A stretch of DNA of 62,926 nt, the filler included, from Globobulimina sp. (taxonomy: Eukaryota), in assembly GCA_003354225.1 (NCBI GenBank). It is 50 parts of 50 records of this genome, joined end to end, with 100 filler letters (N's around TTAATTAATTAA, not from the genome) between each part and the next. Parts side by side here need not be neighbours in the genome. Positions count along the whole stretch, not along the records: positions 25,221 to 26,381 come from PIVH01021995.1; 49 more parts are not named here. One strand, written 5' to 3'. This document shows positions 1 to 62,926 of this stretch, piece by piece. A program made the translations under genes and the position numbers. Every line of letters begins with the position of its first letter. Positions within the stretch are counted from its first letter, which is position 1. The notes under the pieces were generated by a model. The model did no database searches. It was not told the origin of the DNA and saw only the letters and a program-made list of their open reading frames with translations.

Positions 1-938
1 GATTGGGATTCCGACACTGGCAGTGAAGAAGAAACACAAACCAAACCAGCACCAAAAAAACCACCAACAACCAAAGTAATCAATGATTTGGATGCATCGG
101 ATGCATCTGATGAGGAACCAGCAAAACAACCACAACCACCACAACCACAATCAAATAATCAAAACAATTGTGATCAAAATGGTACAAACAAAGAAGAAGA
201 AATTGAAAAACTAAAAAAAATGAAATTGAAAATGCAAAATTATAAAAGAAAAAAAAGACAAAAACAAAATAAGAAAAAAAATAAACAACAACAACAACCA
301 CAACCGACAGCAGCCAAAGCCAAACAAAATGAAATAAATTCATCTGATGATTCTTCTTCTTCTTCAAATGATAATGATAAGGATAAGGATAAGAATAATA
401 ATAATAAAAAAATGGAAAGTTATGAAGAAAGAATGAGAACAGATAATGAGATTTTATTCGGAGGAGTAGAAGTGGATAAACGTACAATGTTAAGCGGAGA
501 AGTAACATTAAAACAGTTTCCTTTGGGTTCAAGTCATGACTGCGACAATTTAGCCACACAAATATCGGCTTTATTAAATGAGAAATTATTTGAAGATGCA
601 ATAAATACAAATGACATATTCCTATTTTATAAAAAAATATTATCTTCTCCTGTACTTTCAAAATTAGATATGGTCGATGCAAAGGAATTAGCCAATAAAT
701 TGAATTCGTTACTTAATCAAAAACAAAAGGCATGGCATAAAATGAAAAATCCAAGTTTTGTGATCATGAATTTATATATGTATCCTTGCACTTATCCAAT
801 TAATAAATATATTTAGAGAACAAAAAGAAAAAGAAACCACAATGGATTGTTTCTGCTAAATTTGCTTCTAAACAAAGCAGAAAAACTGGACATGTTGATG
901 GACAATTTGATGCGGATGAATTTAGTTTGTTTGATTGA
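1..938 (+). CDS. EIF3J: Translation initiation factor 3 subunit J-like, 5' partial; intron 755..816
   Basis: Acidic DWDSD N-terminal motif, EERMRTDNEILFG motif, helical C-terminal domain; splicing GT(755)..AG(816) gives a KKKKKP...DEFSLFD* tail. Confidence 0.7.
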
Positions 939-1161
939 TTGATTTTTCTTTTTACTTTTACTATCACGTCTTGTTCGTTCATTAAATATTTATAACGTCG
1001 ATCTCAAAAAAAAACATTAATTTTAGGTTTCAAATTGGATCCGAAAAACGTGTTAGTGCATCAATCCAGAAACGCGTTTTTTATTTTTGTGCTACTTTGT
1101 CATATTATTAAAGAGAAAAAAAAGTAAACGTAAATGTAAACGGAACGAAATAGTCCGTCAT

Positions 1162-1261
1162 NNNNNNNNNNNNNNNNNNNNNNNNNNNNNNNNNNNNNNN
1201 NNNNNTTAATTAATTAANNNNNNNNNNNNNNNNNNNNNNNNNNNNNNNNNNNNNNNNNNNN
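1162..1261. other. Artificial contig spacer (N-run + TTAATTAATTAA + N-run); first of 49, recurring every ~1260 bp
   Basis: The same linker, with stops in all six frames, separates fragments of 1160-1161 bp. Confidence 0.98.
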
Positions 1262-1671
1262 AATCGCTGCAATGCCACTTCGCGAGTGTCAGGAAACAAA
1301 ATCAGTCCAATCCACACTTTGACGCTGGTCAATAACTTCAATATATCCGTCGATTTATAACATTCTTTTTTTAATTGATGGTACATTGAGACCGTCTCAT
1401 ATTTAATGAAAAAGTGAGGCGCCACAAAAATTGAAAAAGTGAGACGAAAAAGTCTTACTGCTATGACTTCTTTTGTGATTGGCAAGGTTTTTGGGTTTAT
1501 AATAGCTAGAGTGGTTTTCAACTTTGAATTAAAAGTGTGAACCTAAAAAGTCAAAAGGATGGAAAGCATCTGGAGACGACAAATGATGTGTTGATCGAAA
1601 ATAAGTGATGTTGCTAAATGCTAATTGATTAAACAATATTATAAAATGTAGTTACTAGTAATGAGATTTCT

Positions 1672-2422
1672 TTAATTTTTATCAGTATTATGTGTTTTTA
1701 GTCCTTTCTTAACACAAACAGGGCATTGCTTGTTTATTGTGCCATTATCAATATGCTGTTGTATTGAACTTTGCGTTCTTGGCGTTGTATAACCAGCACA
1801 TCGCAAATGATAATAAGTATTACAACAAACAAATAATATCATATGTCGCACCGGCGATCTTTCCAAACATTTAAAACATTTAATTTTATCATTATTTGTT
1901 CTCCAATCATCCCGATTAATATTTACATTCTTATTCCTATTCCGATTCCGATTTCGATTTCTATTCCGACGATTTCTTTTTTTTGATAATTCTTTCCTTA
2001 TTTTGTCGCTTTTGCTTTTCTTTTTATTTTTATTTTTTACAGCCGATCGCAAACTTCTTTTCCTTGGATTTAACTCAATTTCATCAATCATAACATCATC
2101 ATCCTCATCATCACGCTCTTTCTCATCACTCTCTATTTCATCCTCCTCCTCATCGTCATCCTCATCTTCTTCATCATTTATATTATAATCGTCATCGTCA
2201 TTATTCTTTTTATTGTGATTAATGTGTTGTTGCTTTGGTTGTGTATAATGTTTATATTTTTTGAGGAATTTTTTCATTTCATTTTGTATTTTTTGCTTAT
2301 TTTTAATGCCCATCATCTCCAAACATTGATATATTTTCGGTTTTAATTTACAAACATTGATCAAATCAAACTTACACAGCCTTTCATCTTTTTTCTTACT
2401 CTTATTACTTTTCTTATGTCTA
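1672..2422 (-). CDS. PHD-finger protein, C-terminal part
   Basis: CFKC...CC..YHLRC...CPVC zinc-ligand pattern after acidic and basic low-complexity tracts. Confidence 0.65.
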
Positions 2423-2523
2423 NNNNNNNNNNNNNNNNNNNNNNNNNNNNNNNNNNNNNNNNNNNNTTAATTAATTAANNNNNNNNNNNNNNNNNNNNNN
2501 NNNNNNNNNNNNNNNNNNNNNNA

Positions 2524-3630
2524 GGAGGTGGTGCGCCACATAATTGTTACAGAGGAGTAAGAGGAGGAGGAGGAGGTGGTGGTGGTGGTGGTGGTAACAG
2601 TAACAACAGCAACCACAGTAATAATAAATATAATCCGTTCGCATGCACAGACGTTAACGTAGTTAGTGCGCTTGCACAAAACGAAGAAAAGCAAAAAGAA
2701 AACGAAAATTATTTAAATGCACTCAAAAAAAAAGGGATCAACGCTTCATTCACATACATCGGAGATGGACATAATGAATTAGCGCAAGAAATTAACAATA
2801 AATATCTGAAAAAAAACGGCTTGGAGAGAATTGGAATAATGCGTTCGAAAATAAACAATGTCACCACCGACGTCTCGCTTGCTGGCCACAACAGAAAATA
2901 TCCTTCTGGCGGTGAGTATAAAATAATTGCAGTCAACGCCTTTGTCTCCGCAGTCTCAGCATCCGCAACGAAAGCAAAAATGTTTGGCAAAGCATTATGT
3001 AATTTAACTCAGGCAAAAGACGAGTTTGCCACTGAGACGTCTCCGTTCAAACCGTTGTATAAACAGAAGTTACATGTCAGGGCGTACTCGTTACCAACAA
3101 GGGAATAGGAGTTCATTTTTCCGACTGCAAACTCAAATAAATTAATTTTACCTCAGTTTCGGAAAAATGTTGATTTTTTATTATACAATCTTTCGAAAGG
3201 AACCAAAGTTGACTTAATAATACAATATCAAGTATTTCATGACTATGTAAACAAAGCGAAAGATAATAAAATTCGACAAAAAAGAAAAAAACATAAAAAA
3301 CATTTTGACCCTCGCTTTAATCTGGAATTATTATGTGAGCCGTTTATGTTGGAACCTTTTTTTAAAGAAGGATATGATTTTTTTATTTTTGGGAGTAATT
3401 GTATCAAGTATTTTTTAACAGAGAACAAAAGTGCAAATTCGAGGAATGATTTATTAATTTGTAAAGCAAACGAAATGGTTTGGTCTACATTTTCCAACTG
3501 TTGGAGAGCAAACGTGAAAAACGAGGAAATCGCCAAAGATACTGGATATAATATCATCACTTTGGTGGGAAAACGAAGAACATTTCAAGAACAAAAACTA
3601 AGAGTCTTTAAAATGAAAAGTTTAAAATAA
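2524..3630 (+). CDS. Unknown protein, 5' partial, Gly/Asn-rich start; one frame interrupted by a single TAG at 3106..3108
   Basis: ORFs 2821..3108 and 3346..3630 share a frame; manual translation finds no other stop from 2524 to TAA 3630. Confidence 0.55.
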
Positions 3631-3923
3631 TTTTATATGTGTTCGTTTTTTTTTTTTTTTTTAAGTTTATTGTTTGATATGGTNNNNNNNNNNNNNNNNN
3701 NNNNNNNNNNNNNNNNNNNNNNNNNNNTTAATTAATTAANNNNNNNNNNNNNNNNNNNNNNNNNNNNNNNNNNNNNNNNNNNNGATTACAATGGAAGGAT
3801 TTAAAATTATAAAGTATTCGATTGTTACATATTCTCTTAAACGCTGCCATGACAGAAAGCTGTATAGGTTTTTCACAAAAATAATAAAAAAACAGCAGGT
3901 TTTTAAGCTAAAATCAAAGCTCA

Positions 3924-4790
3924 ATGACGGCTATTAAAGAAACATTAATATACAGCAAGAGTGCATTAGAGATTGTGACCAATCCATTTATAGTCGGGGA
4001 TGAATTAGTATATTTAGCAAAAAAATCGTCAAAAGATTTTCTGCGTATTTTAGAGATTGATAAACTGCAGCAACCAGTCACATGTTTAAATATATTAAGA
4101 GGTGGAAGATATTACAGCTTAATCGATGCATGGAATGAAGTAAAGACTACAGATTTAAAATTAGCATTATCGGAAATACGAGCTGCGAGGGAGCGGCATA
4201 AAAATGGTAATTGGTTTGCCAAAATATGGCACGATGATGCTGTCTCAAATATATCTGATCAAGAATCGGAAATGAATTTGTTGAATGCGTCCACGTTAAT
4301 TATAGGCGATACAATTGCTACGGGTACGACAATTATTAATGTATTAAACTGGTTTGTTAACTTACGGAAAAGCAATAACATAAATAAAAAAATACAAATT
4401 ATTTTATATTCAATCTGTGGCAGTTCTACCGCCAAGCATATATTGTACAATTTTTATGAGGATATATTAAAACCAAATAACATTGAAATTGAATTATTTT
4501 TAGCAAATGCTGGATATGTATTAAACCAATCAAATGGTACAGATTTAAGTTTAATTACAAATGAAATAGTACCGGAGTCACATAAATATATTGAAAATAA
4601 AATTGGTGCGAAATTTTTGAAAAACATGAAATGTGCGATATGGGATTGGGGTGAGAGATTTAATGGAATTGAGCATCATTTAAAGGAGATTGCACAATAT
4701 TTCTCAACATTTTATATCCATGATTTACCGCAGCATATAAGACAATCACTGATTCAATATCAATCAAAAAGTCTTCCTTCCAAACTGTAA
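3924..4790 (+). CDS. Type I phosphoribosyltransferase (UPRT-like) with C-terminal SKL
   Basis: LNILRGG, PRPP-binding motif IIGDTIATGTT, DWGERF near the C-terminus; ends PSKL*. Confidence 0.8.
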   Translation: MTAIKETLIYSKSALEIVTNPFIVGDELVYLAKKSSKDFLRILEIDKLQQPVTCLNILRGGRYYSLIDAWNEVKTTDLKLALSEIRAARERHKNGNWFAKIWHDDAVSNISDQESEMNLLNASTLIIGDTIATGTTIINVLNWFVNLRKSNNINKKIQIILYSICGSSTAKHILYNFYEDILKPNNIEIELFLANAGYVLNQSNGTDLSLITNEIVPESHKYIENKIGAKFLKNMKCAIWDWGERFNGIEHHLKEIAQYFSTFYIHDLPQHIRQSLIQYQSKSLPSKL

Positions 4791-4846
4791 GCACAATATA
4801 GATAACGTTTTTGACAGACTTAATTGACAGAAAACGTTTTCGAACT

Positions 4847-4942
4847 TGAATTGACTTTGGCCAACTAAGTGATTTTCGAGACCGTTACATTTCATGTCTC
4901 CAATGTCTACACTTGTCTTTTAGATTGGCGATCCTAAATATG
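4847..4942. repeat. Dispersed repeat, inverted copy at ~57421..57516
   Basis: About 95 bp near-identical to the reverse complement of the other copy. Confidence 0.9.
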
Positions 4943-5104
4943 ATNNNNNNNNNNNNNNNNNNNNNNNNNNNNNNNNNNNNNNNNNNNNTTAATTAATTAA
5001 NNNNNNNNNNNNNNNNNNNNNNNNNNNNNNNNNNNNNNNNNNNNTTGTAATTTACTTTTATTGAAGCTTTAGGTGATTTATTACGATACGCTATTTCGCA
5101 CATA

Positions 5105-6205
5105 ATGGCAGACTTTAATTTAGCAAATAAAACATTATCACATGAACAATTAGCTATGATTAAGAATCCAGACAACTATGTTATTGATGAAACAATTCTT
5201 GGCTTTACTTCGCGAGACATAGAACAATTAATAAATAATTATGCTGAAAATGCATTATATGTACGAACATCGGTCGATTACCACGATTCCACGCAAATGA
5301 AGCATGAAATACAATTAATAATTAAGGCACAAAGGGCAAGCGATATGAGCCAATATGGCTTCGCAAGCCTTTTAGCGAACGTTGTGGATCTCCGAATTGC
5401 GGGAGAGATTAATAAATATGTTAGCGATGTGACAGTGGTACGACATATTAGCGATGACAAACGCGAATTTGTCAAATATGCAAAAGTATTATTCATAGTT
5501 AAAGCCGAAGAGGCGTATAAATTAAACAATGTAATAAACTTAATTAAGAATCATTTAATTGGCAATGTAGATTTAATGCGATATTTAGGTGGCAATGGCG
5601 CAGATTCAGTGTGTCATTTCACTACAAATAAAAATTCCGCCTATTTATATAACTACAGAATATACGGAATAAGACCCAACTTCTTTTCGTGTAGTATTAA
5701 AGACTTAGGATCGCTGCAACAAATCGCTATATTTTTTGCGTCGAATATGAAACAATTAAAACCCGGGCAATGGGAATTCTTTGCATCGTTTGATGCGCTC
5801 AATCAACGTTTTAAACCAAATTCGTTCGAATTATCAACAAATACACGAATTGAGAAATTGCCAGATGATGAACGTATATTTATACCAAAAGAATACACAA
5901 TTAATGGCCTTCCGTGTGGACTAAATCTGAGAATTACACGTTTGGGACGAATCAAAATGGCGACTAATTCCAAATTATTAATCAATAACAAAGCACAAAT
6001 CAGTGAATTCCAGTCAAAAATGAACGGCCTTAACATCCACGATCCAGTCATTAAAAACATCCACAAACAAGCAAGAAATCATAAAAAGTTTAGAATATCG
6101 AAGCCGTTATTAATTAATGCAATGATTAGAATCTTTAATTACAAACAAAGTGATGCATGCCCTCAAGATACAATTTTGTATGCAATTAAAAACAAAGTAT
6201 GGTCC
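5105..6205 (+). CDS. Hypothetical protein, 3' partial
   Basis: Open frame over 360 codons with no recognised motif. Confidence 0.55.
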
Positions 6206-6424
6206 NNNNNNNNNNNNNNNNNNNNNNNNNNNNNNNNNNNNNNNNNNNNTTAATTAATTAANNNNNNNNNNNNNNNNNNNNNNNNNNNNNNNNNNNNNNN
6301 NNNNNAACCATAAATACCTTTAATTTAAACCTGCTTAAACCAACATTTAATTGAAGCTTTTTGCTTCGCTAGAAAATTCTAAAAAAAAAAACACACATTT
6401 TTCAACAAACCTACTCACAACAAG

Positions 6425-7466
6425 ATGGGTAACGGCTATGCAACCTCTACATTAAAAGTGAAGTCTAAGATGGCCTCACAAAGAATGAAACAACATGTCG
6501 GTAAAAAGGAGAATGCATTGACAAAAACAAAACGTGGCATCGCGCAGTTAATCGCAGAAGACAAGATCCAGTCCGCTCGCATTAAAGTGGAGGGCGTGTT
6601 GCGCGAAGAGAATTTGATGCGCGTCTATGAGTGGTTGGAGATGATGTGCGAGTTAATACATCAGCGGGTCAAACAAATCGAAGTCTCCAAGAAAGACTGT
6701 CCCGAAGATTTACTCGAATCTGTCTGCACTTTATTATATTGCGCAAAACGTGTCGACATCCCTGAATTAACTGAGGTTGGCGGACAATTTAAAGCCAAAT
6801 GGGGCGAAAAATGGTTCAATAAAAACGTTGAAAATAGATCTGGCCGCGTCTCTAAACAAGTTATTCATTCATTATATCCATTCAAAATACGCAAAATCGC
6901 ATAAACAAACCCAATAAACACACAACTGTCCAGATCATAGAAAAATTATCGCCACAGCCACCCAAAAGAGCCACTGTCGATGCAAAATTGAAAGAAATTG
7001 CCACCAAATATGACCTTGATTGGGAGCCTACGGATGCTGTGAATGAAGAAGATATGCCGGCCATTGTTGGCCATCGAAATGAAGTTAACTATACACTCAA
7101 TGACAACCTATACAATACATTGCGATTTTGCGTATAGTACACTGTGGAATTTAACAGCAAACCATTTGGTATGGAATGGACGGCCACCGAGGACGGCGCC
7201 AATTTGTGGGTCTCCAATGTGACACCAATGAGCCAGGCCGCCCGCAGCGGCGTAGTGCCTGGCTCCATGTTGGTGGCCTTGAACGGCATCGATATTCAGA
7301 ATTTGGGCGCGCAATCTATCCATGAAAAGGCCGCCGCGTTGGGCTTGCCATTGCGAGTCACGTTTCGCAAGCCGGAGTCCTTGGAAGCGCCCAAGAATAA
7401 GAAGGATTTCAAGATCAGGGAGGATGTGGTGAACAAATGCGTGAAGCAGTTGAGTACGCCGCAAGC
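6425..7466 (+). CDS. IST1: IST1-like ESCRT-III regulator fused to a PDZ domain; introns 6860..6933 and 7084..7137; 3' partial
   Basis: ARIKVEGVLREE, LEMMCELI, RVDIPEL and KLSPQPP match Ist1; exon 3 KPFGMEW...AARSGVVPGSMLVALNG is PDZ-like; both introns GT-AG, phase 0. Confidence 0.85.
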
Positions 7467-7566
7467 NNNNNNNNNNNNNNNNNNNNNNNNNNNNNNNNNN
7501 NNNNNNNNNNTTAATTAATTAANNNNNNNNNNNNNNNNNNNNNNNNNNNNNNNNNNNNNNNNNNNN

Positions 7567-8727
7567 ATACTTGGTATTTGTGGTGGATATGTAGTTGGTT
7601 CGTTGCTGGGATCTGTACATACATAGAAACAATTTGTCGTTAATTATTAAATGATGATATTTGCCACAACATATTTGTACATACCATATGTTGGATGCAC
7701 ACTCGGTTCAAATGTCGGATACAGTGTAGGCATTATCGATGGAAATACAGTTGGTTCCACTATAAAACATAAAAAAAAAACAGAAAAACAAAATTATTCA
7801 TAAACGTTTTCAACAAAAACACATATATTTGAATGCACAAACATGTCGGTTCAAACGTGGGGGAATCTGTATATGACTCAATATTTTCATTAATCGTTAA
7901 ATACTGAATATAATCCGTCATATTCTGCTTAATATCATCAGGTTTCTTGTATTCGCCCGAATGCCCACCAATCACCAACAACATATCAATATTTTCATTG
8001 TAAGCATATATATCTGAGCCGTACCACCGGATAGATTTAGACAAACCATTCAAATCCACATAAATAAACCGCTCCATATTCATATCAAACACCTCAATAA
8101 TTCTCCCCGTATTCGTCACTGTATTCAAAGCACCGCCAATCAGATACGCCTGGTTTTTTTTGTTATCCACCAACGCATTGAACTCACTCCGTGGATATCT
8201 CATTGCGTCCAACAAAGCAAACTCATCGCTAAAAATATTGTATTTCGTGACCGCTGCACTCAATGCATTTACATACTTATTGTACCCACCAAATAAATAA
8301 ATATACTGTTTACTGCTATCAATGCAACAGGCACCAGAATCGATTCTTGCTTCCGAGGGTAATATGGCAGCATAGAGCCATTCATAAGTGACGGTGTTAT
8401 AAATTATCATCGTATCTGCATCGTTGCAGCGCGGATCAAATTTGTCGATGCTGGGACATTGTGTGTTGTATCCAGCCAAACTGAATAAATGCGTATCGTT
8501 GTTGACTACGCAGGCACCGCCATTTAAATAATACGGTGTGTCGATTAGACCGATGGGCGGAGGGATTATTTGCTGCGTTTCTAAGTTATATACAATGAGA
8601 TAACCTGTTGGGTCGTTATTGAGTTTTTGAGGCGATATCACGTAAAGATATTCATCAATTTGTGTACTACATTTGCTGAAACAAAAGAAACCACCCAATG
8701 AGTTTGTAGTGGTTAATATGTCCCACC
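7567..8727 (-). CDS. Kelch-repeat protein with Pro/Thr-rich repeats, partial, intron-containing
   Basis: YLFGGY, YLIGG and LVIGG kelch motifs followed by PTFEPT repeats. Confidence 0.8.
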
Positions 8728-8988
8728 NNNNNNNNNNNNNNNNNNNNNNNNNNNNNNNNNNNNNNNNNNNNTTAATTAATTAANNNNNNNNNNNNNNNNN
8801 NNNNNNNNNNNNNNNNNNNNNNNNNNNTCTATAGAATCCAAAGGCATAATCTCTTCCGCTGGATCAATATTGAAATTACTATTAATTAATATATGATTGT
8901 CTATATCCTGCAACAGTAATGTAAATAGAGCTAATGCCTCATATACCTTAAACAATATGTAAGAAGAACTGTTCTATTCGGATCGGAG

Positions 8989-9336
8989 ATGACATCTAAA
9001 AAAAAGAACAATAACAGAAATAACGATTATGTACTTTTGACGATATGTCTTCTTGCTCCTGTGTTTGGATTTATCAATATATTTATTACCAAGTCATGGA
9101 TTGCTTATCTTGTATTACTAGGAATATCAGTTTTATTCCCTATTGCTCTACTTATTTGCCAGTATCCAAAGTTGCATAAGCTTTTCATTACACTGTTTTG
9201 GTTACCTCAATTTGCAGTTTATTTTATATTGGCAATGATGTGTCCTATATTTGGTTTTCCACCTGATGATTTTGATATTGTAAAAACATCTCAACAAAAA
9301 GAGATCTCACCAAAGGTCTATGGTAAATGCAAATAG
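8989..9336 (+). CDS. Integron cassette ORF 1, small membrane protein
   Basis: GGAG next to the ATG, about three hydrophobic helices, followed by attC. Confidence 0.7.
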   Translation: MTSKKKNNNRNNDYVLLTICLLAPVFGFINIFITKSWIAYLVLLGISVLFPIALLICQYPKLHKLFITLFWLPQFAVYFILAMMCPIFGFPPDDFDIVKTSQQKEISPKVYGKCK

Positions 9337-9373
9337 GTACCTGTTTTTACAAGCAAATAATTAAACAACATTT

Positions 9374-9504
9374 GTATAACAAGCCAATAAACGCTGACCG
9401 CAAAACATCGGCGGTATAGCCAAATTTAGCGGTACGCATAAAGTAATTCAAAAATTCAGCTTTAATCGTCCGCACTTTCGGGGCAGGTTATCGCGACGTT
9501 ATGT
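9374..9504 (+). mobile_element. Integron attC site (~131 bp)
   Basis: R'' GTATAAC-AAGCCAATAAACGCTGACCGC ... GCAGGTTATCGCGAC-GTTATGT R'; imperfect palindrome between two co-oriented ORFs. Confidence 0.85.
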
Positions 9505-9524
9505 GAGAAAAAACAGGAAATTGC

Positions 9525-9974
9525 ATGAATAGTATCAAAACTTATAATGCAAACCCTAAATATCTATTATCAATATTGTTTTGTTTAGCAATATTTTCCA
9601 TTCCAACTCTGTTTGCACTAATTGATTGGTTTAGATTTAATTCGAAGGGTAATTTTATTGGAATTTCAGTTGTATTCAGTATAATTTCTTCAGCTTATAT
9701 CCTCATTATTGCTCGTAAAATTACAATCACTGACAATAACCTAAAGGTAAAAACCTTATTATTAAATAGAACTATTCCAATAGAAAAAATTAAATCTGTT
9801 ACAAAAACCTACAGCACCAAATCAATGATCTGGTACTCAAACGACAAGAACAAGGCTCACATGCTCTGTTCTGTTCGGTTTGGCCATAACCCATTAGCGT
9901 TCTTTGTCATTCATAATGGAATTAATGAGTACAAAGAACTTTGTGAAAAAATTGATATAATAACAAACACATAA
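9525..9974 (+). CDS. Integron cassette ORF 2, two TM helices plus a bacterial-PH-like soluble domain
   Basis: AGGA RBS; ITITDNNLKVKTLL..TIPIEKIKSV; the TAA stop overlaps the next R''. Confidence 0.75.
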   Translation: MNSIKTYNANPKYLLSILFCLAIFSIPTLFALIDWFRFNSKGNFIGISVVFSIISSAYILIIARKITITDNNLKVKTLLLNRTIPIEKIKSVTKTYSTKSMIWYSNDKNKAHMLCSVRFGHNPLAFFVIHNGINEYKELCEKIDIITNT

Positions 9975-9988
9975 CAAGCCAATCAACG
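9969..9988 (+). mobile_element. Start of a second attC site, cut by the contig end
   Basis: ACATAAC-AAGCCAATCAACG nearly repeats the first attC start; ACATAAC is the exact reverse complement of the preceding R' GTTATGT. Confidence 0.8.
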
Positions 9989-10088
9989 NNNNNNNNNNNN
10001 NNNNNNNNNNNNNNNNNNNNNNNNNNNNNNNNTTAATTAATTAANNNNNNNNNNNNNNNNNNNNNNNNNNNNNNNNNNNNNNNNNNNN

Positions 10089-10943
10089 ATCACTTTTATC
10101 TTTTCGATTATAACTAAATACAATGAAGTTAGCGGTTCCAATTAAAGCCTGACAATAATGATTTAGAATAATCAATGTCCAGTAAGATCTCCCTGAGGAA
10201 ATTTCAATTAATCGGTCAATGGCAGCTGGTAATCGCAGCAACGAATAAACAATGACAAATCGCAATATTTTGACACAAATATGATAATAAACTGGTGATA
10301 ATATAAAAAAAGCAGTTTGTTTCCATCGATAAAAAGCAACAATTAAAGTAAAATAATTGACGACCAAGGAAAATAAGCTAATTATTGTCCAAATGAGTTG
10401 ATAATCGACAGATTTTAACCAACATTCAAAATCTTGAATGTGATTCGGCAAATTGGGATTTTGGTAGATTCCAAACCAATTTTTGGGATATAATGGAAGT
10501 ACAGTTGCAACAAACGCCATTACAATAATTATTATATAATGAAAATATTTGTGTTTTTTTAAATTGTTTAATCCGCCACCAAATAACAAATAACATAAAT
10601 GATATGCTAATGTTACATGCCATAAAGGACTTAAACATCCAAGAAATTGACTGTAAATCCCCAAAATAACACATTGTGATTCCCTCCAATACCCAATGTT
10701 TAGCCAACTGATTTGACGTAACCAATTTAAAAATAATTCAATCGACCAAAGACCATCACAAAGACTTAAATAAAATATAATTTCCATCGAAATTTGATGT
10801 TTTGTACCCATATTTGCATTATGCCAGAAACATTCGACATACCCTTCTTTCAATGACATGACACACACACATAAACATGATGTAATAGATAAAAATGATA
10901 AACCAACGGTGGGCACAGCAAGCCAGTCTTCAGTCGCTGACAT
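10089..10943 (-). CDS. 7TM GPCR, cAMP-receptor-like family, 3' partial
   Basis: Seven hydrophobic segments; IFYLSLCD, C..LG..SQF, ECWLK, GTANFIVF. Confidence 0.8.
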
Positions 10944-10990
10944 TTAGTAAACTTTGATTAAAAAAAACAGCTCAGAGAAAACATGTTAAA

Positions 10991-11063
10991 TACTTTCCCC
11001 GTACTTTGCTTTGATGGATTATCTTTTAGAGTAATCCCTCTAAATCAAAGCACGGGGAAAGTA
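10991..11063. repeat. Long imperfect palindrome (arms ~33 bp)
   Basis: TACTTTCCCCGTACTTTG...GGATTA pairs with TAATCC...CAAAGCACGGGGAAAGTA. Confidence 0.85.
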
Positions 11064-11349
11064 ATTCGACAACTGAACGAGTTTAGGAGTTTCGAACTGC
11101 AACATTAAAAAATAAAAAATTCGCAATGCACGAATAGTGCCCAATTTAAGAATATTATCTTCTTCTTTTTCGTCATACTTTGGTTTAAATCTCAAATACC
11201 TCGTATTATTATTAAATGTGGAAGTAATTTGTTGCTTACCTTGATCATGNNNNNNNNNNNNNNNNNNNNNNNNNNNNNNNNNNNNNNNNNNNNTTAATTA
11301 ATTAANNNNNNNNNNNNNNNNNNNNNNNNNNNNNNNNNNNNNNNNNNNN

Positions 11350-12431
11350 CACATATTTATCAGTCAACTTTGTTGAGGACAGTCCGGTGTATATTTTGTA
11401 TGAACCATATTCGCGTTTAGATAATTTATGGATTGCATGATATAAACAATAATCAAACCATTTCCATTTATTATAATCTCCACTTCGTTGTGTTTTGCTT
11501 AATTCATAATTACAATCACTGCCCGTATACAATATTAATGATAACATTTCTGATCTATTTAAAGGTGATCCCATTCTTTTATGTCTGTTGCAATTTAGTT
11601 TTTCATTCACAATATTCATTAACGTATAATTATCCATTTGTAAATCATCTGAACATAAAAATAAATCTTTTTTAAAGCCATTACTGATAATTTCTTCGAT
11701 TAATAAACTCAGAAATCCATCTTCTTCGTTATAATCTGCTTTATATTCGTCAGTAACATCAAATAATGGCACATTTTCAGCCCATTCACCATTTAAACAA
11801 AATGAATTAATCCCTTCTTTTAATTTTTGTTTCCTTCTTCTCGGCGGATGTTTATATATCATTGCATGACACCGATCTGCCAAATCATTGCCTCCTTCCT
11901 CCAATCTTTTGTACGCATAACATTTATCATTGTGGTCGCATTCAGTTTCGTTAACATGTTTATATTCGTATAAATGCGACAAATATTGTTCAGAAAAAGT
12001 ATATTGATATCTCATTTTTGCATAAATTGGGCATAAATCATTATTACTCTTCATTTCTTCACACAAATCGAATGAGGTTACATTATGTTTATAAATATTA
12101 ATATCAGTCAACAAATGCATTCCCAATCCAATAACATCAGATTTAGCATAATCAGTGATGTTCGCATTCATATTTTTCCAGTCATAATCAGAATAATTTA
12201 GTTGCTGTCCAATAAATGACTCAGTTTTAATTTGCTCCGCAAAGAATGTGAATGGATAATGTTGCTTTTCTATCGAATATATAATATCTTCAATCAATTT
12301 ACTAACAGAATATGGATAATTTAAATCAAATGGAACTCTTAAATCAAAATTATGGTTAAAATCGTGATTTCGATTACATTGAATGGCAATGGGTATTTTG
12401 ATACAATTTTGAGAATACGCATTCATGGCAT
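11350..12431 (-). CDS. Protein with CCCH-like Cys/His motifs and the start of an ADP-ribosyltransferase-like domain, partial
   Basis: EMLSLILYTG..CNYELS..QR.GDYNKWKWFDYCLYHAI.KL...IYTGL. Confidence 0.6.
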
Positions 12432-12510
12432 TTATCCATTCACATTCTTTGCGGAGCAAATTAAAACTGAGTCATTTATTGGACAGCAACTAAATTATTC
12501 TGATTATGAC
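12432..12510. repeat. Fold-back inverted copy of 12181..12259, likely amplification chimera
   Basis: Exact ~79-bp reverse complement running to the contig end. Confidence 0.85.
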
Positions 12511-12638
12511 NNNNNNNNNNNNNNNNNNNNNNNNNNNNNNNNNNNNNNNNNNNNTTAATTAATTAANNNNNNNNNNNNNNNNNNNNNNNNNNNNNNNNNN
12601 NNNNNNNNNNACTGTGGGGAAGCATCTCCATTTCTCAA

Positions 12639-13536
12639 TCAAGCGATTAACCTAGGACGTTTTGTAGTGCAAACACCAGAATTTGCTGAGGCGGTCGCAC
12701 CTCCAGATCTGAAACTGTGAGTACCGTATTGAGTACGATCATATCCGAGTGACTGAAGTGCAGTTAATAGCAACTCACGAGCCCGACCATAAGATAAGCT
12801 CTGTGGTGTAAGTGACTCGCCTGTTTTGGTATGACGGATGACCCGAAACAGGGGACCTGTGTCCCCAGGATTAAGAAGCTGTCCCTGGGACATATAACTA
12901 TACAAAGCTGCTACTGGACATAACGCCCCATCAACACGAGAAATATGGATACTGTGACCGGCATTAGATTGGTCAGTCTTACTGCGACGAATAAACAGCG
13001 TCATATAGGAATCATAAAACTGAACGTCAGAAGGACGCAATACTGTAGCATCGGAGAACCGTAAAAATCCTGAAAAACAGACCAAACATAGAGAGATAAA
13101 ACGACGGTTTGTCAGTGTAGGCTCAGAGTAAAGGGAGATAAATTTTCGCAAAATAGCAGGAGTAATTTCGCTTTTTTGCCTACAAGGCAAAGGCACACGT
13201 TTTTGTGCTTTAATGACAGACGTACAAACAAAATGGTCAGTACCATCGGCTAAACCACAAATTTTGTGAGCCCAACTAACAGCAGACAAATGTAATTGCA
13301 AAGTGGAAACACTCCGATTTTTGACTTTTAAAGAATTAAGAAAAACCGAAAACTGAAGTGGATCACATGGCAGTACAGAATACAAAGCAGAACTAGCAAA
13401 TACACGCCATCGCTGAAATGCACTACAATACATATAAACAGTGGTTGGTGCCTGTGCTGACATGACAGAAGTAAGTAAATCCAATTTAGTGTCCAATATA
13501 AGTGAAGACGCGAACCAATTACCAACAGTAGCAAAA
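12639..13536 (-). mobile_element. Tyrosine recombinase of a DIRS-like retroelement, C-terminus truncated
   Basis: FSGFLRFSD, IRRSKTDQ, ALCPVAAL, YGTHSFRSGGAT; the expected HGRW...Y segment is missing; putative 3' splice site TTTTAG near 13537. Confidence 0.85.
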
Positions 13537-14497
13537 TCTAAAACAAAAACAAAGACATGCCAGTGCGTACTGTATATGTCAGCATAAGAATCATCAATAG
13601 AAAAAGCCGCTAACCAGCTATTGACGGTGTACTGTGCATTGTCGTGGGTAGGGCAAGAAAAGCGGCGTTGTAAGAGCCGGCGCTCTATGGTCCAAAAGCC
13701 GACCTGAATGACTCAAGCTCTGTTCCTACCCACGCTCTACCTACATATCCTGTGCAAAAAGCTTATTTCAANNNNNNNNNNNNNNNNNNNNNNNNNNNNN
13801 NNNNNNNNNNNNNNNTTAATTAATTAANNNNNNNNNNNNNNNNNNNNNNNNNNNNNNNNNNNNNNNNNNNNTGCAAATGCAATCTCAATCCAATGCACAG
13901 TCCTCAAACTCCTGCCTAGCTCAAGTAGAGCACTGGATAGATATATCCAGAAGATTCAGGTTCAAAGCCTGAGGCAGCCCCAACAAATATATCCAAATAA
14001 ATGATTTGATTGAGGAAAGGAATGAAAAATATTTATTATTTGAAAAATTACGGTTTTCCATTTGCAGACAATATTTATGGATAAAAACTAAAAACAAAAC
14101 ACGGAATAAACATAAAATATTATATTTAGCTGTTTTGAGTGAATTACAAATCACAAATTTAGACGAATTGGCTACAATTAATGATTTAGCAAATTATAAA
14201 GTATTTATGCAACAAAATGATATTTTAAGGAATTTGTTTGTTTAATACTTATAAAAAATACTTTTATCGCAAAAATTTATTATTTCTCAATTAAAAATTA
14301 TATTATTTCATATCGGATACTTTATCATGACCTTATTCATCAATGTGATGATTTTATGAGCAAATTTAAGCAATTTAATGATTCGCAAATCAATTCAAAA
14401 TCAAATATGTATGATTTTGCACAATTAATTGATATGAATTATTTAAAGGAAATAATGGAACATATTTTAAATGATTCAAATAAATTATCAATGCTGA

Positions 14498-14559
14498 AAA
14501 GGAATTGAGAAAAGGAATTGAGTAAGGAATTCAGAAAAGGAATTGAGTAAGGAATTCAG
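14498..14559. repeat. Tandem 12-13-bp repeat (AAGGAATTSAG core), 5 copies
   Basis: Seen directly. Confidence 0.85.
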
Positions 14560-15132
14560 TGGCAATCCACCACTGCAAACACACCAATTTATATTTGAAT
14601 TATTTGGTTATTTATGAGTTATTTATATTTGAATTTTATGGGGTATTTTATGAGTTATTTAACTTATTTTGTTTGTTGTTTTGTTTGTTATTTTATTTAA
14701 TTAATTATTTTATATTTGTTCGTCTTTGAAGTGTTGCGGAACAAGTGTATGCTTGCTCCGCTATGCGGATATGCTGTTGGAAAACTGCGCCGCCAAACCA
14801 CTGCCAATTTGAGTGACTGTGCCTCCAAGCTGGTTCCGCAAAACATACAAAAAGCTCCACATTGCAGATCCGCAATAAATGAGCCGATGGAATTGGGCAT
14901 TCTATTTCTGGTCCATGTAGAATTGATTAAAATGTTTGTGAACCATTACTCATTGAAATCCTGTGTTTGAATGAAATTGAATGAAACATAATGACTGCTT
15001 GAATAGGGCTCTCCGATATGTACTGAATTTTCNNNNNNNNNNNNNNNNNNNNNNNNNNNNNNNNNNNNNNNNNNNNTTAATTAATTAANNNNNNNNNNNN
15101 NNNNNNNNNNNNNNNNNNNNNNNNNNNNNNNN

Positions 15133-16293
15133 ACAGTTTCACCATCCGCCAATGTCAATATATCGCCATGCATAAAAGTTAAATGATCCAATTCATCCGT
15201 TGTAGAATTATAAATATCATAATACTCATTTTTTAATATTTCATCTCCGACATACTGTCCAATTATAACACCTTTATTAATATTAACTTTTGCATAACTT
15301 TCTTTTTGACCTATCAATAAAGGCAAATGTTTACATTCTTCAATTTTTCGCGTTGATAATATCTTTTCCATCGATAAAAATTTATTTTTTTTATATTCAA
15401 TGTTAGGGTTTGTATTTCCGATATGATTGCGTTGGATGAATCTTTCGATTAATTTTAAATTGTGATCTGTTTGCATATATTTTTTACAATTATCATATGG
15501 ATTATTTTCAACACAATATTGGCCAGATTGTAACTTTGCATATTTTGCTTGTTGTTGAATTTTAATGCGATATGTTTGAACTTTGGAAGATCTGATTGTC
15601 AGTTGTTTGAATGATAATGTTTTTGTCCATTTAATATCACTGAGACGAGCTGGTTGTAAATGTTGTACACGACGCTTTAATGTGGAAGCTGCGAAGCGAA
15701 GTTTGTTATTTTCTTTTGTCAATGCATTATTTCGTTTTTTCAGTTCATGGATATCATTCTGTTGTTGTTGATTAAATAAATTGGATAATGTAACAAAATC
15801 ATTTTTTATTAACTCTATTTCAGATTTATTGTTTTTTCTCAGTTCATCAATATTATGAATATGATCATTTTGCTGTGTCATTAATGTTTTAATGTTCTGT
15901 TTTAATTTCTTATTATCATTTTTTAATAAATCTATCTGTCTATTATTACGGCGATGAATCTGTGATATATCTCTTGTTAATGAGACAATTTTTGCATTCA
16001 AAATATCTGTTTGTTGATTAATTTGACTGATGTTCCTCTCTTCCTCTATTATATCAATAGTAGCTATCAATTTCAATGATGTATAAGTGTTCATTTTTGA
16101 AGATTTTAGAAATTTCCCAACGCCCCAACAGGAATCATTATAACTAAAATCTGCAGAATCATCCAACTCGTACAGTATTGTGCACTCATCATTTGTTTGT
16201 ATACATTTTATTTTGTAGTTTACTCTGATTTGTTTTACTGTTGTTGGTAATCCACATAATTGCAGGAATACACTCAAATTTCCTTCGCAATCT
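15133..16293 (-). CDS. MATH-like fragment, coiled coil, then start of a SET-like domain; partial at both ends
   Basis: SVFLQLC...WG..KFL; heptad region; YAKVNINKGVIIGQYVGD. Confidence 0.6.
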
Positions 16294-16415
16294 NNNNNNN
16301 NNNNNNNNNNNNNNNNNNNNNNNNNNNNNNNNNNNNNTTAATTAATTAANNNNNNNNNNNNNNNNNNNNNNNNNNNNNNNNNNNNNNNNNNNNATAATTA
16401 ACAACCGGTATACAA

Positions 16416-17460
16416 TTAATGTCCATCCACATCGGATTGACCTCTAAGTAATTTTTGAACCATTAATATAATATCATCGCGTGCCGTATTATGTGATTTT
16501 ACAGTCAATTTATCCACCGCCGTATCAATGAAATCAATTAAAAATCTGGAGGCCGTATAATTTTTATGCCCCATCGCTTCCTTTCTAATCTGAAAGAAAT
16601 TCTCATCGTGCAATTGTAACTCGACTATAACCCCACTGAATAATGACCAATTCATAATTGATTTCAATGAATAAACAAATTTTATATTCCAAACCACGGC
16701 GGTTTTATTGAATAAAGTTGACAATATTTTCCATCTCCAATATCTCGAGGCTGTGGGCTTAAATTCAAATGATTGCCAGTCTCTACTTTCTGTATCAGCC
16801 GTAAACACTGCATCAGTCACAGGTTGCCACGACGAGGACGACGATGGCCCAGACACATCATCCGTTGTTTCAATAATAAATGTTTTGACTGCAGCTGTTT
16901 TCTCTGCGTAATGAGCAAAATCAAATCTAACGCACTCAACAATTTGCCCAAAATCCAATACAACATATTCATAATCTTTCTGCTTGGCAGCACACCAAAA
17001 ATTATATAATGTTCCAGTCAAAACAGCAGCGGAGGAATTGTTGCCTTCATGGCCGGAATCTTGAACAATTTTTAAAACCGGCACTTTATTCGGAATAGTA
17101 AACCTTACATTAAACTGAACATCTCTGTATCCCGTGCCTTCATTTCTGGCTTCAATAAATCTGTTTTTAATCCTTAAGATTTCAATTCTTTTCTCCTTTG
17201 CTGCGGTTTCGATACATCTCAATGCTTTAACCATATGGCTAACATTTCTGCAGCAAATACCACCCCGCCCCATATCGCATAAATTAGAGTAATCCAAACA
17301 TTTCTGTTCAGCAAACTCTTTCAACACATCCTCTCCCAAATGTTTAAAGCCTTTCAATACTGTCTTTTGGACGCACCGTAAATGCTTTTTTAAGCCAGGA
17401 TTGCCAGCATATGTTGCATGAATATCTGGTTTATTCACGATGTCCAAAGCAAAATTCTGT
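16416..17460 (-). CDS. RelA/SpoT-like nucleotidyltransferase domain with an inserted F5/8-type-C (discoidin) domain; last exon
   Basis: LKK..RCVQK, DMGRG, RIKNRF, GYRDVQFNV ... VELQLH ... GHKNY; insert has YVVLDFG, WQSFEFKPTASRYWRWKI. Confidence 0.75.
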
Positions 17461-17654
17461 AAATAAGAATGAGCATCTTTTGATATTTGATATAATTCAA
17501 GTAAATCGTTGGTTGGTTGTGTACGAAGAGGTCCTTTGCCCAGCGGTGCTAAATNNNNNNNNNNNNNNNNNNNNNNNNNNNNNNNNNNNNNNNNNNNNTT
17601 AATTAATTAANNNNNNNNNNNNNNNNNNNNNNNNNNNNNNNNNNNNNNNNNNNN

Positions 17655-18009
17655 GCTTCACATCGATGCCTTCAATGCAATTGTTGCCATTCTTGGCGAA
17701 TAATTGTTGTAACGAGGACGCTATGGATTTGCTATGATCGATTATGGTTTCGGTGGCAACGCAAATCCAACCAATCTCTGAATATGAGATTGAATTTTTC
17801 AATAATAAGTTTGATAAAACAGTTAAACAAATCGAGACAATGTCTTCTCGGTCGCTGGTGAATGACATTGAATTTTGACCCAATCCAATGGTGTATTTGC
17901 CGCGTGAGACCTTGTTATGTGCTTCAAATTCGCTTTGTGATATGTAGAGTTTGGGGAAGTAACATTCCATTGATACAATTCCTACGATGGATTCTTTTTT
18001 CTCGTCCAT
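17655..18009 (-). CDS. HMGCS: Hydroxymethylglutaryl-CoA synthase, N-terminal part
   Basis: VGI..MECYFP, GKYTIGLGQ, DREDIVS, VATETIIDHSKS, IEGIDVK. Confidence 0.93.
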
Positions 18010-18325
18010 TGGTCTGGGCGATGATGTGTTAGAAACAGATATGGGATGCTTAGAAACGTAAAGCACTCGTACTTTTGCTCGAGGGAATGCTTCGATGACA
18101 AAACAATTTTTTTACTAAGCGAAAGATGACGAGGAAAAAAATAATCTTCACTTAAAAAATAATAATTGAGATAAAAATAGGATGCGGCGTTTCTAAAAGC
18201 AGTACGATTATGATTATGAATGTTTTTACGATTCTAATTAAAAAGATTATGAAAATGTTTTTCAGTCGTAGCTGGCTCACTGGTTAACGTTGAAAAACGT
18301 TTAATAAACCAAGGCCATTTGAATC

Positions 18326-18815
18326 ATGTCACGGCTAAATCGATGTTGTATTGCTTTTACTTTCTTTATTTGTGGCATTTGCAGCACACTATGGATATTG
18401 AAAATATTAACAGGATGGTCATGGTACCACTTACGTATGCGTACTTTCATTGCAATTGCAGGATATCGTGCACGTGATGTGGATTTATCATTATGTTACA
18501 GTCAAGATAACCAAACCATAATTTCCTGCGAACTGGCTGCCATGACAAGGATCATCCAACTCAGATTCACCAAAGATTTAAAATACCACACACTGCACAA
18601 CCCGGACACAATTATTCCATATTCACGCAATCAAATGGATATATTATGGGTATGCATGTATTATATCCATACATCAAAAACAACAACAAAACCCCACAGA
18701 ACTCCACGTTTCCATATCCGACACATTTACCAATCTCCATCACAACGAACGATGTAATACATAATTACAATGCATTATGGATCGTAAATCGCAAAACTAA
18801 AAACACAAATTCTGC
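18326..18815 (+). CDS. Hypothetical protein with N-terminal anchor, probable intron, divergent from HMGCS, partial
   Basis: Hydrophobic N-terminus; probable GT..CAG intron ~18650..18699. Confidence 0.4.
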
Positions 18816-18915
18816 NNNNNNNNNNNNNNNNNNNNNNNNNNNNNNNNNNNNNNNNNNNNTTAATTAATTAANNNNNNNNNNNNNNNNNNNNNNNNNNNNN
18901 NNNNNNNNNNNNNNN

Positions 18916-19210
18916 CACACGAAAAATCTCGTCCGGTAGTTTGGATAAATAAAGCAGAATTATTCTACTGTTCTTTCTATAGTTTATTGGTAGAGTCGAT
19001 AGAATCTCTTTCCAATCATTCGGACTCGGACTTCTGATCATCCTTGATTTGGAGCTACCACCACCACCACCAACCTTCTCTACATTATCCATAGTACAAG
19101 CAACGGGTTTTACCATCATCATCAGTATTAGCAGCATTTACAACAACCTTAGAGGTTAATCGTTCAAAACTCTCGGGGCTAATCATACGATAACGTTTGA
19201 CTTCATTCAT
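18916..19210 (-). CDS. Maverick/Polinton accessory ORF, apparently frameshifted, partial
   Basis: Starts just after the ATPase stop (MNEVKRYRMISPESF) and continues in another frame (ILSTLPINYRKN). Confidence 0.4.
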
Positions 19211-19215
19211 TTCTC

Positions 19216-19977
19216 TCAAGGAGTAACATAACAAAATTTCTTTTCTCCTTTCAACAGACCGGTCCTCAGCCGACACTTAGCAGGACAATTTATACTACAA
19301 TCAATAAGTAAATAACCGTAGGGGTTTTTGTTCCATTCTAACTGATCCTGTTTCGCCATCGCGAAGGCTTGCGCAATATAATTACTGGTGGGAACGTGTC
19401 CTATTTTTGGGTAGAGTTGACGATTGAGGTAAGACAGGACATTCATATCGCGTGGAGATTGAAATAAGACGATCGAGGAAGCATTGCGACTGCAAGTTAG
19501 CCAGTTTGTGTGATGGCTGGCGAACAGTTGATGAGCCACGATAAAAGTACAAATGTTTTGATGATGACAAGAGGCTATCATTAGTTTGACCAATGCTGGA
19601 TCATTAGCTACTTCGTGCAAACAATCGTCGAGAATGAAGCAAGCCGCTCCTTCCTCCGGACGACCTATATTGTCAACTTTGAACAGGTGTTCACCAAATT
19701 CTTTAGTCATCAATAGTTTGTTACCAAAATGATTTCGCAATTCATCGTAACAGGGTTGATTGGCAAATTTATGAATCAGCACTACGCGTCTGATCGTGCT
19801 CGAGGGAAAGAATTCGTTCCAATGCAACAATATTTTATTCAAGAAATGAGTTTTACCTAAACACAAACAAATGTAAACAAATAGCTAATATTATCACCAC
19901 TGACCGCTCATCGTCGCTCCGCATACAATCATAGAAAATGGTGGACTGGACAATATAGGTACATATTGATTCTCCAT
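19216..19977 (-). mobile_element. Maverick/Polinton (adintovirus-like) A32/FtsK packaging ATPase; intron 19857..19904
   Basis: Spliced PFSMIVCGATMSGKT (Walker A), FILDD (Walker B), SCHHQNICTFIVAHQLF, RNASSIVLFQSPRD, PYGYLLID, RLRT. Confidence 0.88.
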
Positions 19978-20271
19978 CGTCTCACACCTCACACCGCAAC
20001 ATGCGACTGAGAGTTAAAGTAAATTTGATGTTGGGGGAGAGTGACAAACGTTTCGAGAAGAAATCATAAATGCTGANNNNNNNNNNNNNNNNNNNNNNNN
20101 NNNNNNNNNNNNNNNNNNNNTTAATTAATTAANNNNNNNNNNNNNNNNNNNNNNNNNNNNNNNNNNNNNNNNNNNNCTTTATTGGGTACCTTTCTCAATT
20201 TCTCTTTAACAGCCTTTAATATCTCCGCCAACGGTTGAGTAGCTGGGGCATCCAATAAAACAGGAAACTGT

Positions 20272-21185
20272 GTGGTAAACCACCCAATGGTGCGATTAAT
20301 ATTAATTCCTTCTATACGTCCATCAAAACCACCATCAACAGTTCCAACAGTATATCCTACGGAGGGTAATCAACACGATATCGATGGACAAGTCGAGGAT
20401 CTGTCCACGACCATTACAGCGAATCATAACCAAACTGAAGCTGATACTAAGAAATATATATTGGGAGCTAATATGATAGCGATTTTATTAATATGCGTGA
20501 GTATATTGTTGATAGTTGCAATTGTAATTTGGTTGTATATTTTTTGTCGAAAAGGTAAGAAAGCAAAAATCAATGTGGTTGCTATTGACTTACAGTTGAC
20601 GAAGATTCAATCAATGAGCAGTTCAGAACAAGTAGAAGGGAACAAAAGTGATAATGATTTGGCTACAAATACATGCTCCAATACAGATGCATACAGTATG
20701 GCCAATGTAGAGACTGTTGCTGAGCCTAAGAGTGAAATGGCTGCAATTGTGATTGGGAGCTATTCGCATCAAATCAGTGTTATTAATGATGATTATTTAA
20801 GGAGAAACATTGTGATTTGCCAGATTTGGAATTTGTTACACCGAGGGGACATATGATACATGTGACGGCAGGAAATAGTGCAGATTTGGCAGTTGGATCA
20901 GCGAAATCAAGCCAAGGTTTTGCTAATGTCGTCAGTTATGAAAATGGGCAACATTCGAGTTCTGATATTGATGATGATGCGAACGATGATATGTATGATG
21001 GAGGAGATGTAGAAACAATTCAGGCTCAAACAAATGGAGCTTTGGATGCTAATGTGATAAATTATAATTATGGCAATGTGCAACATTTGAATTTTGATGA
21101 CGATAACGATGATGATATGTATGTTCGAGGTGATGTGGAAACAAATGCTTTCAATACGGCTGCTGGAGCGGAGACTGTAAGGTGA
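20272..21185 (+). CDS. Single-pass membrane protein with Pro/Thr stalk and acidic tail, split over two frames
   Basis: PSTVPTVYPT, TM helix, basic stop-transfer; repeated DDDMY motif in the second frame. Confidence 0.5.
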
Positions 21186-21664
21186 CTGTTGACTTATTTT
21201 TCATAGATTGTTGTATATACATAATATAATCCATATTCATTTGCAATTAAAAATACGACCAAGGCACTTGAAGTGCAATTAAAAAAGTCAGCTCAACCTA
21301 AATGTGATATATCGTTTAAGCTTTATTTCGAGCCAAANNNNNNNNNNNNNNNNNNNNNNNNNNNNNNNNNNNNNNNNNNNNTTAATTAATTAANNNNNNN
21401 NNNNNNNNNNNNNNNNNNNNNNNNNNNNNNNNNNNNNTTGTGTTTGTTCAGTCAGCACTATTTGGATGGTAAAGAAAAATAGCGCATCACCTTCGGTAAG
21501 TTCAAAGATTCCCTTGGATTTGGTATGCGCCACAATAATTCTGGCGATCTCTTTATTGGAGAGCCCTTCAACCAGTTGTAGCAGTACATCTTGTTGGTGT
21601 TAGTTATGTACGTAGAAATGAGCACTCTGCACTTATTGCCGCTCCTTGCTTCACTGGACCATTT

Positions 21665-22147
21665 TTGTTGGCATCCAGTATTAACAACTACCATGCTGCA
21701 TTTTTTATGTACAGTCAGGGTGTTGGTGGTGTTTTCAGTGTTGTTTTGTATGTTGGAGTAGGATTGGTATATTGGAAAAAGCAACAGCAACTTGTTGGTC
21801 CAGGGGCTGATCATTTGTCCATTGCACGAGAGCGCAAATTTCAAAAGCGTTTGACCAAAAATCTAGCATTAAGTTGTCTTTGTACAACAATTCTTTTGGT
21901 GATACCTATCATAGTAGCTGGTACTGCTGAAAAGTATTCAGCACCGAGGTGGTTTATTCAGATTATGTATATGTTTCCACCATGGAATCCATTTTGTAAT
22001 ATAATCATTTACTACAAAAGACTACCAGATTTAAGAAAAGGGATGCGAGCAATGTTAACAAACAAAATGATGCCATCAAATTTGGTTTTGTGGCAAATGG
22101 CTGTTAATAAAAATAGAAATCCTAATGTTGGAGTCCGCCGCGGTTAA
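21665..22147 (-). other. Antisense ORF region overlapping the GPCR below; not considered coding
   Basis: Minus-strand ORF 21458..21844 has no motif and overlaps a better-supported plus-strand ORF. Confidence 0.15.
21665..22147 (+). CDS. Rhodopsin-like/serpentine GPCR, C-terminal half, metazoan-like
   Basis: TM5-7; FQKRLTKNL, WNPFCNIIIYYKRLPDLRKGM. Confidence 0.7.
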   Translation: MLASSINNYHAAFFMYSQGVGGVFSVVLYVGVGLVYWKKQQQLVGPGADHLSIARERKFQKRLTKNLALSCLCTTILLVIPIIVAGTAEKYSAPRWFIQIMYMFPPWNPFCNIIIYYKRLPDLRKGMRAMLTNKMMPSNLVLWQMAVNKNRNPNVGVRRG

Positions 22148-22698
22148 ATAATCTCATTATTTCGTTCCCAGTATATTTTCTGTATTTTTCTTGGTATGTA
22201 AATACTAAAAATGGTAATTGTTTTCTACAATGTATTATGTTCCTCGCATTGAGGCCTATCCAGTCCATTTATTGGCATAGATATTCTAGCACCAGAATAA
22301 TCGATTATCGATTTTAAGTGTCAGGTTGTGAATGAGGCAAACCTCGGGTGTCAGAAAAAAATAAAAATTTCGAATTTTTTTGGGAAATTTTGCGTGGATG
22401 ACATTTGGGCAAAGTGTAGTTTCTGACAGAAGTTTATTTTTCAAAAGTAGCATAGCCGCCGAGCATGTCCATGACGAAATGAGCATGTTTTAAGGTCTTT
22501 CACGATTGCAACTTTTTATCGAAAAAAGATTTTAAAAATCGGATTTCACCATTGACTTGTACTCGAAAAGACGATCATTTTCGATTTTTTAATGATTTNN
22601 NNNNNNNNNNNNNNNNNNNNNNNNNNNNNNNNNNNNNNNNNNTTAATTAATTAANNNNNNNNNNNNNNNNNNNNNNNNNNNNNNNNNNNNNNNNNNNN

Positions 22699-23196
22699 CT
22701 GTACTTTCATTGCGACGTAGGGGTTGATTGCATATTATTCAAGTCCTGGAAAAATGAGTACTTGGTTACAAGCGTCATTCTGATGCTAATGTGTATAGTT
22801 CGAGAATATGTAATTTATGCAATGAAATATTATGAAATACGATCTCTAACAGGGAGATACATTCCATTTTGGCCATCCACCAAAGTATTGGACGAATTGA
22901 TGAATGTTAATCCTTTATTATTACAAAGGGGCAATGTTCCAAGAGTTCATTGGAGGAATCCAATCACATTAAAATTAAGAATTATTGATTGTGTGTTATA
23001 TGGAATTTCATTGATGTTGGGCTATGGATTAATGTTAGTCATTATGACGTTTAATGTATGTTTAATTGTTGTGGTTATCGTTGGATTTTGTGTTGGAAGA
23101 ATGATATTTTATCCACAAAGTAAAGTATTATCGAAATTTGCGGTGCGAATTGAAAGTGATTTGAATCTTTCCGATCATTGTCACGTCAGATCATAA
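22699..23196 (+). CDS. Ctr-family copper transporter, 5' partial
   Basis: DCVLYG...LGYGLMLVIMTFN (MxxxM), GFCVG, C-terminal HCH. Confidence 0.88.
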   Translation: MYFHCDVGVDCILFKSWKNEYLVTSVILMLMCIVREYVIYAMKYYEIRSLTGRYIPFWPSTKVLDELMNVNPLLLQRGNVPRVHWRNPITLKLRIIDCVLYGISLMLGYGLMLVIMTFNVCLIVVVIVGFCVGRMIFYPQSKVLSKFAVRIESDLNLSDHCHVRS

Positions 23197-23444
23197 GTTT
23201 ATATGATACATTTAGGTTACAGTTACATTGCCATTTAGAACTTGTAAATTGCTAATGATTTATAACCGGTTATTATTTAAATGTATATGCCATTTTAATG
23301 TGGAAAACTAGTCAATCCTTGCACTTTTCAACAAAATATCCAACAGATAATAATGGAAAAGGTCGGAACTATTCTAATATGGAAAGGATCTAAACCGATT
23401 ATGTCAGAAAGTGTATTATGATACGATACTACACGACTAACAAT

Positions 23445-23859
23445 ATGAAAATGTGCACCTATCTCATATTATGGTATATATGCAATATTTGTGTGGTACT
23501 GATTGAGAGTGCCTTGATAGCAGCTGGTAAAATTGAACAATGTATCAACGAAAATAATGAAGATTTGATTGATTGCGAAACAAAAGCGATCATCACATTA
23601 AGTTTAAGTAATTCACAGGGCGAAGTTGAATCATTTGCAACAACCATTTTATCTGAAATTGAAGATTCTGATGGCACAATACGCCAATTAGCGGAACCAT
23701 GGTCGATTAAATTGTCGAAATCAGATGTGTTTATTCGTTATCCATTACAATATGTGCAAACATTCAATGCGAAGCCAAGCGAAGTGGTCAAATCAACGGA
23801 CAGTAATCTGTTTGGCTTAAATGGATGTTCAGATGATCCAAATTTAAATCCGAGCTGTG
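23445..23859 (+). CDS. HAP2: HAP2/GCS1 gamete fusogen, N-terminal part
   Basis: Signal peptide; IAAGKIEQC, CETKAIITLSL, IKLSKS...YPLQYVQTFNAKPSE, C.D....PSC. Confidence 0.88.
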
Positions 23860-25220
23860 NNNNNNNNNNNNNNNNNNNNNNNNNNNNNNNNNNNNNNNNN
23901 NNNTTAATTAATTAANNNNNNNNNNNNNNNNNNNNNNNNNNNNNNNNNNNNNNNNNNNNTATTCGCAACTGAAGGACTGAGTGGCTTTTAGCTATGTACT
24001 GGTCTTTGTCAGAGGAATCTGCTTAATTCAGGACTAAACTACCTAGTACACTTTATAAGCCTGAGCATACACCTAAACTTAAAGAATAAATGGAAAATAT
24101 TATTTTAAAAAGAATTTAAAAATATTCAGTCAGGGTGTAACCAAAACCGGATATGGCATGGCGACATATTTAAATACACACTGTAATTAAATTAAAATTA
24201 GAATTCTTACTTCTTAAAGTCCAAATGAAGCTAATTTTAATCCAATCAATACCACCACCCAACCACCGCAACTTGCTGGTAATTCTTCGATGGATGGGCT
24301 TACTCTGAAAAAATAAATAAAGTTACAAATGCCGTTTAAACACTCTTTTGTACTGTATGTACAGCCGCCATATGTTTTCGGCAAATAACAATAGTGGGGC
24401 GAGATACATACATACTGTAGTACATTGAACTTAGTATGCTACAAAAGCAAAAGGAAAGGCAGCAGCTGAAACAACTAACTACATGCCTCAAATAAGAAAC
24501 AGAATTACTGAAGAAACAGAATACCAGAAACCTGAAACAGAGTAGCCTCGTCGCCGTAGTAGACTATCCTTTGGCAGGTCTAATTAAAAATTTATAAATA
24601 AACTATGCCCAGCCCAAACTCGTCGCGATATCGATTCTTTCAACCCAGTTTGTTTAAAGTTTCAACTTGACTACATACATTATGATAAAATGTCTGATTT
24701 GTTTAAGTGGACGAAGCAGTTCTTCGGCTAAGAGAATGGAAATTTTATTTTCGCACTCATTTGGCCATTTTTGGCGATCGAGAACGCAGATAATATTCTC
24801 ATTCTCTTGGCTGGGGAGCTACTTTTTCGATCTATCTTTTTCGATCTATCGATTCTCATCTACTACATCACACCACTGTTCCATATGGATGGGCTGCAAC
24901 TAATAGGCAGAATGGAGTCTCTCGACTTCATATATTTTCACTTCACTGTACACTTTACAGCTTCAGCTAGATAGACGCAGGCTTGAAAGCAGCTTATTAT
25001 ACTACATTTTACAGCTTCAGCACGAAGCAGCAAACTCTTAATGAAGCTATCATCGCAATTTCGAATTTAGAAGTTGTTCATTATGTGTCATTGCAAAAGA
25101 AAGATAGCCACAAAAAACACNNNNNNNNNNNNNNNNNNNNNNNNNNNNNNNNNNNNNNNNNNNNTTAATTAATTAANNNNNNNNNNNNNNNNNNNNNNNN
25201 NNNNNNNNNNNNNNNNNNNN

Positions 25221-25349
25221 ACGCATATATTGAAGGACAGCTTGGGCGGCAACAGCAAGACGATCATGTTGGTGACGGTGTCGCCGCACATCTATAACCG
25301 CGGGGAGACCATTCGGACGCTGCGGTTTGCGTCGACTGCTTTGTTCTGA
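25221..25349 (+). CDS. Kinesin motor domain C-terminal fragment, ends abruptly
   Basis: THILKDSLGGNSKTIMLVTVSP...ETIRTLRFA. Confidence 0.85.
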   Translation, partial: THILKDSLGGNSKTIMLVTVSPHIYNRGETIRTLRFASTALF

Positions 25350-25502
25350 CTTTGTTCAGGATTTGCAAAGCGTTTCTCAGATAATTGAATCAAATGTATA
25401 CAACTTATCGACCACCCTTTTCATCAAAAATAAAACCAGCTTAAAAATAATAAACAAAGAATCATCATCAATATGATCTGAAAAAAAATAAATGTATTGA
25501 AC

Positions 25503-25817
25503 CGGTTCAGGTGGGATTTTAACCCACATCCATGTGTATTGCATGACAGAATTAATTACAGAATAATACTGATAAATGCAGGATTTTTATGGCTTTTAGC
25601 GTTATTTTTTTTTTATTTTACTGTTAACGTCGGCAACTGCCACGCAGCCATTCATGGTGGCCATGGGCATCTTCACAATGTCAAACAGTATTTTTTTTGG
25701 TTTTAGTGTTAGGCGTTGGCAATGCTTGACTGGTATTGTAACGTCATAAGAAAATATTCATTGTTTGGGTGTAGCCAAAGCCACAGACACACGCTCTAAC
25801 AGTTGAGCTACTGAACC
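25503..25817 (-). tRNA. tRNA-like gene, anticodon GTG, with 242-nt insert at the canonical 37/38 intron position (25539..25780)
   Basis: Acceptor GGTTCAG/CTGAACC, D arm GCTC/GAGC, anticodon stem TGTGT/ACACA, T arm GTGGG/CCCAC, T loop TTAAAAT, T8 run downstream. Confidence 0.75.
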
Positions 25818-26481
25818 ATTGGATCATTCGGATGCTGTATTGTTGCCAACAAACGTGTACATATACAATGCTGAAACTACAATTAAAAGTTCATGGCAAA
25901 CGAAGTGCATTGTGCAATTCATATCAGTTTCCATGTTGTGCTCTCTTTGTCTTTTGCCATCTTTGTTATTGACATTACTAAGCATTGTGGAATGATAAAT
26001 TAAATTTGATTTATGTCTTGTTTTATTGAAAGGTATAGTTTGTTTGCAAAGGATGTTTGGAAAGAATTGAGGAGTGCAGAAAACAATTTTAGTGCAGAAA
26101 ACTACTCTCTGTCAGTAATAGCTCTACGGATTTATCGATATTGTATTGAGATGTATCACGCAGTACATCTTATAAATAAAATTAATTCTGTCATACAACA
26201 TTTATTTTTTTGATATATCATAATATAAAGCCTTTAAATATCGCGTGTGATACATGACAATAATTACGATAATCAGACTCAAATAACAACACAAAAATGT
26301 CAGTATTCCAATCCAAGGTTTCTGCACAAAAAAAGCGTCGAATGCAGTGAGTGTATCATGTAAACCTTGGCCAAATCCAATNNNNNNNNNNNNNNNNNNN
26401 NNNNNNNNNNNNNNNNNNNNNNNNNTTAATTAATTAANNNNNNNNNNNNNNNNNNNNNNNNNNNNNNNNNNNNNNNNNNNN

Positions 26482-27122
26482 GCGACAAAATAAAGAAAGG
26501 TGAAATTATTTTGAATCCGACCATAAAAATCGAGAAACGATCGGGCGGAACACGCCGAAATGCAAAGTTTATTATTCATATTAACGAAAATAAGAAATGG
26601 TATTTGTGGTACAATAAATGTGATAAATCCATCACAGAAACACAAAAAACACAAATCAATGATAATAACAACAAACAGGCACAAGAATGGTGTGACATTT
26701 TAACGAATGCTATTAATCAAAATCTTAATTATATCCACAATAAAAATGATAACATCAATAATAAAATACGAATCCGCTCCAAATCAGTTCCATTATTTAA
26801 TGGTTGCGATGCTGACATCGTGAAAGAAAATTATTTAATGTTGAAAAATCATGGCATGTACAAACAAATGTATTTTGTGTTAAATATGAATGGCAAATTG
26901 GATTATTTTGCAAATGACGCAAAGAAAGAGAAAAAAGGATGTATTGATCTCAGAAAACAATGTCAAAATGTTGAAAAACGAAGAGGTTCACAGAAACGTG
27001 ATTGCAAATTTATTGTTTATACACAAAAAAATTCCTTTTATTTTTGGTGCAAAGACGATAAACAATTAAGTTTTGAATGGTATTTTTCCATTAAAGCCAT
27101 AATAGCAAACAAAAAAAGATAA
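26482..27122 (+). CDS. Tandem PH-domain protein, C-terminal part
   Basis: ENYLMLK...YFVL...LDYF...KGCIDL; EWCDIL and EWYFSI helices. Confidence 0.85.
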
Positions 27123-27742
27123 TTTAAGAAATTTTATTAATTATAACTATTTAGCCCCCTTTATTTTAATTAATTTTATTTGTTGAATGTTGATTGATTG
27201 TATATTTACATATTTTTAGAGTTTAAGTTGTTCCCAAATTTGATCTACGTCATTATCATAAAGTGGATTTGCAAACACAAGACAAAGTTATAACAAATCC
27301 AGATCAACAAAGCTAAGCAAAGGGACCAAAGGGTATGATGATATTGCTGTTGCTCTGGTGGTTTCTGAGTAAACATAAGGTTGGCAGTTGTAGGTCGAGC
27401 CTGGTTGAACTAAGGGTTTTTTTGTAAGGAGTACTTAATAAGTTAAATAATCATAGTCAGATACAAAATTTACAAAATTTAATTTACATTTCCTATACTA
27501 ATACTAATACTATTACTATCGCATCAAATAGTTTGTAATTATATTCCTTTCCATACTTTTCAAACATTGTTTATTTGAGCAATACACAAACATCACAACG
27601 GCCATATTTACCGCAAACAATATTGATGTAAACTCATTTGATNNNNNNNNNNNNNNNNNNNNNNNNNNNNNNNNNNNNNNNNNNNNTTAATTAATTAANN
27701 NNNNNNNNNNNNNNNNNNNNNNNNNNNNNNNNNNNNNNNNNN

Positions 27743-28473
27743 ATAAATCGGAGGAGTTGACATTGTTATTATTGATAGCATCGCATCGTGGAAATGTTAA
27801 ATGGGGCAAAATTAAACAAATTATGACCTTAAAAACCAACTCACAATGCAGGGAGAAATATAATCATCACTTAAAAAATGTGATTTGTGATGCACAGAAA
27901 ATGGATTTAAATGAAATTGTGTTTATTTGTAATGTGCTATTTAAGGACAAATCTAATTTATGGAATAAATGGTGCGACATTTCATATGCTTTGAATTGGT
28001 ATGAATATAATTATTGGAATAATACGTATAGGAAATGGGTGAAACAACGAAATAAAAGTCAGAAATTTATATTGCAATTAAAAAAAGATAAAATACAAAA
28101 TCATAAATATGTTAATCCAGCCACAATTTCATATTTATTTTGCATTTTATTTGGTGGTAAGGGCGGATATAAATTGTTTTCGGATAATAATTATTGTCAA
28201 AAATTGTTAAAATGGTTTTGCGAATTAAAAGGTTTTTCAATTCAATCCCAACAAAATGATAATAAGTGTCCAGAGCAAATAAATCGATTGAAAGAACAAA
28301 TAAAATTACATGTTAATCATAGCAAATTCATATTTGATAAGTTGATTAAAAATGTTGTCACACAAACGGTATATTTTGATGATCATATTGACCCAATTGA
28401 AAATTACAAGTTTTTAATGAATATCAAAAATACAACCAATCAAAATGTACAAAGTGATGATAATACTGATTAA
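27743..28473 (+). CDS. Myb/SANT-domain protein, 5' partial
   Basis: WGKIKQIM..KTNSQCREKYNHHL. Confidence 0.7.
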
Positions 28474-28544
28474 CTTAAATTATTTACTCTTTTTCTCATA
28501 ACCATACATCGGCCATCAAAATCATATAGCATATGATGATTATG

Positions 28545-28605
28545 CGAGCGACTCGTCCTAGTTACCCTGAGGTGGTTTGGTCGAGCGAGTCGTCCGAGTT
28601 AGCCT
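28545..28605. repeat. GC-rich 24-bp imperfect direct repeat, 2 copies
   Basis: CGAGCGACTCGTCCTAGTTACCCT and CGAGCGAGTCGTCCGAGTTAGCCT. Confidence 0.65.
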
Positions 28606-29003
28606 AATGTGAAGGTGTTTTTACACGCAACTTATGGAAAAACGCTAGCGCGGATTTGATGAAAAAACTACTTATTTGACTAGTTATAATTGTGACAAAC
28701 TTAGATGAAAATGTGCCTAAGATTTAAATTAAACAATGTATTACAACGCATTCGTCTGATTCAGTATTACAAAGGACTCACACGAAAAGAATAAAATTTA
28801 CCATATCGAGGATTATTATTTTGTTTAATCTCTAATTTATAATTATATTTAGCATATTTGATTGAATGTTTACTTATTAATTCATTTAATGATTTCAGAC
28901 TATNNNNNNNNNNNNNNNNNNNNNNNNNNNNNNNNNNNNNNNNNNNNTTAATTAATTAANNNNNNNNNNNNNNNNNNNNNNNNNNNNNNNNNNNNNNNNN
29001 NNN

Positions 29004-29925
29004 CCACTGTGATAATGGCTGTGCGTAACCCAAAGAAAGGTGACAGAGTCAGAAAAGAAATATTATCCTCGATTGACCACTCAGAAAATAATACATTAAA
29101 CTCAGACAATTTAATTGTAATGAAATGTGATCTCGGTTCATTAAAATCTGTTCAATCCTTTTGTTCGCAGTTTATTTCCAATTATAAAAAGTTAAATATA
29201 TTGATCAACAACGCGGGAATTATGGGAAATGACGAATTTGGACTCACTGTCGATGGCATAGGTCATGCATTTATTATATATTCCAATCAAAACAAACATT
29301 CATTTTGATTCCATATATTCTATAAATGACTATAATAGAACAACAATTCGGAGTGAATAACATTGGACATTTTTATTTGACACAAACACTGACACCGTTA
29401 TTGATTGAGTCCGCAAAGAAAAATAAGATTTCGCGCGTTCTCAATGTGGCGTCGTATGCGTACCTTTTTGCGCCGAGAAATCTCAAACAATATTTTGTGA
29501 ATGAGGATAAAATTAACGATCCCTCGGCATATTCGCCAATGTTCCGCTATGGCTTAACCAAAGCAGCAAATATCATATTTGCAAAGGAATATAATACGCG
29601 ATATGCGTCGTCCAATGTATATTCTGTGAGTATTCATCCCGGCTCTATTAAAACGGGATTGCAGCGCTATAACTTTTGGTTAGGATTATGGAATAAAGTG
29701 ACGCCAAATGTGTATGTAAAGAGTCCGTCGCAGGGCGCAGCGACTACGATAAGGGCCGCTGCGATGAGTGATGCAGAATTTAGGGAACATGGAGGGAAAT
29801 ACTTTGAGGATTGCAATGTTGCGGCATTGGGTAGAAGTGATGTGATCGATGATGGAGAAAATAGCGATGAAATTGGAAGGTTATATTGGGAATTAAGCGA
29901 GAAAATGATTAAATCGAGAATTTAA
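29004..29925 (+). CDS. Short-chain dehydrogenase/reductase (retinol dehydrogenase/WWOX-like); intron 29262..29338; 5' partial
   Basis: CDLGSLKSV, LINNAGIM, DGIEQQFGVNNIGHF across the splice, YGLTK, HPGSIKTGL. Confidence 0.93.
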
Positions 29926-30005
29926 CAATAATGGTTGTTTAGATATTAATATCAATTTGTTTATTTTTGTATAGAGCTATTCTTGGAATACTTCATGTAA
30001 ATACT

Positions 30006-30112
30006 ATATAAATGGCTTTTTTTTCATATATAAATGGCTTTTTCATATATAAATGGCTTTTTCATATATAAATGGCTTTTTCATATATAAATGGCTTTTT
30101 CATATATAAATG
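30006..30112. repeat. Minisatellite, ~19-bp unit TATATAAATGGCTTTTTCA, ~5 copies
   Basis: Seen directly. Confidence 0.9.
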
Positions 30113-30264
30113 ACATATAAATGAGGGTGTTTCTTATAAATGGACCCCCCTAAATGATGAAATCNNNNNNNNNNNNNNNNNNNNNNNNNNNNNNNNNNNN
30201 NNNNNNNNTTAATTAATTAANNNNNNNNNNNNNNNNNNNNNNNNNNNNNNNNNNNNNNNNNNNN

Positions 30265-30613
30265 GTTATACACTTTGGTTACACCCTCGATATGGTCGCA
30301 ATATATTATTTATCATCGCCGTGATGTGTTGTCGATATTATCTGTGTTTATAGTGATTGGCATTGATATCGGTGTGACTGATTTGGATGATTTGTTTGGT
30401 CTTTGTGGCAGTTTGGGACTGTCCTTTGTTTGTTATATATTTCCATGTATAATTTGGATTATTGCTAAAAAGAAATGGCAAAAGGAATCATGGATAAAAT
30501 TTGTTTTTATCAATTTGAAGTCACCGCAATTTGTATTCACAATATTTGTGTTGTTATTTTCAACCGCTGTCATGCTTTATAGCACACTTGTTATTATGCT
30601 CAATATTTTGTAA
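30265..30613 (+). CDS. Amino-acid transporter (Aa_trans family), C-terminal part
   Basis: DLDDLFGLCGSLG..FVCYIFP and final TM helix. Confidence 0.8.
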
Positions 30614-30758
30614 ATTACAGTTGACTTATAAATATAATAATTATTTCAAAATATAAAATAGTTAATTAAATAACTGGTAATTTTATGATTTCATTTTCTA
30701 CTAAGTAGCGTTGGTTTGAGATCTGTGTATGACATCTCGAAACAATAAAAAAAAAACT

Positions 30759-30793
30759 AAGTTCTGAACATTTCCAAAACTTCACAACTGTGA
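30759..30793. repeat. Dispersed 35-bp repeat, inverted copy at 50208..50242
   Basis: AAGTTCTGAACATTTCCAAAACTTCACAACTGTGA matches exactly in reverse complement. Confidence 0.85.
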
Positions 30794-31630
30794 CCTCACC
30801 ATGTATATTATTTATTTATTTTTGATATTGCTGATCATCAATTTGACATTGGATACCCATTCGAATATTTTATACCATCAACATTATTCGATCTAGAAGT
30901 AGACGAAGAGAGCTGTAACTGAACATAAATTATCATTAGCGACCTTTATATATTAAATTATATTTAAAATTTTTATATTTTTGTATGTTTCACGTGTGAT
31001 TATTTTACGTGTGACTTTTTTTAAAGCGCAGCGCAGGATTTAATTATAGCCATTTTGCAATAATTAATCCTTCGCCTTTTCGCAATTTTTTAGGTAAATT
31101 TTATTTTATTTTGTTTTCTTTATATTATTATTATTATCTCAAACAAGAAATAGTATTCTTTTTGAATAAATTATTCGCATTTTTGTTATTTTTGTTTTGT
31201 TTTTGTATCAAATTCATGCATATTTATATGGTTTGTTTGTTTGTTTGTTTAGCATGTTTGTTTTTATTTTTATTTTTAAAATATTGCTTATAATTTTAAA
31301 TTCATCTCCTGGAAAATTTATATATTGATTTAGCGGTGATTTGGCAGTCTGAATCAAATGCAACTGCAATAACTCATATTTGTGCGCAATGATATTACAA
31401 AAACGTTTCTAAGATGCAAACGTTTNNNNNNNNNNNNNNNNNNNNNNNNNNNNNNNNNNNNNNNNNNNNTTAATTAATTAANNNNNNNNNNNNNNNNNNN
31501 NNNNNNNNNNNNNNNNNNNNNNNNNTCAATATCTCATGAAATGAAAAAAACAGAAATATTATACTGGTATAAATAATATTAATTTATTATAAAATTACAC
31601 AAAAATTAAATCGTTTCTCAAGTCTACAAA

Positions 31631-32686
31631 CTAATCTTCAGAATCGCCATCCTCATCATCGGATTCTTCATCTTCAACAACTTCCTCCACATCGTCTCCG
31701 GGATGTGATATTTGAAATACCTCATAATTAATCACCCTGAATTTCTCTTCGCCCGCTAACTCCCCAGCATACGAACATTGATACGTATGATTGCGACACG
31801 AATTATCGCTCACCGTATCCGCTTTGTTCCTGATATAAATATCATGTCCATAGCCAAAGACAGGCCCCATGTATTTATTATGTACCACTGAATGTTGCGA
31901 CGACGTATATTGCAAATAAATAGTTGCTTTCTTCAATGCTCTCTTCTTCTTTCGCACAATATACACAAATGCCTCCTCATCCACGTGATATCTGCCCACG
32001 TCTGATTTCCATGGCAACCGTGTAAAACCACCAAAAACATTGCCATGATTACTCTCAATCACACACAAAGTATTGGCCATATCATCGCATTTAAGATGAA
32101 AAGTAGAGGCTAAAAAGCCATCATCGCTGCCGCGAAATAATAACTTCCATTCCAATGATTTCTATATAAAATAAAAAGAAGTCATATGTGTTATCCTCGC
32201 ACTCTCAAATAAGGCACAAACCTTTTGTCGCTTCTCTTTGATCAAATCAATTAATATCTGGATCTCGTCCGAGGTCATGATTTTCGTATTGATTTTCAAC
32301 ACAAATGTTTTCAATGGGATGGGCGTACAATACCGGCTCCATCCATATGCATTCTTACATTTCACGCGGACATAATAAATGGTGGAGGGTTTCAATTTTT
32401 TAACGCGAATAAATGAAACATTCTCGCGTTTGGCAATTTGTTTCCATTTTAACGCTTCGAAATCTATTTTTTGGTCGTTTTCAGTTTGGGAGTGTTTGTT
32501 CTTTGGAGCAAAGGCCATGTCCACAATATATGTATTTGGAGTTTGATATCCGTCATATTTGCCGAGACCAGCAACGAATGCGACCTTGCAAGTATGCGCT
32601 TTGATTTGCGTAATATTTACAATTGGTGGGGGCGGCGCAAATGTGTTGTTTAAGTCGCCCATTTTATTTATTATTTGGCTCAATTT
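31631..32686 (-). CDS. Fibronectin type III + TLDc protein; intron 32162..32221; 5' partial
   Basis: LKPSTIYYVRVKCKNAYGWS (FN3); WKLLFRGSDDGF, HGNVFGGFT, GPVFG.GHD, NYEVF (TLDc). Confidence 0.92.
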
Positions 32687-32786
32687 NNNNNNNNNNNNNN
32701 NNNNNNNNNNNNNNNNNNNNNNNNNNNNNNTTAATTAATTAANNNNNNNNNNNNNNNNNNNNNNNNNNNNNNNNNNNNNNNNNNNN

Positions 32787-33215
32787 CTCGGTCTCTCCCT
32801 CTATCGGATCGGCGGTATATTCTCGCTCTGCCTCTGCTGGTTTTATTGCTATAGGTTTTATTCCCATATTCATCGTACGTATTGCTCCTCGAATTGCCTC
32901 TATAACTGCCTCTGGAATGGCCGCGGTAATGTCCTCGACCTCGGCTTCTGCCACGAGCACGATATGAGTGTCTATGCTGTTGTTGTTCGTGGGATTGAGA
33001 GTTGAGAGAGTTGTCTGCTGCGATTAATTTCGCATCTAAGTCTTGTTTTAATTTCAATGCGACTTCGTCATCTTTATCATGTAACCAATCATCAACGGAT
33101 ATAACTGTATACGTAATAGGAGTTAATTTTATATTTTGTTTGCGAAATATGATCAGTTTTGGGGGTCATTTTACAATTATAAGTGCAAGGATATCATCAA
33201 TGGTATCATGCATGA
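32787..33215 (-). CDS. RG/RS-rich putative RNA-binding protein fragment
   Basis: RGRSRGRG..YRG repeats; probable intron upstream. Confidence 0.4.
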
Positions 33216-34046
33216 TTAGGTGGTAAGTGTTAACTTGTTAATTCTGCTTGAGATGGATGGATGGGTTCCTTTTTTGATTTTGTTGTTATGTTATGTGTTT
33301 GATAGAAGTATGTATAGCAAAATATGTACCTTTTTGCATGGTTGAGTTGTGTCTTCGTTGACTTGATTCATTGTTGCGTTAAACGATAAACAAATAACTA
33401 TCAAAGTTTTTACTTTGGAAATTTACATAAAATCACTCTGCTTCAAACTAAACTAGTCAGCGAAAGCGCGATGAACAATGCCCAACAGATCACAGTGTGT
33501 AGTACCAGGCAATATTTAGTCGCCGGTCCACGTGGTGGTTGATAATTAATTGATAATATCGAAAAGCACAATTAATAATATCCGATGCTTTGTTGTTTAG
33601 AATTACAAGAAGATTGACATTGATCCTGTTACGATTCGTATAGTTATCACGTATGAGACATAAATTATTAACAGATTAGGTTTTGATTGAAATCACTGAT
33701 ATTATTGGTATGTCTGTCTATTTTGTGGTTACATTTTATAATTTTAGTTGATGATCAACTTTATTTTCGGTACAATGCATTGATGTTTTCGTGAAAAAAG
33801 ACAATAGAGACCTCTGATAAAATAATAATTTATTTGTTTTTCTTACATTGTTTGTACGGTATTTGAGTGACTGTGTTTTTGTGTCCTTATAAATAGGTTC
33901 AGTGATAAATTGATAATGAAATGGAGCAAAACAAAAATAATAAACTNNNNNNNNNNNNNNNNNNNNNNNNNNNNNNNNNNNNNNNNNNNNTTAATTAATT
34001 AANNNNNNNNNNNNNNNNNNNNNNNNNNNNNNNNNNNNNNNNNNNN

Positions 34047-35206
34047 TATATTCTTGTTGTAAATCATTATATGTATTATTTAATGAGATATATTGTTTAT
34101 GCATTTGTTGCAATTCATTCTCTTTTTCATTTAAATTGCTTTTTAAATTATTATTTTCAATCTTATTGTCATTAAATTGACTTTCTAATTTGCCGTATTT
34201 TTCATTGTTTGCTTGATAATGTTCTTGTAAATTATTATATTTTTTGTCAATAATTTCCATCTGTTCTTCAATTGTATCATTACTTTGTTTTAACTCATTA
34301 TATTTTTGTTTAAGTTGCATATTTTCCATTTTTATTTTTGTTAAATTATCAATGGTTGTCATATTATATTTATTTTGGGTCTCCAACTCAATGATGGTTT
34401 GTCTCAAACTTTCAATTTTTCCATTGACATTTCCTTCCTTTTCATTTTTTTCGTGTTTTAACCGATTTGTAAAAATACCAATATCCATCTCATAACTTTT
34501 GCATTTTGATTTAATTTCTGTGTATTTTATGTCAATGTTTTCGAATTGTTTTACTAATTTATTGTACTCATTGTTTTTTTCAATATATTTACAATTGATT
34601 TTTTTTTGATCATTTTTTATGGATAATACAATATTGTCACTTTGAATAACATTCGTTTTCAAATTTTCATTTTCCGATTTCAAATCATTTACATTTTTTT
34701 GCGCGTTTTTATGCTGATTTTGTAATTCTTGAATTTTTATTTGCAAATTCTGAATACAAACATCATATTCTTTTACTTTTCCTTGATTTCGGTGTTGTTG
34801 TTCTTTGGTTTGGGCCAGCAATTTGGATAATGTTTGGACTGCGTCTTCTAATTCAATTTGAATTTTTGATTTATATTTTAGAGATTGTTTCATTTCATTT
34901 ATGTTTGTTTCTGATAAATTAAATTTATTCTTCAGTTCGGTTCTGCGATTCATATAATTTATTATTATTTATATCATCCATTGCATCTCATATTAAATAT
35001 TTACTTAACACAGCACTTTGCAATGCACAATTCTCTTTTAGTAATTTACAATTCTGTTCAATATATTCTTTGTTTTTAATGAATAAGGCATCATATTTTT
35101 GTTTTATTTGAGTGAGTGCATTAATTTCTCCCTCTAATTCAGCATTGCGAACACATTTTTCTTTACAGATTCGGTTCATAGCGTCGTAATTCCTCTTCAA
35201 TCCATT
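34047..35206 (-). CDS. Long coiled-coil protein, internal fragment with a probable short intron near 34950..35005
   Basis: Continuous heptad K/E/Q/N-rich frames. Confidence 0.7.
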
Positions 35207-35761
35207 NNNNNNNNNNNNNNNNNNNNNNNNNNNNNNNNNNNNNNNNNNNNTTAATTAATTAANNNNNNNNNNNNNNNNNNNNNNNNNNNNNNNNNNNNNN
35301 NNNNNNTTCGAATTTGTTGTTTGTGTATGATTGGACGAAACAACGTTGCTGGATTTAATTATTTGTTGCTCGGAGTCTTTAATCCTCTGTCGGAAGGAAA
35401 GATTTATTTAAGCTGTTTTTAATCTAACAATCTAAATTATTAATGAATGTAAAGCAGTCTCTGTTATTTTTCTGTTTGTTACATATTTGTTTTAATTTGA
35501 TTTTCAAAAATTGGATATTCACGATAAAATCACTAAACTGTATGCAAATTTCACGAAAAGTAGGCGTGTTAACACATTTTTGGGTACACCAAGTTTTGCC
35601 TAACACGGCAATTATCACGAAAAGTACTTTTCGTGACTATCCAATTTCTGAAAATCCAGGATATTTAAGGCCAAATAATTGTTGATTTTCTTGTTTTGGT
35701 ATTCCGATATCATATATATCAAATAACAAAACATGATTATCAATAAATTGTTATATTTATG

Positions 35762-36466
35762 TCATGAGCGAGATTCAGTTAAGGTATGAAACAATGATTT
35801 TGAGTCTTGTGAGTTAAACAAATTACATATATCATAGGCTCTGTTAAATTCTTTGATAATATGATTATATTCATCAACTCCAACATTTTTAACAATATTT
35901 TTATTGTTTACGGGATCAATTATTTCCATCACACTTTCATTATCTACTCGCGTATCAAATATCTGATTATGTAAACAATTCGCAATCTGTATCGAATATT
36001 TTCGAGCTTGATAACAATTACAATAAAATGCAAAAAATTCATACACCAAAAAAGACAAACTCGTAAATATCAATGCTTTGTTTATTATGATATAATTTAA
36101 AAATTTAATGACCATAATTGTATATCCAAATGAGTTCAAATATCGTTTATATGCATTATTTATACCACATTGTTTGGACCAATATTTTATAAAAACAATC
36201 AATTCTCGAACAGGAATATTTAATTTCGCATATTTATCCAGTAAATCCTTTATTATTTCTTTCGATTTTAGACAATATTGGTCAGCAATGCTAATATCGA
36301 ATTGATAGCATTTATTGCTATTTTCTGCCATTTTTTCGACTCTTATTATTGGATAATTTGCATGTAATATTGCTTGATATTTGTATTGTTTTTTAGAATC
36401 CAATATTTTTGTTAATCCTTTTAATAAATATTTTTTAGTACTTTTACATGTCTCAAATGGTAATTT
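35762..36466 (-). CDS. Non-canonical poly(A) polymerase/TUTase (Cid1/Trf4 family), 5' partial
   Basis: ILHANYPII, QFDISI, FIKYWSK..GINNAY...LNSFGYTIMVI, IIDP. Confidence 0.85.
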   Translation of the reverse strand, partial: KLPFETCKSTKKYLLKGLTKILDSKKQYKYQAILHANYPIIRVEKMAENSNKCYQFDISIADQYCLKSKEIIKDLLDKYAKLNIPVRELIVFIKYWSKQCGINNAYKRYLNSFGYTIMVIKFLNYIIINKALIFTSLSFLVYEFFAFYCNCYQARKYSIQIANCLHNQIFDTRVDNESVMEIIDPVNNKNIVKNVGVDEYNHIIKEFNRAYDICNLFNSQDSKSLFHTLTESRS

Positions 36467-36566
36467 NNNNNNNNNNNNNNNNNNNNNNNNNNNNNNNNNN
36501 NNNNNNNNNNTTAATTAATTAANNNNNNNNNNNNNNNNNNNNNNNNNNNNNNNNNNNNNNNNNNNN

Positions 36567-37581
36567 CATCCTTCTGTTTCAGTACAAATTGTAAAACAAA
36601 TAAACTTACGATCGAAACAACGATTGCTATGAATACAAATATTGCAGACATAAACTGATAAATACTTCCGGTGTTTGGATTGATATTTATACATAATTGA
36701 GATTGGAAATATGATGTAGTAAATAAGAAAGATAACGATATGCCCGCCACCCACACTAAATATGTGATAAATAGCCACGTCAAAGAGGCAGAAAATGCTT
36801 TTAATTGTATTGCTGTTTTAAATCGAAAACAAGTGAATAGATTCAATGACCAGAATATGATGGCACCGGATAAGATGACGATGAATAATAAACACAATAT
36901 GGCCATACCTAAGATCATGCCCGTCAATATAATGCATGCTCCCATGTATAACACAGAGATTAGTAACGGATACTGTATACACAATAAAATAAAGGTCAAT
37001 ACCACCTCTGTATAAATTAAATATAAACAACACAATATAAATTTAGATTTTGTCGATGCGATTTGGAACGTTGGCAATATGGGAAAAGAGAAAAATATAT
37101 TTGAGATCATTAATAATGTAACTAATCCAATCTCGATATTGAAAAAATCTGTAAATCCTCGGTCTTCCCATGCTCCATAAAAAGATGATTTAAATGTTAA
37201 AAAGGTGGTGATTTTAGCGGCGAATAATGGCCATGAATTTAATGTAAATATAAATGTAAAAAATTTAAAAGATAACGTTTCAACCATTTTAAATATAACA
37301 TTTTGATCCACGCGTTTTTTGCCTAATTTGCGCCAGTTATTAATGGATATTCCAAACTTATCAGATTCAAACATGACTGCTAATGTCGAGCCTAAATATG
37401 GGAATCCATTTCCATATTTGGACGAGTTCCACGGTAAGGTCCATAATATTAAACTTAAATTCCATAAGTACGCAAATCCTACGATTATAAATATTTGGGG
37501 CCAGTTATGAAAGTTAATTTTTACTTGGCATTCTATGGGATTGCCAAATGATGGTAAAATAGGAGGGTTTGCAACTGACAT
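36567..37581 (-). CDS. Polytopic membrane protein of unknown function, 3' partial
   Basis: Long ORF with many hydrophobic helices. Confidence 0.65.
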
Positions 37582-37910
37582 TGTTTTTTTACTTTACATT
37601 GCTGTTAGCTCAAAAAAAAAACTTTATCATATGCGATTATGTTTTTGTTCATAATAGTAACGATCAAGACGGTGTACAGTCAAATACCCACATTGTCACC
37701 CGCATATTGTAACGATCATGGTACGTNNNNNNNNNNNNNNNNNNNNNNNNNNNNNNNNNNNNNNNNNNNNTTAATTAATTAANNNNNNNNNNNNNNNNNN
37801 NNNNNNNNNNNNNNNNNNNNNNNNNNACAATCTGAAACAAATCACAACTACAAAAAGAAAAAAATTAAAGATTTCTCGGCTTTGATTGCATCCTCAATCT
37901 CTTTTAAAAC

Positions 37911-38986
37911 TTACAACATATTCTTTAAATCCGTAACCGTAAAACCACCCAAAATAAACCCAACCAAAATCACAATAATCGCCAACAACACCGGTACTAA
38001 ATTGCGATTCCCGCCAGATCTCACACGTGATTTACTTGCTTTGTTCCCGTATTTATACCTTTTCATGCCACCATATTCCAAACAGACGCCAGGACCCATC
38101 GCCATAAAATAAATGGAGTCCTTCTGCGTCTCTCTACAAACATCGCCTAATATGAAAATAATGGCAGCCGACGCCAAATTGCCATATTCGCGTAAATTCT
38201 TGTACGAATTTCGTAGCTCTTTGTCGGCGCTCTTAACGCCATAATCACTGATAAGACTTTCGAAGTTCTTCAACAATTTCTTGCCGCCGGGATGCACCGC
38301 ATACGCACAGTCATTTGGATGCAAATCGCCTAAAACAGACTTCTGCCACGAACGAAATTTGCTCGCCAAGGTCGCGTTTAACTTGACCGGCAACTCCTTT
38401 TTGATGGAATTCTCGTAATAAAGGCCTGCTTCTTCAGACACGGCGATGGTTAAAACATGACGTGTGTCCGGGATATAATGAGCGCCCATCTCTAAATATT
38501 CAAAGGCTGGGAACGTGCAGTTGTTGCCGCGTGTGGACGGACGCCCGATCACGGCGCAACCGGCGGCGTCACCGAATAGCACCTACATGGCGGGGGATAT
38601 GCATATATGTGGCGGCAATGCGCGCGGTTTACATATTTTACATACATTGGGCATATAAATGGATTTTTCCAGTGAAATGTCATCGTTATACATTCTTCCC
38701 AACGGCGATTGAATCTGTACACAAACAAAAAACGTGCATTATATGCGTGTATATAATGTGCTATTAAGTGGCGGATTTGATATATAGAATATATGCATCA
38801 TTATGCTGGCGGTAAATCGCATTTATATGCACATAAATATAATATACCTCGGCCGCGAGAGCCAATACAACGGCATTTGGGTCTTGTTTGGCTATGGTGG
38901 AAGCCACGAACATCACAGAAGTGCCACCTTGGCATCCAACGAAATTGACCGGCACTGCTCTGGCCGAGGTTGGTAATTCCCAATTA
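37911..38986 (-). CDS. Type III polyketide synthase (chalcone synthase-like) with C-terminal TM anchor; two introns (~38717..38847 and ~38584..38646); 5' partial
   Basis: Catalytic triad motifs FVGCQGG, VHPGG, YGNLASA; also LFGDAA and MGPGVCLE. Confidence 0.88.
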
Positions 38987-40085
38987 NNNNNNNNNNNNNN
39001 NNNNNNNNNNNNNNNNNNNNNNNNNNNNNNTTAATTAATTAANNNNNNNNNNNNNNNNNNNNNNNNNNNNNNNNNNNNNNNNNNNNCAGCAGGGAAAAGA
39101 ATGAAAAACCAACGCCGCTTTCCATTCCGAAATATCCAATCATTCGCCTATTGAACATGTTTGAGAAAATAATGGCCACTATTCGTGTTAAGATGTCTGC
39201 TTAAATAAAGGCGGTGCCAGTCAAAGAAAGTTAAAATTAGTAACACTTTGAATTTATACCTACCAGATGGTTCTCGAGAGACTATTGGGACACGAATAAC
39301 AGGACGTTGATATAATCGGATTTGTGAGCAAAACGGCCTGTCTTAAGTGAAATCCAATAAGGGGGTGGACAGTGGGCATCTTTAATGAACCACTGGTGAC
39401 TCAGCCTGGAGAAAAAGCAAAAACGTCAGCTCAAAACATCGGTTAATTACTCAAACAAGAGGCAAAAATTAATGGCCTCTTATCCCCTTTTATTAATGGT
39501 TTCGATGAACGGACGGACAGATGGCGGTCCTACATTGGTTGACTTTACTTTTTGCAAATTCAAAATTTACCTCCCGCCTAGACATAAGTCAGTTCCAATT
39601 AAAACGATGAGCGCTTCCGCTATAAAAATTTATATTTATCGATACCCTAAGGCAAATTAAGGCGTATGAATATTGGCATACTGACAACATTTGAGCGGCG
39701 TCCTTGAGAATGGTTTTAGGAAAAAACTTACACAACATACTGACACTGACTCAACAGAGGACAAGACAAAGAATGAAAAGAATTATAAAACTAGTTCTGG
39801 TATAAATTTCAAATTTAAAACCTCCCACTAACGGCCCCATGACTTTAAACCAAACACATCAAAGGTTACTGAAAACTATGCTCCATCGTAGATAAAACTT
39901 GGGTAAAAAGGCGATTATACGTACGACATAGCAATAAGCTGATAAGCTCCACTAGACCTGACTTTATGTAAACAAAATCTCGATTCATACGAACCATTAA
40001 CCCACTAAATACCCAGACTAGACGTCTTTAAGCCTCTCGGAAGGCCGTGTGATATGCGCGAAAATCGTCCTTTTAAGCAAACAAT

Positions 40086-40246
40086 CATAAATCGTCGATT
40101 TGGAAACATAAGCTAACTAAGAGGAATCGTAAATCGTCGATTTGAAACATAAGCTAACAGGAATCGTAGATCGTCGTAACTCGTCGATTCGATTTGGAAA
40201 CATAAGCTAACAGGAATCGTAAATCGTCAATTTGGAAACATAAGCG
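40086..40246. repeat. Degenerate tandem repeat, ~39-bp unit, ~4 copies
   Basis: AATCGTAAATCGTCGATTTGGAAACATAAGCTAACAGG repeated. Confidence 0.85.
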
Positions 40247-40420
40247 NNNNNNNNNNNNNNNNNNNNNNNNNNNNNNNNNNNNNNNNNNNNTTAATTAATT
40301 AANNNNNNNNNNNNNNNNNNNNNNNNNNNNNNNNNNNNNNNNNNNNTTGTTCTCGCAATACCATGTTTTTCTCATTCACTCATCATTTTTATCAAGAAAA
40401 TTGTTAGTTGCTTGCTTAGA

Positions 40421-41329
40421 ATGGCAAGAGTAGGAGTTGACAGTGAATATTTAATAATTCCATATGCTTTACGCGGGCGTGATTTTGATGAAAATTTTCG
40501 TGCATTTACATTTCCGTATTTTGATATGGTAGAAACAATACCATATTATTCAACAAAAGATTCAAAATTAAATACACAATTTTGTGATTGTATGATTTAC
40601 GCAAAATGTCAATCGGTTACTGTCCATTATCCAATCACATTAAAATTATTACATAAAATGATTATTGATGGCAAATCATCATTGTATTTACGGTGTTGCA
40701 TCGGAAATATTGGGCGTACCTCTTCCTCAATGTTTGTTGACTTAATGTATGAAAATATTGTATTAGTCACATTTATTGCCGTCAACGTCCACATGGATAG
40801 AAACACAATAAAACCAACATCAAATTGTAAAAAAATGTTAGATTATAAAAATAAATTCGGAAATCAAAATAATATGCACATTATTCAAGCTTCCAAACAA
40901 TTTAGAACAAATATTGATATTTTATCAAACAAAATGAGTGATTATAATAAAAATAAAATGTTAAATCAAACTCTGTATTCTCGACAATTCGAATTGCGGC
41001 CACTTGATCGCGATTGGAACAAACATTGCAATCAAGCAGTTTATACGAAGCGTATTGAAGATGCATTGTACGATTATCATAAACAATTTAGAGATGGTTC
41101 ATATTCTGTGTCGCAGTTTGGACATTTATTTAAAAATGAAATGTTAATTAATTATGATGGAACATTAAGCTGCACCGTCAATATTTTAATGCATAATAAA
41201 ATTAACAATAACAAGCAAGAAGAAGAAATAATTGGTTGTGTCACACAAAATGAGAAAGTATGCTTGGAATATCGGGTTATTCTTACTCCGAGCAATAATT
41301 TAGAAAACTTGATGCTTGCTAAGATGTAA
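40421..41329 (+). CDS. Double-hotdog acyl-ACP/acyl-CoA thioesterase-like protein, PTS1-like AKM end
   Basis: IGNIGRTS; LRPLDRDWNKHCNQAVY resembles the D.D.N.H.NN..Y motif; ends AKM*. Confidence 0.75.
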   Translation: MARVGVDSEYLIIPYALRGRDFDENFRAFTFPYFDMVETIPYYSTKDSKLNTQFCDCMIYAKCQSVTVHYPITLKLLHKMIIDGKSSLYLRCCIGNIGRTSSSMFVDLMYENIVLVTFIAVNVHMDRNTIKPTSNCKKMLDYKNKFGNQNNMHIIQASKQFRTNIDILSNKMSDYNKNKMLNQTLYSRQFELRPLDRDWNKHCNQAVYTKRIEDALYDYHKQFRDGSYSVSQFGHLFKNEMLINYDGTLSCTVNILMHNKINNNKQEEEIIGCVTQNEKVCLEYRVILTPSNNLENLMLAKM

Positions 41330-41659
41330 TATGCTTTTTTCATTACTAAAAAATATTTATTTCCGAAGCTAGTCCGAACCTCGTGCATGATGTGCATATT
41401 TTGGTTAGCAATTTTATTCCCAATCAATGCAATCATAATTGCAAAAACTACACATGACCATCATACACCATCATTAATACACAAAAACAATGATAACAAG
41501 AATCAANNNNNNNNNNNNNNNNNNNNNNNNNNNNNNNNNNNNNNNNNNNNTTAATTAATTAANNNNNNNNNNNNNNNNNNNNNNNNNNNNNNNNNNNNNN
41601 NNNNNNTTTCCCCTGCACGAAACAAAAAAAAAAAGAAAAGTATAATAAGAATAAAAATA

Positions 41660-41732
41660 TGGAGTACCCGGGTTTCGATCCCGGTGCCTTAACGTTGCGA
41701 ACGTTACGCGCTTCCGATTGCGCCAGTACCCC
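41660..41732 (-). tRNA. tRNA-Ala(CGC)
   Basis: Full 73-nt cloverleaf with G3:U70, anticodon arm TAACG-TTCGCAA-CGTTA, T-rich terminator downstream. Confidence 0.95.
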
Positions 41733-41865
41733 CATAATATTTCATTGTTTGAATGTACCATTTATATGTGATATATAAACTTCATGTTTATTACCGTCAT
41801 GAAATTATGGGAACATTTATCAATAAAATAACTCAAAAACCACAATTTATTTTTCCTGGAAGAGA

Positions 41866-42766
41866 ATGGCAAATTCACAACTAGAAACATTTCGAAGTCT
41901 TCATGCTGTCATGGAACTATGTAACGAGCAAATGCATGACGATTTAGTCGATGGAGCGCGAGGAGTTACGTATTTTGATTTATATTATCCTTGCACTAAA
42001 ATTTAATACTTCTAACACAGAAAAAGGAGCAAGTTTTGCAAGACCATCGCAATAAACAACGCATTGATAAAATAGTGGAATGTAGCAAGAAACTGCTGCC
42101 ATTGTATGAAGATCGTGACCGATCATTTCGTGATGAATTAGAAAGAGTGAGATCGCGGAGTTATATCAATGAATTCTATTCCAAATTTACTGAAATCCGA
42201 AGAAATCACGAACAAAATGCAAACATTCCCGTAGAATCTGATCAGATCTCATTTGAAAACATTGTACAATTTTCTGGTGAAGAATGGCATGGACGTTTTG
42301 TTGATTTGCATGTGTTTTATGAGAAATATTTAAATTACAAAGCATTTAAATCATCATCAAAAGTATCATTCAAAATTGACATTCACGATCCGGTCACCAA
42401 TAAAATGAAAACCAAATCTCAAATCAGAAAAGTTGACTATAAGAGCTTTCTAACGCGAATCTTTGAATTTTGGCGAGTTGAAAATAATAAAAAAAACAAA
42501 CAATATATTCAATTTTACCAAGAATTACTGGAATATTTAGTGAATTTTTGGAAGCGAACCTTGCCAATCACTCCGACAAAGGCCATATTAAAAATGTGTG
42601 CAAACGTTTTCGAGGAAGAATGGAAAGAAAAATGCGTGGAAGGCTGGCAAAAGCCGTGGAGCCAGAAAAGCAAACAGAAATATGAGAAATCTGTTAACTT
42701 ATTAACTGATTTAAAACGAAAGCAACAGGAAAAAATTAAAAAAGAAAAGCAGGAAAAAGAAAAGAA
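41866..42766 (+). CDS. SF3A3: Splicing factor 3A subunit 3 (Prp9); intron 41965..42020; 3' partial
   Basis: LETFRSLH, LYEDRD....E, EFY, FSGEEWHGRFVDLH..YEKYLN. Confidence 0.9.
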
Positions 42767-42866
42767 NNNNNNNNNNNNNNNNNNNNNNNNNNNNNNNNNN
42801 NNNNNNNNNNTTAATTAATTAANNNNNNNNNNNNNNNNNNNNNNNNNNNNNNNNNNNNNNNNNNNN

Positions 42867-44026
42867 TGGGACTGCGACAAGCAACGAAGCAATTACAAGC
42901 AGAGGGATACGAAGAAGAAGAATTGGAAACAAAACAGGATGATAACTGGCAATGTTTTGATAGAAACTTAAAAAAACAACGATTTTGTATTGAGTCGAAA
43001 AGGAAGCAATTCCCGAGGTTTTCTACGCGGTTTGAACCGCAAACAAATAAATTTAATATTGACATGGTAATAAATAATAATAATAACAGAATTGATTTAG
43101 ATACTCTGTTTCAACATATTTCTAATGCAAAACAAAGCATTTGTAGTGATCATCATATTCATGTCAATGATTTTAAACATTATATATCTGAGCAGGAATT
43201 TGATAGTGATGCTTTAATGCAAGATTTCAATCAACAGCCAAAACTGTCAAACATCTTAAGCTCCCAATCAGTGACAAGTTGTCCAGCATTATCTCATTCG
43301 ATATATGGATATATACAACAACATATATTGCAGCACAAAGCATTTTTTAGTACTGGCTTCTCATTCTTTTATTGGCCGCATTTTGGCGATGCATCTGTAC
43401 AGCACCGAGTGCAGAATGAGCAGAATCGAAATGAGTATGGCGGCTATTCGCCATTTGAACTGTTCATCGAAACTGGAAAATATTGCGATTTAAAAGAAGA
43501 AATGTTAAGTAATAATAAAATTGATATTGATAAATATAACTCTGTTATTACGAAAACAAACGAATATATGAATACACGCATGGTCAAACAAATGAAGTTC
43601 GAAGATGATGAATTGGGTTGGGATGACATTAAATATTTTGGTATCAGCCATCACGCCGCAATCACAAAGCTGCACCTTCAGAGTTTATCATTTTACACAG
43701 ATTGCAGTGAGTTATCCACCGCATTCAGTAAAACATTCCGCAGAATCACAGTGAGTGAAACACTGCAAAGCGTAAAAGAAAGGAATAGAAGCTATTGGTG
43801 GCTGAGTAAGCTACTCATTGAAGCAGTGAATTGTTTTGGTAGTAACAACTGGGAAAACAGTGATGGTGACAGGTTAAAAGGACCATTCTTTTGCGGTATG
43901 AGTATGGTGATGGAAGTGCCTTCATTTATGATTAGATTATGTGGGCCAACATCCACCACCACACAAATTAGCACTGCTGCTAATTTTGCGGCTGGTAATG
44001 GTATCATATTGGAACTGGATAATGTT
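42867..44026 (+). CDS. ADP-ribosyltransferase-like domain protein, partial
   Basis: FYTDCSELSTAFSKTFRR, LLIEAVNCFG, FFCGMS, GPTSTT, A.NFA.GNGIILEL. Confidence 0.6.
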
Positions 44027-44126
44027 NNNNNNNNNNNNNNNNNNNNNNNNNNNNNNNNNNNNNNNNNNNNTTAATTAATTAANNNNNNNNNNNNNNNNNN
44101 NNNNNNNNNNNNNNNNNNNNNNNNNN

Positions 44127-45000
44127 TGCTCTTTCTCATTTGGCAAACCGCATATTAATATTTGTAATATTTTTTTATGATTTGCAACCACTTTATTTCG
44201 CAGCTCATCCTCTTCTAATTTCTTTGGAATCTGTGCAGTAAAAACCTGCCTTAATCGTTGCAAAATAAGAGAGAGATAAAAATCAGCCTCAAATCAATAT
44301 CCAAATTCATCAAACTGTCCGCAAACAAAACACTTGCCTTTGATACCCACGCAGTGGTTCTTGCTGCAAAATTTTCAATATATTTACATAATCGATATCT
44401 GTTTTTGTCACCTAATTTAATCCTGTTTTTTGCACTGGAATCCGGCTCCCGATTATAACTCCCATCACACTTAAAATGTTTACTGTATGTATTTGCTAAA
44501 AACAACTCAAACGATGGTATAATTTCATACAATATTCGTGAAATACTTTTAAATGTCAAGTTATTTTTACTTATCATACATCCAACGGCCGCATATAACG
44601 AGTTATAATCTACGACGCGAATATCCAATCTGCCACTCAATGTATGTGACAACTATTACTCACTAATCGTTCAGGTTCTGGCTCTGGAGGAGCTACATAT
44701 TGTGTTTCAGGTTCAGGCTTCGGTTCAGGTTCAGCTTCTGGCTCTGGCTCAATACCATCACAACATACTGGCGCATATATCAATGGACACACGGTTCCTC
44801 ATTCGCCCTCTGTACCTCCTAAATCATCCACAGTCCACACCAGAACATCGCGCATTACATTCATTACCGTGCGTCACACCGCTGGAGCATAATTGAGTGT
44901 GCAAGCACATTGATCTTCACATACACCATACAAGCAACCAGTACACGCATTTCCATATTGTCCATCCCACGCATGACCAGTGCATTTAGATTTCGGCTGG
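44127..45000 (-). pseudogene. Disrupted gene with Kazal-like motifs and a Glu/Pro stalk
   Basis: CACTLNYAP, GNECNARC, CPLIYAPVCCDG and EPEPEAEPEP occur across frames with stops. Confidence 0.5.
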
Positions 45001-45154
45001 TGAATATTCAGTCAAGCTTTTGGAAAACTGCAGAAAACTGTACGTTACCATCGACCATTTCACAGGAAGCAAAAAGTCAATTGCAATCCAAAAAACCACA
45101 TATAATTTTGGTTCAGTTTTGTATTTACAGTTTTTTGTTGGATATTAAGAGATA

Positions 45155-45286
45155 ATGGCAAGTCTACAAGAAATGATCAATAACCAAATCCAAGGTGAAA
45201 GTGATGATTTTAATTTTGAGAAATGGATCAAACAAAACCATCTCGAACAGGCCAAACAATTCTTGGTAAAACATGATATGACGGAT
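45155..45286 (+). CDS. Start of a probable SAM-domain protein
   Basis: MASLQE...FEKWIKQNHLEQAKQFLVKHDM. Confidence 0.45.
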
Positions 45287-45386
45287 NNNNNNNNNNNNNN
45301 NNNNNNNNNNNNNNNNNNNNNNNNNNNNNNTTAATTAATTAANNNNNNNNNNNNNNNNNNNNNNNNNNNNNNNNNNNNNNNNNNNN

Positions 45387-46546
45387 CTTCCAGAACTGAA
45401 CAGGGTCATGATAAATGACAAACCCATAAATAATGTAGAAAAGTTCTCCAGAATATAGCATAATGAGCCCAAATGCCTCCTGTCGCCTTAGAATAAACTG
45501 TTCTTTCACTTGAGGCATAGCATTAACATCCAAATGTTCAGTATCGTTGACTATTGACCAAAGTCCTTTTGATTTCATAGCAACAACCATGCTTTTTCGC
45601 CATTGTATCCAACGAGTGTCATAAAGGCCATTCAAACGAAATAAGGTATTAGCAGCTTCTTCTTGACTGGATGCGACCAGTTGCGGCACGGAATCGACGA
45701 CCAGTTCAGGCACAGGACTGACAACCATTTTCGGCACACAATCAACGGCCGGTTTTGGCACAAATGTCACATCCACATCTGAAGTCGCAATTCGCATTTC
45801 TGGCTCCTCTAGAGTATCTCCTCCTCGAATTCGACTGGGAACCATTTTCGACTGACCACTGACAACCAACAAAGAATCCAAAACTCCTCCTTGATGCGCA
45901 TCTTCTGAGTTTTTGACCGATTCATTGTCTGGGGAATCTGTTGAAATGTGCACTTTCAATAAACCACCACTGAATGAACTGTCCTTGGGGGATTCACTAA
46001 TGCCATCTTTCTGACATACCATATGATTGTCTACATTGAACAATGACTGACCACCACCTGGCAATAAACGTGTGGTGTCACATTGAACTGTTTGGTCGAA
46101 TGCAGTATGATTTTTCGAATTTTCACATTCATTGACTGATTTAACTGTGCCTTGACCGCACTCCTCGGGTAGGCGGCACTGACCTTTCACAGCTGATGAG
46201 GAGTTTTCGACAATTGGACATTTTTCGGGTACCAACATCTGACTATTACTGTCATGTTGACCCGACTGACCACTAACAATCAATTTAGAATCCATACCTC
46301 CTTCTTGCACTGGCTGCGAACTGACTAGTCCATTGTTTACTGAGTAAAGTACCTCCAAAAATCCATTGGAACCATATGAACTGTCCTGAGGTGATTCATA
46401 AATGTCTGTATCTTGACAAATAACTTGATTGTTCTCTTGCAACGACGGCTGACACCCACCTGGCAATAACGATGTGGTGTCACGTTGAATGCTCTGGCCA
46501 GAAACTGTATGAATGTCCGAATGTTCATAATCATTGACTGAATAAC
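45387..46546 (-). mobile_element. Ty1/copia gag-like ORF preceded by a duplicated ~130-aa segment, partial
   Basis: LNG....WIQWRKSM...MKSKGLWSIV...RRQEAFGLIML...DPVQFWK. Confidence 0.75.
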
Positions 46547-47055
46547 NNNNNNNNNNNNNNNNNNNNNNNNNNNNNNNNNNNNNNNNNNNNTTAATTAATT
46601 AANNNNNNNNNNNNNNNNNNNNNNNNNNNNNNNNNNNNNNNNNNNNAAATCAAAAAGTGAATGCTACAAAAGATGTAATTCGTATATATGATGAGGATGG
46701 CAGCTATCATTTTGGATTTAATAGGTCGTGCTTGCCAGAACGCACACCAAACGGATAAGAAACACACTCTACGGTTTGTATATTGCTTTTGCAAAAAGAC
46801 ATATATAGAAATTGAATACCCAAATAAATCACATCAATGTCATTGTATATATATTTAGTGATATGAATAAAAGTGTTGACTGAATCTGATGAATAGTCAT
46901 GGATTCATTTGGATAAACCCGAAAACACACAAAAACACCGATCTTAAGTACACAACTACCTTAACCTATTGAAAATAATTTTCGTTTACTTAAGCAACTT
47001 TTTCAAGTCTCCATCATACATACTTGCGCGCACAGTATTTGTGAGTTCTGTTTAA

Positions 47056-47806
47056 ATGCAATCGTTATCAGATTTATTAATGATGATCACAACAAGGATG
47101 ATCGCTTTTATCTTACAATCTGTTTACGGAGTCTCGATTGTAAACAACAAATCAATTTTACTGGTCATATTCTGTACGGTATCATTAACCAAATCCACAA
47201 CAGTAATAGATGGTGCTTGGATGGATGATTTTGCATTTGATAATTCATCAGGTATCAATTTTTATTTCCCGCACAAAAAACGTGTTTCTCAAAAACAACA
47301 AAATAAATACAAAGGCAGTGTTGGATTAAACGGATGGAATATATTTAACTTTGAAGCAATGAATTCGTCAATTTATTATCAACCACCAAATCCAATTGCA
47401 TTGGGTTTAAATGGTAAGAAATACCATGGCCCCTTCACCCGATTACGTAAGAGAACTAACTATTTACGCCGGCAATTTAAGTGTCATACTAATATACAAC
47501 GACCATTTAGTTCCATTTATGTTGAATATTCAATGGCGTATTGTTCGGTAGATACATCTGATTATACACGGCTTTGCAAACTGAATTCAGACATAGGGAT
47601 CGGTAGTAAAGGCAGTGATGTTTGTGATGGTGGCAGCGCAGCAGTTGACTTCATGGATTCATCAGTAACAAATACAAGCTATCCGTTAACGGATAATGTT
47701 CTTATTAACAATGTATACAATCAAACTCTATGTGAAAGTCCATGGCAATACAAAAATAGATCAGTTGAGTTAACCAACATTGGTGGATATAATAATAATG
47801 ATACAT
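47056..47806 (+). CDS. Hypothetical secreted or membrane protein, 3' partial
   Basis: Hydrophobic N-terminus, Cys residues, N-glycosylation sequons. Confidence 0.5.
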
Positions 47807-48099
47807 NNNNNNNNNNNNNNNNNNNNNNNNNNNNNNNNNNNNNNNNNNNNTTAATTAATTAANNNNNNNNNNNNNNNNNNNNNNNNNNNNNNNNNNNNNN
47901 NNNNNNTATCAAAAAATCATACATTTATCATACTTTTTTTTTTAATTTGATGAAATCTTACGACTCAAAGTAATGTATAATCTGCAAATAGCTATAAAAC
48001 AGCGCATTGTACTTTGCTCTGCGAAACAATACAACAAAATAATACATTACAAACACATATCCTGCGAACTGACCAGAAAGACGTAACAGTATTTAATAT

Positions 48100-48486
48100 A
48101 AATCCGCAGCAATCTTCTTTCTCTTTCAATGCCATTTCCCGCCGACCGAGATTGCACAGCTTGCAACAAACTCTGTTGTGTAGCTTCAATCTCATGCAAC
48201 CGGCTCAAATCAGCAATGTCTTCGCATCAGCAATACTCATTACATCTGTCAATGTACCACAAGAATACATAAAAGCAGCACAGTGATAACATACAATAGA
48301 ACCTTCCATACCTTCTGTCATTGTTTTAATATCAAACAAATCACCAAATATCGATTTTGCACCCATTTCTTCAACCACTTGACATGATTTATTTGAACGA
48401 ACAAATTGCATGAACTTAATGTTTCGACCAACATATCCACTGCCGGTTATAAATGCAATTTGTCCATTTTCTTTACAAGCTGACAT
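48100..48486 (-). pseudogene. NAD-dependent epimerase/3-beta-HSD-like N-terminus, disrupted or spliced
   Basis: AFITGSGYVG, GDL.D...M.EG...CYHCAA; early stop. Confidence 0.6.
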
Positions 48487-49295
48487 GATACAAAGTTCAC
48501 AGAAAGTTTTCAAAAGATAGTGGAGTTGGTTATCGGCAACAATATGATAACATTACTAAGCACCGTGGTCATTTTGCTGTCTATTTTCGACGCAAATTCA
48601 CAAAGTTAACACTTACTTATCTTCATATGTTAATTGTCCACAATTACAAGCATTCAATAGATGCATGTATATGGGGTCGAGCAAAAGATTACAATGATTT
48701 TATTAATGGGGAATATACCTACCAAGGCCATGTGAATGGTGCTCCGTGGTTTTCAAAGCAATCGCAATATCATCTGTGGCGTTCCTTGACACCACCATAT
48801 ACCTCTCGCTATTATATCACTCCAGTTTCGCCAACAAACGACTCATTCCTATCTTACGCAAGGTGTTTAATTCAAACTGACACGCCTTGGGAGTGCGGTT
48901 CCAATTGGAAAGTCTACAATGGAAGTTTTCATAGATACGAGGTGGATCAGGTCATTGATTTTTTCGTGATTTCCGAACTGTTGGATGGAGAAATAAGTTA
49001 CTCGATCCTGGGGGTCCTGGCCCATTCCAACGGTCAATCCAAAAACACCGACCGCGCAACCTATGGNNNNNNNNNNNNNNNNNNNNNNNNNNNNNNNNNN
49101 NNNNNNNNNNTTAATTAATTAANNNNNNNNNNNNNNNNNNNNNNNNNNNNNNNNNNNNNNNNNNNNTATTTAATCCGCGACCCATGGTTCAAATTATATG
49201 TATGTTACTAGTTAAAAATTTAAATTACAAAACATTCAGTAAAGACTAAAGAAAATACCCACACACACACTTAATATTGATATTTGAAAACAGAG

Positions 49296-49928
49296 TTATA
49301 AGCCATGTACAATTAATGACATGGTTTGCTTTGCATCATCATTTGTCTCTTTCTTTTTATGTGGAAAATGCCAAATGTAAATTATTACCAATAAACCAAT
49401 TACACCCATCGTGATTTGTGCATAGAGGTAGGGAACAAAAAAATATGCAGATGTTGTAATGGACACTGTAATAATAATTGTAGCAATACTTTTTGCTTTA
49501 CGCGGTATCACCCGATGTTTCACAAAGTCTCTTAGCATTTTTCCTAACAATGGATGATTCATAAGAAAATTGTAAAATTGTAACGATGATCGTGCCCAAC
49601 AAAATGCAGAGATTAAAATAAATGGTGTTGTAGGCAACACGGGCAAAAATATTCCAATTATGCCCAATATAAATGCAAGTAATCCAATTATAATGTAAAT
49701 AAGTCGACATATGAAATGTCTGGACAATGATGTATCTTCAGAATAATCTTTCCAATCATCACGCGGTGGAATGCATTTTAAACACATCCATAACGATATA
49801 CAATAATCACATTCGTAACAACAACAAATATTAGATTGTGTAGAGGAGCTTTGATCATCTTTTGAGTCGGTTTTTGTTGCCATTATACCTTGACAAGTCC
49901 GACAGCAAAACTGGCAAAACCGTGTCAC
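49296..49928 (-). CDS. YbaN/DUF454 membrane protein with Cys-rich N-terminal extension
   Basis: LGIIGIFLPVLPTTPFILISAFCWARSS..FY.FLMNHP.LG...IPRKAK. Confidence 0.88.
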   Translation of the reverse strand: MTRFCQFCCRTCQGIMATKTDSKDDQSSSTQSNICCCYECDYCISLWMCLKCIPPRDDWKDYSEDTSLSRHFICRLIYIIIGLLAFILGIIGIFLPVLPTTPFILISAFCWARSSLQFYNFLMNHPLLGKMLRDFVKHRVIPRKAKSIATIIITVSITTSAYFFVPYLYAQITMGVIGLLVIIYIWHFPHKKKETNDDAKQTMSLIVHGL

Positions 49929-50079
49929 TTTATCAGTTGTAGTAATATATGTTATGACGTACCGTTCGATTTAAACTAATAATGTTAATCAGCAGTATAA
50001 TCAATGGAGTTTCTCATTGATTGCTGTTGTTTTGTACAGGATACAATAGACGTTTTAGATCCTATGAGCCTACACAAGT

Positions 50080-50207
50080 TAAATAGTCGCCTAAATAGAT
50101 GCCTGGGTTTGCTAAATAGTTGGCTAAATAGTTACCATTTTCCGTTTTTGTATTGAAATAGTCACTAAATAGTTGCATATTTTCGTTATTGAAATAGTTA
50201 CTAAATA
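50080..50207. repeat. Degenerate short repeat CTAAATAGT, ~8 copies
   Basis: Seen directly; abuts the 35-bp dispersed repeat. Confidence 0.7.
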
Positions 50208-50681
50208 TCACAGTTGTGAAGTTTTGGAAATGTTCAGAACTTCAATTTTATCTGAATGTCACACAATGAAACTCCAATGAACGCCATAAACCAGTCATCC
50301 AATCATATATCAACAGATTCTACCTANNNNNNNNNNNNNNNNNNNNNNNNNNNNNNNNNNNNNNNNNNNNTTAATTAATTAANNNNNNNNNNNNNNNNNN
50401 NNNNNNNNNNNNNNNNNNNNNNNNNNGTTTTCATAGGATGGCGTATGATTGCCACCACTGTTGCTGCTATCCGATTCGCGTGCCATCATCTTCTGGTTTT
50501 CAAAGATTTCTTTAAGTTACAAAAACTATCCAAAGCACAAAAACCATGGAAGCATCACCTTTTGATGATGACGCTGCTGCTTCACCCTTTCCCTCGCAAC
50601 AAGATGCTACCACGCCACACAGTCCTTAGTTCAGTTCCCTTGGCATTATTATAATCACCAAATAATAAACATTTTCCTATA

Positions 50682-51294
50682 ATGTACAGCGCCAATGATT
50701 CCTATACCAATGCACCTGCTTTCTCTCCGGGATCAGGTATTAAATCCTTGCCCCGTTTTAAAACCAGATGATTTGCTTTAACTTGTTCTGATCGATTTAG
50801 ATTACGCAGCAACACCGGCCACTGCAGATGGGTCGTATGCAGACGGTGGGGATTATACGCCATATGCGGCCACACCACAAAATATAATGGATGTGGATGA
50901 TAATCAATATGATAACTCACATAATACAAACAATAATAACATGGATGTGGAGGTACAGGAACCAAATAATAATAACATGGATGCGAATATTAATGAGCAA
51001 TTGCAAGAGGAGGAGGAAGAAAAAGAGGAAATACTGGATCCGCAGGCAATGGCTAAAGATAAACGAATCACTACGCCGTATTTAACTAAGTATGAAAAAG
51101 CGCGTATTTTAGGGACGCGCGCATTGCAAATATCGATGGGTGCTCCAGTCATGGTGGAGATGGTGGGAGAGACGGATCCATTGGAAATTGCACAAAAGGA
51201 GTTGAGGGAAAGGAAGATACCAATGATTATAAGGAGGTTTTTGCCGGATGGGACCTATGAGGATTGGAAAGTTAGTGAGCTGAAAATGAGGTAA
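50682..51294 (+). CDS. RPB6: RNA polymerase I/II/III common subunit RPB6; intron 50737..50800
   Basis: [29 protein letters not shown]...[10 protein letters not shown]...[13 protein letters not shown]. Confidence 0.96.
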
Positions 51295-51686
51295 TTATTT
51301 TAGGAATGTATTAAAGATTGTATTGTATTAAAACCTTAAATAATTTGTTTTGGTTAATTTGGTAAAATGAGATAAAATAATTATTTACGAAGTGTACAGT
51401 ACGTTCTCTTGTTTTGCAATATTTAAAGATATTTTTGTATCCTTGCGCTGTTATTAATTATTGTGTCGGCTTTCATCGTTGAAATCGTTTCCTTTTCAAT
51501 AACACGTAAATTTTGTACCGTTCACATCTTTCTCATACCAAATTATTTATATTATTGCCTTTGGTGGGACAAACTTCAATCAGGACNNNNNNNNNNNNNN
51601 NNNNNNNNNNNNNNNNNNNNNNNNNNNNNNTTAATTAATTAANNNNNNNNNNNNNNNNNNNNNNNNNNNNNNNNNNNNNNNNNNNN

Positions 51687-52684
51687 ACACCCACAATAGA
51701 TATGGAATTTTCCACAGCTTCAACCGCGTTCTTTCCTTCTGCCCTCTCGGCTGTATAGTGGTTCACAATATGGATAGAATAGGCGCTGCCAATGGCAACA
51801 AGAAGGACGGGAATGGCCGAAGTCGTTAAATTCATGGTAAAGCCGAAGAGGGACATCAGTCCCATGGTCCATACGACACTGACTGCAATGGTCAGAATTA
51901 TCAGGGCAACACTGGATATTCTCCGTAGCACAAAAATTAAAAAAATAATCAAAATGCCAAATACAGCAGGTATCATCAGCGTAAAATCTCTCATCATATT
52001 TTTGGTGATGATGCCCCTGACAAACGGTTCTCCGGCAGTATAAACACGCACATTGTCGTCAAATTCGGCCTCTTCTACAATTTCAATCACAGCATCCGTA
52101 CTTCTAATCAGTTCATCCGGTGACAACGTGCTTTTATATTCAACAGCAATGATCGTTGCTTTGCCATCTTCCGACACTAAATTCTTGATGTAAAAATCCC
52201 ACGAAAAAATCCTTTTTCTTAATTGATCCATCTCCTCTTTAGTTTTTGGCACCCGTTCCATCAGATCGGAAACCGTCATGCCGAATTCATCGCCTTCGAT
52301 ATAATTAGTCGTTGAGATGCTGGTCACATTTTCAACGCATTTTTTCTTTTTGGTACGAATTTCACCGGTTTCAGGGTCCTCGACAGGATCCGATTCAATC
52401 CGTAGTTTTTTTAATATTTTAGATATCTTTTTTACTTCTGATAAAAATCCGGTATTAAAAATGGTATCTGTCGACAGGCCGATCAACACCATGTCCGTGG
52501 ACCCGAATTCTTCCTCAATGGCCTCCTGTGCCAGTTTTGTAGGATTGTCATCCGGCAGCAAGTTGGATACATCATTATCTAATTCTAAATGCATTAAATG
52601 ATATCCGAGAAAAATCGTAATTGCTGTAATAATCATAACAGTCAGTTTCGGGTATTTAACAATAGTCTGATTAAAAAAATGCAT
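51687..52684 (-). CDS. Bacterial RND/MMPL-family transporter, N-terminal part
   Basis: TM1, LLPDDNP, EEFGS, LVSEDG, TAGEP, PVLLVAIGSAYSIHIVNHY; GGAG RBS; no introns; higher GC. Confidence 0.92.
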
Positions 52685-52946
52685 TGATAGAAATTCTCCG
52701 ATTTTGTTTTTTATACCAGATGTATAAATATTTTATGTGAATGAAACGCTTGTAAATGGCCATTTATAAAAAATAAAATATTGTGTTTGAAGTTTCATTT
52801 TTCTACTGTACCTGGTTTTCCAAGAGATGCGAGCGTCACGCAGTGANNNNNNNNNNNNNNNNNNNNNNNNNNNNNNNNNNNNNNNNNNNNTTAATTAATT
52901 AANNNNNNNNNNNNNNNNNNNNNNNNNNNNNNNNNNNNNNNNNNNN

Positions 52947-54106
52947 TTGATATGGATGGAGATAGTGCAATGTTGCCGGATAACATTACATATTCGTTTA
53001 AAAAAACAAATTTTGCAAATAAATGTGATAATAATATCGAAAATATAACCAGTAACAAACAAGACGTAACCACAAGAATTGAAAGCAGAGCACTTAAATT
53101 ATGTGGTCATTATCCTTCGGTTATAACCAATGTGTCAAGCGAGTTGAAATGGGATTTTTCAGGTTGTGTATTTCTGAGTGAATCAGATGATGTATTTACG
53201 TGTAGCTGTAATCATTTATCTTTCCATAGTGTCGAGTCAATATATTTGATTCGCGACATAGGGATACCGAGTTTATTAGAGAATAAATACATTTTTTACG
53301 TAATTTTATCAGGATTTGGTATGATTGCATTAATCTCATTGGTGCAGATCGCGACGATATTATTGCGCGGATATTGTAAGTTGGAAGCATCGGTAATGAT
53401 ATATTACGTGTTATTATTTGGCTGTATATTTGCGTCCGTTTCAGTTTATTCATTATCGGAACAAGACACTGCTTTGGGAGAGAATACTTTGTTGTCATTA
53501 GATGTGATTATATCATCTATTCGTTTTATGATATTATCACTTTTATTAAACACGTGGTTTCGGATAAAAATGGGTAAAAAAGAAAGTAAATCGCGATTAG
53601 AAAGATGGCCGTTAAATATATTGATAGTATCGATGATTATTTATGATATTATTTGCGTTGTCATCCAATTGACAAATATTGATAATGGCAAATATGAGAA
53701 TGTATTTATTATTGGCAATTTAATCGTAAATATAGCATCTGGCTCATTGGCGATGATCTGGTTATTATGGAGACCGGTTTTGTGTGTTCGTCGATGTAGT
53801 AAAAAAGAAAAAATTGTGTCAGCAACAAAAGGTTATATTTGTATGTTGTGGATTATTTTAATTGTGATATGTTTTGCATATTTCGTGCAGTCATTGCTTG
53901 TGTTATTTGCGACTACGAAATATTTCGATGTAAATTCCTCAAATACACCGTATGTGTCACAATGGAGATTAATAAACTATTCAATTGATATAATATCATG
54001 GCTAATTATTGTATTTTTTTATATCTGTATTTATCTTAAATCAACCAAACGAATAAGAGGCAATCCATCGCAAATTGGGGCAATATTTAAGGCTTCGAGT
54101 ATAGGG
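52947..54106 (+). CDS. Adhesion-type GPCR-like protein (GPS motif + 7TM), partial
   Basis: WDFSGC......FTCSCNHLSF followed by seven TM segments. Confidence 0.82.
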
Positions 54107-54300
54107 NNNNNNNNNNNNNNNNNNNNNNNNNNNNNNNNNNNNNNNNNNNNTTAATTAATTAANNNNNNNNNNNNNNNNNNNNNNNNNNNNNNNNNNNNNN
54201 NNNNNNTTCAAACTTTTTTTATGTCCACTAAAAAGCATACCGCCTTCTTATTAATTTTCATTTTCTTAACAATTAACAACGCTTTAAATTTTAAAATAAA

Positions 54301-54966
54301 ATGGCATGGAGTGCATGTATTGGACGTCAAAGTTGGAAATATTCCGAAAAATACAATGTATTTAATCATAGCAAATGGTATTATCAACATCCACAAATAA
54401 GCAGACAACAATCATCTTTATTACAGCATCATGCGGGAAAAACAACAAAATATAAAGTCCCTAAAACATGGCGCAAAGCATTTGCATTAATGAAAGAAAC
54501 AAATAAAACAAATCCAACAGCAAGAAAAAAAAGTACATTGTACGCAGCAGTAGTGACGGTAGTATTTTTTGGTACTATTGGTGGATTTGCTAAATTTTTA
54601 CATTTTTTTGGTCCCGCAGGCGGTGGGAGAGCGTGGAGAGAAGCTATATGGAACGAAGTGAGTAATCGCGACACAGACCAAGCTTTTGAACAAATGCAAC
54701 AGGAATCGAGCGATGGATACATACGGAATATGTTTGGATTGGGCATAAAACCCAAAATGCCCACTTTAGAACAAAGAGCAAAGAATATATCGCCGGATAG
54801 GTATAGAACGTGGGAGGATGTTATGAATAAAGGATTTCCTCGAACTGCTAAGGAATATAAAAGAGTTTCAAAAATGCGACCTGAAACCATTGAGGAGTAT
54901 GAAATTATGGATAAATTAGACGAACAAAGCCAAGACGGCAGGAAATTATCAAATGCTGATGAATAA
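54301..54966 (+). CDS. Hypothetical single-TM protein, possibly mitochondrial
   Basis: Complete 221-aa ORF with basic N-terminus and one TM helix. Confidence 0.55.
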   Translation: MAWSACIGRQSWKYSEKYNVFNHSKWYYQHPQISRQQSSLLQHHAGKTTKYKVPKTWRKAFALMKETNKTNPTARKKSTLYAAVVTVVFFGTIGGFAKFLHFFGPAGGGRAWREAIWNEVSNRDTDQAFEQMQQESSDGYIRNMFGLGIKPKMPTLEQRAKNISPDRYRTWEDVMNKGFPRTAKEYKRVSKMRPETIEEYEIMDKLDEQSQDGRKLSNADE

Positions 54967-55466
54967 ATCTTAATACTGCTGAATTTCATTCATTACAGAA
55001 CCGACAACTCCGAGATTTGTGTAAGGTTTTTTTAAGTACGTCTTAGTCGGAGGCAATGGCAAATGGTAACGTTACCTCTTCTGGTTTACGTCACATGGTG
55101 TACACAGAGAGTGAAATCGGAGCCTATGATGGTATTGTCTCAAGTGTGAAGACGCAAGATGTAGATATTTACAATTTCAACGACAAAACCGTCGACAATC
55201 GATCTGTAACAGACTCCGCTGATCGTTCTCTTGCTTCATTTGCAACATCAAATTATAGTGCGGATAAAACTGGCCATAGCAAAAAAGCACCTCGCAACGA
55301 TCAACATCGATCAACCTACAAAGCCTCCGGTTTATAAAATAACTCTCCATATATATAATATATTCGNNNNNNNNNNNNNNNNNNNNNNNNNNNNNNNNNN
55401 NNNNNNNNNNTTAATTAATTAANNNNNNNNNNNNNNNNNNNNNNNNNNNNNNNNNNNNNNNNNNNN

Positions 55467-56626
55467 TTTTGCTCCACCACACAATTTGCCACCACATTCT
55501 CTTTCAAACCGCTACGCAATCCCTCCAAGATAGTCTTGCAACCTTTATCTGGATAATTGGCGTAATTACCCGGCAATAAATGTGCATTAATCGCTTGCGA
55601 ACCAACCACTGCAATACCTACAAAACAAAAACATCAAAAATATATATTATAAACGTGTGCAACGATGATATATTATTGATACTGTACCGTACCTTTAACT
55701 GTTGTTGGATTCAAAGGCAACACGTTTTTATTATTCTTATACATGGCAATGGAATCCTGTGCCACAAGTCTGGCTAAATTGAGATGTGCGTCGCTCTCCA
55801 CGTCCGCAGAGGTAATGTTATTATAAGCCACATCCAGCGGAGGGTCAAAGAAGCCCAACATAAATTTAGTTCGATATAACCGTTTAAAGGCCACATTTAC
55901 ATCGTCAATCGTCATCAAACCCTGCTGTATCGCGGTAGGAATCTGCCGAATTGCCGAAGTACCGCCACCTTCTTGATCGCAACCCGACTTTATAGCAAGT
56001 GCCACAGCTTCGGGCATGGTGGAGGTGTAATGATGCGTGTTTAGAATATTTGCCATGGCGTCGTAATCGCCGACCACAAAGCCTTTAAAGCCCCACTGAC
56101 CGCGCAACACCGTGTCCAATATGTCCTTGCTGCCGCAGGTCGGCACTCCATTCAATGAGTTGTAGCTGCACATAATATGCTGCACTTGTGAGCGTACCAC
56201 GCATTCCCGAAAGACAGGAGCGTACGTTTCTGCCCAGTCTACGGCGTCTACGATGGCGTTAAATGTCATTCGAGATTGCGGTTTGTTCTCTAAATCGTAG
56301 GCAGCGTAATGTTTGCAACAGGCCGCTAATAGGATATATTTATCATTTTGAGCGCCGCCGTATTGATATCCGGAAACGAAATGATGCGTTAAATGCGCCG
56401 CTAATCGAGGGTCCTCACTATAGACTTCCTGCGATCTGCCCCATCGAGGGTCTCTTACGAGATTCATATTGGGGCCGTACGCTGTGAGGCCCGCACCATT
56501 GAAGGTGCCGCGGTTGCCAGAATGCACTAAGTCTGCGTGCAAGCCACGAGCTTCATTGCCAATGATATTGCCGGTGGTGAATAGGTCTTCTTTACTGAAA
56601 GTACCGCCTAAACCATTTCCATTGGG
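55467..56626 (-). CDS. Glycoside hydrolase family 3 (beta-xylosidase/glucosidase); intron 55618..55692; partial
   Basis: RDPRWGRSQEVYSEDP, CCKHYAAYD, IMCSYNSLNGVP, WGFKGFVVGD. Confidence 0.95.
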
Positions 56627-57180
56627 NNNNNNNNNNNNNNNNNNNNNNNNNNNNNNNNNNNNNNNNNNNNTTAATTAATTAANNNNNNNNNNNNNNNNNN
56701 NNNNNNNNNNNNNNNNNNNNNNNNNNAAGATACCTTATGTATTGACAGATTGTAATCTTATTTTGTTGTTCGGACTTTTATATTTATTGATTTTTTGATT
56801 GAGTTTAATTTTAATTTTTGTTTTGTTGTAAATTTTTAATTTTTACTGATACATTTCTGTGACATTTTACAATGAACGCCAACTTTCTGTGACATACATT
56901 TTACAAAACACCAACTTTCAGAGGTTTGAGAAGTGCTTATGGATATTTTAACGGCGTCGAAGATTATTATTCAACAATTGCTTTTGTACAGAGAGCTATT
57001 CAAATAATCAAAAACCATTCAAATTCTATTTCCAACCAATAGGGCTTTCCGATAAGTACTGATTTTTTTTGCTGTTCGAAAACGTTTTTTGCTTTTTTTC
57101 ATGATCCTGTCGAACGTTTTTTGCTTTTTTTGATTCTTAATATATTTTTCATTTTTCATTCTTAATTGACTCATATGATG

Positions 57181-57252
57181 AGGTCGCCTCAGGGATTGAA
57201 CCTGAATCTTCTGAATCCATACATCCAGCGCTCTACTTGAGCTATGCGATAA
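57181..57252 (-). pseudogene. Degenerate tRNA pseudogene
   Basis: TCGCATAGCTCAAGTAGAGC...TCAGGTTCAATCCCTGAGGCGACCT keeps A/B boxes; anticodon loop irregular and acceptor stem mismatched. Confidence 0.7.
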
Positions 57253-57420
57253 TCCATATGCATACCAATCCATATGCGATAATCAAATTCCATTAAATAA
57301 ATATATACCCAATCATTTTCGGGATTGTTTCCTTTTCTTGTTGTTTTGGCAGCTTTTAAAAAGGGTTTACAACTTTTTTTAAAAAGTGCAAGCTTTTAGA
57401 CGAAATTCATGAATGAGATT

Positions 57421-57516
57421 CATATTTAGGATCGCCAATCTAAAAGACAAGTGTAGACATTGGAGACATGAAATGTAACGGTCTCGAAAATCACTTAGTT
57501 GGCCATAGTCAATTCA
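57421..57516. repeat. Dispersed repeat, inverted copy of 4847..4942
   Basis: Near-identical reverse complement. Confidence 0.9.
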
Positions 57517-57986
57517 TGTTGTGAGTTGTAATGTTCTCTGCTAAAGTTGCAGAATAATGATACAAACAACGGACCATTGGTATTTGCTGCATTAGTGAAA
57601 AAAAATGCATCCAAATCCACCATTTCAACCAAAATTAAAGGTTTTCAGCTGTAAAAGCCACCAAATCAAAAAATTTCAAAAATGTTTCTGGTGCACAAAT
57701 ATCCAACGGTATATTGGAAACTTTGTACAACGTTGAACTTTTGAAATTGTTTATTTTGCATGAATGTAAATAGGCCTCTCCGATAATGCTGCAAAGAGCA
57801 TCCGGTCTTCAGCGTCAGATTTTTATTGGGGTAAGGTATAAGCAAACCGTTTCTGGTGACTGATGAAGGTAAAAATAATATAGGTTNNNNNNNNNNNNNN
57901 NNNNNNNNNNNNNNNNNNNNNNNNNNNNNNTTAATTAATTAANNNNNNNNNNNNNNNNNNNNNNNNNNNNNNNNNNNNNNNNNNNN

Positions 57987-59146
57987 AAAATTACATCTGA
58001 TATCAAAAATATTAAATCAGAAATTGCGAATAAGTATAAAAATAACGAAAAAGATTTATTATTGGACACATTACACGAATTACACCGATGTTTAAACATC
58101 GAGACAAATGATGATAAGAAATACAATTTGAAACAACAAATTGAATTATGTAAAAACAAAATGCTCAATCATACCGATAAAACATACGGAACCAATTTTG
58201 TAGAACAAACTGAGCAAAAATTCGTTTATGTTGAAGACAAAAATATCACCAATTTATTGACAAAACATAATAAAGAAATTGACGCAGATATCGCAAAAGA
58301 AAATAACAAATGTAAAATTGAATTATTTAATTTGACAATTACAAATGTTATTAATAATACCATTAACAAATTAGATAAATTATATAGTAAAGATACCACC
58401 AAATATACCCAAACCATTTATAACGGTTTTATCCATAACATGAAACAAACAATTCTAAAAGAATTATATGATAATATTGATACGATGAACAGAAATACAA
58501 AAACCTCTTATGTATCAAAAGTTGCCATATTATACTCAATCATAATGTACTTAACAATTAATAGCGATTGTGATACAACAAAAATGTATTTGACATACAA
58601 AAATGATATCCAAACTGAAGATGTTGAAGAGACATTAGTAAATAAAATCGTAAAAATCATTAAAGGAAATAATAAAGGATTATTATGTAAAGTATATGTC
58701 GATAAAGATGATTATGTATTAGCCACCAAAGGAACATACGGTATTAATAACTTCAACCAAATCGCATTAATCCAAACCATTAAAATAAACAAATCCAACA
58801 TTAGAATAATTGAACCAGAGAGAACAATAATTGATATTACAAAAACAACCGCTGAATTATTTAAAGAGAACTTATCCACCGATTTATACGCAATATGTTA
58901 TTATTATATGAATACAAGAAATACAATGAACTCATCATTATTTAATAAATTATACGATATATCAATCAAAGCATCAAATAACACCATATTAAACATCAGC
59001 GAATATAAAGTTAAATTAAATAACATGAAGCAACAATTCAACGAGAAAAAATTACACCTAAAAGTATTAAAAAAATCTGGAAAATCAAAAGCATTTATCG
59101 TCCATAAAAAACAATTAACCAAATTCGCACAAGACATTAGAACCTT
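57987..59146 (+). CDS. Very AT-rich intronless ORF spanning the contig, unknown function
   Basis: Open for ~385 codons; K/N/I/T-rich. Confidence 0.6.
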
Positions 59147-59246
59147 NNNNNNNNNNNNNNNNNNNNNNNNNNNNNNNNNNNNNNNNNNNNTTAATTAATT
59201 AANNNNNNNNNNNNNNNNNNNNNNNNNNNNNNNNNNNNNNNNNNNN

Positions 59247-59750
59247 AGACCGATTGTTATAAATCATATTAAATATATTTAATTGCGTACATGCCATTGT
59301 TAATGGATTCAAATCCTCATTTTCCAGCAGTGCTAAAATATAAATTTGTAAATTGTGAGGAATTCGGAGCAATGATATTGAGTGTTTCATTTGTGTTGGA
59401 ACATGGATGTGATTTGAAAGTATTAATTGAATTTCATACAATAAATCAGAAGATATTTTGCAATTTTTATTAAGTCCATATGTTAACATTTTAATCCATA
59501 AATCAACAGAATTATTTTGGTTTATTTTGTGGACAATGTCACCTAATATCTGCGATATTTGTGATGCATTACAAGCTTCTATTTTTGTGCAGGTCTTGAT
59601 TAATGGGATGATGCTTTCAGATCGAACTAAACCGAACGACATGAGTCAGAAAAGTTTAACTTTTTCAAAAGATGATATTCCAACGAATCAGGAACTTCAA
59701 ACTTTTTCTGTCATGTATTTTGCAATGCTTTTGCTAAATTTTTGCATTTA
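59247..59750 (-). CDS. F-box-like protein fragment
   Basis: SLLRIPHNLQIYILALLENEDL.....ACTQL. Confidence 0.5.
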
Positions 59751-59830
59751 AATATTGTTTCCCACAATAAATTACGAATGGTATTTTCGTACATTAAATA
59801 CAACATATTATATCCGTTATTGATAAAAGA

Positions 59831-60016
59831 GACTCAGTAGCTCAACGAGTTTATGATAGAGCATGTGTCTGCAGCTTATGCTGTTCCACCAACATTAATT
59901 TCATTTGCTTTTTTTTAATATACATCATAAACGATACTTTATCAACATAGAAATCATCATATGAAATGTTGTAATTACAATGCACATGGATGTAGGTTTA
60001 AATCCTACCTGAGTCT
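59831..60016 (+). tRNA. tRNA-like gene, anticodon GCA, with 106-nt insert at 37/38 (59875..59980); homolog of 25503..25817; possibly a pseudogene
   Basis: GACTCAG/CTGAGTC, GCTC/GAGC, TGTGT/GCACA, GTAGG/CCTAC, discriminator T; enlarged D loop; long T run inside the insert. Confidence 0.7.
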
Positions 60017-60663
60017 GTGAGTCAATATATATTTAATTTTGTACATAAACACTGTTAAACTAGTTTTCAGAAATCTAACCCCCAAATGGAAACAGATATC
60101 TTTCCCTTTTTTGTCACTAGATATCGATATCTTGTTTCATATTGATTGGTTGTTGTGGATAGTCAGACTCCTGTCTTCAAACCAAATCGGATAACTCTGA
60201 TTACAAGTAAGTGTAATTAATGAAATTAAATAACAGCATATTATGACACTTATACACACACAATTTGTGTCAATACACATTTGTCATTATAAATGCAAGT
60301 CCACTCAAACTCCATTTTGCTTGATTAATATTATCAACATTCATTATGACGTCGACATCAAATACTTTATAACTTCTATCCAATGAATAATATGTTGGAC
60401 TCTTAANNNNNNNNNNNNNNNNNNNNNNNNNNNNNNNNNNNNNNNNNNNNTTAATTAATTAANNNNNNNNNNNNNNNNNNNNNNNNNNNNNNNNNNNNNN
60501 NNNNNNTGATTCATTTTGGTTGTGTCAGTGTGGAATAGCTTCCATAGATACATTACAAACATGATTATCATCGACAGCAACCAAAAACTCATCCATGACA
60601 GTAAAGCAGTGTACATATTAACTAACTTAAAAATCCTTTTCTCGAGCATCCTCTCCACCCGAT

Positions 60664-61223
60664 ATGGCAAGAACCCCTCACAAACCACGCGTACGTAACA
60701 GTGCACGTAAAACATTGAACGCAACGTCAAGCCCATCATCATCCAATGAAAATAAACCATTCTCAAAACCAAAACGCCGTCAGACACGATCACCAAATAA
60801 AAAAGCATCTAAATCGCTAAAAAGTCGCAGTGGTCCAGATATTTATGCATCGCCCAGAAAGAAACGCAGACATAGACCAGGCACCGTTGCATTAAAAGAG
60901 ATTCGGAAATATCAGAGTTCCACTGATTTGCTATTAAGGAAATTACCCTTTTCAAGGGTTGTCAGAGATATTGCACGTAAATATCAGCCAGATTTACGGT
61001 TTCAGGCTTCGGCTTTAGTTGCATTGCAAGTGGCCACGGAAGCACATCTTGTCTCGTTATTTGAGGATTCGTTAAGTATTTGTATATATTGCGTGGATTT
61101 GAATCATTTTTTTTGTTTTTGAGCAGGAATTTATGCGCGATTCATGCAAAGAGAGTGACCATAATGCCGAGAGACATGCAGTTAGCGAGGAGAATAAGAG
61201 GAAGAGGTTCAGCTGGAAATTGA
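60664..61223 (+). CDS. Divergent histone H3 variant, CenH3/CENP-A candidate; intron 61071..61126
   Basis: MART start with long divergent tail; [30 protein letters not shown]; exon 2 [25 protein letters not shown]. Confidence 0.88.
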
Positions 61224-62103
61224 TGAAATTATATTTATTTTTGTTTTAATGAGTAATTTTTGTTGTATTGTTTGTGTATTTGTTGGTTGAAATAATTAAA
61301 AATGTAAAAAATGTTTTTTTATTTAAAATTATTTATTGGGAATTTGAGGAGAAATAAAGTGTTTGCTTTCGGTGTGATATTTGAATGAAAACAAGATATT
61401 TTTTACAAATTCGGCGAAATTGAATATAATTCGTCTGTTTTGAAGAGTTTAAGTTTAACAGGATTTTTCAATGGTAACTTGGGTGTAGGCTCAACAATTT
61501 TTTTATTCCAGTGCGTTAACGAAAAGTTTCGCATTTCAAAAACAGCCAAAATGTCGTCTCAGAACAAAACTAATAGAAATGTGTAAGTTAATGTGTTGCA
61601 ATTATGAATGTTCATTTTGCTTTGCTTTTATTGCTCTTTGTTCCCACGTATATTGTAAATCCGATGNNNNNNNNNNNNNNNNNNNNNNNNNNNNNNNNNN
61701 NNNNNNNNNNTTAATTAATTAANNNNNNNNNNNNNNNNNNNNNNNNNNNNNNNNNNNNNNNNNNNNTTGGTTATTCCAACCCGATTATCCAATAACTTAT
61801 ACTGCCCAAAAAACGTCAATAACCATTTTTTATGCTGATTTATTGTTTGTTGTTTTAATTTTGTCACAAATTGATGATAGATTCTTAATAATTCCTTGTA
61901 ATTCACAACATTGTTGTTGTCATAGGCGAGAATATCGTCAATCTCTGGATGTTGATGATGTATTAATAACAAGTGATGATCTATAAAATCTAACGTGTTT
62001 TTGACTGAACACAAATATGCTTCTTGAATGTTCAATGCTTTTGCGAATTTTTGAATGATTATAGCTGTTTATTTATCAATGGGTCAATGCGAAAAAGTTA
62101 ATA

Positions 62104-62475
62104 TTAAAATACAAATATACCAAAATTCTGCAACGCAGCGTCGAGCCGAGATACTTTTGAGGAGATAGAGCCGCTATACATTGAATGTGTAATGCCGAAT
62201 ATATTCGTCAGTAAACACAGAAAAGTGCCATACTTCCAAACAACAGTTATATGCATCAGATAACCGATAATAATTAATATGATGGTTAATATGGCAAAGC
62301 CAAGGTGTAATAACGTGATTGCAGTGGTTTGGTAATCCAGAAACATGTCACCTAATTTAGGGATGGAACTGTATAGAAATACGTTATCGACTCTGGCTTG
62401 GGTCTGGTTGGAGGAGGCGCGGTGTCTCAGTGCGGAGATAACATTGGTGTTTGTTGGCTGAGTAGCATTGCTCAT
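62104..62475 (-). CDS. Small two-TM hypothetical protein, may continue after an intron
   Basis: ORF with two hydrophobic helices. Confidence 0.4.
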   Translation of the reverse strand: MSNATQPTNTNVISALRHRASSNQTQARVDNVFLYSSIPKLGDMFLDYQTTAITLLHLGFAILTIILIIIGYLMHITVVWKYGTFLCLLTNIFGITHSMYSGSISSKVSRLDAALQNFGIFVF

Positions 62476-62926
62476 CGATATTGCTATAGATAGTGTATGT
62501 TGTATGTGTGTATATGTTATGCATGTTATATATGTATGTAATGTACGTTGTGCAAGGATAGTAAATATATATTAAAAGTGTATTAAAAGTGTAGAGTACC
62601 AGTGTTTTGTTTTGATATTAATTGTTCTTCGGATGATTGGTGAATTAGAGGGGATTGGGAATCCACGTATTGATGGGATATAAATGGTGCGACTTTTACG
62701 TCATCTTCGGTGTTATTTATTGAATGATGGATATTTAGAGAATTATATGCTTCATCTTCTTTATTCAGTTTATTATTATTTAGTAAGTCATTCATTTGAA
62801 TCAACGAGTGGTTATGCTGAGAATTAGATTCTAAACTCTGATAATTATTATTATTAGCTGTAGACGATAAGAGACGCTCTGTATAGTCGTTTGCTTTCAT
62901 TTAATTGAAGCACATAATAAGACACC

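Follow-up and report, generated by a model that had tools for sequence, protein, structure and literature searches.

A candidate family of giant-intron tRNA genes of Cys(GCA)-type ancestry in a foraminifer-like eukaryote

The locus and its cloverleaf

The stretch of DNA analysed here (the window, 62,926 nt including filler, joined from 50 parts of the Globobulimina sp. assembly GCA_003354225.1) contains several recognizable protein-coding pieces. The Pfam domains found in it are HAP2-GCS1, the end of a kinesin motor (25221-25349, plus strand), a PH domain, HMG-CoA synthase and a Ctr transporter. A complete ORF at 3924-4790 has a Reticulomyxa filosa protein as its closest named relative (44% identity), and unnamed EukProt entries reach up to 72%. 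The host is accordingly taken to be an AT-rich eukaryote, probably inside Foraminifera or close to them. The locus under study, referred to as copy 1, is intergenic, with the kinesin fragment on one side and the PH-domain gene on the other. A high-copy repeat at 25340-25415 adjoins it, and no target-site duplication was seen on reading its flanks.

Copy 1 consists of two tRNA halves separated by an insert (Table 1). The first-pass annotation had described these halves as rejoining into a fully paired cloverleaf when 242 nt are removed, and this was borne out: standard pairs make up 7/7 of the acceptor stem, 4/4 of the D stem, 5/5 of the anticodon stem and 5/5 of the T stem, or 21/21 in all. 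Removal of the insert at 37/38 restores a 7-nt anticodon loop (CTGTGG from positions 32-37, then T) with U33 and G37 and with the anticodon GUG at positions 34-36. The core bases U8, A14, A21, U33, G53, U54, U55, A58 and C61 are present. The departures from a standard tRNA are an A instead of C56, which falls in both the T loop (TTAAAAT) and the B box, and an 8-nt D loop with a single G, without the G18-G19 doublet. The variable loop reads TGGAT, the discriminator is G73 at 25503 and the upstream letter at -1 is a genomic T.

The same annotation had drawn attention to an A-rich insert with no T run longer than four and to a T8 run after the gene. These features were found as described: A makes up 38% of the insert, and the longest RNA-sense T run across the 315 nt of copy 1 is 4, in a genome of 32% GC (the same limit holds in the metagenomic member L001 described below). 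The T8 at 25488-25481 is likely to be the Pol III terminator of copy 1. No other copy of the insert was found within the window by blastn. The insert contains a 22-codon ORF, which was taken as chance.

Table 1. Coordinates of the tRNA-like members and of the elements within copy 1 (window positions unless stated otherwise)
Feature	Position	Strand	Description
Copy 1, 5' exon	25781..25817	minus	37 nt: acceptor 5' strand, D arm, anticodon stem 5' strand, loop positions 32-37
Copy 1, insert (putative intron)	25539..25780	minus	242 nt, 36% GC, 38% A
Intron +1..+10 (CTTTGGCTAC)	25771..25780	minus	predicted 5-bp hairpin with positions 34-37, in copy 1
GC-rich irregular hairpin	25618..25692	minus	mid-insert, between A8 (25698-25691) and A10 (25614-25605)
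Intron -7..-1 (CATGCAA)	25539..25545	minus	-4 to -7 can pair with 33-36, BHB-type helix
Copy 1, 3' exon	25503..25538	minus	36 nt: U38, anticodon stem 3' strand, variable loop, T arm, acceptor 3' strand
T8 run	25481..25488	minus	15 nt beyond the copy 1 discriminator; likely Pol III terminator
Relic	26180..26211	plus	copy 1 intron 3' end fused straight to the terminator flank, without the 3' exon
Copy 2, 5' exon	59831..59874	plus	15-nt D loop; loop positions 32-37 CTGCAG, anticodon GCA
Copy 2, insert	59875..59980	plus	106 nt, with T8 at 59909-59916
Copy 2, 3' exon	59981..60016	plus	T loop TTTAAAT, discriminator T
L001 member	289-504 of L001		insert of 143 nt; placed by the Rfam tRNA model and the three-way comparison

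Family members and their comparison

The first-pass annotation had proposed a family of two copies, the second being a homolog at 59831-60016 with paired substitutions in its stems and the variable loop TGGAT. Copy 2 is real, its variable loop is that of copy 1, and the changes at pairs 2-71, 3-70 and 51-63 were confirmed; the count of two was too low, as shown by L001 and by the diverging contigs described below. Copy 2 likewise has 21/21 standard pairs. By blastn, copies 1 and 2 match in exon parts only: a 35-nt stretch of the 3' half at 88.6% and 13 nt of the 5' half. Their flanks and inserts gave no blastn match. The T8 inside the copy 2 insert should stop Pol III, and copy 2 is probably a dead gene of GCA type. 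Neither this T8 nor the 15-nt D loop of copy 2 had been mentioned in the annotation. Beyond copy 1, the window holds only copy 2 and the relic of ~33 nt as family content.

A third member was found in a metagenome. A degenerate pattern for the 3' exon matched one metagenome contig, L001 (1012 nt, 48% GC); it had no match among the prokaryote genomes or viral contigs searched. A stricter pattern of exact type returned nothing from the metagenome, viral or prokaryote collections, and a pattern for the exon/intron start returned nothing from viral contigs. The L001 member has the acceptor stem of copy 2, together with D, anticodon and T stems as in the family. Its anticodon loop is CTGCAG (anticodon GCA), its discriminator is A73 and 20 of its 21 pairs are standard. 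Its T loop is the canonical TTCAAAT, and the odd T loop, with A56 in copy 1, is specific to the AT-rich copies of the window, which bears on the role other than decoding that the first-pass annotation had read from it. On the Rfam tRNA model the member scores 44.9 bits (threshold 29), and the alignment recovers exactly the four family stems with a 146-nt gap in the anticodon loop. Its neighbours, all on the same strand, follow in the order partial SRP RNA (32 bits, below threshold), giant-intron member, 16 nt, tRNA-Arg(CCG), 14 nt, tRNA-Sec and U2 snRNA (97 bits).

All three members share one layout, in which the 5' exon ends in CTGNNG and the 3' exon begins with T followed by the stem strand. 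Some contigs of the sequencing runs agree along the 3' exon and for ~20 nt at the end of the insert, beyond which they part, with loose ends at 25541, 25556 and 25558; therefore, further members or alleles exist beyond those known. The suggestion in the first-pass annotation of a family of giant-intron tRNAs has accordingly gained ground, with L001 above the Rfam threshold, stems and an anticodon-intron hairpin that covary, and contigs of three runs that cover the insert. A giant-intron tRNA family is supported, and it reaches a second organism.

Standard tRNA searches do not recover copy 1. With default ARAGORN and with Rfam at gathering scores, the only tRNA reported in the window is a tRNA-Ala at 41660-41732. 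A run with longer introns had been proposed as a check; when introns of 0-400 nt were allowed, ARAGORN called copy 1 at c[25502,25818] as tRNA-Cys(gca), with 242 nt at 33/34. At the same setting, 60 dinucleotide-shuffled windows gave 0 calls and another 600 gave 7 (5 of the 7 intron-bearing), which corresponds to a chance rate of about 0.01 calls per shuffled window. The observation at copy 1 was confirmed as real and non-random. Copy 2 was called only once the threshold was relaxed, at -ps90 as Val(tac), one of 7 calls in the window, and 30 and 123 calls, mostly spurious, were obtained at -ps85 and -ps80. The Rfam tRNA model gave 17.9 bits each for copy 1 and copy 2, on contiguous alternative readings that do not run across the insert. 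The contiguous degenerate tRNA that this implies at 25572-25507 in copy 1 (E 0.57) was rejected as too weak. ARAGORN's tmRNA search returned no tmRNA.

The place of the intron depends on which reading of the anticodon loop is followed. The first-pass annotation had placed it at 37/38, and the exon layout agrees in 3/3 members, whereas ARAGORN cuts at 33/34 in both copy 1 and L001. In copy 1 the GCA of the ARAGORN reading comes from the 3' end of the intron. This reading was rejected because L001 and copy 2 have no GCA there and because the anticodon on the 5' side covaries with the intron. On L001, ARAGORN reported a tRNA-Thr(cgt) whose intron measures 134 nt and whose extra arm is long; this was treated as a mis-parse, given that the Rfam alignment is in agreement with the three-way comparison.

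The stems of the three members differ in ways that keep them paired. In the order copy 1, copy 2 and L001, pair 2-71 is GC/AT/AT, pair 3-70 is TA/CG/CG, pair 51-63 is GC/AT/CG and pair 31-39 is TA/TG/TT, the TT of L001 being the sole non-standard pair. Seven of the 42 stem letters set copy 1 apart from each other member, and none of its pairs is broken. When seven stem changes were placed at random, 19 and 20 trials in 200,000 left all pairs intact. For the three stem differences between copy 2 and L001, random placement did as well in 753 of 200,000. Three sequences do not amount to a test of R-scape grade, but the comparison still excludes a history in which copy 1 simply decayed neutrally from an ancestor shared with the others. 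The first-pass annotation had named decayed tRNA-SINE remnants as the outcome that would speak against it; that description is refuted for copy 1 and is a fair one for copy 2.

The insert and the sequencing contigs

All three inserts open with CTT..GCT and close with CAA before U38. Near the 5' cut, intron positions i6-i10 can pair with i1 and with positions 37 to 34 to form a hairpin of 5 bp with a 4-nt loop, and pairs 34:i10, 35:i9, 36:i8, 37:i7 and i1:i6 are standard in 3/3 members. Constrained folds of copy 2 and L001 show this anticodon-intron hairpin too. In the GCA members, 35:i9 is CG and 36:i8 is AT; in copy 1, with its GUG anticodon, 35:i9 is TA, 36:i8 is GT and 34:i10 is GC. The copy 1 anticodon would thus have passed from GCA to GUG with the intron altered in step, so the structure of the pre-tRNA appears to have stayed under selection in the copy 1 lineage.

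The other end of the insert can form a helix of the BHB type. In both copy 1 and L001, pairs 33:-4, 34:-5 and 35:-6 are standard, and the last of them goes from CG in L001 to TA in copy 1. The A-I pair 32:-3 is absent, with C.C in 3/3 members. In the eukaryotes that have been studied, this pair is needed for cleavage at the 3' site.

Likeness among the inserts is confined to the first ~16 nt and the last 3 nt (CAA). The interiors do not align beyond chance in pairwise local alignment, as 38, 283 and 75 of 300 shuffles score as well. In copy 1, the hairpin at the middle of the insert has a folding energy of -24.1 kcal/mol (z -2.23), which 4 of 200 shuffles equal. The fold of the whole 315-nt copy 1 RNA has z -2.60, and its unconstrained minimum-energy fold retains the acceptor, D and T stems. 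A search of the inserts for known RNAs with Rfam at E up to 10 gave chance-level matches only: AdoCbl and eL15 leader in copy 1, and SNORD27, SNORD74 and permuted tmRNA in copy 2, the latter three on the strand opposite to the gene. No box C (TGATGA) was seen by eye in the sense strand of the copy 1 and L001 inserts. The idea that the excised insert could itself be a cargo RNA found no support in the ~16 nt and CAA that are alike, the Rfam search or the contigs, among which there is no excised or circular form.

Sequencing contigs bear on the form in which the RNA occurs. Five runs contain the stretch; their library types are unrecorded, and none is recorded as RNA. Contigs from X1, X2 and X3 (one sample, organism A) and from X5 (another study, organism B) were placed on 25221-26381, and contigs of all four map onto the copy 1 insert. 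Such contigs carry no strand, end or level information, and rare and short forms are dropped from them. Stretches without cover (25416-25493 in all runs; 25806-25922 in X2, X3 and X5) were left out of the evidence. In X1, depth over the insert is flat at about 8, the flanks are at 7-12 and the two exons are 4- to 10-fold higher. In X2, X3 and X5, depth on 25494-25571 is 14,000, 14,000 and 390,000, respectively; it falls steadily to 45-1,700 by 25767-25805 and is 0-26 over most of 25806-26381, upstream of copy 1.

The junction between the intron and the 3' exon is spanned by contigs of X5 (records 25-29), X2 (record 13) and X1 (record 5). Among the contigs of these runs of unrecorded type, from which rare and short forms are dropped, none has the spliced junction 25781-25538, and none is a back-joined circle or an excised insert. 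X2 and X3 each have one contig in which Illumina adapter is followed by GG and by the plus strand starting at 25503; read in the RNA sense, this is ...ACCG followed by CC after G73, where the genome has GT. Nine variant positions are listed for the insert, none of which (0/9) lies within 25627-25727. Expression of a copy 1 RNA is suggested by the depth contrasts, and its CC end by the two adapter-bearing contigs. Taken with their unrecorded library types, the contigs suggest an abundant minus-strand RNA in which the insert is retained, the 3' end is trimmed at the discriminator and CCA is added.

Interpretation and comparison with known systems

The reading that we favour, at a probability of roughly 0.58, is that copy 1 is a spliced giant-intron tRNA gene. 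The best account of it would be a Pol III gene of Cys(GCA) lineage with an intron of record length at 37/38, from which an end-matured precursor accumulates. Copy 1 would be active, a nuclear gene of the tRNA family in a foraminifer-like eukaryote (Rhizaria). It would descend from a lineage of tRNA-Cys(GCA) type whose members all have, one base 3' of the anticodon, an intron of unusual length. RNA polymerase III would transcribe it from about 25817 to the T8 at 25488-25481. The contigs suggest that the ends are then trimmed, that CCA is added at G73 and that an end-matured, intron-bearing precursor of ~318 nt builds up. The tRNA splicing endonuclease, measuring from the mature body, would excise the 242 nt, and a ligase would join the halves into a 73-nt tRNA with the loop CUGUGGU.

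Several features of the family count against a spliced tRNA, namely the C.C at 32:-3, A56, the single G of the D loop and discriminators that are G, T and A across the members. The lack of a contig with the spliced junction, the disagreement between programs over the splice sites and the failure of the Rfam tRNA model to score copy 1 across its insert count against it as well. The name Cys(GCA)-type is a provisional one, taken from the anticodon and from a body that is probably Cys-like. L001 fits the B-box consensus, but position 56 is A in copy 1 and T in copy 2. The published eukaryotic Cys rule is U73 with GCA, and the His rule is G-1, A73, G34 and U35 (PMC9976931). Both elements of the Cys rule are found in copy 2 only (GCA, T73); L001 has GCA but A73, and copy 1 has GUG and G73. 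Of the His rule, copy 1 has G34 and U35, but it has G73 and a genomic T at -1.

The same transcript may instead be the end product. A long-intron tRNA gene would then yield a stable, CCA-tailed, tRNA-framed non-coding RNA of ~318 nt that is no longer spliced and displays the structured middle of its insert from the anticodon arm, which we hold as a tentative alternative. It would account for contigs that show the insert-bearing form only, at 1,000 to 100,000x flank depth in X2, X3 and X5, and it sits well with the A for C56, the missing G18-G19 doublet, a discriminator outside the Cys and His rules and the C.C at 32:-3. The central hairpin at 25618-25692 (-24.1 kcal/mol, z -2.23) and the 0/9 insert variants within 25627-25727 point the same way, although the z-score is modest and the three insert interiors are unconserved. 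Libraries that lose RNAs of ~75 nt would, however, show the precursor alone. Moreover, the anticodon-intron hairpin is conserved and compensated as expected of a splicing substrate, and L001 is an ordinary-looking tRNA within a tRNA cluster. It is doubtful that RNAs of the copy 1 type form a small family of abundant CCA-tailed end products of ~300 nt, each with a complete tRNA frame and a structured insert on its anticodon arm. Equally speculative is the proposal that they derive from tRNA-Cys genes whose introns grew until splicing stopped, as a nuclear eukaryotic counterpart of tmRNA.

Could copy 1 be transcribed and yet functionless, as a tRNA pseudogene or tRNA-derived repeat with junk or a transposon insertion as its insert? 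The degenerate copy 2 (15-nt D loop, internal T8), the relic without a 3' exon at 26180-26211, the adjoining high-copy repeat at 25340-25415 and the non-canonical T loop of copy 1 all speak for this. Decay, however, would not be expected to leave 21/21 pairs intact despite seven differing stem letters, an anticodon change compensated by the intron and 315 nt with no T run above 4 in a genome of 32% GC. An inserted element is at odds with the single-copy X1 depth of the insert, the lack of a second copy in the window and of a visible target-site duplication, and the occurrence in another organism of an insert that occupies the same site and begins with the same motif. We consider this explanation unlikely. 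A self-splicing group I intron in the anticodon loop, in bacterial or plastid style, or a tRNA derived from an organelle, comes close to being refuted. Small group I introns occur in the anticodon loops of tRNA-Leu and tRNA-Ile genes, and the 242 nt and the insertion site resemble these; the AT-rich T loop is also as in organelle tRNAs. Yet no group I or group II match was found with Rfam at E up to 10, and no cut site combines a U ahead of the 5' cut with a G as the last intron base. The context is nuclear, since the window has genes for kinesin, HAP2 and a PH-domain protein and L001 has U2, and the degenerate exon patterns are absent from the prokaryote genomes and viral contigs searched. 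For all other readings together there is little room.

What the family would mean depends on whether it is spliced. If it is, the 242 nt are roughly double the 133 nt that a recent review gives as the maximum for eukaryotic tRNA introns (PMC10275265). The literature searched (Foraminifera, Reticulomyxa, longest introns) yielded no account of long tRNA introns from Rhizaria. The family would provide a natural test of how far the endonuclease ruler can accommodate longer introns and the missing 32:-3 pair, and copy 1 would be a clean case of an anticodon change that drags intron compensation with it, as expected of selection on precursor structure. If it is unspliced, its abundant tRNA-framed RNA would be of a new kind, from a group of eukaryotes about which little is known. 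Default tRNA finders miss copy 1, so the tRNA sets of foraminifera and their relatives may be under-counted.

Among known systems, copy 1 resembles tmRNA in that its ends form an acceptor and T arm around ~240 nt and, according to the contigs, carry a CCA end. Unlike tmRNA, it has U-A at pair 3-70 rather than the G.U needed for alanine charging, it has full D and anticodon stems, and its context is that of a eukaryotic nucleus. Copy 1 also recalls tRNA-derived SINEs and rodent BC1 through its tRNA-like 5' part, A-rich middle, probable Pol III transcription and abundant RNA (as judged from contigs). Those elements have a contiguous tRNA-like 5' part with no closing 3' half. The halves of copy 1, in contrast, close a full cloverleaf around the insert, and the insert has single-copy depth in X1. 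Of the features by which a SINE would be recognized (a contiguous head, dispersed copies and target-site duplications), none was found at copy 1.

The tRNA intronic circular RNAs, or tricRNAs (Lu et al. 2015, as cited in PMC10275265), are the known form of the cargo idea. Like the introns that give rise to tricRNAs in Drosophila and other metazoans (PMC6614914), a long tRNA intron could here leave a stable RNA once excised. The present insert differs from them in its unconserved interior, in an accumulating form that keeps the 3' exon and in the lack of a back-joined contig. Copy 1 further resembles cases of tRNA remolding and alloacceptor shifts, as after gene duplication, in that a GCA-type body would bear a GUG anticodon; it differs in that two anticodon letters have changed and the intron has changed with them (PMC3923123, PMC4783518).

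In layout the family also resembles canonical nuclear tRNA introns, such as those of yeast and of human Tyr-GUA, Ile-UAU, Arg-UCU and Leu-CAA, which are cut by the tRNA splicing endonuclease. On the 37/38 reading, the family shares with them an insert one base 3' of the anticodon, anticodon-intron pairing, a variable interior and a probable Pol III-style terminator. It departs from them in the C.C at 32:-3 and, in copy 1, in the A56 of the T loop. The Cys-like type is a further difference, as Cys is not known among the intron-bearing tRNA families of yeast. It is also not one of the four human intron-bearing families named in the accessible sections of the review cited above (PMC10275265). According to the same sections, eukaryotic tRNA introns lie at 37/38, with lengths of 14-60 nt for budding yeast and a maximum of 133 nt elsewhere, in contrast to the 242, 143 and 106 nt of the present family (PMC10275265). 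They also describe end-matured, CCA-bearing, intron-containing pre-tRNAs as normal in yeast, where these are exported before splicing, and the CCA that the contigs place on the intron-bearing precursor of copy 1 would follow the same pattern (PMC10275265).

Possible paralogous sequence around copy 1

The tRNA-type gene with the 242-nt intron (copy 1) is accompanied in the window by a partial inverted copy of itself (see table). In this fragment, an intron 3' end of the copy-1 type directly abuts the terminator flank, and the 3' exon is absent. Because a 7-nt direct repeat (CAATACA) bounds the missing segment in copy 1, the sequence suggests that the fragment derives from a paralog, since lost, that underwent deletion by slippage. 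One contig of sequencing run X1 was found to skip positions 26090-26150. X1 had a depth of 28-48 in the ~100-nt stretch 5' of copy 1 (25818-25922) versus ~8-12 in the single-copy flanks. Judging by this depth, it looks as if the upstream region were also common to paralogs.

A short ORF of 22 codons, counted from the first ATG, lies on the sense strand within the copy-1 insert. This ORF spans the GC-rich hairpin, takes its terminal lysines from the A10 run and is probably due to chance.

Features of the window
Feature	Window position	Strand	Score
Inverted partial copy of copy 1, 33 nt	26180-26211	+	
Short sense-strand ORF inside copy-1 insert	25602-25757	-	
tRNA-Ala(CGC)	41660-41732	-	55.7 bits
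Long ORF	12639-13712	-	
Long ORF	19216-19884	-	

A kinesin fragment and the adjoining repeat

A kinesin motor ORF within 25221-25415 ends at 25349. Contigs of two further runs from the same sample (X2 and X3) diverge from the window past 25339, and their onward letters, which are loose contig ends, translate to the kinesin neck-like KKVKNKAKI. Over 25340-25415, the depth of X1 reaches 6,000-9,500; therefore, this segment is a high-copy repeat. The repeat may interrupt the window copy of kinesin.

Clustered RNA genes and other features

The third family member lies on a 1012-nt metagenome contig from another organism (L001). One strand of this contig (1-1012) carries, within a kilobase, the 3' portion of an SRP RNA, which at 32 bits scores below threshold, followed by the long-intron tRNA, tRNA-Arg(CCG), tRNA-Sec and U2 snRNA. 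Spacers of 14-16 nt, free of T runs, separate the three tRNA genes, and the first T5 lies 3' of tRNA-Sec. These three genes may form one Pol III unit.

The tRNA-Ala(CGC) in the window has the T loop ATCGAAA with A at position 54, and a T5 downstream. For the two long ORFs, no Pfam family was found at E up to 0.01. Judged by eye only, the ORF at 12639-13712 resembles a tyrosine recombinase such as that of a Crypton-like element, the ORF at 19216-19884 resembles a packaging-type ATPase, and a further ORF at 45339-46598 (-) is gag-like in appearance.
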